Part shown: in pieces, positions 1-60,556 of the stretch
How the letters are laid out: each line of letters opens with the position of its first letter
Numbering within the stretch: the stretch's first letter is position 1
Assembly (NCBI GenBank): GCA_964342465.1
Contig: CAYFFQ010000002.1
Span: forward strand, 1 to 60,556
From: an uncultured Candidatus Poseidoniales archaeon
GTDB taxonomy: Archaea; Thermoplasmatota; Poseidoniia; Poseidoniales; Thalassarchaeaceae
Length of the DNA: 60,556 nucleotides
Direction of reading: 5' to 3'
Position numbers and translations under genes: made by a program
The notes under the pieces: model-generated
Databases searched by the model: none
The model's input: only the letters and a program-made list of their open reading frames with translations
What the model was told of the DNA's origin: nothing

Positions 1-160
1 CAGTAGGCAAAGAGAAATCCCAAAAAAACCACTTAACTTTGACTGCGGAAAGCAAAAAATCGGCCAAATCACTTCGGTTGGACTACAGTCAGGGAGAAAA
101 CTGTTCATACAGTCACATCAGACGATATTCTCGGCTTGGCCGATGCAGCAACCAATGGTA

Positions 161-868
161 TCATTTTCTTCTCACTAGCAATAGTGTGGCCCCGCCAGTG
201 GGGACGAACGACAATTCGTGTGTCTCATTCATCATACGAACAAGAGTTATCCAGCCATTGAATGCCGCAATTTTCTCGCTGTCAGTTTCATCTTCGAGAG
301 GGAGGTCAGGCTCTAGTGTGATGAGCAACCCATCCTTGGCCATTAAGGGAAGAGTTGCCATGAGACAGTCGGTTTGTTTCTCCCATCCAACATCAACGAC
401 AGCGAGGTCGAACCCCGCTTTGACATTATTTTCTTCAACCCATTCACACCAATCCGCATTTACTATTTGACTCCAAGACCCCGCTCCGAACCGTTCTACC
501 ACGCGGTTGAGTATGACGCAAAATTTCGAGCCGGATTCAACCAACATGTATCGCTTTGGAGGAGACGACGATTCACTCCATGTGTGGAGGAGCCAAGATG
601 AGAGGTGGCCGATGCCGGCTCCAACTTCCAACACATCTTTCGGGGCGATGGTTTGTGAGATTTTCGTCACTAAATGACTTGCAGGGAGAGGCATTGTGGT
701 CAGGTCCATATGAGCCATCTGTTCTCCTATGTTGGCAGTAACCTCTGGTACATCAATTTCGGACATTTGCAGGCCTGAGATGAGGTCGCTTAGGGTGCGC
801 TGACTATTCTTCACAGGCCGTGCTGAGAATAGGTGGCTGTTGAATGATTGCATGGTCACCAAATACAT
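161..868 (-). CDS. SAM-dependent methyltransferase (O-methyltransferase-like)
   Basis: Motif I VLEVGAGIG, acidic LVES after strand 2, FDLAVVD motif; purine-rich GAAGGGG just upstream of ATG 868 (alternative start 766). Confidence 0.7.
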   Translation of the reverse strand: MYLVTMQSFNSHLFSARPVKNSQRTLSDLISGLQMSEIDVPEVTANIGEQMAHMDLTTMPLPASHLVTKISQTIAPKDVLEVGAGIGHLSSWLLHTWSESSSPPKRYMLVESGSKFCVILNRVVERFGAGSWSQIVNADWCEWVEENNVKAGFDLAVVDVGWEKQTDCLMATLPLMAKDGLLITLEPDLPLEDETDSEKIAAFNGWITLVRMMNETHELSFVPTGGATLLLVRRK

Positions 869-900
869 ATTTCCCCTTCATTTTGTTCACTCCTACAATT

Positions 901-983
901 TGCCGGTGCTCTTGGGATGAGAAACCAAATGCCGGTACTCTTGGGATGAGAAACCAATTGCGGGTGTTCTCGCGTTCAAGAAA
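901..983. repeat. 29-bp tandem repeat, 2 copies plus a degenerate third
   Basis: TGCCGGTGCTCTTGGGATGAGAAACCAAA at 901, near-identical copy at 930 (2 mismatches), decayed copy at 959; lies in a divergent intergenic region. Confidence 0.9.
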
Positions 984-1070
984 TATCAGGAGTGTCTAGG
1001 TGTCAAAGAATAGTTTGACAGGTTCAATTTTCTTTCAGCCTTGCATGGAACAGGATGGGTGTGATTTGTC

Positions 1071-1874
1071 GTGGCCAGTAGGAACTTTTCTGAACGCTGC
1101 AGAGGGGTCGCATTGAAGAGGGGTGGGCGTGCCGAACCACTCATGGAAGTGCCTGTTGAGGGGGATGGTCGTGTGGCCGACTGCCCTTATTGCGAGATGG
1201 CCTCCCTCCATGAGATTCTACGTGAGAAACCCAAGGGGAGGGGTGTAGACTATCTTACAAGATGCACGGAATGTGGTGAGGTTCACACAATTGAGGTTAG
1301 GCCCCCTCGTCCTTTGGAGGTTAAATTCACGCTCTCAGAGGGGGCGAATTCTGAAGCAACGATGATAGAGGTCGATGATGACGAGGTTTTCACTTTGGGT
1401 GATGAGTTCGACCACCTTGATGCTGTTTGGAGGATTACGAGATTACAGATGCCAGACAACTCATCAGCGAACTCAGCTGGTGCTGACGAGGTGGCGATGG
1501 TTTGGGCGCAGCGGAGCGATGTAGTGCGCTTGCGCCTGACTTTCAGCGAGGGCGATTATTCGTTTTCCGACTCGCTTCTCTGTCAACCCGACGAGGTCTT
1601 CCAATGCGGTTCAATCTTCCCACACGATGGGAAGAAATGGCGAATCAGGGCGCTGCATAGCGGGGCTGGAAGGACCCTCAATGGCAAAATGCGGGCGGCC
1701 GAAATCAGGAGGGTATTCCTTCATCTTCCACCAAGCAGAGAAGAGACGGCAGCGAAGAAGAGAGAGGCTCGCGGGCGTTGGAAGGGGCAGGATTTCCGCG
1801 GCCGAGAGGAGCATCATGAGAGGGTCAAACAGGCAAATATCACTTCCAGGCGGCGCTTCCGCCGCCATGAATGA
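1071..1874 (+). CDS. Archaeal zinc-finger protein (HVO_0476/COG1326-like)
   Basis: N-terminal CPYC...CTECG knuckles followed by a duplicated beta-rich unit (EVFTLGDEF / EVFQCGSIF); basic tail; alternative start ATG 1143. Confidence 0.65.
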   Translation: MASRNFSERCRGVALKRGGRAEPLMEVPVEGDGRVADCPYCEMASLHEILREKPKGRGVDYLTRCTECGEVHTIEVRPPRPLEVKFTLSEGANSEATMIEVDDDEVFTLGDEFDHLDAVWRITRLQMPDNSSANSAGADEVAMVWAQRSDVVRLRLTFSEGDYSFSDSLLCQPDEVFQCGSIFPHDGKKWRIRALHSGAGRTLNGKMRAAEIRRVFLHLPPSREETAAKKREARGRWKGQDFRGREEHHERVKQANITSRRRFRRHE

Positions 1875-2012
1875 TGCACCCCCGCATCATAAACCGATGC
1901 CTCCCCACCTCAAGGATTGATGCCCCCCCTCATCATCTCACCCCGTTGTTCGGTAGTTTACCAATTTGAGTGGATTGGAATCTATGCTCATCCCCACTCT
2001 CAGGGGAGCCTG

Positions 2013-3026
2013 TCACCGCGACCACGGCATCAGGAAGGATTTCGTAATGTGCCAGGCAACATCAGGATTCTCTCGCAACCGTCGCATGCTGTATTCATAC
2101 CATTTCGTGCCGTATGGGATATAGACCCGTACATTGTGCCCCTGTTTGAGTAATTGTCTGCGAAGGTCTCCTCGTACCCCTAGCAACATCTGGAACTCAT
2201 ATCCCTCACTCTTGTCACCCCTTCGTATGACCCCCTCTCGCGGGTCGTGGATGGATGGACCCATCCCTCGTGAAGTGAGAAGTTGGATTGCGGAATTGAC
2301 CACCGGCTTGTCATGTGTTGCGATGGCACAATATGCACCACGGTCAAGAACCGCTTCTAAGGCCTCGGTGAAGGCGCTGTTGATACCGTGATAATCGGTG
2401 TGAGCAATTTTCTCGGATTCTAAGTATATCCCCTTGCAAATCCGGAAGTCGGCACTACCATTGAGGAGTCCACATATCTGAGAGATGTCTTCTGCAGTGC
2501 GAAACAGTCTTGCTTGTAAGACGATACCTACATTGTCGAATCCCTTTGCTTGCATGGTTGTAAAAACATCAATCGTGGCTTGGGTGACGCGGTGGTCTTC
2601 CATGTCCAATCGCACGAACATGTCGTGTTGTTTGGCGACGGTGAGAAGCCTCTCCATGTTTGACAGGGCCCTCCCTTCATCGATTAGCAACCCGAAGGCA
2701 GTCGGTTTGACTGAGATGTTGGCATCCAATCCATTCTCGGTGATGGCTGCTATTATCCTCTCATATTCAGCGAGGAAGTATTCTGCCTCTTCTAGAGTTG
2801 AGATGTCCTCGCCGAGGACATCCACAGTGAATCTGCATCCTTCACTTTTTGCCAATTTCTGCATGGAAGCGACGGCCGAACTGATATCTTTGCCAGCCAC
2901 GTATCTCTTCGCCACCCAACCGACGAAAAAACGCGGCATGAAGGGAAGTAGTCTGACCATCGCCTTCCCGAACAAGCCCACGGCCCCAACCCCGTAATGC
3001 GGAAACCCCCGTCCGCTCTTTGACAA
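2013..3026 (-). CDS. putB: Proline dehydrogenase (monofunctional)
   Basis: RYVAG, DVLGE, ISVKPT, VRLDMED, QARLFRT, RICKGIY, IATHD, EFQMLLG, VYIPYG, YSMRRLRENP motifs. Confidence 0.92.
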   Translation of the reverse strand: MSKSGRGFPHYGVGAVGLFGKAMVRLLPFMPRFFVGWVAKRYVAGKDISSAVASMQKLAKSEGCRFTVDVLGEDISTLEEAEYFLAEYERIIAAITENGLDANISVKPTAFGLLIDEGRALSNMERLLTVAKQHDMFVRLDMEDHRVTQATIDVFTTMQAKGFDNVGIVLQARLFRTAEDISQICGLLNGSADFRICKGIYLESEKIAHTDYHGINSAFTEALEAVLDRGAYCAIATHDKPVVNSAIQLLTSRGMGPSIHDPREGVIRRGDKSEGYEFQMLLGVRGDLRRQLLKQGHNVRVYIPYGTKWYEYSMRRLRENPDVAWHITKSFLMPWSR

Positions 3027-3195
3027 TTACCCAATTCAGCCCACTGTGACTGCCTTGTGACTCGCTGCTCACTCTATGCTCGTTTGGGCATGATGCGGGG
3101 GTCGTATGGCAACCTTGCCCCTCACCTCCAGTTCGTCACTAATAATGCCCCACACCAATTGGTGAAAACATAGTCTGTGAGCGAAGGTAATAGAA

Positions 3196-3306
3196 TTCTG
3201 ATGGCATCAACAAATACCTTGACCAGAGCAAGGCTACTGCGCCGATTCCTTCCCCTGGGCGACAAAGTTCTGATGGCATCGATAAATACCTTGACCAGAG
3301 CAAGGC
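3196..3306. repeat. 39-bp direct repeat, 2 copies, 33-bp gap
   Basis: TTCTGATGGCATC(AAC/GAT)AAATACCTTGACCAGAGCAAGGC at 3196-3234 and 3268-3306 (2 mismatches). Confidence 0.9.
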
Positions 3307-3387
3307 CAAGGAAAAGCCCCCTCTTCCTGCCTGACAGAGCGGGACGGGCGGTTTGATTGCAAATGTAATTGTTGTGAAGTATGGTCA

Positions 3388-4368
3388 TTATTCGAAATCA
3401 ACTGTTCTGCCCACAGCAATACCCAATTCTGCACAATAACGCTTGATGGCTTGCCTTTGCCACCCTTTGAACGACTTTCTGTCGAGGTGTGCGATGACCT
3501 TCCCCCTCGGAAACGCCGCCTTCGTGCTCTCAAGAGAGACTCGGATGGCGTGTCGCCACTGACCACTCGGGTATTCTCCACTCTGTGGGTCCCAATGTTC
3601 ACCCTCCGGTTTTTCCATTTCCAATGCGTAGTTCGCCAGTTGATGACCTGCCCAGCAATCGGTCTTACGAATCACATCTGTATGCCTCGGGGCGTAGTGG
3701 CCACCGCCGATTCCCAACATCACTTTGCTTTCGGATTGTTGTTCATCAGAGAGAGTGTTCCAATCCCCGATTCCGTTTCCTTCGCCATTGAGAGCGAGCC
3801 CCTCATGGATGACATCCGCCCACGCCTCCGCAGCATCAACCCTACCCCAATGTGTCTCAGATGAACCGATTTCGATGAACATAGTAGGCACAGAGAGGGT
3901 AGGCCCATGGTGGGTGACCTCGATTGTCATATCAAATTCTGGAATCAACCCGTGCCTCTCTCCCGCAGCACACATCAGTCGGTACCAACCGGCAAATCTG
4001 GTCGAGGGTAGGACAACACTCCCCTTGATGCCCCCATATTCCGCTGCTTCCCCGAGCGGTGATTCCCCAGGGACTCCGATGACATGGAGTGTGAGGGAAG
4101 GTTGGCCACTTGCAGCGAAATGGCGTGAGAGAAAGATGACTTCTTTGACATCAGTTCCCATGGCCCGTTGATACCGTTCATCTAGGTCATCCTCCCACAG
4201 GACACGCTTGGGGAACCACCATAGGTGTACCTGAGCTGACTGGTGCATCCATGTCCGACCACATTCGACCTTTTCCTGTTCCAACCACCCGCCGCGAGCG
4301 AGTAGAGCATCCCCTTGGATGGTGGAACCTATATCGGGGGCAGAAACTATGAGAAGGGTGACCGCCAA
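3388..4368 (-). CDS. dtdA: D-aminoacyl-tRNA deacylase (archaeal DtdA/GEK1 type)
   Basis: FLSRH, SLTLH, EVTHHGP, FIEIGS, GIGGGHYAP motifs; start moved to TTG 4368 (GGGGTG upstream, GEK1-like N-terminus VTLLIVSAPDIGS). Confidence 0.9.
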   Translation of the reverse strand: MAVTLLIVSAPDIGSTIQGDALLARGGWLEQEKVECGRTWMHQSAQVHLWWFPKRVLWEDDLDERYQRAMGTDVKEVIFLSRHFAASGQPSLTLHVIGVPGESPLGEAAEYGGIKGSVVLPSTRFAGWYRLMCAAGERHGLIPEFDMTIEVTHHGPTLSVPTMFIEIGSSETHWGRVDAAEAWADVIHEGLALNGEGNGIGDWNTLSDEQQSESKVMLGIGGGHYAPRHTDVIRKTDCWAGHQLANYALEMEKPEGEHWDPQSGEYPSGQWRHAIRVSLESTKAAFPRGKVIAHLDRKSFKGWQRQAIKRYCAELGIAVGRTVDFE

Positions 4369-4460
4369 CTCAACCACCCCAAGCGAGCAACTCTTCTGCA
4401 TATCCACTGTAGTAAGTGGGGTCAAGGAGAAGAGGCGGTTGGAACACCTTTGCCAACAAA

Positions 4461-5174
4461 TCAATCCCCCGCATTTTGTCGGAAAGCAACCCCGAAAGTA
4501 TGCAGTAAGCAATTCAGATTGAGGAACAGAACCCATTCAAAGATGGCTGACAGAGTGTATTCCCCGATGAGGAACCCTATCCCTGATATGGCCATCGCGA
4601 GCCCCGAAATAGTGAGCATCATCCTCCTAGCCTTGGTGGTCTCTAGGCCAAACCAATGTACCCCCAAATCGAGAGGTGCGCGCGCGCTGCTCATCAGCAT
4701 TGAGAAGAGCCACATCGAACCGAACATCAAGTAGGCGAAAATCGAATGAACAAGTATGTCGGTGTGCATTGGGAAAATGGCTACTCCGATGAGGAAGTTA
4801 CCTGCGAGAGCGCCTATGAAAAATCTCCGAATCGGGGGCCGTTCTATCTTCTTCATTTTCAGTTGACTGAACGTTTTATTCGTTAAGAATACGGAAACGA
4901 ATGTGAGGAGAGCCCCTGTTAGAGCGACAGAAAATTGGAAGATTGTTCCTTCCGGTGGGAAAACTGCTCCAGAGGAGATGAAGGGTGGCAATCCGGAAGC
5001 GAACTCGGTGGGAAGGAAGGAAATCCCCATGCTTCCTTCTATGGAGATGGAGTCATTTCTGCCGCCACCGCCGAACTGGACAAACAATTGGGTTAGGAAT
5101 GCCGTCGCTAGATTGAGCGTCAATGTGAGGTGAAGGGCGATTCGCTTCTGTTTCAAACTCATCAATTCACTCAC
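4461..5174 (-). CDS. Multi-pass membrane protein (Frag1/DRAM/Sfk1 or DUF998-like)
   Basis: About 6 hydrophobic segments, FISSGAV.PPE, HSIFA and FEW motifs; start overlaps the upstream NUDIX stop. Confidence 0.5.
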   Translation of the reverse strand: MSELMSLKQKRIALHLTLTLNLATAFLTQLFVQFGGGGRNDSISIEGSMGISFLPTEFASGLPPFISSGAVFPPEGTIFQFSVALTGALLTFVSVFLTNKTFSQLKMKKIERPPIRRFFIGALAGNFLIGVAIFPMHTDILVHSIFAYLMFGSMWLFSMLMSSARAPLDLGVHWFGLETTKARRMMLTISGLAMAISGIGFLIGEYTLSAIFEWVLFLNLNCLLHTFGVAFRQNAGD

Positions 5175-5946
5175 CTTCAGTCAACATTCGGAAAGCATCT
5201 ATGTCGAACAGTGATGCGGCGGATGCGAGTGCTTCCTCCAAGGAAAACCAGCGCGCCTCCTCTACTTCGTCGGGTTTGAGTGTGAATTCAATATCCTCAC
5301 CCACATCCACGAGATATGTGAAAGAAACCCAATCTATTCCTTCGGCATTGAAAATGCGTTCCTGCACCACACATCTGTCGATGCCCTCATTCACCTCGCC
5401 GCCCTCTCCACGCGGGTCTGGGAGAGTGAGTTTGACACCGAGTTCTTCGAAAAGTTCCCTCTCCGCTCCTCGCCTCGGGTGTTCAGCGTAATCGAGAAAT
5501 CCGCCAGGAAGAGTCCAATGTCCGGTGAAGAAACCTCTCTTCACCTTTTGTAGCAACAACTCACCCTTTGGATTGCGAAGAATTACTTTGGCTACGAGTC
5601 TATGCATCGTTCTATAGACACTTTCCCGAGCCACAGGGTGGACGGCTGCATCGGAAATCAGATAGTCCTTCCACGCCCAATCACGCGGCCAATCGACATC
5701 TGGTAGGGCGTGTGTCACTTCGTGGATTTGCTCCCCGAACTTGAAGCGATTGACTCTCTTGACAGCCCAAGTAAGTCCCAACTCACTTGCTTCTGCTTCT
5801 GATGGCAGACGGTATAGCCAACCCCTCCCTTCCAACTCAGGAGAGTCGGCCAAACGACCTCTCTGTGGCCGTTCCGGACCGTTTCCTTCGGCATTGACCA
5901 GCAACACCTTGCCATCGTGTTCGAGATAGAGGTGTTTGCTCGCCAT
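5167..5946 (-). CDS. NUDIX hydrolase with N-terminal extension
   Basis: Nudix box GGFLDYAEHPRRGAERELFEELGV; WTLPGG and EVEEARWF. Confidence 0.88.
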   Translation of the reverse strand: MASKHLYLEHDGKVLLVNAEGNGPERPQRGRLADSPELEGRGWLYRLPSEAEASELGLTWAVKRVNRFKFGEQIHEVTHALPDVDWPRDWAWKDYLISDAAVHPVARESVYRTMHRLVAKVILRNPKGELLLQKVKRGFFTGHWTLPGGFLDYAEHPRRGAERELFEELGVKLTLPDPRGEGGEVNEGIDRCVVQERIFNAEGIDWVSFTYLVDVGEDIEFTLKPDEVEEARWFSLEEALASAASLFDIDAFRMLTEGE

Positions 5947-6037
5947 GTTGTGGCGAGTGACCCGCGCATCATCAAGTCAGCGCAACTGCTACCGCGCAAT
6001 TACCGCTCGAAGAATGGGGGATTGGGAGACAAATTGT

Positions 6038-6976
6038 TCAATATCCAAGTAGGTCCGTAAGTTGGTCTTTGTAGAAATTTGCAGAACCCTGGAGACTACC
6101 CAATTCTTCCTCGGTGAGTTCCAGTTCAATTATTGATTCCACTCCATCTCTGCCGAGAATCACAGGCACTCCGATGTAGATGTTCTCCAATCCGTATTGG
6201 CCGGTAAGGTGGGCGCTGCAGGGGAGGAGTCGTTTTCTGTCCATGACGATTGATTCTGCCATGATGGCCGCAGCGCTGCCCGGTGCGTAGAAGGCACTCC
6301 CACGCTCAAGCAGTTTGACTATCTCACCGCCGCCACTCGCAGTTCGCTGGCTGATGGCGGCTATGGTTTCCTCGTCGAGTAGTTGGGTGATTGAGATTCC
6401 CCCGACGGTGGTGTATCGTGGCAGTGGAACCATCGTATCTCCGTGGCCTCCGAGAACCATTGCCTGTACATCCTCGTTCGAACATCCGATCTCCTGTGCA
6501 ACGAAATGGGTCATGCGCGCCGAATCGAGAATCCCCGCCTGTCCGACCACTCTGTTGTGGGGGAATCCGGTCACCTCCCGCATGTGGTAGGTCATCAGGT
6601 CCAACGGGTTGGTCACCATGACAATCACACTGTCCGGGGCGTACTCCCTTATGCCGGCGCCAACCTGTGATACGATGTCAGCGTTCTTTCCGATGAGGTC
6701 TTCCCGACTCATACCTGGTTGGCGGGGGAATCCGGAGGTGACGACGACTACATCTGCACCGGCGATATCAGCGTAATCAGCAGTGCCGGTGATACTTCCA
6801 TCGTAATTCAGAATCTGGCCGCCTTGGCTCATGTCAAGGGCTTTCCCCTTGGCGAACCCCTCGAAGATATCGAGAAGAACGATGTCTCCTAACTTTTTCT
6901 GGGCGAGTACGAAGGCGCAAGTTGCCCCTACATTCCCCGCCCCAATTACTGCAATCTTCGCCTTTCCATCAACCAT
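6038..6976 (-). CDS. mdh: Malate dehydrogenase (LDH-like)
   Basis: GAGNVG, GKALD, GFPRQPGMSREDL, VTNPLD, LDSAR, GGHGD; start moved to ATG 6976 with GAGGGTGA upstream. Confidence 0.95.
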   Translation of the reverse strand: MVDGKAKIAVIGAGNVGATCAFVLAQKKLGDIVLLDIFEGFAKGKALDMSQGGQILNYDGSITGTADYADIAGADVVVVTSGFPRQPGMSREDLIGKNADIVSQVGAGIREYAPDSVIVMVTNPLDLMTYHMREVTGFPHNRVVGQAGILDSARMTHFVAQEIGCSNEDVQAMVLGGHGDTMVPLPRYTTVGGISITQLLDEETIAAISQRTASGGGEIVKLLERGSAFYAPGSAAAIMAESIVMDRKRLLPCSAHLTGQYGLENIYIGVPVILGRDGVESIIELELTEEELGSLQGSANFYKDQLTDLLGY

Positions 6977-7169
6977 CTGGTCACCCTCTGTGGTGACCGG
7001 CGAGGGTAGGCAGAACAAATACTCACCGTTTTTCCATTCACACGATATTCTCTCGTTAGTGAATGGCAGATAGGTCGATGCTAGTGTGGATTCTGCACTT
7101 GCCTCGGTAAGTTGCTTTAGAGCCATATTCAAGAACCTAATACTTCCCGCCTGCCTTCAAGAACAGTAG

Positions 7170-7187
7170 CCCCACCTATAGGTGGGG
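7170..7187. promoter_or_regulatory. Perfect 18-bp palindrome in the divergent mdh/pntA region
   Basis: CCCCACCTATAGGTGGGG, ending 23 nt before the pntA ATG; function inferred only. Confidence 0.45.
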
Positions 7188-7210
7188 GTTGCTGCCGCGG
7201 TGGAATCAAC

Positions 7211-8374
7211 ATGAAACTGGGTGTCGTCAAAGAGGCAGAAGATGAGACGCGGGTGGCTATTGTTCCAGCATCATTGCGGAAACTGAAGAAACTCGGATTC
7301 GAGGTGTTCGTCGAGGCTGGTGCTGGCGAGAAAGCATTCCACAGTGATGACCAATACCGTGAGGCGGGAGCGACTGTTTGTGGCCGAGGGGAGGCTCTTG
7401 CGGCTGACATCGTCGTCGCCATCGGTATGCCTGAACTCGACGGGATGAAAGAAGGTGGGATGTTGACTTGTGTAGCCGACCCATTCAGGGCACCGGAGAG
7501 GGTAAAGGCAGCGATTTCTGCGGGCATCACCCTGTTCAGCATGGATATGATTCCCCGCCGGCTTTCTCGGGCGCAAGCGATGGATGTCAACAGCAGTCAG
7601 GACAATCTAGCCGGCTACAAGGCAGTTCTCATGGGGGCGGCAAAGATTGCCAAAGGAATTCCGATGATGACCACGAGCGCCGGAACAGTTCGGCCTGCCA
7701 AGTTCGTCATCATGGGTTCAGGCGTTGCAGGGCTACAGGCTATCGCTACGGCAAAACGCCTCGGTGCGATTGTATTCGCATCAGATGTGCGTAAATCCGC
7801 CGCAGAGCAGATAGAATCAGTCGGAGGAAACTTCATCGAAGTAGACGGAATGGATGATTTTGAAGATGAGTCTGGATACGCAAAACCCCTCACACCTGAA
7901 TTCATTCAGAAGGTCAATGACACCGTATGCGAGGTGGCTTCTGAGGCTGATGTCATCATCACGACAGCGCGCATCTTCGGCAGACCAGCCCCAATCACGA
8001 TTCCAGCATCCGCAGTTGCCGGATTCAAGGCGGGAGCAGTAATCATCGACATGAATGCCGATGTCGGCGGCAACTGCGAACTCACGGAAGCAGGCAAGAA
8101 AATCACTACCGAAAACGGAGTCACAGTTGTCGGAACCACGAATCTTCCAGGTTTGCTCTCTTCCACAGCGAGTATGCTCTACTCGAACAATCTCACGACA
8201 TTCGTCACCTCTCTCGTCAAGGAGGGTGAACTTCTCATTGACTTGCAGGACGATATCCTAGTCGGCGCTGAAGAGGGTAGTGAATTCCATGTGCCAGGGA
8301 TGGGGGGAGTCCTCGTCTGTACGGGTGGCGAGATACACGAAAAGCAAACTCGATTGGCGGAGGTGGTTGGATGA
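7211..8374 (+). CDS. pntA: NAD(P) transhydrogenase subunit alpha, part 1 (domain I)
   Basis: ETRVA, VEAGAG, QAMDVNSSQDNLAGY, GSGVAGL, DVIITTA, GGNCELT, YSNN. Confidence 0.95.
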   Translation: MKLGVVKEAEDETRVAIVPASLRKLKKLGFEVFVEAGAGEKAFHSDDQYREAGATVCGRGEALAADIVVAIGMPELDGMKEGGMLTCVADPFRAPERVKAAISAGITLFSMDMIPRRLSRAQAMDVNSSQDNLAGYKAVLMGAAKIAKGIPMMTTSAGTVRPAKFVIMGSGVAGLQAIATAKRLGAIVFASDVRKSAAEQIESVGGNFIEVDGMDDFEDESGYAKPLTPEFIQKVNDTVCEVASEADVIITTARIFGRPAPITIPASAVAGFKAGAVIIDMNADVGGNCELTEAGKKITTENGVTVVGTTNLPGLLSSTASMLYSNNLTTFVTSLVKEGELLIDLQDDILVGAEEGSEFHVPGMGGVLVCTGGEIHEKQTRLAEVVG

Positions 8375-8694
8375 GTCTGACACTCACGGCATTGATTGGC
8401 AGCATCACCATATTTGTGTTGGCGATATTTCTCGGCTTCGAACTCATCAGCAAGGTTCCCCCGACCCTCCACACGCCACTTATGTCGGGGGCGAACGCGA
8501 TTTCGGGAATCACCATCGTCGGCGCATTGATTCTTTCCAATGCAGCCTTCAATGACGGACAACCAGGGACGGCTGCTTGGCTCGCTTTCGCGGCATTGAT
8601 AATGGCGACCATCAATGTGGTCGGCGGCTTCATGGTCACCAACCGAATGTTGCAGATGATAGCCGGCAAGCGAAAGCGCAAGGGGGGTGAATGA
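8371..8694 (+). CDS. pntA: NAD(P) transhydrogenase subunit alpha, part 2 (membrane)
   Basis: VPPTLHTPLMSGANAISG, INVVGGFMVTNRML; ATGA overlap with part 1. Confidence 0.95.
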   Translation: MSLTLTALIGSITIFVLAIFLGFELISKVPPTLHTPLMSGANAISGITIVGALILSNAAFNDGQPGTAAWLAFAALIMATINVVGGFMVTNRMLQMIAGKRKRKGGE

Positions 8695-10142
8695 TGATGG
8701 TCGACCCAGTCATTTGGGACATCGGCTACCTCGTGGCAGCCGCCCTCTTCATTCTCGGCATCAAACGGCTCTCCAGCCCACGCACTGCACCATCAGGAAA
8801 CCGGCTCGGTGCATACGGAATGCTCCTCGCAGTGATAATCACTCTAGCAAAACTCTACACTGAAGGAATTGTCGGCTTGGAACTGATTGTCGGCGGCCTT
8901 GCCATCGGCACCATCATCGGCGCGTGGATGGCTATTCGCGTGGAAATGACAGGGATGCCGGAACTTGTGGCATTGTTCAATGGATTTGGTGGGGCGGCCT
9001 CAGCACTCGTCGGCTTGTCAGAGGTTCTTGGCCGCCTACAAATTGGTGATGTCCCAGAGCCCGGTGTTGAACTCTATGCGACTTGGGTAGCAATCGGCCT
9101 TTCAGGGCTCGTCGGTTGGGTCACACTGACTGGAAGTCTGATGGCCATGGGCAAACTGATGGGTGGTTTCTACATACCATTCACCAAGAAAGACTCGCGT
9201 GGTCGACGGAAGTGGGTAAGTTTCCCTACCTGGGGGCCACCTTGGTTGAATGTGGTCAAAGTGCTCCTTCTGCTCACCTCACTCGTTCTGATTGTCCTTA
9301 CAATTCGTGAGCCGACCAACACCCAATACATCCACGGCTTGGTGGCGGCATCCTGTCTGCTCGGAGTCCTGTTCGTAATACCGATTGGCGGAGCCGATAT
9401 GCCAGTCGTTGTCAGCCTGCTCAATTCGCTATCTGGAATCGCAGCCGCCTTCACCGGCTTCGTCATCGGCAACAATGTCCTCATCATCGCCGGTTCGATG
9501 GTGGGCGCAGCGGGCCTTATCCTCACCTTCATCATGTGTAAGGCGATGAATCGTACACTCCCTGCTGTACTGTTCAAGTCGTTCGGTGGCAGTGGCAAAC
9601 AGGAATTGACCAGAACCAAGGTCGGTAGCGACCCCGAAGAGGTGGCGATGGTCTGTGACGGTATCAGCAGTTGTGTCATCATCCCTGGGTATGGGATGGC
9701 GGTCAGTCAGGCTCAGCATTCGGTCAAGGAATTCGCTGACCTCCTCGAAGCAGAGGGTGTGGAAATAAAGTACGGAATCCACCCTGTTGCAGGCAGAATG
9801 CCGGGGCACATGAATGTGCTTCTGGCTGAAGCGAATGTGCCTTATGAGCAACTCATTGAGATGGATGACATCAACTCAGAACTACCAGAGTGTGATGTAG
9901 CACTCGTCATCGGAGCCAACGACACGGTCAATCCTGTTGCTCGCAGTGGTGAAGGACCGCTCGGCGGAATGCCCATCATCGACGCAGACAAGGCTCGCGT
10001 GGTGGTCATCGTCAAGCGAAGTTTGAATGTAGGATATGCCGGAGTTGACAATGACCTCTTCTATGAAGACAAGACCATGATGTTGTTTGGTGACGGAAAG
10101 AAGATGATGAACGAGTTGAATTCCGCCTTGAAGGAACTGTGA
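8691..10142 (+). CDS. pntB: NAD(P) transhydrogenase subunit beta
   Basis: MPELVALFNGFGG, IGGADMPVVVSLLNS, MCKAMNR, PGYGMAV, HPVAGRMPGHMNVLLAEA, GANDTVNP. Confidence 0.96.
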   Translation: MMMVDPVIWDIGYLVAAALFILGIKRLSSPRTAPSGNRLGAYGMLLAVIITLAKLYTEGIVGLELIVGGLAIGTIIGAWMAIRVEMTGMPELVALFNGFGGAASALVGLSEVLGRLQIGDVPEPGVELYATWVAIGLSGLVGWVTLTGSLMAMGKLMGGFYIPFTKKDSRGRRKWVSFPTWGPPWLNVVKVLLLLTSLVLIVLTIREPTNTQYIHGLVAASCLLGVLFVIPIGGADMPVVVSLLNSLSGIAAAFTGFVIGNNVLIIAGSMVGAAGLILTFIMCKAMNRTLPAVLFKSFGGSGKQELTRTKVGSDPEEVAMVCDGISSCVIIPGYGMAVSQAQHSVKEFADLLEAEGVEIKYGIHPVAGRMPGHMNVLLAEANVPYEQLIEMDDINSELPECDVALVIGANDTVNPVARSGEGPLGGMPIIDADKARVVVIVKRSLNVGYAGVDNDLFYEDKTMMLFGDGKKMMNELNSALKEL

Positions 10143-10167
10143 ACTGTTCACCTTCGATGACCTTATG

Positions 10168-10186
10168 CGCCCCCTCGGAGGGGGCG
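10168..10186 (+). terminator. GC-rich hairpin downstream of pntB
   Basis: CGCCCCCTC-G-GAGGGGGCG, 9-bp arms, 25 nt after the stop; no clear T-tract. Confidence 0.4.
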
Positions 10187-10243
10187 GCCAACAAGCAACG
10201 GTTATGAAGCGCCCACAATTCGACAGCCTTGACAGGTGTCGCC

Positions 10244-11251
10244 ATGCGTCTATTGACTGCCCGTTCTGTTATCGTGGTTTCATTGGTTTTGCTCCTCGCG
10301 TCAGGGGTGCTCGCATCATCCGGCGGCCCACCTGCTGATAACTCCGCAGGCGACTCAACCGTCACTTCAGGGTGTAACTGTCACGGCGTCGGCGCACCGA
10401 CCAACGGTGTTGCAGCAAAGAACGTCATAGTCTCAATTTCCAACGTGCCCTACGCCTATGCGGCGGGTGGGGTCTATGAAATGACCATCACACTGGAACA
10501 TTCAACCAACACCGCCGGCGGCTTCATGCTCTCATCCGGCGGTGTCGGTACATTCTCTTGGCAGGATGGAGCCAACATCAGACCAGCGGATGGTAGTGCC
10601 GACCCGAAAAGTGCTACTTCAACATCAGATGACATCTCCCAGTCAAAGACGACTGACCCAGCCACTTGGACCTTCACTTGGACAGCACCGGCTGACGATT
10701 CAGGAGATGTTGCATTTTTCTTGGCTGGTAATTCGGTTGATGGCCACGGTGCAAATGATGAATCAGATGCTTGGAATCTCCTCTCTTTCGTCATCAATTC
10801 ACCCTCCTCAGCATCAGCACAACCCGATACTTCGAGCAGGGTGCTCTCTGTGGGTGACTATGACAGCCTCTTCGTCAGCGAACCCGACCCAGCTGCTATT
10901 GAGCATGAGAAACAGTTGGTGTTGGCTCAAGCGGTATTCGACAACGGTAATCTTCTCTATTGGTCCACTCTGACCATTCTTATCATCGGGGCGGTATTTC
11001 AGCGAGAAATTCTTGAGCGCCAATCAGCGGGTGGACCTGAACATCTCGCCGCAGAACTGGCTTATCCCCAAGGTCTCAAGCGGGGTGTGCTGGCAGTAGT
11101 CCTCCTTGTAGTCGGACTGAAACTTCTAACTGGTGGTTCTGCTACTTACCTTTGGGCTCCCGCCCTATTCGCCTCACTTTGGGCCGCCTATGGGGTCTAT
11201 CGAACGGTCCTCTCTGCCAAGGCGGCACCGACTGTCAAGGATATTATGTGA
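10244..11251 (+). CDS. Secreted/membrane Reeler-like (choice-of-anchor V-like) domain protein
   Basis: Signal peptide then SSGGPP, GCNCHG, WTFTWTAP, FFLAGNSVDG, D.WN motifs; three C-terminal hydrophobic segments; start ATG 10244 with AGGTG upstream. Confidence 0.6.
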   Translation: MRLLTARSVIVVSLVLLLASGVLASSGGPPADNSAGDSTVTSGCNCHGVGAPTNGVAAKNVIVSISNVPYAYAAGGVYEMTITLEHSTNTAGGFMLSSGGVGTFSWQDGANIRPADGSADPKSATSTSDDISQSKTTDPATWTFTWTAPADDSGDVAFFLAGNSVDGHGANDESDAWNLLSFVINSPSSASAQPDTSSRVLSVGDYDSLFVSEPDPAAIEHEKQLVLAQAVFDNGNLLYWSTLTILIIGAVFQREILERQSAGGPEHLAAELAYPQGLKRGVLAVVLLVVGLKLLTGGSATYLWAPALFASLWAAYGVYRTVLSAKAAPTVKDIM

Positions 11252-11261
11252 GGCGAAATGG

Positions 11262-12566
11262 ATGAGTGGGGTCTCCCACCGTGACAGCAACCTACCGTTA
11301 TATGCACACCTGATGGAAGCATCTAGTCGAATCCAGAGGGTTATCTTCGCAGTTGTCCTCTCAGCCATCTTCTGGGCTTTTCTCGTCGACGACTTGTTGC
11401 GATTGTGGCTGGAAACCATACCGCTGGCTGAGGGTGCTGGCACTCTCTCAATCTACAGCCCTTACTCATGGTTGGATGCGAGGTGGACGGCAGTGGCTCT
11501 GCTCTCCTTGTGGACGACCTTACCACTAATCGTTCGTGAGGTTTGGCGTTTCTCCCACCCCGGTCTGCTACCAAAAGAGCGGCGTTGGCTCAGCACGATG
11601 TCGGGCTCAGGCATGGTCTTCGGCACCCTCTTGCTGCTCTTCGGTTGGACTTGGTTGTTCCCACGGATGGTCGAAATAGCACACAATGTGGGGGTACCCG
11701 AGGGGGTAGGCGCTCACTATGATGTCATCTCTCTCTTTGAGATGGCACTCGCACTCTCCGCTTATCTCCTCATCCTCTATCTTGCTACATCTGGCCTTGT
11801 GATGGCCAGAGTTCTCGGTTTGTTGGGGGATGACCCCTTCGACTCGTTTCGTATCAGGTTGCATTTCGTCACTGTTGTGTTTCTCTATCTGATGACGCCC
11901 CCCCCGCTTGCGGGACTGTATTTCTTGGTTGCGCTGACGGTGGTGGCGCTCTCCGAGATTCTGTCCGGCCTCGCGCCTCTCACCGCCGCATCGAGAGGGC
12001 GGCCAGCATCCACGCTCTTTGACAGCGAGGGAGGGGATAGGAAGGTGATGTTCGTCGATTGTCGTTGTGAGGATGCCTGTCCAATCCTTTCCGATGGGAT
12101 GCTGTCCGAAAAAATCGGTTGGATGACGGTCGATTCCCTCTGTCTTGACGAATCCGAAGCGGACCAGTTGATGGAGAGAGTGATGACGGAGAGGCTGACA
12201 GACATCGTCATCTCCGGTTGTGATGGCTCTCCGATTCCAGGACGATTGAAAGACTCCTTGGGGGAATTGGGGTGCTCTTTCAGCGGACTGAACATGAACA
12301 GTGAGAGGTTGTGCGCTGATTCCGCCGACATAGAGGTCTCTGAATTCGCCCATCGCCTCTCACTCGCTCGCGCCGCCCAGCCGTGGAGTGACCTCTCTAT
12401 GGGACGCGCTCAACTGCCCCTACTGAGAGAGACTGGATTGTCGGTAAAATATGTGTCATCAGCGTCCGGCAGACTGCCGTGGGGTTTGCGATTGAAGGGA
12501 AATGAGGTTTGGCTTCACTCTCGACCCACTAACGAAGGTGAGTTCCCCGTCACGATGGTCGATTGA
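11262..12566 (+). CDS. tatC: TatC with a C-terminal Cys-containing (HdrA N-terminal-like) domain
   Basis: LPLYAHLME, SPY, PLIVREVWRFSHPGLLPKERR, about 6 TM helices, YLMTPP; start moved to ATG 11262, 10 nt after the previous stop. Confidence 0.8.
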   Translation: MSGVSHRDSNLPLYAHLMEASSRIQRVIFAVVLSAIFWAFLVDDLLRLWLETIPLAEGAGTLSIYSPYSWLDARWTAVALLSLWTTLPLIVREVWRFSHPGLLPKERRWLSTMSGSGMVFGTLLLLFGWTWLFPRMVEIAHNVGVPEGVGAHYDVISLFEMALALSAYLLILYLATSGLVMARVLGLLGDDPFDSFRIRLHFVTVVFLYLMTPPPLAGLYFLVALTVVALSEILSGLAPLTAASRGRPASTLFDSEGGDRKVMFVDCRCEDACPILSDGMLSEKIGWMTVDSLCLDESEADQLMERVMTERLTDIVISGCDGSPIPGRLKDSLGELGCSFSGLNMNSERLCADSADIEVSEFAHRLSLARAAQPWSDLSMGRAQLPLLRETGLSVKYVSSASGRLPWGLRLKGNEVWLHSRPTNEGEFPVTMVD

Positions 12567-12781
12567 GCAGAGGAGGTGTGAATCATCGAATATCAACCGC
12601 ATAATCGGGTGAGGCAGACATCAAGATGGACGACTTCAAACTGGGGATGATCGCCGAGGGCATTTGAATTAATTTTCTCGGCTTCCACCTCTTAAAGATG
12701 GTCGGCAGGGAATGAACAGATGATTACTCAGTCGTTCATCCATCCACATGATTGAAAACAGACGCTGAAGAGGGTTGTTCC

Positions 12782-15226
12782 ATGAAGCCGGCCATCGCCA
12801 TCCCGCTTGCCGCCCTCATTCTGACGGCGGGATGGTATGTCAGCGAAGACCCGACGAGAGTTGGGCCTTTTTTCGATTTTCTCAATGAATACACCAATCA
12901 GATTGAAAACACAGCACCTATGGTGCCACTGCAAGAAAATGAGAACTGGCTCGTCGTGGTCGTTGATTTCCTCGATGCCCCTGAGACAGGTTTCAGAAAC
13001 CCGCAGAAGGCGTTAACCCTGCTGGAAGGCACGGACGGAGCCGACGATTACATTTACCAAATGAGTGGTGGCACCTCAACACTCGATGTGACCGTTCTCT
13101 CAGAAGTATATCATGCACAGCAGCAGAGTGGTTATTGGGGTGCAGATGATGGCGATGTGAGAGATGTCGGAGAGGAAGGTTCGGATGGGCCTGCTGGTCT
13201 AGCGGCATCGGTTATCAAGAACTCATTGACTGGCATTGACCTCGCTCCTTTCGACCTCAATGATGATGGATGGGTGGACCGATTCCTCATTATTCACACC
13301 GCACCCGTGCAGGAAGATTCCGGTGGCTCCTCGGCGATATGGTCGCATTATGGGCCATTGACTGAGGTGGTGGAAGTAGGTGAGTACAAGTTCGACCACT
13401 ATACCATCGCCGGTTTCGATTCGGGTTTCGGGACGACTATCCATGAAATGCTGCACCAGATGGGCGCCATCGACCTCTACGATGTACACGGTCAAGGTAC
13501 GGGCGAAGATTGGAATGGGCTTGGCGATTGGGATGTCATGGCGAGTGGTAATTGGAATGGTGCCAACGGGCTCACTCCGGCGCTGCCCTCCCTCGCTACC
13601 ATGGACCTCATCGGCTTGAACAGGGCCACTGAAGTTTCCATGAACCTGCCTGGTGGCGAATCACAGGAGTATCGGCTATCACCTCTTTCAGATGGAGGAA
13701 ATGGGTTGTTCCTCCAAATATCACCGAGCGAGCGAGTATGGATGTCCTATCGCGCCGATACCGGTTTCGATAGAGAGTTGCCGGGTGCAGGCCTGCTGGT
13801 GACAATTCAGGACGATGCGGTGGGTGACAAGGAACAGAACCTCGTCAACACCGACCCAGACAACCCGTGGCTCTATGTGTTGGAGGCAGATGGTGACTCA
13901 GGCCTCCTCTCAGGCAATGATGAGGGTGACGAAGGTGATGTGTTCACCCCCGGCGATAAGTTTGGCGCAGAGGGTAGAATAATTGTTGACCACTATGGTA
14001 GGGTGGTGCCGTGGTCGGTAGAGGTTCTCACCACCACCGATGATGAGATGGTGATACAGGTCTTGAGTGAAGGAAAACCGCAAGTCGAGATACTCCCTCC
14101 CCATCATCCGATTCAATTACTGCCTCATGAGAATATGGTTGTCACTGTAAATTCCTCTATAGAGTGCGACCTTGTCGCCAATCTAACATCGTCTGACGGC
14201 CGCTCAGTGACCCTTGATGTCAGCCCCACTCTCACCGCCGGTATATTGGTTGAGAGGACCCTGTCATGGGATTCCAACGGCATTCCAACCACCTCTGGTA
14301 GACTTACCGGAGATTTTTCATGCGGTTCGTCGCCTCCAGTTGAGGTGAACATAGAATTCAACACCATCGGGATGCGGCTGAAGACCGAGCAGTTCGATGG
14401 AGATGTTGGATACAAAGGTACCAGTTATTCTGAAGTCCCTCTCCAGTTCGATGGTGCCGGTTCGCAAATGTGGGAAGTTAGGATAGAAGGTGCGTTATCG
14501 CGGATAGCGTCTACCGATGCGACCCAATCTCTTGGTGACGGCTCCATCGTCAACCTCACGATAGAGCCGAACGGACTACTCGTACCGGGTATGGTGGCCA
14601 AGGGGGAAGTCGTCCTCAGAGACCCTCAGGGGCTTGAGCAGTCTCTCGCAGTCACATTGACTGCGGAGCAGTTCGAACAAGGAGGGGAATTGGTCAGGTT
14701 TTTCTCAGATGCGGGGAATCTCATCATGGTCATGGCCGGACTTTTCGCATTTTCAGTTCTGTTGAGTATGACCTCCACAGGTAAGAGCGCGGCGCAGCGA
14801 ATCAGGGATAAAGGCCGAAAAAGAGCTACGCGAAAGGCGGCTTCTCGAGGGGGTAGAAGAGGTATCCAACCCTCTGATACACTTCAGTCACCATTCAATT
14901 CCGAGGAGCCCCGTCGCCCAGAATCCACTCCTGTCTCGCACGATGTCAGTCAGAATACAGTATATCATCGGATGGCGGAAGAGCGATTCGCTGAGGCGGA
15001 GAGGTTGGCGAGAAAACTCGGAATCACCGACACCACCGCCCCTCGGACAGCGGCGAGGCGTTACCCCGAGGGGACACCAGCAAGTCTGCCTGATGCAGAA
15101 ACAGCTATCACAGGCCCGAGTCGACCTACCACCCAAACTAAACCACCCTCTGGCAAGACCGCCCCTTCGCAAGCGAAAGTTAGTCACAATGTGGATGACC
15201 TCTACGGGTTCGATGACATCCTGTAG
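12782..15226 (+). CDS. M6 family (immune inhibitor A-like) metalloprotease, membrane anchored
   Basis: LVVVVDF, DLNDDGWVD..LIIH, IWSH, HEMLHQMG zinc motif, DWDVMASGNWNG; C-terminal TM then a disordered S/P/R/T tail. Confidence 0.88.
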   Translation: MKPAIAIPLAALILTAGWYVSEDPTRVGPFFDFLNEYTNQIENTAPMVPLQENENWLVVVVDFLDAPETGFRNPQKALTLLEGTDGADDYIYQMSGGTSTLDVTVLSEVYHAQQQSGYWGADDGDVRDVGEEGSDGPAGLAASVIKNSLTGIDLAPFDLNDDGWVDRFLIIHTAPVQEDSGGSSAIWSHYGPLTEVVEVGEYKFDHYTIAGFDSGFGTTIHEMLHQMGAIDLYDVHGQGTGEDWNGLGDWDVMASGNWNGANGLTPALPSLATMDLIGLNRATEVSMNLPGGESQEYRLSPLSDGGNGLFLQISPSERVWMSYRADTGFDRELPGAGLLVTIQDDAVGDKEQNLVNTDPDNPWLYVLEADGDSGLLSGNDEGDEGDVFTPGDKFGAEGRIIVDHYGRVVPWSVEVLTTTDDEMVIQVLSEGKPQVEILPPHHPIQLLPHENMVVTVNSSIECDLVANLTSSDGRSVTLDVSPTLTAGILVERTLSWDSNGIPTTSGRLTGDFSCGSSPPVEVNIEFNTIGMRLKTEQFDGDVGYKGTSYSEVPLQFDGAGSQMWEVRIEGALSRIASTDATQSLGDGSIVNLTIEPNGLLVPGMVAKGEVVLRDPQGLEQSLAVTLTAEQFEQGGELVRFFSDAGNLIMVMAGLFAFSVLLSMTSTGKSAAQRIRDKGRKRATRKAASRGGRRGIQPSDTLQSPFNSEEPRRPESTPVSHDVSQNTVYHRMAEERFAEAERLARKLGITDTTAPRTAARRYPEGTPASLPDAETAITGPSRPTTQTKPPSGKTAPSQAKVSHNVDDLYGFDDIL

Positions 15227-15301
15227 TCCGACCCCTATGGCCCACGCCTTCACTTCATCTCGATATGCGGCGCTATCCCCGATTCAAGGGTAGGACATCA
15301 G

Positions 15302-16009
15302 TCAGTGATGTGTGACCGCAGTAAGTAAATCTTCACTTTGGTTCGCCACATTGTTGACCTGCTGAGAAACTTCATGGTGGTCGATTTCGAGCGAAACCGC
15401 ATCCACACGCTCTCTGTCAACACATTGAATGGCGATTTCTGCGGATAGAGAGGTGTCCAACCACATCTGCCAATCCTCACGACCGAGCAACGCCGGCATG
15501 CGATGGTGAACCGACGAAAATTGTGGGCTGGCTGGAGATGTGATTATCGTGAAGGATTCTATGAGGTCTCCCTCACCACCCGACCATGAAGTCCATAGAC
15601 CGGCCAGCGCTAGTGGTTCCCCGTCCCTGTGATAGTGATAAAATGGAATCCTTTCTCCACCATCCTTCACCCATTCAAACCAGCCGTTGGCAGGGATGAT
15701 GCAACGTCTGCGGCTGGTCAGTGGGGCGAACATCCGCTTCTCCAGAATGCTCTCGACTCGGGCGTTGATGGGCCGAAATCTCGGCTTGTGACCACCCCAG
15801 GATGGATGCAGCCCCCATTTCATAAGTCGAATGTGGCGAGGCGCTTCTCCAATCACGCCGACGGGTGGGGCTGCGAGAATTACTGGGTTCCACGTAGATG
15901 GTGCGATATTGAATCGCGGTTGCGGGGCGATGGATTCGGGTAGGGGTTCACTGTCAAAGTGAATCGCCAGCATCTGCTGGTCTGCATGCAAGGCGAACCG
16001 TCCACACAT
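15302..16009 (-). CDS. SOS response-associated peptidase (SRAP/HMCES/YedK family)
   Basis: N-terminal MCGRF (catalytic Cys2), RFNIAPS, INARVES, RRCIIPANGWFEW, LALAGLW, VHHRMP; true start ATG 16009. Confidence 0.95.
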   Translation of the reverse strand: MCGRFALHADQQMLAIHFDSEPLPESIAPQPRFNIAPSTWNPVILAAPPVGVIGEAPRHIRLMKWGLHPSWGGHKPRFRPINARVESILEKRMFAPLTSRRRCIIPANGWFEWVKDGGERIPFYHYHRDGEPLALAGLWTSWSGGEGDLIESFTIITSPASPQFSSVHHRMPALLGREDWQMWLDTSLSAEIAIQCVDRERVDAVSLEIDHHEVSQQVNNVANQSEDLLTAVTHH

Positions 16010-16057
16010 CGTTTCAGGGATGGCCAACCTTCGGTTTGGTCTTTGCGCACACTCACG

Positions 16058-16193
16058 CCCTCACATTCAGTGTGCGGCCGGGAGAGATGTACATCGAGAA
16101 AGGCATCACCCGCACACCCTCACATACAGTGTGCGGTCGGGAGAGATGTACATCGAGAGAGACATCACCCGCACACCCTCACATACAGTGTGC
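16058..16193. repeat. 59-bp tandem repeat, about 2.3 copies
   Basis: CCCTCACA anchors at 16058, 16117, 16176; unit contains the palindrome GATGTACATC and a GCACAC...GTGTGC hairpin. Confidence 0.92.
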
Positions 16194-16211
16194 TTTCACT
16201 TTGAATGTGAG
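16193..16211 (+). promoter_or_regulatory. Candidate DNA-damage-response box upstream of the inactive RadA gene
   Basis: CTTTCACTTTGAATGTGAG; 17/19 identical to the box upstream of the polB2 unit. Confidence 0.5.
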
Positions 16212-16281
16212 TTTAGACCTCCCCCTCTGCGGCAGCAATTGACTTTGCTGACCTTTTGTGGCTACGAGTCGGTGAAATCAG

Positions 16282-17202
16282 ATGAAATCGTTGGACTGGG
16301 ATGATAGCGGTGATGGCGAAGTGGTGCCGACTCCGTGTGAGACCACTGCTTGCGCTGGACATGTGGATGGAGGATGCGGCTGTGGGCGATTCCAGCGAGA
16401 AACGGAGGACACATCAGGGAAGATAGGGTGGTCTGACAGACGCCTCGACGAATCTATGCCACCCCTCCGCCTCGGCACAATCAATTTGCTGCTCAATCAG
16501 GGGGAGCGGATGCGCGACTTGATGATGCGGGTCGCCGTAGTTGAATTGGCGAGCGGATTCCAAGTGCATTGGGTCGATGGAGCGGGTCGCATAGACCCTG
16601 GCAAAATGATGCCGCATCTCAGGAGAGTTGGCTGTGAACCTCGATGCGGGTTGTCCAGATTGAAGGTCAGCCGAGCCCACACTGCCTATCAGTTGGCGGG
16701 ACAGATAGAGAGATTGGTGGGGGCGGGTAGCGGGTTGCACGAACAGAATCGGTTATTCGTCATTGACAACCTGTCGGCGATGTTCTCGGACCCCCAACTC
16801 CTCACTTCAGAGAGTGTTTCTCTTCTCAATCGCGCCATGGCCAACTTGCGTACCTTAGCAGAGAGGGGGGTATGCATTCTCATCTCATCGTCACGGCCGA
16901 GGCAATCCACCACCCATTCGATTCTAGAACGGAGCATGACCAGCCGTAGTGATGTGGTGATCCACGCAAGAATGCAGCACGGCCGAGGTGAAGCGGTTGT
17001 GCAAATGGTATGTCAGGGCGAGCATCGCAGCGTGGTGACTTGGCTTCCGCCCCCTGCATCTCAATCACTTCTTTCTGATTTCAAACCGAATGAATCGAGA
17101 GTCAGCACCAGACTTCTCTCGCCCCTTCGGGATATTCCCTCCTCATCCCAACCGAATGGCGAGAGAATAGCCCAGACCGCCCGCCGCGCCAGCGGCTCAT
17201 AG
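16282..17202 (+). CDS. Inactivated RecA/RadA-fold protein (iRadA, ImuA-like)
   Basis: VHWVDGAGRID, LKVSRAHTAYQL, Walker B-like LFVIDNL; no GxxxxGK Walker A; C-terminal QSLLSDF. Confidence 0.75.
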   Translation: MKSLDWDDSGDGEVVPTPCETTACAGHVDGGCGCGRFQRETEDTSGKIGWSDRRLDESMPPLRLGTINLLLNQGERMRDLMMRVAVVELASGFQVHWVDGAGRIDPGKMMPHLRRVGCEPRCGLSRLKVSRAHTAYQLAGQIERLVGAGSGLHEQNRLFVIDNLSAMFSDPQLLTSESVSLLNRAMANLRTLAERGVCILISSSRPRQSTTHSILERSMTSRSDVVIHARMQHGRGEAVVQMVCQGEHRSVVTWLPPPASQSLLSDFKPNESRVSTRLLSPLRDIPSSSQPNGERIAQTARRASGS

Positions 17203-19496
17203 AATCCCACATCACCTTTCATCCCTGAAACTGAATCAGCACCTAACCTGATTTCGGCGGCCAATCTCACCCGTTCAGACAAATCGTTCGCCCTCCATGC
17301 GACAACCGCAAAATGGATTTTCCTGCCGGCAGGGGCCGCATGGCCAAGGGCGGCAGCTCTTGATAGAGCAGCAGTCGTAATCGTTGTCACCCTCTGGTCA
17401 CCTAATTCCTTGCGAATTCGTCTCCCTACGATAAGGTCTGATAGTGGTATCTCACCATTTGTGAGCGACTCCAACTGCTCATGCAAGTAATTGATAACTC
17501 TGAGTTGGTTGTCATGCGTCGTATCGAATTTCAGGGTCTCGAGTGCCTCTCTCTGCAATCGCTCAACCCACGGACAGGTGGAGTGCTGACGCAGTTCTAT
17601 CCCTCTGACTTTCCACCCCTCGCCACCGTGACCGAAGTACTTGGTCAGAGCGCCTACACCGCTGGTTCTGTTGGGGATGAAGCAGATCCATTCATATTCA
17701 TCTTCCAAGTCTATGGGAATGCCAATTTGATTCAACACCTTCTCCTTGATACTCTCTATAGACCGCAACCTGTCGCTACTTGACCTCGCTTGTGTATCGG
17801 TTAGCCACATTGAATCGACAATGGCATGCAGAGTCTCCCAACCCTCTTCAGTGGCAATCTCAATCGCCTGTAAAAGAATCTCACGCGCCCATGCGCAAAT
17901 CGCTTCATGGCATTCGATTCTGCCGAATCTTGCATTTCGGTAGCCGGTATAACCGAAACAGGTGACCAAGACCCATTTGAGGGCGTTCTGCCGCCCATCC
18001 CACACATCACCCTTTTCCACTCGGCGGCTTTTCAGTTGAGCCCGCCTTTCGATTATCGGGGCGACAACCCTGCCGAGAAACCCATGCCGCCTCGTACAGG
18101 TGTGTAGGTTCAGTTCCGGCACATCAAGAACCATCTCGACATCATTGCTGGGGTCCAATCTCCGAGCCACTTCCTCAGCCGCCTCATCGGTGAGGAGAGG
18201 TAGTTTTCCATCAATTGTCTCACCCATTGGGGGTGGCTGACAACAGAGGCAGTTGAGGGTCTCGGGACTGATGTTGCGGGTAGCGATGATGCTTGGGAAC
18301 AGCGAGGCAAAATCGAGTTCAACGACCCTTTCGTGGTATCCACTCACAGGGTCGAGGTAGAGGCCGCCGCGGTCAGCGGCCAGCAACTCCAATCCATCCT
18401 TGACATCCTCGGGGCGGTTCTTTTTCCAAGGCACTAGGACACCATCTTCCATCGCCAGCCGCATCTGCATGGCGCTAATCGCTGAGCCGGGTGAGAGGCG
18501 AGATATATCCTGTCCCGATAGACCGGCCATACGAGCCAGTTCAATAAGACCAGAAACTCCACCCTCTCGGACGATGAAGGAACCGGCCATGTCGATGTGG
18601 ATTCTACCCTCAAGTGCATGATAGGACTCTCTGCGCAACAACCTCCCGTATGACCATGTGGTTCTCCCCTTGGTGCGTGGAGTAAGTCCCTTCTCACTTC
18701 GACCCAACAGGAGTGGTTCATCGATTGATGCAGCGAGCCGCCTCAATGCCGGTAGGTCTACGCTGTCGCCGGCATCGGTGACTATCACATCGGGGTCCAG
18801 TGACCGAATGAGATGATGTAGTCGCGCCAACATCTCGCTTGGCGGCTCCCTCTTGATGGTGTACACTGGCCCATCTTCCTCTCTGCCCACGACCCCTCGC
18901 TCCTGAATTGTGATGGATGACAGTTCAGCAGCAGGTCTCCGCTGTCCATGTTGGTCGTGGCAATCACAGTGGAGATGAATGATTTTCAATGGGGGGAGGT
19001 CTAATGAGAGGTCCAGCCTCTCATCGATGGCGGTGATTACATTTCCTTCCACGCTGACCCTTCCAAATGGATGGACACCTCTATCCAAGAGGTGTCGCTG
19101 TGCCATTTTCTGGTCGACGGAATAGAGATGGTGGTGATGCCAATCGCCTCGCCCATCTATCGCTGCTGCAAGTTGGGCGAGGCGCGAAGGCCTGTCTGTT
19201 GACACGGATAAAACGGTGGTCGCCCTCTCCGCCCCAAGTTCGGTTGAATGTCTTTCAAATCGGCATCGTAGGTTTCCGAAAGCGGTATGCAGTTCCGGCT
19301 CTCCGAGCCAGCGTGCCAATTGTTCCAACCTCTCTATGTCGGCTGCAACATGGAGGGCGACTCTCCATCTCTCTCTCACGGAGATGGCCTTGCCACCTTC
19401 CAATTTGACCCAGACGACCATCTCGTCACCATCGAGGTGACAGTCCAGCACCCATCCCCTGTGGGCTGAATTTTCATTGCCATCGTCTGTCATCAC
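17061..19496 (-). CDS. polB2: Family B DNA polymerase, archaeal PolB2 type
   Basis: Motif A LDFASLFPSII..NISPET, motif B RQNALKWVLVTCFGYTGY, motif C HAIVDS (vs YGDTDS), KVRGIELR; degenerate exonuclease motifs. Confidence 0.9.
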   Translation of the reverse strand: MMTDDGNENSAHRGWVLDCHLDGDEMVVWVKLEGGKAISVRERWRVALHVAADIERLEQLARWLGEPELHTAFGNLRCRFERHSTELGAERATTVLSVSTDRPSRLAQLAAAIDGRGDWHHHHLYSVDQKMAQRHLLDRGVHPFGRVSVEGNVITAIDERLDLSLDLPPLKIIHLHCDCHDQHGQRRPAAELSSITIQERGVVGREEDGPVYTIKREPPSEMLARLHHLIRSLDPDVIVTDAGDSVDLPALRRLAASIDEPLLLGRSEKGLTPRTKGRTTWSYGRLLRRESYHALEGRIHIDMAGSFIVREGGVSGLIELARMAGLSGQDISRLSPGSAISAMQMRLAMEDGVLVPWKKNRPEDVKDGLELLAADRGGLYLDPVSGYHERVVELDFASLFPSIIATRNISPETLNCLCCQPPPMGETIDGKLPLLTDEAAEEVARRLDPSNDVEMVLDVPELNLHTCTRRHGFLGRVVAPIIERRAQLKSRRVEKGDVWDGRQNALKWVLVTCFGYTGYRNARFGRIECHEAICAWAREILLQAIEIATEEGWETLHAIVDSMWLTDTQARSSSDRLRSIESIKEKVLNQIGIPIDLEDEYEWICFIPNRTSGVGALTKYFGHGGEGWKVRGIELRQHSTCPWVERLQREALETLKFDTTHDNQLRVINYLHEQLESLTNGEIPLSDLIVGRRIRKELGDQRVTTITTAALSRAAALGHAAPAGRKIHFAVVAWRANDLSERVRLAAEIRLGADSVSGMKGDVGFYEPLARRAVWAILSPFGWDEEGISRRGERSLVLTLDSFGLKSERSD

Positions 19497-19622
19497 AATC
19501 CTCCACTAACGGGTTTGTCAACCTCCATGTATGCGACATCACCACAACAGACATCTCTTTCTCTCCCAAGGGGTCGCCACCCCGCTACAACAGTCATTCG
19601 GCAAATTGGCGAGTGAAATGGC

Positions 19623-19791
19623 GGTTCAGGATTCCAATTCATCAATTTCTCACTCAATCGCAGTTTCGGTTGAATGGTCGGCATGGTAGTCGTGGTTCAG
19701 GATTCCAATTCCTCGATTCTCACTCAATCGCTGTTTCGGTTGAATCTTCGGCATGGTAGTCGTGGTTCAGGATTCCAACTCCTCGATTCTC
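19623..19791. repeat. 70/71-bp tandem repeat (about 2.4 copies) containing the 3' end of the upstream gene
   Basis: GGTTCAGGATTCCAA anchors at 19623, 19694, 19764; on the minus strand each copy encodes (R/I)-x-E-L-E-S-stop. Confidence 0.92.
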
Positions 19792-20021
19792 CGCTCAAGC
19801 CGAGCCATCTTGCAATAGGCATCGACCATGATGGCGAGAAACATCGGTTCCATCGGTTCTGATGTCGGCATCATCCCACCTGCTGAAGCGCGCTCCCGCA
19901 CCGATTTGGCCATCTTGTCCAAAGCGAGTTTGTCCTCCGTCCGCAGAGCCCTCCTGAAGTTGTTCCAAGCGACCATTCTCTCCTCTATTCTCATGCGCCA
20001 TGTCGATACTGTGCGACCCAT
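19767..20021 (-). CDS. Small alpha-helical PolB2-associated protein (arCOG07300-like)
   Basis: MGRT..TWR, FRRALRTEDK pattern, helical, directly upstream of polB2; family recalled from memory. Confidence 0.7.
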   Translation of the reverse strand: MGRTVSTWRMRIEERMVAWNNFRRALRTEDKLALDKMAKSVRERASAGGMMPTSEPMEPMFLAIMVDAYCKMARLERRIEELES

Positions 20022-20071
20022 GCACTTCTCCTTGAGGACGAGGTAGTAGACGGTATCTCACGCACCCGCAC

Positions 20072-20090
20072 CTCACCTGCAAAGTGAAAG
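20072..20090 (-). promoter_or_regulatory. Candidate DNA-damage-response box upstream of the small gene-polB2 unit
   Basis: Minus strand CTTTCACTTTGCAGGTGAG; a second CACTTTCAC lies 20 bp upstream (20104-20112). Confidence 0.5.
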
Positions 20091-20231
20091 TGTTCTATCG
20101 GTGGTGAAAGTGGTTGTATGCAGGCAGTAACAACACCACTAGAGAGTCAGTAATTCTATGAAAATGAAAGGGCGAAACTTTCGCCTATTTGTTGGCCGAG
20201 ACATCATCTATCGTCAAAGTTCACATTCCTG

Positions 20232-21266
20232 TCAATGTCTGAAACCCGACCAACGGGATGAAGCGGGTGGCCTCGTTATCGCCAGAAAACGCCAACTGTC
20301 TTCAATTCTCAATCCACAAAGCCAAGTCTTGTGAACGCCGTTGGCGAGCCGAGCGGCGAGACAGGCCTGACCCCAATCCCTAGGTGCCAACCAGTATGGT
20401 TGCAGTAACCATTCAGCGTGCCTTTCACCGATTTCTGATTCGTACAGCCGCCATCTAGTGCCATACTTGAATCCAGACCGAGGCAGCAACCCACGCGCCA
20501 GCACCGCCTTCAAAAGAGCCACGCTCTCCGCATGACCACTAGATTCACAGAGGAGCGCAACCTCGTCATCTTCCAACCAAGCACCTTCAGGTAGAGGTGA
20601 AGCGAGTTGGACAGGCAATTTCTGGCTACCGATGTAAAGTGCGCCACAGCCGGTCTTCACCAATTCTTCGTTGAGGTCATTCATGGCATCGAAATCGATT
20701 GGGGGATGAATGCCTCTCGGCTCTTCGGGACTTACTCTATAGGTAGTTACGCCGAACTCTTCGTCAACGATGAGCACCTCGGCGATGCGGCCAAGAGAAT
20801 TCACTTCACAAGCCCAGTGAAAGAGTCTGGAATAGTCAATCGGTTCAAACTCCCTGACCCAGATGACCTCTGATTCGGGAAGGTCGCTCTTCACCTTGGC
20901 TCCCCTCCCCCAGCGCAGCGCCCAACTCCCCTCAGAAACAATTACATTGAGTGCGACATGTTCTATGTTTTCTCGCAGGATGACTTTTTCACCCGGTACT
21001 CTCATCGCTTCAAGTGCTGCGGCCTGATGGAGAAGGGTGTCGTCCTCTCGCAACATCTCTTCTATCCAACCTTCGCCAGTTATCATGTGTCGATGACGGA
21101 CACAGAAGATGACTTCAGAGGGGTGAAGGAGCAAACTGTTTTCCACGCCCATCCTGCCGATGGCGGATTTATCGAAGAGTCTCTGAGCGGCCCCTCCATG
21201 CAGTACCCAACCATTCTCCTCGAGAGAAGGTGGGCCGATGGAGCGTGCTGGAGAGGTCATGCTCAT
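20232..21266 (-). CDS. endA: tRNA-splicing endonuclease, two-unit (alpha2-like) form
   Basis: C-terminal RSGFKYGTRWRLY...HAEWL...RLANGVHK with Tyr/His/Lys triad; N-terminal unit with EVLIVDEEFGVTTY. Confidence 0.85.
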   Translation of the reverse strand: MSMTSPARSIGPPSLEENGWVLHGGAAQRLFDKSAIGRMGVENSLLLHPSEVIFCVRHRHMITGEGWIEEMLREDDTLLHQAAALEAMRVPGEKVILRENIEHVALNVIVSEGSWALRWGRGAKVKSDLPESEVIWVREFEPIDYSRLFHWACEVNSLGRIAEVLIVDEEFGVTTYRVSPEEPRGIHPPIDFDAMNDLNEELVKTGCGALYIGSQKLPVQLASPLPEGAWLEDDEVALLCESSGHAESVALLKAVLARGLLPRSGFKYGTRWRLYESEIGERHAEWLLQPYWLAPRDWGQACLAARLANGVHKTWLCGLRIEDSWRFLAITRPPASSRWSGFRH

Positions 21267-21398
21267 CCCTTAACCCCGAAGGGTGTGACCATTTTTATTG
21301 AAGGCTTTCATTGTCCAGAACGATTCACCCACCTCAAGAATAGGCGAGAAAGTCCTCCCCGACATACCTCAGTTTGATAGAGTAAGTGCACATAGGGA

Positions 21399-22190
21399 TT
21401 GGTGATTGTGATGGCGTCCAAGGGTAGATTGGGTGAATACACCGTTGAACAACGGGTCCTCATTCACCTATCAGAACACCGTCTCGCTCGTTCACGGTGG
21501 GAAGGCAAGACCGAACAGACCCAATCGGGAATCGCTGCTGCAGTTGGAATTGCGAGGAAGCACCTGCCGCGCACCCTGAAGGCGCTGATGGCGCAGGAAC
21601 TCGTTGAAATGGAGACGAGGCATGTTCCGGGCGCCCGTCAAAGATGTCGGATTTACTTCCTGACGCCAGCCGGTGTGGCTGCGGCGGCGCCGATGCATGA
21701 TGAACTCGGTGAAAGAGAGATAGTAGAAGCTGGTGTGACAACGACTGTAGCAGCCCTCGCAAAACACGATATCCCCTACCTCGAGATTCTCGCTCATCTC
21801 AATTCTGATGGCGTCTTTGACTCTGAAATGCATGCGACTGACATAGAGGATGACGACCCTGGTGCTGACCTCTATCGCAAGGTCCTCCATCGCGCTTGGG
21901 GGGATGGGAAAATCACCGAGGATGAGAGAGGAATGCTGGACGACATCTCCATCCATCTCGGACTCGAGCCCGACATTGTAGAGAGCATCGAGAGTGAAGT
22001 CAACTCTGAGAGAGTCGATTCTCCCTCACAGCAGACGGAGACATATCTCAGTGTCCTCGCCATCGCTTGGCAAGACGGATACATCTCCACTGATGAGCAG
22101 GCGATGTTGGACACATTGGCAAAATCTCTCGGCATATCTCCCGAAGACGCACGTGAGGTGCAAGAGAAGTGGATATCCCAAAATGGCTGA
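21399..22190 (+). CDS. Winged-helix protein with two TerB-like helical domains
   Basis: TQSGIAAAVGIARKHLPRTLKAL...RIYFLTPAG wHTH; repeats AWGDGKITEDERGML..LGL and AWQDGYISTDEQAML..LGI. Confidence 0.7.
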   Translation: MVIVMASKGRLGEYTVEQRVLIHLSEHRLARSRWEGKTEQTQSGIAAAVGIARKHLPRTLKALMAQELVEMETRHVPGARQRCRIYFLTPAGVAAAAPMHDELGEREIVEAGVTTTVAALAKHDIPYLEILAHLNSDGVFDSEMHATDIEDDDPGADLYRKVLHRAWGDGKITEDERGMLDDISIHLGLEPDIVESIESEVNSERVDSPSQQTETYLSVLAIAWQDGYISTDEQAMLDTLAKSLGISPEDAREVQEKWISQNG

Positions 22191-22323
22191 CCGGCGACTA
22201 CCCACCGAACTGAGCCTGCTACCTCACCCCCTCGCCATGACCTCCACATACCTCACCTAGACACTCTGCACGCATGGGTCACTACCGGACGCGCCCTCCG
22301 TTTGCAGGACTTTGGGGCCAGCG

Positions 22324-22428
22324 GGTGAAGTTGATGAGTAGATTGGTTGATTTGGCGACATGATGGTGGTGTTCTCATCCAACATCAATTCTGGTGTAGT
22401 TGATGAGTAGATGGGTTGATTTGGCGAC
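22324..22428. repeat. 36-bp direct repeat, 2 copies, 33-bp unique gap
   Basis: GGTG(A/T)AGTTGATGAGTAGAT(T/G)GGTTGATTTGGCGAC at 22324-22359 and 22393-22428. Confidence 0.9.
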
Positions 22429-22462
22429 TCCACCTCGGGCGTGGTGAAGAGGGTGAGAGAGA

Positions 22463-23518
22463 GTGCTCGACGAGATGGTCCAGAAGGAGATAGACATTCT
22501 CCGCTCACTTCACACTCTGGTGGACAATCCAGGGGATAAACCGGTCATTCTCATGGGTGATGTCATTCTCGACAGGTACTTCCGAGGGTGGACCAACCAC
22601 CTGAACTCCTTCGCACCAGTCCCTGTGGTGAAGGTGATGCAGAAATCTGAGAGTGCTGGCGCTGCGGCTCATATCGCCAGAAGCCTCGTCAATCTCGGCT
22701 TGGATGTGAGATTCTTTGCTCTCCTAGGTGGTGACGAACATGGACAGGTCATCGCTCAGCAATTGCATGAGGAGGGTGTCAACACATCTGACATCCGCCT
22801 CGCAACTCACATGTCGACTGTGGCGAAGACTCGCATCTATGGTTCGAGGGAGAGCCTCATTGACCGTGAACAATTGATTTTACAGTTTGACGAGGAGTCC
22901 AACGAAGAATATCCATCCTCGGTTGTCAAGAAATTGACCAATTCGGCTTGCGCTGCTCTGCCTGGGGCGGCAGCGGTGGTTCTGAGCGATTATGGGAAGG
23001 GAGTCATCAGTGACGAAGGGGCGGCACAGGTCATCGCTACGGCGAAGGCCGCCGATGTGCCGGTCATCTGCGACCCCAAACTGACGGGATTGCATCGGAC
23101 TGTCGCTGCTACGGTAGCGATTTTTGAAATCCGCGGTCTCGAACTTCTAAGGAGAAGGAACAATCTTGCGGATGCGGCGGCGACGGCCGCCCACTTCATC
23201 GCTCGAAACGAATGGGAGGGTATGCTCGTCCTCGGTGGCGAGCATGGCACTTGGCTCTATCAGAAGGATGAGGAACCACTCCACCTACCCTGCCTCATCG
23301 AAGTTCCACAACAACTCATCGGTCTCCACGATGCCGCGGCCACAGCGATGGCGGCTGCTTTAGGCGCCGGTATGAGCCTCAGCGAAGCGGCGCGGCTCGC
23401 CAACGCCGCCTGCGAATGCGTCTTGGCATCAGAGACGAGCCGTGTTGTCCTTGAGACCAAGAAACTGATGACGCGGTTGGATGAAGTCGCTTGGCACTTC
23501 CAGATATCCGACCGATGA
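22463..23518 (+). CDS. PfkB-family kinase, RfaE/HldE domain I-like, divergent
   Basis: GDVILDRY, APVPVV, TVAKTRI, VVLSDYGKGV, ICDPK; GAGD motif replaced by GLHD. Confidence 0.8.
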   Translation: MLDEMVQKEIDILRSLHTLVDNPGDKPVILMGDVILDRYFRGWTNHLNSFAPVPVVKVMQKSESAGAAAHIARSLVNLGLDVRFFALLGGDEHGQVIAQQLHEEGVNTSDIRLATHMSTVAKTRIYGSRESLIDREQLILQFDEESNEEYPSSVVKKLTNSACAALPGAAAVVLSDYGKGVISDEGAAQVIATAKAADVPVICDPKLTGLHRTVAATVAIFEIRGLELLRRRNNLADAAATAAHFIARNEWEGMLVLGGEHGTWLYQKDEEPLHLPCLIEVPQQLIGLHDAAATAMAAALGAGMSLSEAARLANAACECVLASETSRVVLETKKLMTRLDEVAWHFQISDR

Positions 23519-23593
23519 GGCAGCAGAAATGAGTAGAGGCGCACACGATTGCTGTTCACACCGCGTTTCATGCGAGAACAGAGGTGTCATTCC

Positions 23594-24064
23594 ATGAGTT
23601 GGTGGGAATTTCCTACGACTGCTGATTTCGGGGTGTGTGCGTTCGCACCCTCACCTGAGCGCCTCTTCGAGGAGATTACACTCGGAATGCAGCACCTCCT
23701 CATCTCCGAGAGTAGTCGGCGATACCAAGGTTTGACACGGCATACGGGAACATGGCGTATTTTGACGAGGGGTTCACTTGACAATACCCTTGTGGCATGG
23801 TTGGAGGAGGTTCTCTACAAGTGTGAGGTCGAGGGTCTTTGGTTGGTCACTCTACAGGTGCAATTTGATGAAGATGAGGTAAATGCTCAGATTTCCTATG
23901 TGCTAGAAGAGGAAGTTCAGAGGCAAGTGGAAATTAAGGCTGTGACCCGCCACGCACTGCTGTTCAGGGAACTAACCAGTGGAGAGGAGTTCACCTGCGA
24001 CTCACCTGATGTACCAGTGATGAGTGGACCGGGATGGGTGGCTCAAGTGATTTTCGACATATGA
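23594..24064 (+). CDS. Archease
   Basis: EFPTTADFG, LVAWLEEVLY, EIKAVTRH, C-terminal VIFDI; start ATG 23594. Confidence 0.88.
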   Translation: MSWWEFPTTADFGVCAFAPSPERLFEEITLGMQHLLISESSRRYQGLTRHTGTWRILTRGSLDNTLVAWLEEVLYKCEVEGLWLVTLQVQFDEDEVNAQISYVLEEEVQRQVEIKAVTRHALLFRELTSGEEFTCDSPDVPVMSGPGWVAQVIFDI

Positions 24065-24123
24065 AAGAGGTAATTCATCCCTCGTGAACCAACATTAAGT
24101 AGGTCGAGAATCCTGCTTGAAAT

Positions 24124-24559
24124 GTGGGTATAGAGGTATGCTCCAATTGTCTCTCTCCGGAGATATTCCCTCATATGGGATTCGAGTTGGGAAAAATATA
24201 CCAATGCAAGGTCTGCGGCCACATCAGCCCATTGACAATTGAATTTGACAATCAAGATGCTCTGAAGTCTGCCCGTGATGAGTTCCCGAAATTCGCCCTC
24301 AACGGTGAGAATCAAGCATCATCAGCAGCCCATACATTGTTGATTGCGGAAGACAACGAGCCGCAAATGGGAATTCTGAAAATGCTGTCCGATAGTCGGC
24401 CTCGGACTTGTCATTATCGGATTGGGCGAGTTTGTTATAGGAGGAAACCGAGCCGCTTACCAACCAATAATAGTCGGGGCGACGGTCATTTTATTTTCGG
24501 TTGGGGCGGGAAAGATTCAATCTCATCTTCGTGCCTTCGGAAGAAAAAATCGGGACTAA
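24124..24559 (+). pseudogene. Zn-ribbon plus 2-TM protein with an apparent +1 frameshift at 24379-24382
   Basis: CSNC...YQCKVCG N-terminus; the +1 frame after the AAAA run gives two TM-like helices and TAA at 24557-24559, whereas the unshifted ORF runs antisense through the SRP RNA. Confidence 0.55.
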
Positions 24560-24639
24560 TCATTCTTGTTGCAACCCCTGCGATAACCTATCCGAATTGG
24601 AGGGAACCGATTCAATTTTCAGATGTTGTATGGAAAAGG

Positions 24640-24940
24640 GTGGGCGCGCCCGAGGTGGACGCTCGTTTCCGCTTCCGTAAATGCCCCCGTCTTCTCAACC
24701 CCGGTACCCCAAGGCACCCAAGGTCCCGAGTTGGGCTGCTCCATTCCTGGCCTCACCTGATTCCCCGGCGTGCGGTGTTAGCAGATTCCCTCCGGAATCC
24801 GTTCTACCAACCTGAGTCACTTGGGGGCGAGGTATCATCGTCCACGGTTGCTACTTCCACGGCTCGTCTGCGCCGCCCCCGGGCTTCGGACCACCAGTTG
24901 CGATTTGTGATGCAGGGAACGCCAACTCCCCTCCTAGCCC
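24640..24940 (-). ncRNA. ffs: Archaeal SRP (7S) RNA
   Basis: 5' GGGCTAGG...GGCGTTCCCTGCA Alu-like start, helix 6 GATTCC-GGAG-GGAATC, helix 8 AGG-CCA-GGAA-TGG-AGCA, 3' GCCC complementary to the 5' end followed by CCCTTTT; about 300 nt; ends approximate. Confidence 0.92.
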
Positions 24941-25221
24941 ATACTATCCGCCGCATCGGTTCCATTTGAACCTCGCGATTAATCTCGGTCACCACCTCTG
25001 TCGTGTGGCGCCTGAGGGAAACAGTGCTGCTTGCAAGATTCGCTCCGAGGATCATTGTCTCCTCTCCCGTCAGAGGGGTCAGAGGTGAAATCAGTAGCAA
25101 CATCTTTGCTTGCTTGTTGTTGAATGAATTGCGCTCAGGCAACACATCCCACTCCGCCGTCTCTCTGTATGGTCTGGTTCGAGATGGCTCGTGGTGTCAG
25201 ATGGTTAATTCTGGAAGCGGA

Positions 25222-25599
25222 TTACTCAGCCTCATATTTTGATGGACAACCGGTGATTATCTCATCAGCGCTGAGGGTCCAACCATCATCATGGTGAAGG
25301 AGTTCTCCTTTCACTGCAACCACTCTTCCTTCGCTGAAGGCTGGTGGTATGGCTACTCCCGACGAGTCGACAGTCAGGTTGTGAGATGTACCGGAGAGGA
25401 GAAAGGTGTTGTTCTGAGCGTTGAACGAGTCGATGGCGACGACTCCGCGCAGATGCACCTGTCCATCATCGTACTCTTCGGGAGAGGCCATCACTTCATC
25501 GACACTGTACTGGACCTCTGGCTCGTTCCCAAGCAACACCACAGCCAAGGCTGAGACGATGAGCAACCCGACCACGCCGAGCCGCACCCGTCGCGACAT
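25222..25599 (-). CDS. ccmE: Cytochrome c maturation protein CcmE (CxxxY variant)
   Basis: N-terminal TM, OB-fold VHLRGVV, PPAFSEG..VAVKG, terminal GCPSKY; start moved to ATG 25599. Confidence 0.85.
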   Translation of the reverse strand: MSRRVRLGVVGLLIVSALAVVLLGNEPEVQYSVDEVMASPEEYDDGQVHLRGVVAIDSFNAQNNTFLLSGTSHNLTVDSSGVAIPPAFSEGRVVAVKGELLHHDDGWTLSADEIITGCPSKYEAE

Positions 25600-25650
25600 T
25601 CCCATGGTCAAAGGCGAACAGCGGTGCATCATAAACCCGCCCACACCACG

Positions 25651-25876
25651 ATGACAGGTCGCTGTCGGTTATGGCGAGACGACTATGTGACAATTCACGC
25701 ACACCTCAATGACAGGTCGCTGCCAGACATGGCTTCTCGACTCTCGGCCAATTCACGCACATCCCGATGGCAGTTCGCTGTCGGTTATGGCGAGACGACT
25801 ATGTGACAATTCACGCACACCTCAATGACAGGTCGCTGCCAGACATGGCTTCTCGACTCTCGGCCAATTCACGCAC
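25651..25876. repeat. 58-bp x4 higher-order (ABAB) tandem repeat
   Basis: Unit starts at 25651, 25709, 25767, 25825; conserved ATGACAGGTCGCTG and CAATTCACGCAC flank alternating 26-nt cores. Confidence 0.93.
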
Positions 25877-26030
25877 GAATCGATAAAGAATGCAAGGTCA
25901 TCGACGGGGAAAACAAGAGAATGTTCGCTTCCCTTGGTTTGACTTCGGACTTTGAATATCAGTGAACGGTCAGAGACTGAAGAAAATTCAGCAGTCGGAG
26001 CAGAAAGGGCCCATGCCGAATGAAGAGCGC

Positions 26031-27017
26031 TCACTCCCCTCCATCTACCCCGAAGTCATCCTGCACCAGCAGCCATTCGCCTTCCATTACTGGGCCTTGA
26101 CGACAGGTGAGCCTGTCGCCGACCATGCATAGACCGCAGACAGTAACTGAACACGGAAGGTATCTCTCCGTAGCTGCATAACACTCCACTCCTGCATCCA
26201 ATGCCATCTGCAGCACCGGTTTCATCATCATTTCCGGCCCGCAGGTGAGAAGAATGGTTCTCCTCCCATCTAAATCCCCAAGGAGAGCGGCGAGAGGGGT
26301 CGTCGGGTAGCCGTGAACACCTGCCGAACCGTCGTCGGTGGTTATGGTCAGTGTGTCACAGAGCGCCTGCATCCTCTCCACATAATGCATCTCATCACGG
26401 TTGCGGAATCCCATGATGGCGTGGATTTCACAGCGGCTTCCAAGTTTCCGGCGCGCCTCACGCGCCGCCATGTGCATGGGAGTAGAACCGATGCCGCCAG
26501 AAACGAGAATCAGACGGCACTCACCATTGGGAATTTCAAAATAAGTCCCGAAGGGGCCTCGCAATGCGAGCCAATCCCCTCTCTCCATCTTCGTCAACTC
26601 TCCAGATTGTCGCCCGAGCGATTTGACGGTCAGGGCGATAGAATGGCGCCCCCCGGTTCCACTGTCAGGAAGGGTTTGTGCATCAATTCCCGCAAGGTCC
26701 TCCCGCATGTCTCCGACGCTGTACGGTTTTTCGGATGAGTAGTTCTTCCTCTCCATTCCACCTGTGGAATCATAGGGATTCCAACACATGAAGTATTGAC
26801 CAGGGCGATAGGCTGCAGCGAGTTCTTTTGGCACTTCAACCCACAGTGTGCTGACTCCTTCGCACTCCTTTTCAACCGCCAATATGGGTAGGGGTATAGG
26901 GGTCTTGACTTGGCCATATGCTAGGTATTCATCTCTCAGCCGGTCTGAGCAGACCTTGGCTCTCGCGGCCAATCTGTGCTCGCCAATACCCTCCTCTGGT
27001 TGGCCGACCTCACTCAC
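26031..27017 (-). CDS. pyrK: Dihydroorotate dehydrogenase electron transfer subunit
   Basis: PGQYFM, EKPYS, LRGPFG, GGIGSTP, TDDGS.G, TCGPEMMM, ERY..CSVTVCGLC...C.QGPV; start moved to GTG 27017 (GAGGTG upstream). Confidence 0.9.
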   Translation of the reverse strand: MSEVGQPEEGIGEHRLAARAKVCSDRLRDEYLAYGQVKTPIPLPILAVEKECEGVSTLWVEVPKELAAAYRPGQYFMCWNPYDSTGGMERKNYSSEKPYSVGDMREDLAGIDAQTLPDSGTGGRHSIALTVKSLGRQSGELTKMERGDWLALRGPFGTYFEIPNGECRLILVSGGIGSTPMHMAAREARRKLGSRCEIHAIMGFRNRDEMHYVERMQALCDTLTITTDDGSAGVHGYPTTPLAALLGDLDGRRTILLTCGPEMMMKPVLQMALDAGVECYAATERYLPCSVTVCGLCMVGDRLTCRQGPVMEGEWLLVQDDFGVDGGE

Positions 27018-27069
27018 TTTCCCACCTCGCAGTCGTTGATGATGGCGGTGAAGTGGGGTAGAGAATGCA

Positions 27070-28020
27070 TCACACCAATCCTCCGAGAGATGCAAGAGCG
27101 GCACCGCGCATGCTTGCCAAGTCGGGATAGCCCTGAACTTCCATGAACTCGATGAGTTCTGACTCAATTCTCGCGAAGACCCCCACATCATCGGTGATGA
27201 GGGCGCTGCCGATTTGCACGGCAGCGGCACCAAGCATGATGAAACGAGCAACATCAAGTCCGGTAGAGATTCCTCCGATGCCGATAATTGGTGCCACGGG
27301 TATCTCTCCACGTTGCATCGCCAAGGAGACCTCAGAGACCTTCCGTTGGGCGATGGGGCGTATTGCAGGGCCGGACATTCCGCATAGGAGGTTGCCGATG
27401 ACTGGGCGGGCAGCGAATGGGTCCACTTCCAAAGCGGCGACGGTGTTGACGAGTGAGATTCCATCAGCTCCCGCTTCGAGAGCCGCCGCTGCTTCGAGCG
27501 AGACCTGAGCGGTGTTCGGCGTCAGTTTCGCGTAGATGGGTATGTTGACGGCGGCCTTGACTCTAGAGACATATGAGGAAACCAATTCAGGTTGTTGACC
27601 TACTATCAAGGCGCGACTGCCCGGTTTGGAATGAGGGCAGGATAGATTCAACTCTAACGCAGTTGCGCCTGCCCCTTCCATCTGTACCGCAATTTCTGCT
27701 AGTCTATCTTCATCTGGGGCGAAGATAGAGACAAGCAATGGTTTGGCAAAATCATTCTCCTCGATGATGGAAGCGAACTTCTCTGCCCCCGGATTGGGCA
27801 ACCCCATTGCATTGAGAACCACATTTTCCATCGCTTCTATACAGACGGGACCGGGATAGATTTCTCTTGGCTCCGCCCCGATACTCTTTGACACCAATCC
27901 ACCGCAGCGTGATGCAGCCACACGATGAAGCGCTGCCGCAGAACCTCCTTGGATGCCACTTGCCAGCATGAGTGGATTGACAAGGGAGAGGCCAGGCAAG
28001 TCTACAGTGAGGTCCACCAT
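27070..28020 (-). CDS. pyrD: Dihydroorotate dehydrogenase (class 1B) catalytic subunit
   Basis: NPLMLASG, NAMGLPNPG, ELNLSCPH, KLTPN, LVNTV, SGPAIRP, IIGIGGI, VQIGSA; start ATG 28020. Confidence 0.94.
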   Translation of the reverse strand: MVDLTVDLPGLSLVNPLMLASGIQGGSAAALHRVAASRCGGLVSKSIGAEPREIYPGPVCIEAMENVVLNAMGLPNPGAEKFASIIEENDFAKPLLVSIFAPDEDRLAEIAVQMEGAGATALELNLSCPHSKPGSRALIVGQQPELVSSYVSRVKAAVNIPIYAKLTPNTAQVSLEAAAALEAGADGISLVNTVAALEVDPFAARPVIGNLLCGMSGPAIRPIAQRKVSEVSLAMQRGEIPVAPIIGIGGISTGLDVARFIMLGAAAVQIGSALITDDVGVFARIESELIEFMEVQGYPDLASMRGAALASLGGLV

Positions 28021-28081
28021 GCTGCTCAAACAGGCGGCGGAGCCGATACTCTTCAAGCGTTGCGACCGCTCGCAGCGTATC

Positions 28082-28492
28082 ATGGGCAGCCGTGACGCCT
28101 CTCTCGCCGAGTTGGCGAGAAGACTTCTGCGCCACCCCGAGACTAGGCTTGTCGTGCCGATAGATGTCGTCCTTCAAGCAGAAAATCTCGCCCTACAGAT
28201 TAGTGATGACCTGCCAAAGCTCCTCAATGAGCCATCCATTGAGTTGGGTGCCGAGGAGGCAACAGTCAGACTTTGGGTAGCCGATTCCCTAGCCGGTTCA
28301 ATCGGCGGGGTCGAGCCGAGTGAAGAGGTTGTTTGGATTCCTTGTGAAGTAAAAGAATTCAACGATGTTTGGAGCTGTTTTCTACGAACCGTGTCGGCCC
28401 TAACTTCAGCCGGTTACCCCGGTTGCATCGACTGCGCAGGACCCGCTGCAACCGAGCCGTGGGACGAGGCCGCGCAACGGGCCCGCTTTTGA
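28082..28492 (+). CDS. Hypothetical protein
   Basis: Protein-like composition from ATG 28082, divergent from pyrD; C-terminal GYPGCIDC. Confidence 0.55.
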   Translation: MGSRDASLAELARRLLRHPETRLVVPIDVVLQAENLALQISDDLPKLLNEPSIELGAEEATVRLWVADSLAGSIGGVEPSEEVVWIPCEVKEFNDVWSCFLRTVSALTSAGYPGCIDCAGPAATEPWDEAAQRARF

Positions 28493-28742
28493 TTCCGGCG
28501 AAGTGGGTGTTGAGAGAGGTGTCTTGAGGTGGGGAACTATGTTCCCCTAGGAGAGTGCCCCTCATCCATCTCTCAAAATTGTTTATCAAGGGTGGGGCGA
28601 CGGGAGAGAAATCGCATGAGGAACCAACCACTGGCATCCATTTCCGAGGAGTGCCGAAACTGGTCCTCGCGTGTGGGCGGGCGCGAAGCGGCTTCAGATA
28701 AATTGATTATTGATTCGCTTCAAATCTGCCGAGGGTGATAAT

Positions 28743-31049
28743 ATGAAGATGCTAATAGTCGAGTCGAAAGCGAAGTCTAAAACAATACAGAAGTACCTTG
28801 GTAGGAAGTATACCGTAAGGGCCAGTATTGGCCATGTTCAAGACCTCCCGAGTGGAAGAACCAAAGATGGCCGAAAGGCGATGTGGGCTTCACGACAAGA
28901 CGAACTCCCACAACCACCGTGGGAGTACACAGAGAGGGCGAAGAAGGTCGTCGACGGCCTCATCTCAGACCTAAATAAGGGAGATTATGACGAGGTCATC
29001 ATCGCTACTGACCCCGACCGAGAAGGAGAGTTCATCGCCTGGAGATTGGAACAACTCCTTGGGGACATTGCTCCATGCACCCGAATAGTCTTCAATGAAA
29101 TCACGAAAGATGTGATTATGGAGGCTATTGACAACTCTCGCCAAGTCGACATGAAGTTGGTCGATGCGGCCAAGGTTAGGCGATTCATGGACAGACTCGT
29201 TGGTTATAGGACAACCAATTTCGCCCGCTCTTGGAGATTGAAATCCATGGGCCGCGTGCAGACACCGACTCTAGGCTTTGTAGTCGAGCGTGAGTTGGAA
29301 AGAGAGGCGTTCACACCGACTCCCTATTTTTCGGTCAAGGCTGAAGCAGAATCAATCGAATTCAAAGCGCGATTTCATGAATCCTCAGACGATGATGCAT
29401 GGCGCGACCAAGATGGCAAGTTTGACGCCAGTCGCACCCATGATGGCGAACTCGCTACAGAAGCCATCGCCGCCTTGCAAGCGCAAGACAGCCTACAAAT
29501 CACCAACAACAAACCATCCAAACAGTCGCGCAGGCCACAGCCACCATTCACCACAGATGCGATGTTGCAGGCGGCAGGAAGTCGCTCTGGATGGTCTCCC
29601 GGCAGGACGATGAGGGTGGCCGGCGAATTGTACAATGGTGGCCACATCACTTACATGCGAACAGATTCGACTAGAACCAGTGCTGGAGCACGTGCGACTG
29701 TCAAGGAGTATATCGCCAACAGATGGGGAGAAGACCACATCGGTGGCGGCGTATTGGGCAAGAAAAGCGGCGGCACACAGGACGCACACGAGGCAATCAG
29801 GCCAACAGCACCAGATGTTGAGAGGCCAGAGGGTGTGAGTGGAGATATGCTCCAACTCTATAGGTTGATTTGGGCGCGATTCGCAGCCAGCCAGATGAAC
29901 AACTCGGAGTATGAGAGACGAAATCTCACCGCCACGGTGGAAGGATTTTCCAAAACTCTCACCGCCACGGCTTCGTGGCGAGTTCACAGTGGTTGGGAAG
30001 CGGCATTCGATGACATCAACAACAGAAATGTGACCACATCACCACCGGAAGCAGATATCGATGCAGGTTCACTTCTCGAGATACGCCACGACGATGATAC
30101 ACCCCAACTGATAGAGGATGAGACCAAGCCGCCGAAGAGGTATCGCGAACACTCCTTGGTTGCAGAGATGAAAGAGAGAGGAATCGGCAGACCTTCCACC
30201 TACGCCGCCACCATAACCAAAATTCAGGCGAGGAAGTATGTTGACAAGGAGGGGAATTCTCTCGTTCCTACGGCCCTTGGTCGCCTCTGCTGGAGTGAGG
30301 TTGCACCTATGTACACGCAACAGGGGGATGATTCAGATGTCTCTTTCCTCTTTTCCGCAGAGTTCACAGCCGACATGGAACAGAGGCTCGATGCGATTGA
30401 GACTGGTGAGAGGACTGCTCCTTCTGTTTGGCATGGTTTCACCACCCACTTCCGCGGCTTGCATGAATCCGCATTAGCAATGAAGAGAATGACTCCGACA
30501 CCCAATCAGCAATACAAGTTTGACCAACTAGTTGCCAACATCTCAAGCGATGAAGTGGCTGAAGTTCTCGATGGCAGGGATGCAGATGCACTTTCAGGAG
30601 AAGAGATGAGTGAAGTGATTGGTAAACTCAGCGAATTGGGTTCCCCTCTCGCCTCAGAGAAGCAGGTTAGTTACATACTCTCGCTTGTTGACCAGATTCC
30701 AGAAATGGAAATCGACGATGCACTCGCTCTCGTAGAGTCGAGAGATGTGCAGGAGTTGGATATGAAATCAGCAAGTACCCTTATCGGGAAATTGAAGGAA
30801 TTGACCGATGAATTACCACGCCCAGTTTCTGAAAAACAGATGAACCTCATCAAACAGAAATCTGAACAATTGAAATTATCTGAACAGGAGATTTGTGCTA
30901 AAGTCGGCTTGAAAGGCTACGACGAACTCACCGGCGGCCGCAAAGGCAACGCTTCTGACCTGATCTCAATCCTCATCAAGGAGAGCGGTGGAAACCGACG
31001 CCGCTCGAGAGGAAGCGGTAGAAAGAAAGGCGGGGGTAAATCGTCATGA
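28743..31049 (+). CDS. topA: Type IA DNA topoisomerase, bacterial TopA-like
   Basis: LIVESKAK, GHVQDL, ATDPDREGE, GRVQT, catalytic ITYMRTDS, QDAHEAIRPT, GIGRPSTY. Confidence 0.95.
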   Translation: MKMLIVESKAKSKTIQKYLGRKYTVRASIGHVQDLPSGRTKDGRKAMWASRQDELPQPPWEYTERAKKVVDGLISDLNKGDYDEVIIATDPDREGEFIAWRLEQLLGDIAPCTRIVFNEITKDVIMEAIDNSRQVDMKLVDAAKVRRFMDRLVGYRTTNFARSWRLKSMGRVQTPTLGFVVERELEREAFTPTPYFSVKAEAESIEFKARFHESSDDDAWRDQDGKFDASRTHDGELATEAIAALQAQDSLQITNNKPSKQSRRPQPPFTTDAMLQAAGSRSGWSPGRTMRVAGELYNGGHITYMRTDSTRTSAGARATVKEYIANRWGEDHIGGGVLGKKSGGTQDAHEAIRPTAPDVERPEGVSGDMLQLYRLIWARFAASQMNNSEYERRNLTATVEGFSKTLTATASWRVHSGWEAAFDDINNRNVTTSPPEADIDAGSLLEIRHDDDTPQLIEDETKPPKRYREHSLVAEMKERGIGRPSTYAATITKIQARKYVDKEGNSLVPTALGRLCWSEVAPMYTQQGDDSDVSFLFSAEFTADMEQRLDAIETGERTAPSVWHGFTTHFRGLHESALAMKRMTPTPNQQYKFDQLVANISSDEVAEVLDGRDADALSGEEMSEVIGKLSELGSPLASEKQVSYILSLVDQIPEMEIDDALALVESRDVQELDMKSASTLIGKLKELTDELPRPVSEKQMNLIKQKSEQLKLSEQEICAKVGLKGYDELTGGRKGNASDLISILIKESGGNRRRSRGSGRKKGGGKSS

Positions 31050-31137
31050 CACCGATTTCCCCATCCTTCTGGTATTACATCCTGACCTGAATTGGGCTCA
31101 TCATCTGAGTACTCTGACTCCCACTCTGATGTGCCGG

Positions 31138-31330
31138 GTGCATCACCACTGGCTGTTCAACCCCCCCTTTACAGTTCAACAACGGGCGGTTCACCATAGA
31201 CGGTTTGTGAGGTGTGCATCACCACTGGCTGTTCTTGACGGGCGCAGCATTACCACCGACTGTTCCCCATCAACTGTTCACTGCAAGTGCACTAACACGG
31301 GTGAATGACCACAAGCGCATCACCACCACT
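31138..31330. repeat. Dispersed 21-bp direct repeats (2 exact, 2 degenerate)
   Basis: GTGCATCACCACTGGCTGTTC at 31138 and 31214; GCATTACCACCGACTGTTC at 31247; GCATCACCAC near 31317. Confidence 0.8.
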
Positions 31331-31410
31331 GACAGCAGAGTTTGAACAATCAGGAAGAGACCGCCTCTGGCCCGCAAACTACGATAGGGCCAACCACCTC
31401 AGAACCGTTC

Positions 31411-32619
31411 ATGGGCCAAGCCGTTTACGATGTGGTCATCGTCGGTGCGGGCCCCATCGGTGGCTATCTCGCCCGAACTCTAGCTCGCGCCTCAATCTCC
31501 GTCCTTCTACTCGAAGAACACAAGGAGGTAGGCAGACCATTCCAATGCGCCGGCCTCGTCACACCTGAAGCGATGGCCAAGACCGGTTTGCATGAGTCCA
31601 TCCTCTCGTCTGTCTATGGTGCTCGCATCAACAGTCCATTGGGGAGGGAGGTGAAGGTCGGAGTGGCAGGTGTGGTCAGGACACATGTTGTCTGCCGCAA
31701 GAGATTCGACCATGGTATTGTCAGGATGGCATTGGAATCTGGCGCAGAACTGTGGCTGGAATCGAAACCGATTGATGCTGTCGTTGATGGAGGCGGAGTG
31801 AGGTTGTCGATTGATAGATGCGGTGAACTGATTGAAGTCACCACCCGCTTACTTTGTGGCGCCGACGGCGCGCATTCTTGGACCAGACGCCATTTTCGCA
31901 TGGGAAAGCCCGAAGAGATGATGGTCGGGTTTCAGGCTGAAATCACCTCCTACCGCGGTGAAGAGGGGTATCTTGACATGTTCACGGGTGAGCAGGTAGC
32001 ACCCGGTTTGTTCGCTTGGGTCATCCCCAGTGGCCTCGGTTGGCGGGTCGGTGTGTGGGCTCGTCCACAAGACCTCGCTGGAAGGAGTTGTGAGATGCTG
32101 TATGACGCCTTGAAGAACCATCCACTTTGGGTTGAGAGGTTCGCGGGCAGTAGTGAAATCGCTCGATACTGTGGGCCTTTGCCATGCGGTATCGTCGCTA
32201 GACCAGTTCAGGAGAGGGTCGCCCTTTTCGGTGATGCTGTCGGGTTATGCAAACCGACCACTGGTGGTGGCATAGGGAAGGGCTTTGAACAGGTCGACCG
32301 GATGGCAGCAGGATTGATTGAAGCCATCCGTTCTGACAGATTATCTCTCAGTGACATGAAAAAAGTTGCACACCCTCTCAATTCAATGAAAAAACAGCAA
32401 AAGAGAGCGAGGATTCTGAGGGACCTGTATCTCACTGATTCCGATGATGAGAAGTTGGAGAGTACCTTTGAGACATTCTCACAAGAAGATGTACTTGCAA
32501 TGATAAACGAACATGGCGAGATAGAGAATCCTGTTTCCCTCGGAATGCGCTTATTGAAGAATGTCCCTCAGTTCCGTAGGATGGCAGTAGGGGCGACTTG
32601 GGCGCTGTTGACGAGGTGA
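31411..32619 (+). CDS. Geranylgeranyl reductase family protein (DGGR-like)
   Basis: DVVIVGAGPIG, CAG, RKRFD, GADGAHS, FAWVIP, GDAVG..KPTTGGGI; alternative start TTG 31342. Confidence 0.88.
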   Translation: MGQAVYDVVIVGAGPIGGYLARTLARASISVLLLEEHKEVGRPFQCAGLVTPEAMAKTGLHESILSSVYGARINSPLGREVKVGVAGVVRTHVVCRKRFDHGIVRMALESGAELWLESKPIDAVVDGGGVRLSIDRCGELIEVTTRLLCGADGAHSWTRRHFRMGKPEEMMVGFQAEITSYRGEEGYLDMFTGEQVAPGLFAWVIPSGLGWRVGVWARPQDLAGRSCEMLYDALKNHPLWVERFAGSSEIARYCGPLPCGIVARPVQERVALFGDAVGLCKPTTGGGIGKGFEQVDRMAAGLIEAIRSDRLSLSDMKKVAHPLNSMKKQQKRARILRDLYLTDSDDEKLESTFETFSQEDVLAMINEHGEIENPVSLGMRLLKNVPQFRRMAVGATWALLTR

Positions 32620-32623
32620 GAAT

Positions 32624-33706
32624 TTGACTGAATGGACACATCTGATGATGCGTTTTCCACCATTCGATGCGCCATCCCACATCCCCTCAGAAATCCCCCC
32701 TATCAATGTGATATGGCCCTCTATAGACGAGGGCCCTGATATAATAATTGGCGATGTGGATGGCTGGTTTGTTCATCAACGGAGATGTTCGGAAAAACCA
32801 GAGGATGCCAAACAAGTGAAGCCCTCTGATGGCGGGATTGACACCCAATCCATGTTGAGGACGAGGTCTGGTTGGGCCATTGCTCCCAACAGGATGCATC
32901 GTTTTGCCCGCCGATGGATTCCTTGGGGTGTCGTCATCCTCATTGTAGCCATCTTCCTCCATGTATTGGAGCCTGTATTGGTCAAGGCCGGCATTCTGAC
33001 AGAATCTCTGGCCGGCAGTATAAATCTCGGTCTTCTCGATTATCCCATTCTGTTCGTGTTCGCTTCTCCATTCATCGTATTCCCGCTTCTGCTGAGAATC
33101 GTGGCTAATGTGGAGGATGTAAGACGGCAGCATCGTTTCCAAAAAAATCCCATCATGGACCCGGTCATCAAGGTCTCTGAATTCAATGCTGGCGAGGATG
33201 TTCGCATTTCAGTAAGCCTTGGCGATTCTATTGCCGCTCGCCGATTGACAGGCCACATCAGAGTGGGGCTGCTACCGCCGCACCGAGAAGCACTGATGAC
33301 TGCGTTCAACGGGGGTGAAGGTAGACCACCAATTGGTCTGTCCACCCCCTTGCCAAAGGGTTGGATGCCCATTGCTGATGATGGCTCGGGAGTAGGAGAG
33401 GCAACCCCTATGATAGTAGGAAAAGGTCCCGCCCAACTCTTCCATGAACCAATGCGTGTCAGTGAAAGTGGCCCCAAATCAGATTTTTCACCCGATGAGG
33501 AAGTAACTCTCATCGCCCCTAAGGGGAATTGGCCAGGAAGTATGTATGGGCCGCTGGTGAATGTCAATTGGGAGTTGTTTCTGAAGGTCCATCTCTCAGA
33601 CGAAAAACCAATCTATTGGGTTGAGAGGCTGAACGCCATCTCAGATGCGTCCGAGTATCGCATGCCTCGGATGAAAGCCGAATCAGGTCGGCTCGAAATT
33701 GATTGA
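32624..33706 (+). CDS. Hypothetical membrane protein (2 TM plus beta-rich C-terminal domain)
   Basis: Two hydrophobic segments; WPGSMYGPLVNVNWEL is loosely arrestin/SpoOM-like; 4 nt after the GGR stop. Confidence 0.6.
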   Translation: MTEWTHLMMRFPPFDAPSHIPSEIPPINVIWPSIDEGPDIIIGDVDGWFVHQRRCSEKPEDAKQVKPSDGGIDTQSMLRTRSGWAIAPNRMHRFARRWIPWGVVILIVAIFLHVLEPVLVKAGILTESLAGSINLGLLDYPILFVFASPFIVFPLLLRIVANVEDVRRQHRFQKNPIMDPVIKVSEFNAGEDVRISVSLGDSIAARRLTGHIRVGLLPPHREALMTAFNGGEGRPPIGLSTPLPKGWMPIADDGSGVGEATPMIVGKGPAQLFHEPMRVSESGPKSDFSPDEEVTLIAPKGNWPGSMYGPLVNVNWELFLKVHLSDEKPIYWVERLNAISDASEYRMPRMKAESGRLEID

Positions 33707-33751
33707 ACTTGGATAACCAACATTGATTTCCCCAAGTGTCTTGCCAGCATT

Positions 33752-36700
33752 ATGTTGCGGGGGGTTTTGTTCGCCCTGTTGGTCTGCTCTTCTCTCCTCC
33801 TTTCCGGTTGTACAATCCCTCTCCTTGGTGATGATGAGGTGGCAGATTCGGAGACTAACGAACCTCCCTCGCTTTCGGTGAATGAGGTGCAGGATGCCGG
33901 TTTTGGCGAACCCGTATTGGTGTCAGGCGTTGTCAGTGACGAGTCGCCTTCGGAGGGATTGGTTACGATGGCGTTTTCAATTCCGTGGGGGAATATCTAC
34001 GAGAGGCCTGAATCAGACGGTTCATTCTCGTATTCGATGAACGGATTGGAGCCAGGGGACTACTCGGTGACCGTCTCAGTCAAGGATTCAAGTGACCTTC
34101 TTTCGGAAAGCATCACTCACAATTTTACTGTACATACGCCGGAAGAAGCGGCAGCAGTGGTCACGGTTTGGAGAAGCGTTGTGTACTTTGAAACTGGGGA
34201 GCGCTCCTCGTTCAGTGGCGAGGTTGAACACCTCTTCCTTGACAGTTGCTCCTTTGCCTACACATCAAGTGGAGATTTGAGGTCGTCCGACTTGACGATT
34301 CAGTACAACTCTGGCGATGGGATGTTTAACATCGGCTTTCCGCCTCTTTCTGACACAGAGATTGGTATTTTGTCGACATCGTGTGGGAGGTACACAACAA
34401 CCACGACGAATGTCTCGTTGACACTCAATCTGATTGTTGAGGAAGCCCCTGATGCGGATGGTGACGGTATTGCCGATGAATTCGATTCCTGTCCGGTGGG
34501 TGAGTCATTCGTCTCATCAAACACCACCGACTACGATTCCGATGGTTGTTATGACATCAATGAGGATTCTGATGATGATAACGATGGAGTCACTGATTTT
34601 GCCGATAAATGCCGTCTCGGGCTGCTTGGCTGGCTCTCTGGTGATGAACTGGATTACGATGGAGATGGCTGCAATGATGCGGTTGAAGATGAAGATGATG
34701 ACAGCGATTCTATCACCGATGACGATGACCTATGCGACCGCTCTCCCTCCGCTTGGCGCTCGACCTTTTCCAATGACCACGACCGCGATGGTTGCCGAGA
34801 CAGCGACGAGGATACAGATGATGACAATGATGGGGTCCTCGATGCGATTGACCTCTGCCCGAAGGGGGTTGTAGGCTGGCTGCCGGACATTTTGAATGAC
34901 CGTGATGGTGATGGCTGTCGTGATGCCGATGAAGATGACGATGACGACAATGATGGTGTCACAGACGAGGATGACCTCTGTGGCGAAACCGCCGCCAACC
35001 ACGCTGTCAACCTCTACGGATGCGCCGAATATGAGTGGGATAGCGACGGTGATGGAATCATGGATGATGCTGACCTGTGTGAGAACACTCCCAATGGATT
35101 GCCTGTAAATGAACAAGGATGTGCTGACATCGACAATGATGGTGTCTTCGCCAACGCCGATGCCTGCCCTGACAGCCAACAGAGATGGACAGTTGATGCA
35201 AGTGGATGCACAGTTCTCCAGTATCCTGTCGGTTGGTCTCAGGGGCAATACAGCACAGAACCCTTGGGACGAGTTGGTCCGATGGACATTCAGACCACTG
35301 ATGGGCTATGGAGAATAGAGAATGAGTGGGATGGGAATTCTACTTATCTATTCATTTTTAACTACAAGTCCAGTAGTTATATGTCATCACTGTGGAATCA
35401 GGACGTAGGTGGTTTGTTGGATTCCACCCCCAACCAAACAGTAGTCTTCTTCGGTTCTTTCGATTCAGACTTCTCTGCCGACATCAACGGAATGAGGAAC
35501 CGTGTCGACAATTGGTTGTCCTCACAATCACAAGAAGTGCAGGATTCGTGGTCTGGTCGCATCAAGTATGTCAACGAGAGAGCATGGAACACCGGTGGGA
35601 GCATCAACGCAGTCATCAATGATTGGAATGCCTTCTACTACGGAATAGACAGGTTTCAGAGATGGCGTCAAATAGGAAGCCTCCTCGACTGGTCCCAAGG
35701 CAATACATGTTGCTATAGATTGGACTATCTCGCTAATGAACCTATCATGTGGGCGAAGGAGTTCCCAGTCGTGATGAGGGGTCAAGACCCAGCCGTTGTG
35801 TCGGTTGATATCGCAGTTGGAGAGCGTCATAGTGGTGGGTGGGGTTCAGGCTACACAACCCTACTGAATGGTCAATTCCCGAATGCTTCCACCATGGCAT
35901 CATTCAATACCATGGAAGTGTATCTCGAACACTCTTGCAGCCAACACAGAGACAGGTATGGAATCGATGATGATTCCGACGGCCAAGTCGACAGATATGG
36001 TGGATGCCATGAGTGGGATTATCTTCACTATCTGAAAATCTGTGACGAGAACATTCCAAGTAGTTGTGGCGCGGAATTTGTTCGCTACATTACGACTTAC
36101 GGCCGAGAAGGGCGATGGCTCACCGATATCTCACCGCTCCTGTGGATGGTGAACAATGGCGGCAATCGCAACTTTACCTATCAAGGGGCAAATGGTGGAT
36201 GGCTCAACATCACACTGTTCCTCTCAACTTGGGATGACGACGGCTTGAGGCCTGTACACGGCGAGTTCGCCTTCTCTGGTGGTAAATTCAACAGCGACTA
36301 CAACAATGAGTCCAAGTACACCAGAAGATATCCGGTCAACTCTACCACCCGATGGGAAAAGGTGGAAATCGCAGCAATCGTGACCGGACACGGATTTGGC
36401 AACGACCCCAACAATTGTGCTGAATTTTGCAATCACGAACATCGATTCTCGATGAATGGATTCGATGTGACACATGATTTTCCAATGGCTGGCAACTCTT
36501 CCACATCTAGTGACCAAGAGGGGTGCAAGAGACTCGCTGACGAGGGTGTTGTGGCTAATCAATTCGGTTCTTGGCCGTATGGTCGCGCCGGTTGGTGCCC
36601 CGGGCAGGATGTGCCTCCTGCACTATTCGATATCACAGCATGGGTCAATTGGTCGCGCTCTAACTCACTACTCTACCAAGGGTTATGGGATGGTCAGCAA

Positions 36701-36907
36701 TATGGGGAGACAAGCAATGACCCAAACATCCGCGCCCTCATCTGGGTCGTCTACTATGTGAACACCTCAGGCGAGGGACTTGCGATGGCGAAGGGTGAAC
36801 CGCCTCCTGCAACGGGTGGGGGTGACCTTGACAACACGATTGAGGCGGGATATACTGTTGCTGAAAATGATGACGATGTGCGTGCAGTAGCAGCGAGAGA
36901 TGATTGA
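33752..36907 (+). CDS. Lipoprotein with Ig-like domains, TSP3-like Ca repeats and a PNGase F-like domain
   Basis: Lipobox LLSGC; repeated D.D.DG..D..D.C units; CHEWD, EFVRYIT.Y, VTGHG, CAEFC, RAGWCPG. Confidence 0.85.
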   Translation: MLRGVLFALLVCSSLLLSGCTIPLLGDDEVADSETNEPPSLSVNEVQDAGFGEPVLVSGVVSDESPSEGLVTMAFSIPWGNIYERPESDGSFSYSMNGLEPGDYSVTVSVKDSSDLLSESITHNFTVHTPEEAAAVVTVWRSVVYFETGERSSFSGEVEHLFLDSCSFAYTSSGDLRSSDLTIQYNSGDGMFNIGFPPLSDTEIGILSTSCGRYTTTTTNVSLTLNLIVEEAPDADGDGIADEFDSCPVGESFVSSNTTDYDSDGCYDINEDSDDDNDGVTDFADKCRLGLLGWLSGDELDYDGDGCNDAVEDEDDDSDSITDDDDLCDRSPSAWRSTFSNDHDRDGCRDSDEDTDDDNDGVLDAIDLCPKGVVGWLPDILNDRDGDGCRDADEDDDDDNDGVTDEDDLCGETAANHAVNLYGCAEYEWDSDGDGIMDDADLCENTPNGLPVNEQGCADIDNDGVFANADACPDSQQRWTVDASGCTVLQYPVGWSQGQYSTEPLGRVGPMDIQTTDGLWRIENEWDGNSTYLFIFNYKSSSYMSSLWNQDVGGLLDSTPNQTVVFFGSFDSDFSADINGMRNRVDNWLSSQSQEVQDSWSGRIKYVNERAWNTGGSINAVINDWNAFYYGIDRFQRWRQIGSLLDWSQGNTCCYRLDYLANEPIMWAKEFPVVMRGQDPAVVSVDIAVGERHSGGWGSGYTTLLNGQFPNASTMASFNTMEVYLEHSCSQHRDRYGIDDDSDGQVDRYGGCHEWDYLHYLKICDENIPSSCGAEFVRYITTYGREGRWLTDISPLLWMVNNGGNRNFTYQGANGGWLNITLFLSTWDDDGLRPVHGEFAFSGGKFNSDYNNESKYTRRYPVNSTTRWEKVEIAAIVTGHGFGNDPNNCAEFCNHEHRFSMNGFDVTHDFPMAGNSSTSSDQEGCKRLADEGVVANQFGSWPYGRAGWCPGQDVPPALFDITAWVNWSRSNSLLYQGLWDGQQYGETSNDPNIRALIWVVYYVNTSGEGLAMAKGEPPPATGGGDLDNTIEAGYTVAENDDDVRAVAARDD

Positions 36908-37070
36908 ATGCCGAAGCCGTGCTTCTCATCAATGGTTAGAGGTGATTGGTCTCGCCGCGGCCTGTGGACATTTGATGGGGTCGTGCATGAATGGGAGGCC
37001 CGCCACAGTCGGCCATCGCATGAAGAGAAGATGTCTATTCTCACGGTGGCAACCTGAATCTGTATTGACA

Positions 37071-38240
37071 TCACGCCAATGGCAGAACCCTGCCGTCCCC
37101 ATCAGAGTCGGGGGTGGGTCGGAGATTGTATTCCGAATCACGCCGCTGCGGTGTATATCCCGCAGCTCTAATGGCCTGTTGCAGTTCTTTTTCGGTGCAA
37201 AGAACCTTCGTGGTGCCAGCTGCAGAAACCACATTCTCTTCCATCATGGTGGAGCCGATGTCATCTGCACCTCCTGCGAGTGCAAGTTGTGCGATGTCCA
37301 TACCCATCGTCAGCCAAGATGCCTGAATGTGGTCGATGTTGTCGAAAAAGAGACGAGAGATGGCGACATGGCGCAGGTATTCCTGAGCCCCAACCTCTTT
37401 CAGCGTACCCGATTTCCTCATCTTCTTGCCAAATGAGTTGTTCTCAAGTTGAACGGTCCATGAGATGAATGCCGTGAATCCGCGCTGACCCTTTTCACGC
37501 GACGAGTCCTGCAATCGTCTCACATTCGCCATGTGTTCGATGCGTTGCGAAAAACTTTCACCAAACCCGATGACATTGGTGGCGGTGGTGATTAGTCCTA
37601 GGGAGTGTGCCTCCCTCATCACAGTCAACCAGTTGCTCGCCCCTCCCTTCTTCGGGGATAGACCGAGCCGGATGTCATCTACCAACATTTCCGCACCCCC
37701 ACCGGGAAGTCCATGCAGACCGGCCTTCTGCAATCTCCTCAGGACATCCAAGGTCGATAGATTCGTGACTTCGGCGATACCCTCGATTTCGATGGGGGAA
37801 AAACAGTCGAGATGGATTGTGGGATGCTTTTCTAGTAGATATGAGAGGAGTGATTCATACCACTCGATACCCAATTCTGGGTCTACTCCACCCTGCATCA
37901 GAATACGAGAACCATCGATGGCTTCCAACTCCGCCACTCTAGCACTGATTTGTTCCCTTGATTGAAGGTAGACTTCTTCATCACCCGGCGGTCTATAGAA
38001 GGAACAAAATTGACAGTTGATGGTACAGGCGTTGCCGTAGTTAATGTTCCTGTCAATCAGGTATGTGGCTATTTCGTGTCCATGAAAGAGCCGCCGCCGT
38101 TGTAGCGCCACCTGTCTCAGAGCATTGAAATCGGCGTGGTCGTACAATTCCACAGCTTCATCGACGGTCAATCTCGGTGGTGAGTCAGTTGCTTGGCGAA
38201 CAAGAATCTCTTTCCATCCCTCCAATCGTCTCACATCCAC
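37071..38240 (-). CDS. mqnC: Radical SAM CofH/MqnC family, likely dehypoxanthine futalosine cyclase
   Basis: NINY.N.CTINCQFCSFYR, MQGG, FSPIEI, LPGGGAE, QASW, GADDIGSTMMEENVVSAAG. Confidence 0.85.
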   Translation of the reverse strand: MDVRRLEGWKEILVRQATDSPPRLTVDEAVELYDHADFNALRQVALQRRRLFHGHEIATYLIDRNINYGNACTINCQFCSFYRPPGDEEVYLQSREQISARVAELEAIDGSRILMQGGVDPELGIEWYESLLSYLLEKHPTIHLDCFSPIEIEGIAEVTNLSTLDVLRRLQKAGLHGLPGGGAEMLVDDIRLGLSPKKGGASNWLTVMREAHSLGLITTATNVIGFGESFSQRIEHMANVRRLQDSSREKGQRGFTAFISWTVQLENNSFGKKMRKSGTLKEVGAQEYLRHVAISRLFFDNIDHIQASWLTMGMDIAQLALAGGADDIGSTMMEENVVSAAGTTKVLCTEKELQQAIRAAGYTPQRRDSEYNLRPTPDSDGDGRVLPLA

Positions 38241-39608
38241 TCAAGATGATGCAGTTCCGATGATGCTTTCAAGTTCAGCAACGGTTTTCGGGCAGCCTCT
38301 AGTCAGGATTTCACAACCACTCTCAGTGATGAGCACATCATCCTCAATCCTGACCCCGATTCCGAGCCACTTTTCGTCGATTTCCAAGTCCTCACGCCAC
38401 TTTCCGAAGTATAGACCGGGTTCGACTGTGAGCACCATTCCCTCTTCCAATTGACGCGGCTCCCCATTCGGTGAGTATATCCCCACATCATGAACATCGA
38501 GACCTAGCCAATGGCTGGTGTTGTGCATATAGTACATCCCCAACTGCTCTTCTCTGAGAGCATCCTCCAGTGTTGGCCCGGGGATGATTCCCAACTCCAA
38601 AAGACCCTTCGCAAGATGTTCTCGGACGGCGTTGTGAGGGGCGGTGTAGAACTCGCCAGGCCTGCACAGGTCGAGCGCGGCCTTCTGGGCACCGAGAACC
38701 AATTCATAGATCAACTTCTGTGTCTCACCGAATTTGCCGTTGATAGGCCATGTTCTGGTGATATCACTCGCATATCCCGAAACCTCGCAACCAGCATCAA
38801 TGAGGACCATCTCTCCATCATTGATTGGTGAATCATTTTCGTTGTAGTGAAGAATCGTTGCATTGTCGCCGCCACCGACGATACTCGGATAGGACCACTG
38901 GCTTCCGTGGATGGTGAAACAACCCTCGATTATTCCTTGCAGTTGATATTCCATCATACCAGCCTCCGCTCTTCTCATGGATTCGAGATGAGCCGTAGTC
39001 GCCAACTGTGCTGACGCTCTCATCAACTCAATCTCCGCTTCGGATTTGATGAGTCTCATCTCAGAAATCAAATGGCGAGGGTCACAGAGATTATCTGGGC
39101 CCACACCACTTTTCTGCCTCGTTCGGCTTACTTCCAACAGTGCTTCATCAACAATTTCATCAACTCGGATATCAATACCTCGGGTGTGAAACACGGTTTT
39201 GAATTCATTCAACATGAGTGGGAGCCTCATCGGTAGATCGTCAAGGGAATAAGCCTCATCGATTGGATAATTCTCCTCCGCCCCATCGATGCCGATACGA
39301 ATACCTGTCCAAATCTCCTTTTCTTTGTCTCTCGGGGGAACGAACATCGTCGTGTGAGCAATTCCGCCTTGGAGGGCGATGCAACAGAGTGAACTCGGGC
39401 CAGTCCAGCCAGTAAAGTAGAGCATATTGCTTGCTGAGCGAAAGGGGTATTCAACATCCCCACTCCGCATGGCGACAGGATTGTTTGGGATGAGCAAGAG
39501 TGAATCAGCACCGCAAAGGTCAGCCACCCTCTGTTGGCGAGCCCTGAATTCCTCGGGAGTGATGGGGGAAATCCCAGCCGCGAGGCCCTCCCCGTGGGTG
39601 TCGAACAT
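38241..39608 (-). CDS. pepP: Xaa-Pro aminopeptidase (M24B)
   Basis: DVEYPFR, IKSEAEI, ILHY, LIDAG, YASDITRT, HNTSHWLGLDVHD, TVEPGLY, GVRIEDD. Confidence 0.95.
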   Translation of the reverse strand: MFDTHGEGLAAGISPITPEEFRARQQRVADLCGADSLLLIPNNPVAMRSGDVEYPFRSASNMLYFTGWTGPSSLCCIALQGGIAHTTMFVPPRDKEKEIWTGIRIGIDGAEENYPIDEAYSLDDLPMRLPLMLNEFKTVFHTRGIDIRVDEIVDEALLEVSRTRQKSGVGPDNLCDPRHLISEMRLIKSEAEIELMRASAQLATTAHLESMRRAEAGMMEYQLQGIIEGCFTIHGSQWSYPSIVGGGDNATILHYNENDSPINDGEMVLIDAGCEVSGYASDITRTWPINGKFGETQKLIYELVLGAQKAALDLCRPGEFYTAPHNAVREHLAKGLLELGIIPGPTLEDALREEQLGMYYMHNTSHWLGLDVHDVGIYSPNGEPRQLEEGMVLTVEPGLYFGKWREDLEIDEKWLGIGVRIEDDVLITESGCEILTRGCPKTVAELESIIGTASS

Positions 39609-39649
39609 GGAAGACCCTCGGGCTGGTCACTATTTAGCATTCAGTAGGT

Positions 39650-41290
39650 TCAATCAAAGTCAACATCTTCATCTTCATTGTTGTCTCGCTGATGTTTTCC
39701 AGCACGGATTGGCACCCATTTGGGAATCTCGCTGACTCTCTCGACTTTTGCGAGTCGAAGGGTGAGTGCGGTGACGATTAGCATGGCTAGCATGAATACG
39801 ACCATGGTGTTTGTTTCACCTCCGAAGAAAACAACCACCTTCTCACTCAGAGTAAGTGGGGCGGTGAAGTGGGGGTCCGAGGGGGTCCCCTCTATGCCGA
39901 CAATCACCTGCACCATATCGCTCTCCCCGTCATCATCGGTGACAGTCAATGTGAGCAGGTGTTGTTCCGATTCATCCTTTAACCATTCTCGACGAAGAAT
40001 TTGAGTTTCTCCCAATGAAACAGGTTCTCCGTCGACAAACCAGACGAATGACAGCCCTCCTCTGTCATTCACAGAATCGCTGCTCCCACTCGCATCAACA
40101 TTCCAGAACTGCTCGTCTGGCAACCTGACTACATCATCGGTTGTGAAGGTGATACCATCAATTGTCGCACTTGCTTGAGGTCTGACATTTTCCACATGTA
40201 GGGTGATATTTGAGGAATTGGACAACCCAGATGTGTCGGTGACGATGACTCTGACATCGAAGACCCCCGACCTCTGCACAGTCCAGTTCAGACTCATGTT
40301 GTCCCCTTGGTCGAAGACCCGCGGTGCAGAACTGGAATCGACCTGCCTTACCATGAAAGTGAACATCAACCCCTCTTTTCCCCAAACGGGGTCATCGGAG
40401 TTGCTTGCATCGAAGTGGGCTACTTCTCCTTCTAGGAGGTTCTCCGAACCCGTGATTTGGACCGTCGGCCTCTGATTGTGTAATGCTACTGCGATACAGG
40501 CAGGGTGAGATGATAGACCTGATGAGTCTTCTGTCATCGCAGTGAACAGCCACCATCCATCACTATATTCGGTGATATCGATGTTCACTTCGAACGAATA
40601 ATCTCCGCTGTACACGATATTATCATCAAACCATGATTCGACCTCGATATATTCGTCGAGTGAGCCGCGGTTGCAGAAGTGGTTGGCAAGGTTGGTCTGG
40701 ACTGCACCCCATTTCACCAGTGGTTGGTTTCCCAATATACTGATTGCAGCACCTCGCATCAACAGATTTCCACGCCACGAAATGCCAGATTCAGGAGAGT
40801 CAATTGACACCGCAGGGGGTAGAGTGGAGTTGTCCAGCCGCAGAAACAATATCAGAGCAACTTCGCTGACCTGCTGTTCAGCATCGATGACGATGACGGT
40901 CAACCGGCAGGCACACGATTCAAGTTCGGAGGTATCGACGAGGGAGTTGAAACTCCAGGAACGGGTGTTCGGGTCGGCCCATGAGAGGTTTTCAAGAAGT
41001 GAATTGTGAGCAGAATTTTGGGTGAGGACGACTCCATCTTCTTCCAATTGCCAAAACAGTTGGTCTGGTAGTTCATCATCCCATACTTTACCACTGATGT
41101 TGAAATCTGAAGTAAAGATATCTCCAGTCGCCACATCGAGAGAGAGCGAGGGTTGGCTGCCTGAAGCACCATAATGGCTGTCGTAGAGCAAGGTCTCCTC
41201 ATGCGAAGGCACAATAATAGGGATGAGGAAAAGTGTGACGAGGAAGCAGGTCAAGCCTCGCCCCATTTCTCCACCATCTACAATCAACAC
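39650..41290 (-). CDS. Surface protein with Ig-like/PKD domains
   Basis: N-terminal hydrophobic anchor; FDASNSDDP, DASGSSDS, LTLTVTDDDG PKD motifs; C-terminal TM. Confidence 0.75.
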   Translation of the reverse strand: MLIVDGGEMGRGLTCFLVTLFLIPIIVPSHEETLLYDSHYGASGSQPSLSLDVATGDIFTSDFNISGKVWDDELPDQLFWQLEEDGVVLTQNSAHNSLLENLSWADPNTRSWSFNSLVDTSELESCACRLTVIVIDAEQQVSEVALILFLRLDNSTLPPAVSIDSPESGISWRGNLLMRGAAISILGNQPLVKWGAVQTNLANHFCNRGSLDEYIEVESWFDDNIVYSGDYSFEVNIDITEYSDGWWLFTAMTEDSSGLSSHPACIAVALHNQRPTVQITGSENLLEGEVAHFDASNSDDPVWGKEGLMFTFMVRQVDSSSAPRVFDQGDNMSLNWTVQRSGVFDVRVIVTDTSGLSNSSNITLHVENVRPQASATIDGITFTTDDVVRLPDEQFWNVDASGSSDSVNDRGGLSFVWFVDGEPVSLGETQILRREWLKDESEQHLLTLTVTDDDGESDMVQVIVGIEGTPSDPHFTAPLTLSEKVVVFFGGETNTMVVFMLAMLIVTALTLRLAKVERVSEIPKWVPIRAGKHQRDNNEDEDVDFD

Positions 41291-41453
41291 TTACTGAGTA
41301 ATGAATGATAGCCCGATTTGCATTGAAAATCACCTGATTGGGATGAGCGGTCGCGGAGCCGATGAACCCAGTTGAACCTAGACTTGACCATTTCTGTCGG
41401 TCTAGTCGTGCAATTTGGTTGGGTGAGTTAGAGGTGTGTGAATCTACGGTTCG

Positions 41454-44400
41454 TCAAGCCCACTGGTCGCACTGTTGAGTTTGGCCTGGGTAACTGTTCC
41501 CCTCGCGGGGGTTGGTGTGCCACTTGTATTCACAGGCGTTTGTGTAGCCGTCATTGTCGACATCCATCTGCGCATCGGCGCCATCGAATGGGTCGAATCT
41601 GAAATAATACTCCCAACCATCGGCCATAGTGTCGCCATCGCTATCCCTGTGGAAGACTTCTGGTCCATCGTCAAGTCGGTCACCATCGGTGTCATTCAAC
41701 ACCGGATTGGTGCCGTTGAGCATCTCTTCGTAGTTTGTGTAGTTTTCCAAATCATCGTAGAACTTTGCCCCTTCGGGAGTGTTCGGGTCGATGTGGCAGA
41801 GAGAGGAAGTGGGGTCATTCCAACCGGGACAGTATCGATTCAGTTCTGCTGTTCGATTCTGGCCATCATTATCAAAATCCTCTTCTCCGTCTGGAATGCC
41901 ATCCAAATCACTGTCGTCCATGGCCGGGTCCATCGGGCCGCGCGCCCCGAGGTTTTCCAAGGTCAGGTTGTCAACCAATCCCTGTGAGATGGCCTGAGCA
42001 CTGTACTGTACCTCCCAACCGTCGGGAAGTCTGTCCGAATCAGTGTCGTCATTGACGGGATTCGTGTCCCATCTATCTGGGCCTTCAAGGTCATTGGCGA
42101 GTGAATCGTTGTCAATGTCATAGTCGGCATCGGGTAGCGAGCCTAGAGCGGGGTCCAGAGCCCATCTGCCTCCGGTTGCAGGCAGAGAGAAGTCGGTGAG
42201 ATTCATATCCCAGAGGAAATACTTCGGGTCTGGCTCGCCATCGTTGTTTGAGTCGCCACCTGATTGGAATCCTTGAATCCAATTGGACCACAACCAGCCA
42301 CCGGGTCCCCGCGTACACCCGACGTCATCGCAACCGGGTGGTTGCCAGTTGTTGGTGGTGACCCAAAGGCTGTGTGAATTGGTGTTATCCATCGAAGATT
42401 GGACCTGCATCTCCCAGCCGTCAAGCATCCCATCTTGGTCGGTATCATTTACGAGGGGATTGGTCGCCGCCTGCCAAGGTCTCGGGATGTAGAGAACTTC
42501 GTTGCCATCCTTCAACCCATCGTCATCTGAATCGGAATCGTTGGCGTGGGTGACATAGTTGTCAAGGCCAAGAATGACCTCCTCTCCATCTTCCAATCCG
42601 TCAATGTCTGTGTCAAACATGCTGGCGTTGGTGAAATATGGCTCTCCGAGCCACTGGAAACCATCGACCGCCTCGACATAATCTTCCAAGCCGTCGCTGT
42701 CCGTGTCTTTGTTGGAAGCGTTGGTATATGTCTCTGAGAATTCTCGCCAATCCGTCAGGCCATCGTGGTCGGTGTCAACATCACCGGGGTCTGATGTGAC
42801 CAACACATGGTGAACACCACGACTGACGACAAGAATCTCCCATCCCATCACCTCGATGCCGTCCTTCAAGCCGTCTCCATCCGTATCAGGGTTCAACGGG
42901 TCGGTAGAGCGGCCATCTATGATGCCGTCGTTGTCCCTGTCTCTCGCCTGATACTCCATCAGATTGGTGAACATCTCGGTCTCTTCAACGATGGTCATCC
43001 ATACATACAGACGGCTGGTAACCTCATTCTCGATTGTAGGGCCGTTCAGAAGTTCCAACGCCGGAATATCATAGACATATCCCGCGCTCGGTGCCTTTAG
43101 CGGGACAGTCTCCTCGGTCCCGCCGGCGTGGGTGATCTTAGCATAGGCAACCGTCTGATTTTCTTCCACGAAGTCCATTAGTTGGACAGTAATCGAATAT
43201 ACCCGTGCGATGCCAACTAGGTCACTGTAAACCACTTTACCATTGCCGTTTGTATCCCATCCATCTAGGTCTGGGTCATCGTATGCGTTGCTTCCATCCA
43301 CAGGATTGAGGCCGTTGGTCGCCTCCCAACCGTCGGGCATTCCATCTTCGTCGGTATCCATCTTCATCGGTGAGGTGAAATTGGCCGGCCCCCACACTCT
43401 TGCGACATCGTATTCGGCGCGGTTGTTCAGTCCATCCTCATCACCGTCGCCGAAGGCATCCGAGGCGTTGGCAGCATTGAGCAGAGTGTCGTAGCAATAT
43501 TCGAATCCATCGGGCATTCCATCGCCATCAGTGTCCCAATCGCCGGGTCCATTGTTGCGGCCATCACCATCCATATCCTCCAAAAACCAATCCATCGGGT
43601 TGATGGTCGAAGGGAAAGAATTCAGAAGGTCGGTGAACGGGCCATTCTTGGTCGGTCCGTTCAGTTTGGGTTTTCCGCAGACGACTTCGAGAAGGATTTG
43701 ACCCATCGCAACCTCAACTTGGTCGCTCACCAGATCGCCATCGCTGTCTTCAGCGAGCGGGTTCGTGCCATAACTCTCCTCGGCGAAGTTTGCAAGGGTG
43801 TCAGAATCAAAGTCGAGTACTTGGTCACACGAGTGCTGTCCAGCAAAATTCTCAAGTTGATTCCACAGTTCATCACCGAAGGTCTGAGCAAGGTTAGCCT
43901 CCGATTCCGGGTCTAATAGAACACAGTCCCAGTTGCCGTCTAGGGGGTTGAACAGGGTTACTTCACCCGACTGGGTCACCATGTCGAATGTGTAGAGTGA
44001 CTCCCACTTGTCATTCAGTCCGTCGCCATCAGTGTCATTGCGTCGTGGGTCTGTACCGAGTTCCATCTCTTCGAGATTGACCAATCCGTCCTTGTCTGGG
44101 TCGCCGAGTGGACCGTTGTCAGGGTCTGGCCAAGTTTCATCGGTGCCAGAATTGTCGTCGCCGCTATCGGTTTCTGTATCGGTGATGATTTCCTCTAATC
44201 CCGCATCACCGCTGTCTAGAGGGTTGAGGCCGGCTTCCACCTCATACCCGTCGGTCATTCCGTCCCCGTCAGTATCTTCGTCGTAGGGGTCGGTTCCGTA
44301 GGTGTTTCTCTCCAATCTGTCACGTAGTCCATCGTTGTCTGAATCGATGGACTCATCATTGAGTGTAGTGTCATCATCCAATATGTCGGCGGCACCATCC

Positions 44401-44609
44401 TCAAAGTCGATGGAAGTACTCATGATGCTGCCGGCGATACTGTAGGTCCCAGCTAAACAAATCGTCACCGTAATTGCTACAACTGCCCATTGATTGTGTG
44501 ACAATGCCATGCTCTTCACCACTGGCCGTAGGCCAACTTTCACGGGGACTCGGCGTACTCCGTTTAAGGTTTGACCGCCATCGTGTGAATCATAATCAAT
44601 ATCAATCAT
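41454..44609 (-). CDS. Large membrane-anchored protein with many DxDxDG (TSP3-like) Ca-binding repeats
   Basis: N-terminal TM; more than 15 units such as GTDPYDEDTDGDGMTDGYE; start uncertain (possibly ATG 44510). Confidence 0.8.
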   Translation of the reverse strand: MIDIDYDSHDGGQTLNGVRRVPVKVGLRPVVKSMALSHNQWAVVAITVTICLAGTYSIAGSIMSTSIDFEDGAADILDDDTTLNDESIDSDNDGLRDRLERNTYGTDPYDEDTDGDGMTDGYEVEAGLNPLDSGDAGLEEIITDTETDSGDDNSGTDETWPDPDNGPLGDPDKDGLVNLEEMELGTDPRRNDTDGDGLNDKWESLYTFDMVTQSGEVTLFNPLDGNWDCVLLDPESEANLAQTFGDELWNQLENFAGQHSCDQVLDFDSDTLANFAEESYGTNPLAEDSDGDLVSDQVEVAMGQILLEVVCGKPKLNGPTKNGPFTDLLNSFPSTINPMDWFLEDMDGDGRNNGPGDWDTDGDGMPDGFEYCYDTLLNAANASDAFGDGDEDGLNNRAEYDVARVWGPANFTSPMKMDTDEDGMPDGWEATNGLNPVDGSNAYDDPDLDGWDTNGNGKVVYSDLVGIARVYSITVQLMDFVEENQTVAYAKITHAGGTEETVPLKAPSAGYVYDIPALELLNGPTIENEVTSRLYVWMTIVEETEMFTNLMEYQARDRDNDGIIDGRSTDPLNPDTDGDGLKDGIEVMGWEILVVSRGVHHVLVTSDPGDVDTDHDGLTDWREFSETYTNASNKDTDSDGLEDYVEAVDGFQWLGEPYFTNASMFDTDIDGLEDGEEVILGLDNYVTHANDSDSDDDGLKDGNEVLYIPRPWQAATNPLVNDTDQDGMLDGWEMQVQSSMDNTNSHSLWVTTNNWQPPGCDDVGCTRGPGGWLWSNWIQGFQSGGDSNNDGEPDPKYFLWDMNLTDFSLPATGGRWALDPALGSLPDADYDIDNDSLANDLEGPDRWDTNPVNDDTDSDRLPDGWEVQYSAQAISQGLVDNLTLENLGARGPMDPAMDDSDLDGIPDGEEDFDNDGQNRTAELNRYCPGWNDPTSSLCHIDPNTPEGAKFYDDLENYTNYEEMLNGTNPVLNDTDGDRLDDGPEVFHRDSDGDTMADGWEYYFRFDPFDGADAQMDVDNDGYTNACEYKWHTNPREGNSYPGQTQQCDQWA

Positions 44610-45781
44610 CAGCAGGAATGCTGATTGATGGTATGTTGCGATGAAATTTCAATGATGTGGCCTTTGTGGTCTGAAGACCATGATACGCTGGCTGGTCTAC
44701 CCTCGGACCGTTCCCATACCCCAGCAAGTAGACCGCAGGCTAGGGCAGGGTGGTAGAGCGTTCGGCAGGAAAGCCTCACGCCACCGTTTTCATCGATAGA
44801 TTCTGCACCCTGTATTGCCCCCAATCCACTTCTTGAAAGGAACCGGTGGCCAATATGGACCCAATGCTCCACTTCTGCAATCAGGACCATGGCGTCGTTT
44901 GTAAGGAAACGGCGTTTGCTCGCCTCGGCGAAAGCCGACCACACTTTCTCCCTTTCTCTATCTGAGAGGCGATGCCAAGTGAATCTGCAACCCTCATCCT
45001 TCGGCGAATCGAGAACGGTGGGAAGCAGACTCTCCTCCATTCTCAAGAGCAGGTCTTGTGGAATAGCAGCAAGCCGAATACCGTCTATTGACCAACATCC
45101 GCTCGATTCCTTAAATGCAAGTGATAATGGATGCATACCTTCTGCACCTCGACTTCCACCATCTGCATCTTTCCATCTGCCATCGATACGATTGGCCGCT
45201 GGGATGTTTCTGCCATCCAATTCCAATGTGACGAGGGTCTCTGAATACCCGTCATCCGACCAGTGGAATTTGAATCTATTTCCAGTCAGGTATTCGTAAG
45301 TAGCCGCAGACATCCCAGCCCCGATGGAGGAATGAGGTCGAGAATGAACAATGATAGTCGCTCCGCTCTTGTCCACTTTCAACAGTTGTAGTTGCCCTAG
45401 GTTCCGAAGTTCCCAGTTCCGATTTATCCACTCTATTCTCTTTTTCATCCTCCCAAATATCGGATTCGGCATCTCCTCGCGCAGACATTCTAGACGAAAC
45501 TCCTCTGATTCAGCTGCGGCATGGGCAAGTTTGCGCCCGATAGGGATTCCGATTACATCCTCAATTTCAGCAATCCACAACTCAAATTCGGTAGCCGCGA
45601 GGAAGAGATATGGTGTCGTTCTGCCGCTATCTGCGACCATCAGGCCATTTTTCTGTGAAGGAAACCTATTCACGAGTGCGGCAACCAGTTCGGGTGAACC
45701 CTCCTCTTCTTGCGAGTCCACCAAGGGCATGGGTGTTTGTGGGCCATCAACAGCAATTGAACTTTCGTAGCCAAGAATCAA
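44609..45781 (-). CDS. Hypothetical protein with tandem V4R-like domains
   Basis: Two units: IGRKLA...W...LGQL...GAGMSAATYE and IDGIRL...GLGAI...ALACGLLAGVWE; no Zn-binding Cys. Confidence 0.5.
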   Translation of the reverse strand: MILGYESSIAVDGPQTPMPLVDSQEEEGSPELVAALVNRFPSQKNGLMVADSGRTTPYLFLAATEFELWIAEIEDVIGIPIGRKLAHAAAESEEFRLECLREEMPNPIFGRMKKRIEWINRNWELRNLGQLQLLKVDKSGATIIVHSRPHSSIGAGMSAATYEYLTGNRFKFHWSDDGYSETLVTLELDGRNIPAANRIDGRWKDADGGSRGAEGMHPLSLAFKESSGCWSIDGIRLAAIPQDLLLRMEESLLPTVLDSPKDEGCRFTWHRLSDREREKVWSAFAEASKRRFLTNDAMVLIAEVEHWVHIGHRFLSRSGLGAIQGAESIDENGGVRLSCRTLYHPALACGLLAGVWERSEGRPASVSWSSDHKGHIIEISSQHTINQHSC

Positions 45782-48700
45782 TCTTCTAGCATCGGGCGAC
45801 TACTCGGGCGCCTTGGACCCTTCGATTCAGATTTGATGGAATGGGTGGGAATGTGTCTCTCCCCAGTGTCAGTGTCCATGATGGGAATGCGCGGAGAGGG
45901 TTTGGAGTCTCTTTCTCCCAACTCCTTGCGAGAGGTGCGCCGGCTATAGGCAGCGGGTCCGATAAGTCGCTCCAAAACCCGCTGTTCCTTTACCATCGGT
46001 TTTGGTCTCTTGTTCCACCACTCAACCGGTAGGGGTGTACAGCGGGCCATTTTTTGGCGCATCATATCCTCCCTTCGCTCATTTAGGTTCGTTTTCACCT
46101 GTCGATTGGTACTTTTCGGTAGTCTGACGACCATCCATCCAGGGAAGCCGAGGTCGAAGACAACCCCGTTGATGGTGATGAGTAGACCTGAAAGAATCAG
46201 GTGAGTGCCAACTGGAATCCTATCCCTCGCAAGGCTTACCTTGAATCTCCTCAGTCTGCGGGCGTAGGTGACCATTGCCTTTTGGTCCCTATGGCGGATG
46301 ACCCTTCTCTGCTGGCGACGGAATCTGAGGGCGAAAAAGTGCAGAGTCGTGAGGGAGACGGCCACCGCGGCACCCAACACTTCACTTCCGCTTCTGACGT
46401 ATGCGTAGGCACCACAGACCAACCAGAAGGGCAGCACGAAGAACAAATTGAGAATCCTCCAAGCGACGGATGGAGTGTAACGAGGGGTGACTTCCCTTTC
46501 AAGGGCTGCATGGGAGGCTATCATGACATTGGCGGTAAGCGCCTCGTCTTCCCCACTCTTTGCTGTCAACGCCGCGATGGCATTGGTGGGAGCCTCGTCT
46601 ACCCATCTGCGTTTCTCCTTTGGATTCGGTGTGATTATCGCTGATTCCAACTCATTGTTCGGGGCGGCGAATCCGAGAATGGCTCCCAAAGCCTTCACCC
46701 GTGGGTCCTCAGCAGCATACTCTTGTAGTTCCTCAAAAATGTCAAGGGCATCGAACCAATCCTCGGAGTCTATTAGACAGAGGGCAACCGCTATTCGAGC
46801 CTTGGCCGATTCTGGGTCCCGTTTTACCGCTTCGAGAGCGAGTTCAAGCGCCTCCTCGCATCTCCTCTGTCCCCTGAGTTGAGCCACGCTGGATAGCATG
46901 GCGTGAGTGGCCAATGGGTCTGAGTGCAACTGGTCGATGTTTGTCTCAGGATTCCAGAACAGAAGGCGTTTCTGTAACTCTTGCACATAGTCTATAGAGG
47001 AAATGTGTTCCCAGTCATAAAAGTCATCCTCACTCACTTCACCACTCCACGGGTCCAACCATTCGGCGATGAAAGAGAGAATCTCAGGTTCGTCGTATCC
47101 CTCCGGCTGCTCCAGCCCGTGTAAAGCCTCTTTGGCGGCGTCAAGCCTCCTTGAAGCGATTTGGCCGGCTGCGATTATCATTCTCGCCTCATCATCTTCG
47201 CCGCCCTGTTGGGCGAGCAATTTTCTCGCCACATCGATGGCTTCCGGCCAAAGACCTCTCAAGGCGCATTCAAGCATTCGCGCCCGGCTCTTCTCGAGTT
47301 GAAGGACGAGTTGGTCACCTCTGATAGTATCAGATTGAAATCGGCGCAGCGAGTGGATATCATCTCTGAATGCAGCCTCCTCGACATGGGCGCGCATCCA
47401 GTCACCACCGCCTGAGAGGATGGCTCCTTCCCGTCTCTCATCAGGGTTCAATTCGAATCTGAGATTGCGCAGAATCTGAAACCGTCCAAGACTCAGCACC
47501 CAAGTGAGCAGAAATATCGCCTGTCCAGCGGCTATGAACTGCCATGTTTCAGCCAATAAGGTCTCTTCGGCCAGTAGGGGGGATGATTCGCCGTAGGGCA
47601 TGAGATGGCTGAACTCCTTGTATGTCTGGAGAATCAGCAGCAAGACCGAATAGCCACTAAATCCAGCCAAACTAAAGAACAACACCTTCCCTTGTACAGC
47701 CTTCTCACTCCTGATGGCTCTCGGCCTGTCTAGGATGACTCCTCCAGTTCCACCGAAGGTCTGTCCCCCGAGGAAGAGGTTGCGCGTCAATTCAAAAATA
47801 AATGCAAGGCCAACCACAGCGACGTTCAGCATGAGATATGATGCGAGAGTGATTTCCAATGCCTTCAGCGAAATCAGAGATTGCAGGATAGGATTGTTCT
47901 CTACGAGTTGAAAGAGTTCCCATCCGACAATTCCACCGAGGTCAAGCATCGAGTTGGCATCCGGTGGGGATTCCAATTCGACATATATCAGAGTGACGAT
48001 TCCATTTACAGCAGTCAACGGCATGGTGGCGAGAAAGACGAAGATGATGAGGGCGGCAAGCCTCTTGAGGAGGCTAGGTTTGATGGGGTCTATCGGTGTC
48101 GATTTACCCTTGAGAGTCCTCCATTTGTTGATGATAAGGGTGTTCCAAGATGCACCCATGATTCTGCCATAGGCGAGAATCGTAGGCGCCATGAAGGTCA
48201 GTAATGCGAATCCGACCCACCGAGCGAATATCTTATCGTCTGCACCGAATCCTGATTTCTGGTAGCCAATGAAAGCGACGATAGCGGTGGCTACGATTAC
48301 TGCCGTAATGGTGACAATCGTGCCGTACAATCTCTTCAACAAAGACATTCTGCCTTTATCGTGGGAATGGCGAGAGAGTTGAGCGTAAAGTGTCACGAAC
48401 GGCGATGTCAGGATGGGAATGGCAACGAGAACCAACATCATGAAGATGACTGGTTGATAGAAGACTGATGGCTGAATGAGCAGTTCACAGATAATCAAAA
48501 TAATTCCACTCATGGCAAACAGATAGGCAAGTGAGCCAATACTGACTCGTGGTGCTGACAATAATCCCAGAACCTCTCGTCGTGATTTGGTCAGACGATG
48601 TACCTCATAGAGCCCGTCATCTATCTCGAAAGCAACTTGGAGGTTCGACAGTGATAGAGGTAGCAGCCATCTCCACAATGCGAGTCCTACAGACAATGAA

Positions 48701-48885
48701 ATCATCAATGGGACCAGTAGGGATGCTTCGAATGTTGAGCCGGGAACGATGGTAGGTTCCGCTGAGGCCGTCATTGAGGCCGCCAGAGTGAGACCCGTCA
48801 GAGCGACCACAGTCAGAGAGTAGACCAGCGAGAGGCGTGGCGGGAAGTATCGCCTATCCAACCACATCAGCCATACTGCCGGCAT
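45778..48885 (-). CDS. Large polytopic membrane protein with a TPR-like region
   Basis: About 9 N-terminal TM segments; helical repeats (EEALELALEAVKRDPESAKARIAVALCL); 2 further TMs; basic tail. Confidence 0.7.
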   Translation of the reverse strand: MPAVWLMWLDRRYFPPRLSLVYSLTVVALTGLTLAASMTASAEPTIVPGSTFEASLLVPLMISLSVGLALWRWLLPLSLSNLQVAFEIDDGLYEVHRLTKSRREVLGLLSAPRVSIGSLAYLFAMSGIILIICELLIQPSVFYQPVIFMMLVLVAIPILTSPFVTLYAQLSRHSHDKGRMSLLKRLYGTIVTITAVIVATAIVAFIGYQKSGFGADDKIFARWVGFALLTFMAPTILAYGRIMGASWNTLIINKWRTLKGKSTPIDPIKPSLLKRLAALIIFVFLATMPLTAVNGIVTLIYVELESPPDANSMLDLGGIVGWELFQLVENNPILQSLISLKALEITLASYLMLNVAVVGLAFIFELTRNLFLGGQTFGGTGGVILDRPRAIRSEKAVQGKVLFFSLAGFSGYSVLLLILQTYKEFSHLMPYGESSPLLAEETLLAETWQFIAAGQAIFLLTWVLSLGRFQILRNLRFELNPDERREGAILSGGGDWMRAHVEEAAFRDDIHSLRRFQSDTIRGDQLVLQLEKSRARMLECALRGLWPEAIDVARKLLAQQGGEDDEARMIIAAGQIASRRLDAAKEALHGLEQPEGYDEPEILSFIAEWLDPWSGEVSEDDFYDWEHISSIDYVQELQKRLLFWNPETNIDQLHSDPLATHAMLSSVAQLRGQRRCEEALELALEAVKRDPESAKARIAVALCLIDSEDWFDALDIFEELQEYAAEDPRVKALGAILGFAAPNNELESAIITPNPKEKRRWVDEAPTNAIAALTAKSGEDEALTANVMIASHAALEREVTPRYTPSVAWRILNLFFVLPFWLVCGAYAYVRSGSEVLGAAVAVSLTTLHFFALRFRRQQRRVIRHRDQKAMVTYARRLRRFKVSLARDRIPVGTHLILSGLLITINGVVFDLGFPGWMVVRLPKSTNRQVKTNLNERREDMMRQKMARCTPLPVEWWNKRPKPMVKEQRVLERLIGPAAYSRRTSRKELGERDSKPSPRIPIMDTDTGERHIPTHSIKSESKGPRRPSSRPMLED

Positions 48886-49039
48886 TCATCCTCTAAGCAA
48901 TTTCCCTCGCCAGGATTTCAGAAGTTCCCTTCACAGCCGATTCAGGTGGCGTCGAAAGCCACACCTCTCCTCGTGAGACGACAACGATGACTATTCATTC
49001 GATGAGCCTGAAAGGTTCAAGACCACGGCCATCTTCTTT

Positions 49040-50254
49040 TCAAGAATTGGCAAGAAATCTCTCGATTCTGTCAAAGGCTTGAGTCAGTTGTAGCATTGGT
49101 GGTAGGAATACGATTCTGAAGAAGCCCTTTCCGAACTCGGGGGAAAATCCCGAGCCGTGGACGACGAGAACCTTCTCTTCGTGCAACAATCTCAGCGTGA
49201 AATCTTTATCATCTTCCCGCCACCGTGGATGAGTCAATTTGACGAACATGTAGAATGCTCCACCAGGCGATTCTACCTCGATTCCATCGATGGAAGATAT
49301 TCTCTGCACACAGTAGTCACGTCTCTTCAATAGTTCATTCCTATATTCTTTCATCCAACTTCTGTCACCCTGCAGTCCGGCGAGATAACCCATCTGAGCC
49401 GGAGTCGAAGCACAGAGTCTCGAGCGCAGTAACCGCTCAATTCCGTCACGCACATCGGCGAAAATGTTGGTGCTATCGTAGATGGCCATATATCCGATGC
49501 GCCAACCCGGTGCATAGTAGACTTTGGATACACCGTTCAGGGTGAGGACGGGAGTGATGAAGCCGCCGTCTCGCGCCGCCGCAGCCATCGAGTGATGGGT
49601 CTGGGAATAATTCAATCCGTCATAGATTTCGTCCGAGATGATTACGCAATTCGGGTATTTTTCTGCAATCTCCAAGATGCCTTCGACAACTTCGCCATCA
49701 ACGATTCCTCCCGTCGGATTGTTCGGGTTGATGAGAACGAGGAGTCGTACTTCATCACTCATTTTATCGGCGATGTCATCGAGGTCTGGCCGCCAGCCAT
49801 TATCCGGCTCAAGCCGGTACTCTATAGTTTCACCACCATATAGGGGAGGATAGGTCATATATGGTGGATAGTGTGGCCCGGGGGAGAGAACCTTCTCGCC
49901 TGGTCTCAGCACTGCCGCGAAGATGATTTGCAGTGCTTCCGTCACACCGTGGCAGACGTAGACATCGTCTGGTCGACAAGGCCACCCTTTCGCCCTCTCG
50001 TCAACGGCGATGGCCTCTCTAAGGGGGGTGAGTCCATAGGAGTGGGAATAGCCATTCTCCTGCCTGTAGAGAGCCTGCTGGTAAGCGACAACCATGTGTT
50101 CTGGGGTAGGTAGTCCTGGGTAGGCAAGTGGGTCTCCTATGTTGAGTTTGAGTATCTCATGCCCTTGGTTTTCCAATTTGGTTGCTGGTACGACGACATC
50201 TCTGATGGCGTACTCGATGTTGGCGGCTCTATCGGCAACTGGTATTCTTTTCAT
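49040..50254 (-). CDS. Class I/II PLP aminotransferase (alanine aminotransferase-like)
   Basis: IEYAIRDV, LNIGDP, INPNNPTG, ISDEIYD, NGVSK (PLP Lys), PGWRIGY, GAFYMF. Confidence 0.92.
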   Translation of the reverse strand: MKRIPVADRAANIEYAIRDVVVPATKLENQGHEILKLNIGDPLAYPGLPTPEHMVVAYQQALYRQENGYSHSYGLTPLREAIAVDERAKGWPCRPDDVYVCHGVTEALQIIFAAVLRPGEKVLSPGPHYPPYMTYPPLYGGETIEYRLEPDNGWRPDLDDIADKMSDEVRLLVLINPNNPTGGIVDGEVVEGILEIAEKYPNCVIISDEIYDGLNYSQTHHSMAAAARDGGFITPVLTLNGVSKVYYAPGWRIGYMAIYDSTNIFADVRDGIERLLRSRLCASTPAQMGYLAGLQGDRSWMKEYRNELLKRRDYCVQRISSIDGIEVESPGGAFYMFVKLTHPRWREDDKDFTLRLLHEEKVLVVHGSGFSPEFGKGFFRIVFLPPMLQLTQAFDRIERFLANS

Positions 50255-50453
50255 CCCTATACCTCATTGTCTCTGAAGGGGGGTGTGGTTGTCACATTGT
50301 CGCAATCTCGACCTCAGCCATTCGGCTGTCATCACTACGATGGGGTCGGGGAGAGCCTATCTTTTTCACCGTGCGAAGTGGCAAATCCAGTACCCTCCGT
50401 TGGAAATATGACAAAGTTGAGGATGGGGTGACACACGCTCTATCGGTTGCCCA

Positions 50454-53435
50454 TTACCACGCATCCCTGTCTGAGGCGAGAGCAGGAGTCGCCAATACAA
50501 CTTCTTCATCCTCTCCTTTTTCTATTAGCCTCGCTGCTCGCATCATCGAACTAGAACCGCCGACGATTCCTATTCCTGATTCAATGAGGAAGGTGAATAT
50601 GGCGGGGAGCAGCAGGAGTGCAGATGCAGCAGCAAAGAGTAGCAGTATGATAATGACTTTGACGAATGGTTGGAGGGCTGGAATCGGGATCAAAAAAGCA
50701 GTCGCAAGACCTGCGCAGGTGACGACCACCGCTTCAATAAGAGACATTCCGGTGGTGGCACAAGCCTCGCGCACCGCATCAACACTACCACCCTGTTCTC
50801 GCACGCGATTGGCGATGTGAATACTGAAATCAATTCCGACACCGACGAGAATGGACCCAATCATCACCGTCACAAGTGAGAGTGTGACATCCATCTGTTG
50901 CATCACCAACCACTGCATGGCGACGGTGAAAACCACAGGGAGGGTTGTGAGAAGGGCATATCTCGGGTCTCTAAAGACCACCGCAAGAGTGAGAAGCGTC
51001 GCTACCAAGGCGAAGCCTAGTGAAGACCACTGCGAACCGACTATCAACTCGTTGACGGCGATTGTCACAGCGGCGACACCAATAAGATGTGAAGAGGTGA
51101 TTCCACCCGGATAGTTCTGGTCTGCGTAGGTGTTCGCCTCGTCGACAGCAGCCTTGGTATCCTGCACATTCATGAAGGGCATATCGACATAGATGAGGCT
51201 GCGGTCGTAATCGGCATTGATGAAAAGTTGTCTGGTTTCATCAGTCAGGGAGGCATAGAAAACATCAAGAAGAAAGATCTGCGCCCTCTTGTTTGCATCA
51301 TCCTCAGTGTTGAAGGTGTTCAATACTCTCCAGAAAGTTGCATCCTGTTCCTCCTCTCTGTCGAAGATGACTTGGCATACCTCCTGACCTGTGCTGGGGG
51401 GTAACATGTCACAGAAGGGAAGTACGGAGGTGCCTGAGAGATTGACAGAGACGCCTACGGATTTCATCAGGAAAACTATGCTCACAGCATTTGTTTTATC
51501 AATGCTGTCGGTGCGGTTTTCCAACATCTCAATGTCTTGTAATTTGGCGAAGGGGTCGTCATTCTCTATTGATTCGTCATCTCTGTCTCCGGCCACAGCC
51601 CCATCTATCAGCAGCATTCCTATTTGGCCGGCGTTGAACTCGGTGCTATACTGTTTCATCTTGAGAATTGGTGGTTGTCCCTCCGGCGCCATCTCCAGTA
51701 GGTCGATGTTTTCCTCCACTTGAGGGCGAGCCCAAATCGCTGATACCAACATCAGGATGATGAATAAACTGAGTGTGGTTTTGGCCCAATTGATGGGCTG
51801 CTCGACGATGAACTCGATGGGTCTTGGTGGGGGATGGCTCGGTTTCTTCAGGTCTAACAGCATGGTGAGGTTGGGAACCATCACCATAGTTAGGAAATAG
51901 ACGATGACTATCCCTCCTGCGAGGGCGATTCCGACCGTCTTGATGGGGGCCATCGGCGTGGAAACCAATGAAATGAATCCTATCACTGTGGTGATGGCTG
52001 AGAGTAGGACGGCTTTTCCAGTAGATTGAATGGCGATGGCCATCTTGTCCTCAGGGGAGCCGGTTTCCTCGGCGTATCTATTGGTGATATGCAATCCGTA
52101 TGAAACGCCTAACGCTAGAAGAATCGGTCCTACGATTATCACTGTCATAGTCACTTCATAATCAAGATAACCGATTATTCCCAATGTCCACCACACAGAG
52201 CAGAGAGTTGGCAATCCTGAAATTATTACGACTTTGATTCCTTGAACCCAACGGACACGGCCGGTCTGGATGAAGTCGGAATGGAAGAGAAAGAGACCGA
52301 ATGCTACCGCCACGATTCCAATTGGGAAAATCTGCCAAAACAGGACGAAGGAGAATTTCGTCACTGAATTGGTGATAGGAACGGGGCCAGTGAGTGTCAT
52401 TGTAATCCCGAGGCATTCAGGGCTAGACCCATTCTGCCCATCTGGTCGGTCAACACATTCTGATTCATCCTCATTCCAATTGTTTTCGAGGGCGGTCTGC
52501 GAAATCCAGCATTCCGTATAGGTGATGATGTCGGTATGTGCCTCTATCTCTCTCTCCCCTCCAGTGGCGCAGACGGGAGGTATCTCATTGGCTCGGAAAC
52601 CGGTATCCACCACCCCGACGACAATCACAGCACGGTTCGGGAAACCGACCTGCTCCAAGGCTCCGGCACCAACGTCTCGGTACAACTTGTCCTTTGCGTT
52701 CGGTGGCAATTCACCGATAATCTGGTTCACCCGTTGTTGCTCTTCAGGAATGCTGTATCCACCCAAGGTGTCACCGAGCTCGTCTATCTGGTCATTTATC
52801 TGCTGAGAAATGTTCTCATCACCAAACGCATTGGTGACGAATGCCTTGGCCACCCGAGGCGCTGATGAGTTCACCTCCTTTACAACAGTGGAAATCGACA
52901 AGATGTAGATGATTCCATCTTCCTCACCTTCATCAGATACCACCCTATTCAGTTGCCTCTCTATGGCATCCAACTGCTTCAGAATCTCGACATTGGTCAC
53001 CGCCTGATTGTCTGATTCCACATAGATTATCATCGCGTTGGTGGTCCAATCCTCTTCAATCCTGTCAATGTCATCTCCGACGGCTGAATCATCAGGCAGG
53101 TAGACTTCAAGGTCACCGTTGACATTCAGTGAGGTGGTCCCAGTCCACTTGTCAACGATTCCTGAATGAAAAAGAAAGAACATGGTGATGGCGACACAGA
53201 GAAAGACCGTGGGTGCGGGAAATCTGGTCAGAGTTCCAAAGATTGTCATTTTCCTCAGTTCTTTTCTGATTCTCCGCGGTGCCGCCATTATCGCTTCCAC
53301 CGCAACATCAGCATCGAAGTCGCGGATGCTGTCAGCAACCCTCTGTCCGGCGCCGGCCATTCTGTCAGAGAGTTGAGGGCGCACCGGCTTTGCATCTTCA
53401 GCGGCAACGAGTTGCTCATCACCCCTCTTGTCCAT
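50454..53435 (-). CDS. RND/MMPL family transporter
   Basis: Two TM repeats each with a large extracytoplasmic loop; GVSYGLHITNRY and GVGIDFSIHIANR; GKAVLLSAITTVIGF. Confidence 0.9.
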   Translation of the reverse strand: MDKRGDEQLVAAEDAKPVRPQLSDRMAGAGQRVADSIRDFDADVAVEAIMAAPRRIRKELRKMTIFGTLTRFPAPTVFLCVAITMFFLFHSGIVDKWTGTTSLNVNGDLEVYLPDDSAVGDDIDRIEEDWTTNAMIIYVESDNQAVTNVEILKQLDAIERQLNRVVSDEGEEDGIIYILSISTVVKEVNSSAPRVAKAFVTNAFGDENISQQINDQIDELGDTLGGYSIPEEQQRVNQIIGELPPNAKDKLYRDVGAGALEQVGFPNRAVIVVGVVDTGFRANEIPPVCATGGEREIEAHTDIITYTECWISQTALENNWNEDESECVDRPDGQNGSSPECLGITMTLTGPVPITNSVTKFSFVLFWQIFPIGIVAVAFGLFLFHSDFIQTGRVRWVQGIKVVIISGLPTLCSVWWTLGIIGYLDYEVTMTVIIVGPILLALGVSYGLHITNRYAEETGSPEDKMAIAIQSTGKAVLLSAITTVIGFISLVSTPMAPIKTVGIALAGGIVIVYFLTMVMVPNLTMLLDLKKPSHPPPRPIEFIVEQPINWAKTTLSLFIILMLVSAIWARPQVEENIDLLEMAPEGQPPILKMKQYSTEFNAGQIGMLLIDGAVAGDRDDESIENDDPFAKLQDIEMLENRTDSIDKTNAVSIVFLMKSVGVSVNLSGTSVLPFCDMLPPSTGQEVCQVIFDREEEQDATFWRVLNTFNTEDDANKRAQIFLLDVFYASLTDETRQLFINADYDRSLIYVDMPFMNVQDTKAAVDEANTYADQNYPGGITSSHLIGVAAVTIAVNELIVGSQWSSLGFALVATLLTLAVVFRDPRYALLTTLPVVFTVAMQWLVMQQMDVTLSLVTVMIGSILVGVGIDFSIHIANRVREQGGSVDAVREACATTGMSLIEAVVVTCAGLATAFLIPIPALQPFVKVIIILLLFAAASALLLLPAIFTFLIESGIGIVGGSSSMMRAARLIEKGEDEEVVLATPALASDRDAW

Positions 53436-53722
53436 CTGCCATCCCCTGCCTCTCCACCCACCTTTAACATCTCAGCCTATCGTTTCACATCGGTGGCGAT
53501 TGCAGCCATTCCAGCAACAGCCACGATTATGCTACGCCACTTTGAACCACTTATCACCAATCCACAGTCACTCAGCCTGAGCATCCTCGCCCAATTCAAA
53601 CAGAGGTAGAACTCTCCCTCTCTCCCACCCCGCACCAGCGGTATCCTCATGAGGGGGGGTAGCGGCGCAAAGCGCGAGGAGCCTTGCAGTTGACGTGCGA
53701 GAGAGCCTAAGAGGGATGATAG

Positions 53723-56206
53723 ATGGGAAATCCGCGAATCACTGAGAAACGGTGGACGATAGACCTAGAGAAGAGAATCCAGGAAGAGCATTACTCGGAC
53801 GAGGCGACCTATGATTCTCGCTACGGATTTGACCCTTCGTCTGGAAGAGAGTTGTTTGTTGTTGACACCCCTCCCCCCTATCCGAGCGGAACATGGCACA
53901 TCGGCGCAGTGGCTCAGTATTCAATGATTGATGTCATCGCTCGCTCCCAAAGACTCATCGGCAAGGAAGTCTATTTCCCCTGGGGTGTGGATAGGAATGG
54001 AATCAACATCGAATTCACCGTCGAGAAGAATACCGGCCGAAAGATGAAGTCATATGAGCGCGGTGAATTTCTCAATCTCTGCCAAGAGACGATTGAGGAG
54101 TTCACACAGGCGATGCGAGAAACTGCTAGCAGAGTAGGGCTCTCATGCGATTTCTCCAAGGAATATCTCACCGATTCACCCGAATACCGCGCCGTCACCC
54201 AAGCCATCTTCGTAGACCTGTTCAAGAAAGGGGAGATAGTTGAAGACCTCAGGCCAAATATCTACGACCCAGTCGAGGGGACCACCATCGCTGACGCCGA
54301 GGTGGAACGGCTGCAGAGGATGACTCGCCTCGTAGATGTCACATGGACGACGGAGAGTGGCGAGGAGGTAGTCATCTCGACAACTCGCCCTGAACTCATT
54401 TGTGCTTGTGGTGTGGTTGTGGTTCACCCCGATGATGGGAGATACACACACCTCGTTGGAAAGAGGATATCACTTCCCGTCCCGGTGTCAGGAAGGGGCT
54501 CCACGGTGGAAATCACAGCTCACCCCTCTGTCAAGTCTGATTTTGGTTCTGGGGTGCTGATGGTCTGTTCGTTCGGGGATGCCAACGATGTCGCAGTCTT
54601 CCGCGAACTCGGTCTCACTCCATTCCAAGCAATCGGTCTAGATGGCTGCATGACTGAAATAGCCGGCCCGTTTGCCGGTCTGACGGTGAAGGAGGCTAGA
54701 GAACGGGTCATCGAATCACTGCAATCTGAAGGCAGGATTGCCGGCATAGAAGAGCGGACACAAGAGGTGCCTGTCTCCGAGCGCGGAAAAAACCCAGTCG
54801 AGATTATCCTTCTCAAAGAGTGGTATGTGAGGCAAACTCATGTACAGGAGAGAATGAGAGAACTCGCAGATGAAATCAATTTCATCCCCCCGCGAAACAA
54901 GCAGTTCCTCCTCGATTGGATGGATAACATCTCCATCGATTGGCCCATCTCTCGTCGTCGGTGGTATCACACCGAGATACCCATCTGGTATTCCGACGAC
55001 GGTACGAAGGTCGTAGTTCCACCGCACGGAACTTATGTGCAACCTTGGCGGCAAGTTCCACCGAGTGGTTCGATGGTTCTCGACCGCGAAACGAGGATTG
55101 AACTCGGTTCATGGGATGATTTGGCTGCTGACATCGGTGAGGTGCGAGGGGAGGAGAAGGTCTTCGATACTTGGATGGACTCTTCCAACTCCAATCTCTT
55201 CGTGTCAGGGTATCTCAATGATGACGAGGTCTTCAAACATGCATTTCCTACTGGAATCAGGCCGCAGGGAAAGGAGATTGTCCGAACTTGGTTGTACTAC
55301 ACTCTTCTCAAGTCAGCACTGCTCTTCGATAAACCAGGCTTCGCCAATGTCTGGATTGATGGTTTGGGTATGGACCCTTGGGGTCGCAAGATGTCCAAGT
55401 CGCTCGGCAATGGCATCGACGCCGATTCCGTTCTTGAGTGTGGAGCGGGTGGAAGGACCGGTTCATGGCGGGTCAAAGGCCCTGACAAGACCGTTCTGTT
55501 GCGAGCCAACAAGATAGGCTCCGAGTGTTTCCGGCTGTGGAAGGCGTGCAACGGGCAGGTCGGTGACGATTTCCAGATCAATCCAGAAGAGATTGAGGCG
55601 AAGTATTTCGGAGTTCTGACGAAATTGTTCAATGTGGCGCGGTTCGCCAGCCAGTTCGATGTGCCCGAGAATCTCAATGACACACCACAGAATCTGCCTG
55701 TGGAAGACCTGTGGATTTTGTCAGAATTCGACCATGTCAACTCGACGGTGAAAACTGCTTGGAATGCTATAGATATCTATACAGCTGCCCAATCGTTGAA
55801 AAATTTCGGCACAGGCATCTTCCCCAGCCACTGGTTGGAGATGGCTAAGTCAAGACTTTATGATGGAGACGATATCGCCGCTTGGACAGTTCATAGAATC
55901 GTCCGTGACATGTTGACCATGTTCTCTCCCATCTGCCCATTCTTCAGCCACCACTTGTCAACCACCCTCTATGGCGAATCCGCAGTTGATATCCGAAAAT
56001 TCCCCCCCCCACCTCTGGCCACCTCAACTTCAGATGTTGAAAGGCTCCGGGGAAAAACGAGTCATCTCGTAGAATTCAATTCCTCGACTTGGAAGGCGAA
56101 GAAGGATGCCGGTCTCCCACTGAACGCACCCATCACAGGAATCAGCATCATCGCTGAGTTGGAGGAGTTCGGCGAGGCGTTGGTGAGGATGCACAAACTC
56201 GAATGA
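53723..56206 (+). CDS. valS: Valine--tRNA ligase (archaeal type)
   Basis: DTPPPYPSG.WHIGA, TTRPEL, GSGVLMVCSFGD, DWPISRRR, DTWMDSS, PQGKEI, KMSKS. Confidence 0.95.
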   Translation: MGNPRITEKRWTIDLEKRIQEEHYSDEATYDSRYGFDPSSGRELFVVDTPPPYPSGTWHIGAVAQYSMIDVIARSQRLIGKEVYFPWGVDRNGINIEFTVEKNTGRKMKSYERGEFLNLCQETIEEFTQAMRETASRVGLSCDFSKEYLTDSPEYRAVTQAIFVDLFKKGEIVEDLRPNIYDPVEGTTIADAEVERLQRMTRLVDVTWTTESGEEVVISTTRPELICACGVVVVHPDDGRYTHLVGKRISLPVPVSGRGSTVEITAHPSVKSDFGSGVLMVCSFGDANDVAVFRELGLTPFQAIGLDGCMTEIAGPFAGLTVKEARERVIESLQSEGRIAGIEERTQEVPVSERGKNPVEIILLKEWYVRQTHVQERMRELADEINFIPPRNKQFLLDWMDNISIDWPISRRRWYHTEIPIWYSDDGTKVVVPPHGTYVQPWRQVPPSGSMVLDRETRIELGSWDDLAADIGEVRGEEKVFDTWMDSSNSNLFVSGYLNDDEVFKHAFPTGIRPQGKEIVRTWLYYTLLKSALLFDKPGFANVWIDGLGMDPWGRKMSKSLGNGIDADSVLECGAGGRTGSWRVKGPDKTVLLRANKIGSECFRLWKACNGQVGDDFQINPEEIEAKYFGVLTKLFNVARFASQFDVPENLNDTPQNLPVEDLWILSEFDHVNSTVKTAWNAIDIYTAAQSLKNFGTGIFPSHWLEMAKSRLYDGDDIAAWTVHRIVRDMLTMFSPICPFFSHHLSTTLYGESAVDIRKFPPPPLATSTSDVERLRGKTSHLVEFNSSTWKAKKDAGLPLNAPITGISIIAELEEFGEALVRMHKLE

Positions 56207-56401
56207 GTGACCTGAACCATTCACTCAGGCAGGCCCATCGTTTTCCTCCCTCTGGTAACGCCTCGACCAAATCAACATCTAATCCTTCGAGAGTCCTTCT
56301 GTCCGAGAGAACCATTCCCCGCCCATCATATCCGCGAATGAGAAGGGTTCCCACGAGGTCGCCACCGAAAGGGCCGCTCGCTCTAGTGACAGATGCCCGT
56401 A

Positions 56402-57391
56402 TTAGAAGACTTCAGGGTTGATGATTGATTTGGGTTTTCTCCCATCGAAGAAATTACAGATGAGGTCAGCCATTTCGAGACCGATTCTCCCTTGTGCTTC
56501 ATCGGTTGCTGCCCCGATATGCGGGGTGCCGTGAAAATTTCTATGTTGAAGCAGTGGATTGTCTCCAGCCGGCTCCACCTCAAACACATCGAGTGCCGCA
56601 GTTGTGATGACCCCCTCTTCAAGGGCTTCGAGGAGAGCGACTTCGTCAATTATTCCGCCTCGCGCACAGTTGACGATGTGGTTCCCACACTCAACACCCT
56701 CCGGCGAAAGGCGTGGCATCATCCCCATTCTCTCGGAGTTGACCAGATGTCTGGTTTCATCGGTGAGATTGCAATGGATGGAAATATGTGTACAGAGGCG
56801 AAAAACCTCGTCAATATCGTCGTGTAGAGTGCAGTGCAGGTCGGCGGCAATCTCTGGGGGGAGGTATGGGTCATAGGCGTGGATCGTCATACCCAATGCT
56901 CTCGCAGCCTGACCTACTCCCTGAGCGATTCTGCCAAAGCCAACGAGGCCGAGTCGCTTACCAGCCAATTCACTACCACTCAATCGCTTCTTCTGCCATT
57001 CGCCAGCCCTAAGAGTTCTGTCACCAGTGGCGATATGTCTGACCGAAGCGAGCAGATGGCCGATAGTAAGTTCCACGACGGCATGAGTTGATGCACCAGG
57101 GGTGTTACAGACAGCAACTCTCGCTCTGGTCGCCGCCTTCAAGTCGATATTGTCCACACCGACTCCGGCGCGACCAATCAGCCTCAATGACCCTTTTCTT
57201 CCACTACTCACCTTAATCACCTTGGCAGTCATTATTGTAGCGCTTCTGATGACAACCGCGTCGTATTCAGCCAAGGCACCTTTTCCCAACTCCTCGGCGG
57301 TGAAGTGGTGCAGAACGACTTCATGACCAGCCTCTTCCAACTTCGCCAAAGCCTTCGCTTCCATGCCGTCGGTCACACAGATACGTGCCAT
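56402..57391 (-). CDS. D-isomer 2-hydroxyacid dehydrogenase (phosphoglycerate dehydrogenase-like, no ACT domain)
   Basis: RAGVGVDNID, GLVGFGRIA, AYDPY, NCARGGIIDE, LDVFEVEP, TPHIGAAT.EAQ. Confidence 0.9.
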   Translation of the reverse strand: MARICVTDGMEAKALAKLEEAGHEVVLHHFTAEELGKGALAEYDAVVIRSATIMTAKVIKVSSGRKGSLRLIGRAGVGVDNIDLKAATRARVAVCNTPGASTHAVVELTIGHLLASVRHIATGDRTLRAGEWQKKRLSGSELAGKRLGLVGFGRIAQGVGQAARALGMTIHAYDPYLPPEIAADLHCTLHDDIDEVFRLCTHISIHCNLTDETRHLVNSERMGMMPRLSPEGVECGNHIVNCARGGIIDEVALLEALEEGVITTAALDVFEVEPAGDNPLLQHRNFHGTPHIGAATDEAQGRIGLEMADLICNFFDGRKPKSIINPEVF

Positions 57392-57417
57392 CGTGACAGT
57401 GGCGACAATCGGACTTC

Positions 57418-57436
57418 AATCAAGGTTGCCTTGATT
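57418..57436. promoter_or_regulatory. 8-3-8 inverted repeat in the divergent dehydrogenase/sod region
   Basis: AATCAAGG-TTG-CCTTGATT. Confidence 0.4.
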
Positions 57437-57506
57437 CTGTTTAACTTACGATGACAAGTATTGATTAGACAACGGGTCTGGATTGCACATCGGAGATGGA
57501 CTAGAA

Positions 57507-58103
57507 ATGCCCTATGAACTGCCCCCACTCGGTTTTCGATACGATGCTTGTGAGCCACATCTTGACGCTCTGACCATGGAAATCCACTACAGCAAGCACC
57601 ATGCTGGTTACACGGCCAAACTCAATGCCGCCATAGAGGGGACGGAAATGGACGGGTTGCCCATTGAGGAACTGCTCACCCGATTCAGTGATGTCAATTC
57701 GGTGCGAAACCTCGGCGGCGGCTACTGGAACCACTGTCTCTACTGGCGATTTATCTCACCGAACGGTGGAGGTGAGCCATCCGGCGACATCGCCGCGGCA
57801 ATCGAACGGGACTTCGGCTCTTTCGATTCTTTCAAAGAGGAGTTCACCCAAGCAGCCTTGACCCAGTTCGGGAGTGGCTGGGCTTGGCTTGTGGTCAGAG
57901 AAGACGGAACACTTGCCGTGACCAAGAGCCTCAATCAAGTCAATCCAATCATGGAGGGTGAGGGAGAACCCATCCTCACTGTCGATGTGTGGGAGCATGC
58001 GTACTACAAGAAGTTTGGTCCAGGCAGAGGTGATTTCGTCGAAGCGTGGTGGAATGTCGTTGACTGGGATGAAGTCGCTGACGCATACCGGATGGCCACC
58101 TGA
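57507..58103 (+). CDS. sod: Fe/Mn superoxide dismutase, Mn-type signature
   Basis: HYSKHH, NLGGGYWNH, FGSGWAWL, NQ, DVWEHAYY; GGG plus Gln pattern points to Mn specificity; start ATG 57507. Confidence 0.95.
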   Translation: MPYELPPLGFRYDACEPHLDALTMEIHYSKHHAGYTAKLNAAIEGTEMDGLPIEELLTRFSDVNSVRNLGGGYWNHCLYWRFISPNGGGEPSGDIAAAIERDFGSFDSFKEEFTQAALTQFGSGWAWLVVREDGTLAVTKSLNQVNPIMEGEGEPILTVDVWEHAYYKKFGPGRGDFVEAWWNVVDWDEVADAYRMAT

Positions 58104-58319
58104 ACTCAGTTCTTCGCCCTTCAATCTCAAACCCACTCTCCACCTCTCCTAGTAAAAGCACCTAGCACTGGGTAGGGGAGTGAACCTGAACCTTGCAACC
58201 TATCCTCTAATCATCATATTCAGAGTGTTGGAGTGAATATGTGTTGTCGAGGCACCTGCTCCAAAGCGGTCATTCTATGAGCCGTTGACCGACCTATTCA
58301 TGAAGGCGAGAGGGCAGCG

Positions 58320-59591
58320 ATGGCTGTGCAATGGTCTGTAGATGACCCGACCACGCTCGCCTTGGTGGTGGGACTGCTCGTCGCTCCGATGTTGTTCACC
58401 ATCCCTGCACAGAGGTTCTGGAGAAGGAAGGTACTTCGCTCCGAGATTCACAAAAAATACAGAAAAATGGTGCAAGGAATCCTCACACATGGCTACCCGC
58501 TACAGATATTCCGCTCCTCATTGGACAAAGCCGCACGAGGGTGGGGTCTCAACGAGAAGGAACAGGGGAGATTGGAGAGTGACCTGCTATATCCACTCAA
58601 CACCACACACTTCCTGATTCTTCCATCGATGATTCTGTGGCCCCTCCTTTCGGTTTTCGCGGTATTCCTGATTCTCCCCCTAATCCCTCTGCTTCGACTG
58701 ACAGAATGGGTGATGATTGAACAGGGCTTGCTCGCTTGGATTGTCAAATTGATCAAGAAATACACGAACTGGCAATTGATCGGTGTGCCAAAACTCGCTC
58801 GCGATGCTCGCCGTGGCGATGTGTGGATGCAGGCATTACACCGAATGCCGACCACTGTTTTTCTCGGGTTGTTCGCATATCTCATCGTACATTACATCAG
58901 TTTGCCAGACATCTATGCGTTGGGGTTAGCTGGGGTGGTCTACATCATCCTCGCATCATTGGCAATCGTGACTGCTGTCGCCATCGACGGAGAACTCGCT
59001 TTCGCTGACAACGCACAACGGCGCATCATCCCTCTTGAAACCATTCTCAACGACCTTCTCACGCCAGTGGTAGGGATAGGTCTGCTCCTCCTACTCACCA
59101 GACAGGTCTTCTTGACCATCACCTTCCCAGGGGTGGGCTTGCGTGACCCGATCATCTTTGCAATTTCAATCATGGTTGTACTCTATACTGCGACCATTGT
59201 AGGGGCGCTGATTGAATGGGCAACTGCGAGGCGGGCCAAGCAGATACGTGACCGCTTCCATATGCAATTGATAGAAGATGAGAATCCAGAGTTGTATTCC
59301 TTCATCAGAAATAGAGATGGTAGTCTTTCGTTGCGCCTCATCTGTATGTTGAGGGAGTTCTTTGAGAATGACCACCACTTTCCTGAACAATCACTTGAGG
59401 CGACCATACGATTCGAGGACTTGATGGCGCTTCCCTCGCTCGTTGAGGAGGGAGTCGTCACGCTGCCCCCCAAGAAACCGCCGAGGAAGCCCAACCGAGA
59501 GACGAGCGAGTCGTCGGCGACAGCGGCAGTCCCCGATTCAGAGGTTGAAATGGCTGTTGCATCATCCGGCGACGAGGGTGTCGCTCTGTGA
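58320..59591 (+). CDS. Hypothetical polytopic membrane protein
   Basis: About 7 hydrophobic segments, uninterrupted 423-aa ORF, disordered tail. Confidence 0.65.
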   Translation: MAVQWSVDDPTTLALVVGLLVAPMLFTIPAQRFWRRKVLRSEIHKKYRKMVQGILTHGYPLQIFRSSLDKAARGWGLNEKEQGRLESDLLYPLNTTHFLILPSMILWPLLSVFAVFLILPLIPLLRLTEWVMIEQGLLAWIVKLIKKYTNWQLIGVPKLARDARRGDVWMQALHRMPTTVFLGLFAYLIVHYISLPDIYALGLAGVVYIILASLAIVTAVAIDGELAFADNAQRRIIPLETILNDLLTPVVGIGLLLLLTRQVFLTITFPGVGLRDPIIFAISIMVVLYTATIVGALIEWATARRAKQIRDRFHMQLIEDENPELYSFIRNRDGSLSLRLICMLREFFENDHHFPEQSLEATIRFEDLMALPSLVEEGVVTLPPKKPPRKPNRETSESSATAAVPDSEVEMAVASSGDEGVAL

Positions 59592-59603
59592 ATGTCCTCA
59601 TTA

Positions 59604-59825
59604 TCGCCAACTGCGATTCTGGCCAGCGAAGATTTGGGCCGAGAGAGATTTTCGCCAACTGCGATTCTGGCCAGCGAAGATTTGGGCCGAGAGAGATTAT
59701 CGCCAACTTCGATTCTGGCCAGCGAAGATTTGGGAGAGAAAGATTTGGGCCGAGAGAGATTTTCGCCAACTGCGATTCTTGCCAGCGAAGATTTGGGAGA
59801 GAATGATTGCCCCCAACTTCGGTTC
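59604..59825. repeat. 48-bp tandem repeat, about 4.3 copies
   Basis: TCGCCAAC anchors at 59604, 59652, 59700, 59763 (15-bp internal duplication in unit 3), decayed copy near 59810. Confidence 0.93.
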
Positions 59826-59892
59826 CAACAAGTGAGTAATTTGGGAATCCAAGTGTATTGCCACTGTTATCTCCACAAACCATCTAGAAGAA

Positions 59893-59982
59893 GTGTGACA
59901 GACGATATTGGGTGGAGTGAATGATTCGGAGCACTTCGCTGTTCTTCGCTATCAACCCAATCGTGTGACAGACGATATAGGG
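59893..59982. repeat. 20-bp direct repeat, 2 copies, 70-bp period
   Basis: GTGTGACAGACGATAT(T/A)GGG at 59893 and 59963; the second copy abuts the iscA-like stop. Confidence 0.8.
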
Positions 59983-60375
59983 TCAGGCAAATGATTTCCC
60001 GCAACTACATCCTCTCTGAGCATTGGGGTTCTCGATTTTGAACCCACCACCCATCAGGCTCTCCTCAAAATCAATGATAATACCTGAGAGAAGAGAGGAA
60101 TCAAAATTGCTGATGGCGATTGGAATGCCCTCGATTTGAGCGAATTGGTGGTCCTCTCCGTTCGGTTTATCGACAACCTGCATGTCGTAGAGATAGCCGG
60201 AACATCCTCCTCTGTGAACAGCGACCTTAAGGACTACATCTTCATTGTCGTTTTGTAGAATCTCAAGCAGGCGACTCCGCGCCACCTCACTGAAGGATAC
60301 ATCAATAGGGTGGACTTCAAAATCCCCTCCCTTGCCGATTTCCGACAGAACTCCCACATCGGCCGGGCAGTCCAT
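59983..60375 (-). CDS. HesB/IscA/SufA Fe-S cluster assembly accessory protein
   Basis: GGCSGYLY, IDFEESLMGGGFKIENPNA, GCSCGKSF. Confidence 0.93.
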   Translation of the reverse strand: MDCPADVGVLSEIGKGGDFEVHPIDVSFSEVARSRLLEILQNDNEDVVLKVAVHRGGCSGYLYDMQVVDKPNGEDHQFAQIEGIPIAISNFDSSLLSGIIIDFEESLMGGGFKIENPNAQRGCSCGKSFA

Positions 60376-60406
60376 GACATCGGTGGTAATCCCATCTCTG
60401 AAAAAC

Positions 60407-60556
60407 TCATGTCTCTAATTGTCCCAACAGAATCACATAGTGGCAGTTGCCTCCGCCCTCGCCGCTACACACTCTTTCGACGGTGGCGCTGGTGGTGTGG
60501 AGGCGTGACTCAATGATGCCTTCAATGATCCCCTCGTCGAGGTTGCAGAATGGTTT
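60407..60556 (-). CDS. C-terminal fragment of a V4R-domain protein (starts beyond the window)
   Basis: Manual translation, not in the ORF track: KPFCNLDEGIIEGIIES...VERVCSGEGGGNCHYVI...stop, matching the V4R C..C..C pattern. Confidence 0.7.
   Translation of the reverse strand, partial: KPFCNLDEGIIEGIIESRLHTTSATVERVCSGEGGGNCHYVILLGQLET

Follow-up and report, generated by a model that had tools for sequence, protein, structure and literature searches.

We describe a locus of a marine group II archaeon (Poseidoniales, Thalassarchaeaceae; assembly GCA_964342465.1, contig CAYFFQ010000002.1) that is quite probably an archaeal PolB2 mutasome module arranged in three transcription units, with mutasome functions like those of its homologues and with SRAP as an optional accessory co-regulated through a shared promoter box. 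The SRAP, iRadA, polB2 and PPB2 genes are four neighbours spanning positions 15302-20021 (ORF coordinates) of the window, as we call the whole stretch of 60,556 nucleotides that was analysed. We establish the identities of the four proteins, the order of their genes, the extent to which this order is conserved and the presence of the shared box.

Marine group II archaea abound in the sunlit surface ocean and are uncultured, so that their tolerance of UV and abasic damage can be read only from genomes. Some of them carry a full PolB2 mutasome and SRAP as a cassette that is gained and lost. The locus clearly belongs to a known system, of which it is an ordinary representative. The initial annotation had recognized in it a mutasome of PolB2, iRadA and a small partner, an identity borne out by the proteins and their synteny, and had presented the tie between SRAP and the PolB2 locus as new. 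Since Timinskas et al. (2025, PMC11791011) named the "PolB2 mutasome" and reported that SRAP is enriched near polB2 (in 134 of 1823 polB2 neighbourhoods), that novelty fails. With the system and its SRAP link already in the literature, the value of the locus lies in confirmation and detail, not in discovery, and it offers three testable handles: the promoter box, a putatively co-regulated SSB-like gene and an apparent one-way dependency of SRAP on PolB2.

Organization of the locus

The genes, repeats, boxes and flanks are as follows.

12752..15226, plus strand: flank, M6-family metallopeptidase gene, directly adjoining endA in cassette-less genomes
15302..16009, minus strand: SRAP (YedK/HMCES family) gene, 235 aa from the ATG giving Met-Cys2
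16054..16193, no strand: 59-nt tandem repeat, 2.4 copies (TRF), separating the shared box from the start of SRAP
16192..16211, plus strand: GCTTTCACTTTGAATGTGAG, the shared promoter box, facing iRadA in the intergenic region between the divergent SRAP and iRadA genes
16282..17202, plus strand: iRadA (inactivated RadA) gene, 306 aa, convergent with polB2
17061..17202, no strand: antisense overlap of the iRadA and polB2 3′ ends, 142 nt (ORF coordinates)
17061..19496, minus strand: PolB2 (Dpo2-type family B polymerase) gene, 811 aa
19623..19791, no strand: 70-nt tandem repeat, 2.4 copies (TRF), duplicating the PPB2 3′ end and spacer
19767..20021, minus strand: PPB2 (arCOG07300) gene, 84 aa, directly upstream of polB2
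20080..20113, minus strand: PPB2-polB2 promoter box, with proximal CACTTTCACTTTG at 20080-20092, about 60 nt before the ATG, and distal CCACTTTCACC at 20103-20113
20232..21266, minus strand: flank, tRNA-splicing endonuclease (EndA-like) gene, conserved with or without the cassette

Gene orientation gives three transcription units: PPB2-polB2 on the minus strand, iRadA convergent with it on the plus strand, and SRAP divergent from iRadA. The contiguity of the four genes that had been noted at first is real, but a single operon is not, as the genes occupy both strands. The last 47 codons of iRadA overlap polB2; the window's family retains this overlap of 3′ ends, which the sister family lacks.

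The 59-nt repeat is specific to this genome and absent from same-genus relatives, and the 70-nt repeat lengthens the PPB2-polB2 spacer to 270 nt, where relatives have short spacers and no repeat. We rejected the two repeats as specific regulatory elements and take them for a genome-wide habit, because they are absent from relatives and similar intergenic arrays, of 48-116 nt, occur at five places in the window.

The polymerase and its partner proteins

The product of polB2 matches Pfam PF00136 (E = 3.6e-21) and NCBIfam NF004418 (E = 2.4e-120), and the replicative PolB models score some 100 orders of magnitude worse than its best NCBIfam models; NCBIfam NF004416, used as a control, failed to distinguish PolB2 from other PolB. 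Motifs were called by alignment to Deep Vent PolB. Relative to this polymerase, motif A (LDFASLFPS) is kept, the NS of motif B, to which KWVLVTCFGYTGY aligns, is replaced by TC, and the DTD of motif C is replaced by IVD, HAIVDS (residues 557-562) aligning to YIDTDG, in agreement with the IVD entries in a published table of PolB2 operons (PMC11791011). In ExoI, D/E has become L/C, in ExoII N has become A, and the Pfam exonuclease domain scores under its cut-off. The alignment thus bears out all of the PolB2 signatures first read from the sequence, namely HAIVDS in motif C, a motif B without NS and eroded exonuclease motifs. On the sequence criteria of motifs, NCBIfam score and partner genes, the polymerase is assigned to the PolB2 (Dpo2) group. 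By analogy with published homologues it would be proofreading-dead, with its motif C reading IVD. Its C-terminus is a degenerate PIP-like VLTLDSFG, and the PolB2 of some relatives ends in a canonical PIP box, QTTLEAWV. Apparent in-frame TGA codons inside polB2 of some relatives were rejected, as the alignment merely overruns the natural stop.

By itself, the RecA-fold ORF gave no Pfam match. Seven of the nine members of the iRadA family match Pfam Rad51, and a profile from nine marine group II iRadA homologues matches RadA/Rad51 chains in the PDB (E = 5e-7). The AF2 model of iRadA (pLDDT 72) matches RadA/Dmc1 cores (Foldseek E = 3e-12, TM up to 0.76 normalised to the target); it shows residues 1-43 as disordered and predicts no helical N-domain. 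At the P-loop position sits LLLNQGER (residues 69-76), and a search for GxxxxGK[ST] found the pattern neither anywhere in iRadA nor in any of the nine homologues, which confirms the initial observation of a RecA-fold protein without Walker A. Sequence and model identify the ORF as a RadA core that lacks the P-loop and, by prediction, the N-terminal helical domain. A PIP-like QSLLSDF lies at residues 261-267, 39 residues from the C-terminal end; same-genus relatives have an in-frame stop 28 codons earlier, and their iRadA carries QASLSDFW nine residues from its end.

The 84-aa helical protein noticed upstream of polB2 proves to be PPB2 (arCOG07300). Its model (pLDDT 92.5) consists of three helices, at residues 8-24, 28-48 and 57-83, and its N-terminus, MGRTVSTWR, is the MGRT arm with Arg3 and Arg9 as defined in PMC11791011. 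The arm is conserved in 15 of 17 aligned homologues, the remaining two being N-terminally truncated. The PPB2 profile matches the middle gene of iRadA-PPB2-PolB2 operons in Methanomassiliicoccales, Methanoperedens, Halobacteriota and Hadarchaeota (E from 1e-17 to 1e-26). The precomputed Pfam label of the protein is PF26485, and a Foldseek search of the model against the PDB returned nothing significant.

Poseidoniales operons have been classed as group 3b (PMC11791011). The module resembles the group 3b mutasome (Saccharolobus islandicus Dpo2; PMC4104785, PMC11791011) in the IVD of motif C, the dead exonuclease, a D(K/R) loop motif (here ADRGG), the PPB2 arm with its two arginines, the P-loop-less RadA core without N-terminal domain, the gene order PPB2-PolB2-iRadA and the PIP-like motif in iRadA. 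It differs in that iRadA is on the opposite strand and convergent with polB2, with 3′ ends that overlap in the window's family (142 nt here), so that the module needs two promoters; unlike in the group 3b layout, these two, of PPB2-polB2 and of iRadA, both carry the same box. The Y-family polymerase, a common neighbour of the group 3b mutasome, is absent here. By analogy, PolB2, a PPB2 trimer and one iRadA would assemble into a heteropentamer able to extend primer ends that are mismatched or face a lesion, and the complex would be tethered to PCNA through the PIP-like motif of iRadA and the degenerate one at the PolB2 C-terminus.

SRAP and known SRAP-bearing cassettes

SRAP matches Pfam PF02586 (E = 4.6e-62) and gives an end-to-end alignment with E. 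coli YedK (E = 6e-30). The alignment shows that MCGRF (Cys2), INARVE (Asn), GWFEW (Glu) and HHRMP (His) are kept, in line with the Cys2, FEW Glu and HRMP His initially reported. As in its published homologues, the N-terminal Cys would cross-link abasic sites in single-stranded DNA at stalled forks.

The polB2 neighbourhoods that bear SRAP belong mostly to group 1a, from haloarchaea, Thermoplasmata and bacteria (PMC11791011 Table S1), and SRAP was found in 3 of 95 of the PPB2-PolB2-iRadA group that includes Poseidoniales (PMC11791011). Our locus is like the published SRAP-polB2 operons (PMC11791011) in that a SRAP with an intact Cys2/Glu/His triad lies within one gene of the PolB2 module. Unlike most of them, it is among the few cases in group 3b, and its SRAP is divergent from iRadA across a common intergenic region, whereas theirs is upstream and in the same direction.

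The likeness to the bacterial SRAP-imuA-imuB-dnaE2 SOS cassettes (Aravind 2013, PMC3765255) is no more than an analogy: both bring together a sensor of abasic sites, a pseudo-ATPase of the RecA fold and an error-prone polymerase, probably under damage control. However, the parts are unrelated (B-family versus C-family polymerase, RadA versus ImuA, PPB2 versus ImuB), there is no LexA box here, and SRAP is not co-transcribed. The initial proposal of an archaeal analogue of the SRAP-imuABC cassette does not hold as to operon membership, SRAP being a separate, divergently oriented unit.

A shared promoter box

The conserved box, CACTTTCACTTT, is made of two tandem ANTTTC-type hexamers, ACTTTC then ACTTTG, and occurs at three kinds of site: before PPB2-polB2, between SRAP and iRadA, and before an SSB-like gene. 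In 32 of 43 Poseidoniales species the PPB2 promoter carries ANTTTCA, 57-72 nt ahead of the start codon; among upstream regions taken as controls, 27 of 343 contain it (p = 2e-21). ANTTTC also precedes iRadA-PPB2-PolB2 operons of other orders in 11 of 21 cases, against 23 of 221 controls. Relatives have the box in the same SRAP/iRadA intergenic position, some 65 nt away from where SRAP starts; here the 59-nt repeats push it out to 183 nt, and it faces iRadA, not SRAP.

The 2.2-Mb genome holds five exact box 12-mers, four of them 42-60 nt upstream of an ORF. One of these ORFs, at 18242-18652 of genome contig C23, encodes an SSB-like OB-fold protein (Sulfolobus SSB, E = 9e-9). Its orthologues in nine genomes of five genera have retained the box, and some of these genomes lack PolB2. 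For the other box-bearing ORFs (96 aa, 88 aa and a beta-propeller-like one of 189 aa) family searches were uninformative. The genome also has two Orc1/Cdc6 genes, one of which, on genome contig C15, is preceded by a box-like TTTTACTTTG and a C-rich tract. We dropped it as a regulon member because this paralogue is near-universal irrespective of PolB2 (197 of 201 genomes of the order) and the motif is not kept in orthologues, 20 orthologous upstream regions showing no conserved box. Nothing links either of the two Orc1/Cdc6 genes to the box.

The box common to PPB2-polB2, SRAP/iRadA and the SSB-like gene suggests a small damage regulon. In Sulfolobus an ANTTTC element is bound by Orc1-2 (PMC6061795); as with this Sulfolobales element, the box stands in sense orientation upstream of the core promoter of the polB2 unit, and dpo2 is damage-induced in Sulfolobus. 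Unlike that element, it comprises two tandem hexamers and lies 57-72 nt instead of 23-55 nt upstream of the start codon. Judging from the comparative data, CACTTTCACTTT would switch on the PPB2-polB2, iRadA and SRAP units jointly. A broader proposal, which we put forward tentatively and would sooner doubt than accept, is that the tandem ANTTTC box sets an SOS-like marine group II regulon (PPB2-polB2, iRadA, the SSB-like gene, and SRAP beside iRadA), that SRAP is kept only with PolB2, linked or not, and that the box is the euryarchaeal counterpart of the Orc1-2 element. If this were true, the regulon and the SRAP dependency would imply a functional hand-off from abasic-site shielding to B-family translesion extension.

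Makarova et al. 2014 (PMC4104785) raised the alternative of a role in replication restart or origin regulation, and the PolB2-PPB2-iRadA complex might serve that end here instead of translesion synthesis; iRadA resembles recombination mediators, and the complex has its promoter box in common with an SSB-like gene. We consider such a role very unlikely, since S. islandicus Dpo2 is needed for targeted mutagenesis and extends mismatched ends, no orc1/cdc6 gene adjoins this cassette, and the box itself resembles a damage-response element (PMC6061795).

Conservation, co-occurrence and turnover of the cassette

In all Poseidoniales loci examined, PPB2 is followed by polB2 and polB2 by a convergent iRadA. 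SRAP lies next to iRadA in 9 of the 25 PolB2-bearing genomes of the window's family and is absent from the other 16; these nine are all of the SRAP-bearing genomes of the family, fall into genera g1, g6, g7 and g8, and have the same layout. The adjacency of SRAP to the PolB2 module, on which the initial annotation leaned, thus extends beyond this genome to nine genomes of four genera, all of the same family. Synteny of SRAP, iRadA and polB2 across Poseidoniales holds in that part of the window's family but not in the sister family, where 46-49 kb separate SRAP from polB2; there SRAP follows a pheT-like gene at a distance of 10-15 nt and lacks the box. SRAP adjacency is lineage-specific.

Co-occurrence was counted in 201 genomes of the order: SRAP and PolB2 are found together in 68, PolB2 only in 25, SRAP only in one and neither in 107 (Fisher 4e-31). 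In the sister family the corresponding counts are 59, 9, 1 and 30, despite the distance between the genes, and in its PolB2-less genomes the stretch from pheT to the following gene cleanly lacks SRAP. The co-occurrence is clade-structured, and on a pheT tree of one genus about three SRAP losses and four PolB2 losses suffice, so that few independent events are involved.

These data bear on whether SRAP is merely a neighbour, an independent abasic-site protein that arrived in, or was passed down with, a variable spot by the PolB2 module and has no functional or regulatory tie to the mutasome. It does have its own transcription unit, most PolB2-bearing genomes of the family (the 16 mentioned) do without it, the sister family has it far off and boxless behind the pheT-like gene, and a few events explain the phyletic pattern; moreover, among 80 polB2 loci of named species only 4 have a SRAP gene no more than 6 kb away, and the published figure is 7% of polB2 neighbourhoods (PMC11791011). 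Against this reading, SRAP occurs without PolB2 in just one of 69 SRAP-bearing genomes, even where the genes are unlinked, in the window's family it is found nowhere but beside iRadA, in relatives the shared box is close to its start, and the neighbourhood enrichment has been published for archaea and bacteria alike (PMC11791011). We thus hold a purely neighbouring SRAP to be unlikely. The shared box and the comparative pattern lead us to see SRAP in this lineage as probably an optional, co-regulated accessory of the mutasome, not as a core subunit.

Family members, and even congeners, without PolB2 have endA directly beside the M6 peptidase gene, which indicates that the cassette is gained or lost as a unit. 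Such sharp presence and absence between the same flanks, the different 1.2-kb gene that occupies the site in cassette-less same-genus genomes, and the frequent horizontal transfer of PolB2 reported among archaea (PMC11791011) would fit a mobile island recently transferred into this genome with the four genes as its cargo. We regard this as very unlikely. The cassette sits flush against endA and the peptidase gene, which leaves no space for an integrase; GC content is flat over the region, and the insertion site and gene order are identical across the genera of the family. In one cassette-less genome a box-like remnant persists after endA, which points to loss of the cassette, and PolB2 identities follow taxonomy, at 68-69% within the genus, about 50% within the family and about 45% within the order.

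Organization of the PolB2 locus

The initial annotation grouped genes for an SRAP protein, an inactivated RadA (iRadA), a family B polymerase and a small helical protein into one contiguous four-gene candidate mutasome. The genes are indeed adjacent, at 15302-20021, but they are divided between the two strands into three transcription units, namely PPB2-polB2, an iRadA gene that converges on polB2 and an SRAP gene that diverges from iRadA.

Genes of the PolB2 locus and its flanks (flanking genes from family matches, the others from ORF coordinates)
12752-15226, plus strand: M6-type metallopeptidase gene, flank
15302-16009, minus strand: SRAP
16282-17202, plus strand: RecA-fold gene (iRadA)
17061-19496, minus strand: family B polymerase (PolB2)
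19767-20021, minus strand: 84-codon gene (PPB2)
20232-21266, minus strand: tRNA-splicing endonuclease gene (endA), flank

The divergent SRAP/iRadA spacer measures 272 nt, and the 3′ ends of iRadA and polB2 overlap by 142 nt (17061-17202). The convergent orientation of iRadA was found in every Poseidoniales locus examined, whereas the PolB2 operons of other orders are co-directional (iRadA-PPB2-PolB2). Divergent from endA, and conserved with or without the cassette, is a gene (21399-22190) whose 263-aa product has a winged-helix/MarR-like region at its N-terminus and two TerB/DjlA-like repeats at its C-terminus. Intergenic tandem arrays (units of 29-116 nt, 2-4 copies, 72-96% identity) occur at five sites in the 60 kb (901-965, 16054-16193, 19623-19791, 25642-25876 and 59600-59846), the third of which duplicates the spacer and the final 24 nt of PPB2.

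The operon of PolB2, arCOG07300 and inactive RadA was described by Makarova et al. 2014 (PMC4104785), and the name "PolB2 mutasome", together with a model of the PolB2-iRadA-PPB2 trimer complex, comes from Timinskas et al. 2025 (PMC11791011), who class the Poseidoniales operons as group 3b. The presence of SRAP at the locus, at first thought to be undescribed, is not a new element, since the same survey reports that SRAP and DUF72 are enriched among polB2 neighbours, SRAP being present in 134 of the 1823 neighbourhoods and, for group 3b, in 3 of 95 (PMC11791011).

Identity of the encoded proteins

The SRAP protein matches Pfam PF02586 (E 4.6e-62) and gives a full-length alignment to YedK structures from E. 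coli (E 6e-30). In this alignment its MCGRF, INARVE, GWFEW and HHRMP motifs correspond to YedK Cys2, Asn, Glu and His, so that the Cys2, Glu and His noted initially are all kept. A family search with the plus-strand ORF (iRadA) as single query gave zero matches. Eight homologues were found in marine group II archaea; a profile made from them matched RadA/Rad51 structures (E 5e-7), Pfam Rad51 was matched by seven of the nine family members, and the AF2 model resembles RadA/Dmc1 ATPase cores (E 3e-12). Walker A was found in none of the nine members, and LLLNQGER occupies the P-loop position in iRadA, in agreement with the earlier reading of a RecA-fold protein devoid of this motif.

Alignment with Deep Vent PolB likewise bore out the PolB2 signatures: polymerase motif A is kept, NS is replaced by TC in motif B and DTD by IVD in motif C, and the exonuclease motifs are substituted (ExoI D/E to L/C, ExoII N to A). 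The D(K/R) loop motif is ADRGG, invariant across nine Poseidoniales sequences. Also invariant in Poseidoniales PolB2 are C416, C418, C419, H465 and C467, which lie between motifs A and B around a variable insertion (window 18045-18251, residues 416-484) and may constitute a metal-binding element.

The 84-aa protein begins with MGRTVSTWR and has a predicted three-helix fold (pLDDT 92.5). Its profile matched the middle gene of iRadA-PPB2-PolB2 operons (E 1e-17 to 1e-26) from Methanomassiliicoccales, Methanoperedens, Halobacteriota and Hadarchaeota. These are the features by which PMC11791011 defines PPB2/arCOG07300, and we assign the protein to this family.

The overlapping iRadA tail, IPSSSQPNGERIAQTARRASGS, lies antisense to a conserved segment at the PolB2 C-terminus and is seen again in several genera. 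Because same-genus relatives carry an in-frame iRadA stop 28 codons earlier, directly after QASLSDFW, this tail is probably a by-product of the overlap with polB2. PCNA-binding motifs have been located mostly in iRadA, and their occurrence in both partners was termed rare (PMC11791011). In sister genera (relatives L008, L009, L007 and L010), the PolB2 C-terminus is a canonical PIP box (QTTLEAWV, QSTLEAWV or QTCLEAWI) and iRadA also has an SLLEF-type motif, so both partners may bind the clamp there. The window's proteins contain a degenerate VLTLDSFG in PolB2 and QSLLSDF in iRadA.

Distribution of the cassette and of SRAP

Among 201 Poseidoniales genomes, PolB2 was found in 93 and SRAP in 69; for the window's family, probably the Thalassarchaeaceae, the numbers are 25 and 9. 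All nine SRAP-bearing genomes of this family, from four genera, share the layout PPB2>PolB2> <iRadA SRAP>, and in one further genome a cassette lacking SRAP lies between the same flanking genes. The cassette is gained and lost as a block at a single site, as endA directly adjoins the peptidase gene in ten members of the family that lack it, including four genomes of the window's own genus. In one cassette-less genome (G015, locus L040), GAACACTTTCACTTCC, resembling the promoter box described below and followed by a C-rich tract, stands just after endA, at the place expected for the PPB2 promoter; it looks like what a former cassette left behind, which favours loss. At two other cassette-less loci, from genomes of the window's genus (L035 and L036), the interval from endA to the M6 peptidase gene is taken up by an unrelated-looking gene of some 1.2 kb whose product is apparently secreted.

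In the sister family, the Poseidoniaceae, polB2 and SRAP are 46-49 kb apart; SRAP lies 10-15 nt behind a pheT-like gene, and the promoter box discussed below is absent before it. Both genes occur in 59 genomes of this family, PolB2 only in 9, SRAP only in 1 and neither in 30. In PolB2-less genomes of one Poseidoniaceae genus, SRAP is cleanly missing between pheT and the following gene. On the pheT tree of that genus the SRAP/PolB2 pattern is clade-structured, a few losses suffice to explain it, and no lineage kept SRAP after losing PolB2. The pattern supports a one-way dependency in which SRAP relies on PolB2, although few independent events lie behind it.

A shared promoter box

A 19-nt box is common to the PPB2 upstream site and the SRAP/iRadA spacer. 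CACTTTCACTTT stands some 60 nt ahead of the PPB2 start, with a second site, CCACTTTCACC, 10 nt further upstream, and the spacer contains GCTTTCACTTTG. Of 43 Poseidoniales species loci, 32 have ANTTTCA at 57-72 nt upstream of the PPB2 start codon, against 27 of 343 control upstream regions and 1 of 43 on the antisense strand. In SRAP-bearing relatives, the distance from the box is about 65 nt to the start of SRAP and about 80 nt to that of iRadA. ANTTTC is also seen before PolB2 operons outside the Poseidoniales, where a C-rich tract and a TATA box come after it. The same hexamer is the Orc1-2-bound element of Sulfolobus damage promoters (PMC6061795); our literature search found no published description of an ANTTTC box outside the Sulfolobales.

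The exact 12-mer has five copies in the whole genome, four of them 42-60 nt upstream of an ORF. One of these four ORFs, outside the window in the region 18179-18652 of genome contig C23, encodes an OB-fold protein of 136 aa that is SSB-like (Sulfolobus SSB, E 9e-9); CACTTTCACTTT occurs in exact form 52 nt upstream of it, and another half-site lies beyond that. Its orthologues in nine genomes from five genera of the family retain the box in front of them, and some of these genomes are without PolB2. Given this shared box, one regulator would act on the transcription units and the SSB-like gene, and their joint response would plausibly follow DNA damage. Judging from homologues, PolB2, devoid of proofreading, would extend primers past lesions or mismatches in a complex with iRadA and a PPB2 trimer that hold it, with PCNA as its tether, and SRAP would shield abasic sites in single-stranded DNA.

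The SSB-like gene is followed by an N6-DNA methylase gene. Other box copies in the same genome, at C2:197805, C29:7476 and C23:11243, stand 42-125 nt upstream of small uncharacterised ORFs of 96 aa (followed by DUF3860 and UbiA genes), 189 aa (beta-propeller-like) and 88 aa.

Follow-up and report, generated by a model that had tools for sequence, protein, structure and literature searches.

The window analysed here, a stretch of 60,556 nucleotides from a Poseidoniales (Marine Group II) archaeon, contains a locus at which the error-prone polymerase PolB2, its small helical partner PPB2 and an inactivated RadA paralogue (iRadA) are encoded together. This arrangement is conserved in relatives, with PolB2 orthologues in three genomes of the same genus, in 12 Poseidoniaceae genomes and at 80 Poseidoniales loci, and the position and start of iRadA are conserved as well. 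Neither PPB2 nor iRadA has a Pfam match; both names follow PMC11791011, in which SRAP genes are also reported to be enriched near polB2. The true start of the SRAP gene at this locus is MCGR at 16009. The features of the locus are as follows:

15302..16009, minus strand: SRAP (abasic-site-shielding peptidase), Pfam SRAP 4.6e-62, divergent from iRadA
15963-15947, minus strand: box-like TTCACTTTGACAGTGAA in the SRAP coding sequence, codons ~16-21
16054..16193: 59-nt tandem repeat (2.4 copies) that runs up to box 1
16193-16211, plus strand: box 1, CTTTCACTTTGAATGTGAG
16195-16203, plus strand: conserved core of box 1, TTCACTTTG, first hexamer degenerate (GCTTTC)
16282..17202, plus strand: iRadA, 306 aa, convergent with polB2
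17061..19496, minus strand: PolB2, family-B translesion polymerase, 811 aa, Pfam DNA_pol_B 3.6e-21
19623..19791: 70-nt tandem repeat, 2.4 copies, beginning in the last 25 nt of PPB2
19767..20021, minus strand: PPB2, 84 aa, MGRTVSTWRMRIEE...
20052..20059, minus strand: likely TATA box of the PPB2-polB2 unit, GAGATACC
20090-20072, minus strand: box 2, CTTTCACTTTGCAGGTGAG
20092-20080, minus strand: tandem core of box 2, CACTTTCACTTTG
20112-20104, minus strand: extra CACTTTCAC copy, 20 nt 5' of the box 2 core
20159..20170, minus strand: degenerate third copy near PPB2, CTTTCATTTTCA

Box 1 ends 70 nt 5' of the iRadA ATG (16282) and box 2 ends 50 nt 5' of the PPB2 ATG (20021), and the two are identical at 17 of 19 positions in the same orientation relative to transcription. 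An earlier sequence-only reading had reported both 19-mers and a second CACTTTCAC 20 bp further upstream at the polB2 unit; all were located as given, and the two 19-mers proved unique in the genome. Allowing two mismatches, CTTTCACTTTGNANGTGAG has two matches in the window versus 0.01 expected from 100 dinucleotide shuffles, while the whole 2.2-Mb genome holds no further match to either box at this tolerance. The local box-like copy TTCACTTTGACAGTGAA had been overlooked in that reading; since same-genus SRAP genes lack it (the codons there read YFDTQ, not HFDSE), its presence within the gene is probably coincidental.

We found that the conserved part of these boxes is shorter than 19 nt. When 16 PPB2 promoters representing four genera were aligned, every sequence showed the motif, the sole invariant block being A.TTT.A.TT within TTCACTTTCACTTT, and its flanks were unconserved. 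Across Poseidoniales its end lies at a median of 53 nt (48-62) 5' of the ATG, and orthologous iRadA promoters carry TTCA[C/G]TT at about -60 to -85, with most of the 79 examined having it at about -60 to -75. Absence of the motif upstream of orthologues, raised in the sequence-only reading as grounds for dropping the idea, was not what we observed (present in 64 of 73 PPB2 promoters and in most of 79 iRadA promoters), and the proposal that the element links both convergent units of the module agrees with conservation of the core 5' of both orthologue sets. By this comparison, the likely functional part of the boxes is their 5' core of 11-13 nt, with the consensus TTCACTTTCA[C/G]TT, which consists of two tandem CACTTT / ANTTTC hexamers and is a direct repeat. 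Box 2 scores 22.8 bits against the position weight matrix (PWM) and is the second-best site in the genome; box 1 scores 17.2 bits. The TCAC-N7-GTGA dyad described earlier is indeed present in both boxes, but it is not conserved in any orthologous PPB2 or iRadA promoter compared and so does not belong to the conserved element. The 3' GAATGTGAG of box 1 and the 3' CAGGTGAG of box 2 are peculiar to the studied genome; judged from these alignments, the 3' 8 nt of the 19-mer (the GTGAG part), and hence the dyad, are a local peculiarity outside the conserved element. The motif is missing from three PolB2 operons on haloarchaeal plasmids, and the association between PolB2 and the motif is therefore lineage-specific.

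A genome scan with the strict pattern of the sequence-only reading returned nothing outside the PolB2 locus except one intragenic site. The exact 13-mer was counted in 41 genomes, giving 147 occurrences (~3.6 per genome versus 0.21 per genome expected under an order-3 Markov model). On the sense strand 5' of nine recurring gene families, mostly 47-62 nt from the start, lie 94 of 134 unique sites (70%; WD-like 29, small protein of 58-73 aa 22, p86/DUF3860 23, PPB2 5, OB 4, RadA 4, p98 3, MobA-like 3 and iRadA 1), and the remaining ~30% of exact sites are intragenic or have no assigned family, for example within a Lon protease gene. In the p86/DUF3860 target, a DUF3860 winged-helix gene lies downstream of an 86-aa ORF. 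TTCACTTT is found in each of the 28 orthologous WD-like promoters that could be read (as strict A.TTT.A.TT in 26), including those of genomes without PolB2, and the OB-fold and p86-DUF3860 promoters often have a second copy 36-42 nt further upstream. Within the studied genome, seven of the nine best PWM matches are intergenic (crude gene calls, 87% of the genome coding). The enrichment before radA and an OB-fold (SSB/RPA-like) gene that the sequence-only reading had suggested looking for was found. The MobA-like nucleotidyltransferase is a recurrent target with no obvious tie to DNA repair. The predicted regulon, present in 41 of 41 genomes, joins PPB2-polB2 and iRadA with the radA, OB-fold (ssDNA-binding-like), WD/beta-propeller-like, 58-73-aa and p86-DUF3860 genes and is conserved across Poseidoniales.

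Among 28 radA promoters the tandem is inverted in 21 and forward in seven, and the TTGATATAC TATA box 3' of it is conserved; the strongest copies have the inverted orientation, at 100-150 nt 5' of the ATG. The radA sites of the studied genome are at C18:18335-18373, with the ATG at 18500. At the PPB2-polB2 unit, GAGATACC lies 20 nt 3' of the core and ~30 nt 5' of the PPB2 ATG, and it is a likely TATA box because it resembles the conserved TTGATATACC / TTCATATAC box of the 28 radA promoters and because an A-rich block follows the motif by ~15-20 nt at PPB2 and WD-like promoters. TATA boxes could not be placed in general in a crude promoter survey of the studied genome. At most targets the motif ends 47-62 nt 5' of the ATG, and at radA and PPB2 it is 5' of the inferred TATA box.

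The word itself has precedents. The sequence TTTCACTTTCA precedes UV-B-induced genes of Halobacterium sp. NRC-1, including radA1, at a position 5' of the TATA box (Boubriak et al. 2008, Saline Systems 4:13, PMC2556686), and in Sulfolobus Orc1-2 binds the damage element ANTTTC, which damage induction requires (Sun et al. 2018, NAR 46:6697, PMC6061795); the sequence-only reading had named both motifs correctly. The consensus TTCACTTTCA[C/G]TT contains TTTCACTTTCA, box 2 (CACTTTCACTTTG) matches it at 10 of 11 positions, and the studied genome has five exact TTTCACTTTCA sites versus 1.6 expected.

The above analyses suggest that the 5' core of 11-13 nt is probably an upstream promoter element, bound by a transcription factor, of a small damage-induced Poseidoniales regulon. 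The core most likely binds a transcription factor, which would contact the tandem hexamers ~15-25 nt upstream of BRE/TATA and ~50-70 nt 5' of the start codon, and the shared element would tie the convergent PPB2-polB2 and iRadA units into one regulon. DNA damage would then switch this regulon on, and we consider damage the most likely signal because the word is known at Halobacterium UV-B genes, because of ANTTTC in Sulfolobus and because of the gene content. Since the site is 5' of the TATA box, activation by the predicted element is somewhat favoured over repression.

A rather unlikely alternative is that the genes preceded by the motif form a replication or cell-cycle regulon, for example under an Orc1/Cdc6 paralogue, instead of a damage regulon. 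An Orc1/Cdc6 protein binds the related ANTTTC element, two Orc1/Cdc6 paralogues are encoded in 41 of 41 genomes, archaeal polB2 neighbourhoods are enriched in orc1/cdc6 genes (PMC11791011), and radA, the OB-fold protein and the polymerase could equally be S-phase genes. However, the identical word marks UV-B-induced genes in Halobacterium, the Orc1-2 regulon of Sulfolobus is itself a damage regulon, and no replicative genes (PolB1/PolD, MCM, PCNA) were found among the recurrent targets.

It is less probable still that the full 19-mer is a locus-specific palindromic operator, TCAC-N7-GTGA, for a dimeric repressor. Box 1, box 2 and the SRAP-internal copy all read TTCACTTTG-N3-GTGA, three of the four such sites in the genome are at the PolB2 locus, and the inverted pairs of the full motif at radA promoters show that recognition in both orientations occurs. 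Against this, orthologous PPB2 and iRadA promoters, those of the same genus included, have no GTGA arm, nor do the other regulon promoters of the studied genome; the SRAP-internal copy is not conserved, and the fourth genomic site is antisense within an acyl-CoA dehydrogenase gene. The poor conservation of the GTGAG bases already suggests that they are dispensable, unlike the CACTTT hexamers.

Action of the element in RNA, where a protein or small RNA would bind UUCACUUUCACUU in the 5' UTR, could account for the fixed distance to the start codon (47-62 nt) and the same orientation at most targets, but we regard it as very improbable: the strongest radA copies, at 100-150 nt from the ATG, have the inverted orientation and precede a clear TATA box, the Halobacterium motif likewise precedes its TATA box, and PPB2 and WD-like promoters have an A-rich, TATA-like block 3' of the motif.

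The locus is also rich in repeats. Each 59-nt unit contains CTCACAT[T/A]CAGTGTG, which repeats the 3' half of box 1 in inverted and degenerate form, and this repeat is absent in the relatives compared; the 70-nt repeat fills the gap between PPB2 and polB2, which measures 270 nt in the studied genome versus 13 nt in relatives. That the 17/19 identity has no function and results from local duplication or gene conversion within this repeat-prone region, as the repeats adjoining box 1 and PPB2 and an identity beyond what the consensus requires might suggest, is scarcely credible, since it could account for the 3' extension only and is refuted for the core, which keeps its position in dozens of genomes without these repeats.

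Returning to a transcription-factor-bound, damage-induced element as the preferred reading, a bolder extension is that TTTCACTTTCA is an ancient 'SOS box' of Halobacteria, Methanomicrobia and Poseidoniales, related to ANTTTC and recognised by a single conserved regulator, which would be an Orc1/Cdc6 paralogue or an unrecognised factor; we hold this only tentatively. The second Orc1/Cdc6 paralogue, present in 41 of 41 genomes, has no conserved motif 5' of its gene. DUF3860 occurs only in Poseidoniales, but haloarchaea have the motif too. If this extension were true, the WD-like (~190 aa), 58-73-aa, 86-aa and DUF3860 winged-helix proteins would be new archaeal damage-response proteins, and the DUF3860 protein, whose operon has two sites, could be the autoregulated regulator of the lineage or a secondary one.

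To our knowledge, regulation of the archaeal DNA-damage response outside Sulfolobales is little understood. Marine Group II archaea are abundant in the sunlit surface ocean and uncultured, and the predicted UV/damage regulon is open to direct study in existing diel metatranscriptomes. The regulon provides a short, concrete list of co-regulated uncharacterised genes, and the handles for finding the binder are its presence in 41 of 41 genomes, the two Orc1/Cdc6 paralogues and two DUF3860 paralogues. The recurrence of the word in a third major lineage, with fixed promoter geometry and 5' of radA and the PolB2 mutasome genes, speaks for an old and general element. The word was known from UV-B-induced genes in Halobacterium; in Poseidoniales, the probable damage-response element is found in a new lineage with new targets.

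Halobacterium and Poseidoniales share the same 11-bp word with its internal TTTCA repeat, many Poseidoniales sites being exact, as well as its position ~50 nt 5' of the start codon and 5' of a TATA box (here inferred), its presence at radA and its restriction to a handful of sites per genome. Poseidoniales (Thermoplasmatota) belong to another class, and among their targets are the PolB2 mutasome, an OB-fold gene and various uncharacterised genes; UV-B induction is known in Halobacterium, and damage induction is predicted for the Poseidoniales regulon. No regulator of the Halobacterium motif of 2008 was found in the searchable literature.

With Sulfolobales the Poseidoniales element shares the hexamer ACTTTC or AGTTTC, often as ANTTTCAG as in the Sulfolobus consensus AATAGTTTCRG, and a position within ~70 nt of the ATG. 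The PolB2 (Dpo2) operon is damage-induced in Sulfolobales (PMC11791011) and falls in the predicted damage regulon of Poseidoniales. In contrast, the Poseidoniales hexamer is tandem, its flanks are unlike the 20-nt Sulfolobus consensus, and it lies at -50 to -70 compared with -23 to -55 in Sulfolobus, at the edge of or beyond the published range. The Ups, Ced and TFB3 genes did not emerge among Poseidoniales targets, and the promoter of the Orc1/Cdc6 paralogue itself lacks the motif in Poseidoniales. Sulfolobus Orc1-2 is itself damage-induced.

Like the bacterial SOS box (LexA operator), the element is a short conserved site before a recombinase, translesion polymerases and an SSB-like gene, and one member of the Poseidoniales regulon is a small protein with a DNA-binding fold. 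The sequences are unrelated, and the Poseidoniales site is a direct repeat instead of a palindrome and lies 5' of the TATA box, not over the promoter. We know of no LexA in archaea. A LexA-type palindromic operator overlapping the promoter was considered and rejected, given the direct repeat, the unconserved dyad arm and the location 5' of TATA.

Finally, the locus has the same three genes as the published PPB2-PolB2-iRadA mutasome operon (Makarova et al. 2014, PMC4104785; Timinskas et al. 2025, PMC11791011), together with the SRAP neighbour and an expected damage inducibility. Those studies deal with the proteins and the order of their genes, and no promoter element is mentioned in them; at the locus analysed here, iRadA is convergent with polB2 and requires a separate promoter, in which the same box is found.

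By comparison with the published PolB2 mutasome, which consists of PolB2, the small helical protein PPB2 and an inactivated RadA (iRadA), often with SRAP adjacent (PMC11791011), the genes around the two 19-nt boxes of the window were recognized as the same set; promoters are not discussed in that paper. The two convergent units and their boxes are as follows.

Features of the PolB2 module in the window
15302-16009, minus strand: SRAP (Pfam 4.6e-62; true start MCGR)
16193-16211, plus strand: box 1, CTTTCACTTTGAATGTGAG, ending 70 nt before the ATG of its inward-facing unit
16282-17202, plus strand: iRadA, no Pfam match, so named because of its position and conservation
17061-19496, minus strand: family-B polymerase (PolB2)
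19767-20021, minus strand: PPB2, 84 aa, MGRTVSTWRMRIEE...
20090-20072, minus strand: box 2, CTTTCACTTTGCAGGTGAG, ending 50 nt before the ATG of its inward-facing unit
20112-20104: additional copy of CACTTTCAC near box 2

Both boxes, their distances to the start codons and the additional CACTTTCAC copy were found exactly as the sequence-only reading had described them. The shared box pattern, allowing up to two mismatches, matched twice in the window against 0.01 expected, and neither box had a further match at this stringency in the whole 2.2-Mb genome (45 contigs). The word TTCACTTTGNNNGTGA, which had been put forward for scanning the genome, was rejected as a regulon signature, as it yielded just four genomic sites, three at the PolB2 locus and one antisense within an acyl-CoA dehydrogenase gene. 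A box-like copy within the SRAP coding sequence (15963-15947) was taken as chance; it is unconserved, with relatives encoding YFDTQ versus HFDSE here.

The boxes do share a conserved core with their orthologues. When the 180-nt regions preceding PPB2 in 16 genomes (four genera in two families, PolB2 identity 44-69%) were aligned, the sole conserved block was TTCACTTTCACTTT, within which the A.TTT.A.TT columns are invariant. The 10-mer A-N-TTT-[C/T/A]-A-[C/G]-[T/A]-T is present in 64 of the 73 Poseidoniales PolB2 loci whose PPB2 start could be recognised, and a near-variant in most others; the 10-mer ends a median of 53 nt (range 48-62) before the PPB2 ATG. On the other side of the module, the majority of 79 iRadA promoters contain TTCA[C/G]TT at a distance of ~60-75 nt from the ATG, in the form TCACTTTCACTTTG in same-genus relatives. 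The core is neither absent before orthologues in relatives nor at background frequency, the two outcomes named beforehand as counting against the element, and is kept far above expectation. The TCAC-N7-GTGA dyad of the 19-mer, which had been counted as part of the element, fared differently: it is unconserved because the 3' part GNANGTGAG is unconserved in every relative, and on these alignments the dyad is not part of the predicted element. The 3' extension TG-N-A-N-GTGAG is also missing from the other regulon promoters of this genome and from relatives, and occurs three times without the core, directed towards SRAP, in a 59-nt tandem repeat (16054-16193), with the copy proximal to SRAP ending 50 nt before the SRAP ATG. 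The 17/19 agreement between box 1 and box 2 would fit local duplication or gene conversion, or else a second, locus-specific site.

The 59-nt repeat, which separates the SRAP start from box 1 and comprises 2.4 copies, is lacking in same-genus relatives; the 3' half of box 1 recurs in every unit, inverted and degenerate, as CTCACAT[T/A]CAGTGTG. At 19623-19791, starting within the final 25 nt of PPB2, 2.4 copies of a 70-nt unit in tandem widen the PPB2-polB2 gap to 270 nt versus 13 nt in relatives, so that the two genes lose their usual close coupling; this gap also has a 63-aa ORF (19493-19684) that overlaps the polB2 start. Elsewhere in the window, an intergenic tandem repeat (25642-25876) has a 58-nt unit in ~4 copies and a 116-nt super-period of 96% identity, and the genome seems prone to tandem duplications of ~58-70 nt. 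In Poseidoniaceae (fetched loci L005-L016 and L051-L112), SRAP is not found beside iRadA and its divergent neighbour is the Y-family polymerase DinB (...ERILVHCDLDAFFA); the core promoter of DinB is probably a GGTGTTT[C/G]AAnTT[G/C]AT block kept in these iRadA upstream regions, at 20-45 nt from the motif and ~22 nt from the DinB start codon.

Beyond the PolB2 module, a position weight matrix (PWM) built from 20 sites was scanned against the window's own genome. Seven of the nine top matches were intergenic, by crude gene calls that place 87% of the genome in coding sequence; box 2 was among the matches, and the others preceded the following genes.

PWM matches in the window's own genome
Contig C23: before a 136-aa OB-fold protein (weak Ssb-like and tRNA_anti-codon matches)
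Contig C29: before a 189-aa protein (weak beta-propeller matches)
Contig C1: before a ~63-aa ORF
Contig C2, 197.8 kb: before a ~96-aa ORF, followed by a DUF3860 protein
Contig C18: before radA

The 13-mer TTCACTTTCA[C/G]TT has 147 exact occurrences in 41 Poseidoniales genomes, compared with 0.21 expected per genome under an order-3 Markov model, which was used because the built-in reversed-word control is invalid, TTCACTTTCACTT reading identically in reverse. Pooling 80 additional fetched 13-mer sites with the orthologue loci gave 134 unique sites. Of these, 94 are in sense orientation ahead of a gene from one of nine recurring families, the distance to the start codon being 47-62 nt for most.

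Sites per recurring family
WD-like (beta-propeller-like) protein: 29
p86/DUF3860 operon (86-aa ORF, then winged-helix gene): 23
Small 58-73-aa protein: 22
PPB2: 5
OB-fold protein: 4
RadA: 4
98-aa protein: 3
MobA-like transferase: 3
iRadA: 1

The orthologous WD-like promoters, from PolB2-less genomes as well, carry TTCACTTT at a constant position in 28 of 28 readable cases (26 by the strict pattern), and Thalassarchaeaceae OB-fold promoters have two motif copies on either side of GGGGCGTAGCCCC. An unexpected candidate member of the regulon is the MobA-like NTP transferase (PF12804), whose ATG is preceded at 46-47 nt by an exact match to the 13-mer in three genomes of the same genus (L255, L287, L289, L216); its homologue in the window's own genome is at C8:53873-54448. 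In Poseidoniaceae, the p86-DUF3860 promoter and its motif pair have a divergent tRNA gene ~80-100 nt away (L225 200-386, L239 1062-1226), and an Rfam search of five motif loci returned only neighbouring tRNA genes.

Many formerly unassigned palindromic sites are accounted for by radA promoters. Of 28 radA upstream regions, 21 have the tandem motif in inverted and 7 in forward orientation; the usual arrangement is a forward/inverted pair at 100-150 nt from the ATG. Members of the window's genus also have a proximal TCACTTTCAAC ~25 nt upstream of a conserved TATA box, TTGATATAC; the genome's own radA promoter (C18:18335-18500) reads TTCACTTTG, a 13-nt gap, inverted TTGAAACTGAAAGTGAA, proximal CCACTTTCAAC and TATA box GATTGATATATG, with the start codon at 18500, and its forward/inverted pair is shared by the 28 radA promoters. 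TATA box placement was taken from this radA alignment; own-genome-wide positions from crude gene calls gave no clear signal except a Shine-Dalgarno-like GAGGTG. At radA the motif clearly precedes the predicted TATA box. In PPB2 and WD-like promoters the motif is followed, at 15-20 nt, by an A-rich TATA-like block that is ~35 nt away from the ATG, and box 2 is followed at the same relative position by TATA-like GAGATACC (20059-20052). Such a predicted position, directly ahead of BRE/TATA, would suit an activator more than a roadblock repressor.

Two families were considered as binders. Two Orc1/Cdc6 paralogues occur in 41/41 genomes, and CTTTTACTTTG lies upstream of the divergent one in the window's own genome. 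Autoregulated membership was rejected: CTTTTACTTTG is missing from 28 orthologous promoters, the motif being unconserved before this divergent paralogue, and these promoters have CTAAGAACGG in common. The latter is conserved in all genera (L298-L326) as [T/C]CTAAGAACGG, or as TTCAAGAACGG in Poseidoniaceae, ~30-60 nt upstream of the divergent paralogue 2, and is unrelated to the motif under study. The DUF3860 regulon protein is a predicted winged helix (AlphaFold2 pLDDT 86), whose model matched PDB 2OD5 ('putative nucleic acid binding protein') best, with winged-helix domains of TFE-alpha, PadR, ROK and Fox proteins next. Its operon usually has two sites, 42 nt apart, the pattern of an autoregulated factor. 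The family, with two paralogues in 41/41 Poseidoniales genomes, was not found in 14 control genomes, Haloferax among them, which rules it out as a universal binder and therefore as the reader of the haloarchaeal motif; it would be at most a lineage-specific regulator. In the window's own genome, DUF3860 (PF12976, PDB 2OD5) is encoded at C2:197768-198414 and C6:46823-47086; type 2 is encoded downstream of an 86-96-aa ORF that itself has two motif copies ahead of it, and the type 1 gene shows conserved synteny with the Orc1-1 gene, at a distance of ~7 kb.

The interpretation with most support is that of a predicted LexA-independent damage-response element linking the split module, as the sequence-only reading proposed; the core is conserved and stands before both units, and the dyad falls outside the element. 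We consider the cis-element and its regulon, as described here, likely to be real. The precedents named in the sequence-only reading were borne out, namely a word upstream of Halobacterium UV-induced genes, which also occurs in radA promoters of other haloarchaea and Methanospirillum and for which an unknown regulator was suggested (Boubriak et al. 2008; PMC2556686), and ANTTTC at -23 to -55 in Sulfolobus islandicus, which is bound by Orc1-2 and required for damage induction (Sun et al. 2018; PMC6061795). A full-text search of archaeal papers found the word in none besides Boubriak 2008. Three PolB2 operons on haloarchaeal plasmids (Halobacterium salinarum PHS1, Haloferax volcanii pHV4 and Halorhabdus tiamatea pHTIA) have iRadA, PPB2 and PolB2 in this order and all in one direction, with an Orc1/Cdc6-like AAA ATPase gene after them and, in pHV4, a TnpB gene between PPB2 and polB2. 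They have a common upstream GAAAC-N-TGGAA[A/G]CG...CCACGCC..CTTATCGG in place of TTTCACTTTCA (L357 1480-1680, L358 170-368, L359 830-1030). The motif was not found in these three operons, which makes its coupling to PolB2 lineage-specific, however widespread the motif may be. Both the Halobacterium word and the Sulfolobus ANTTTC are contained in the Poseidoniales consensus; a published euryarchaeal UV-response promoter word thus extends to Poseidoniales, where its predicted targets include the PolB2 mutasome.
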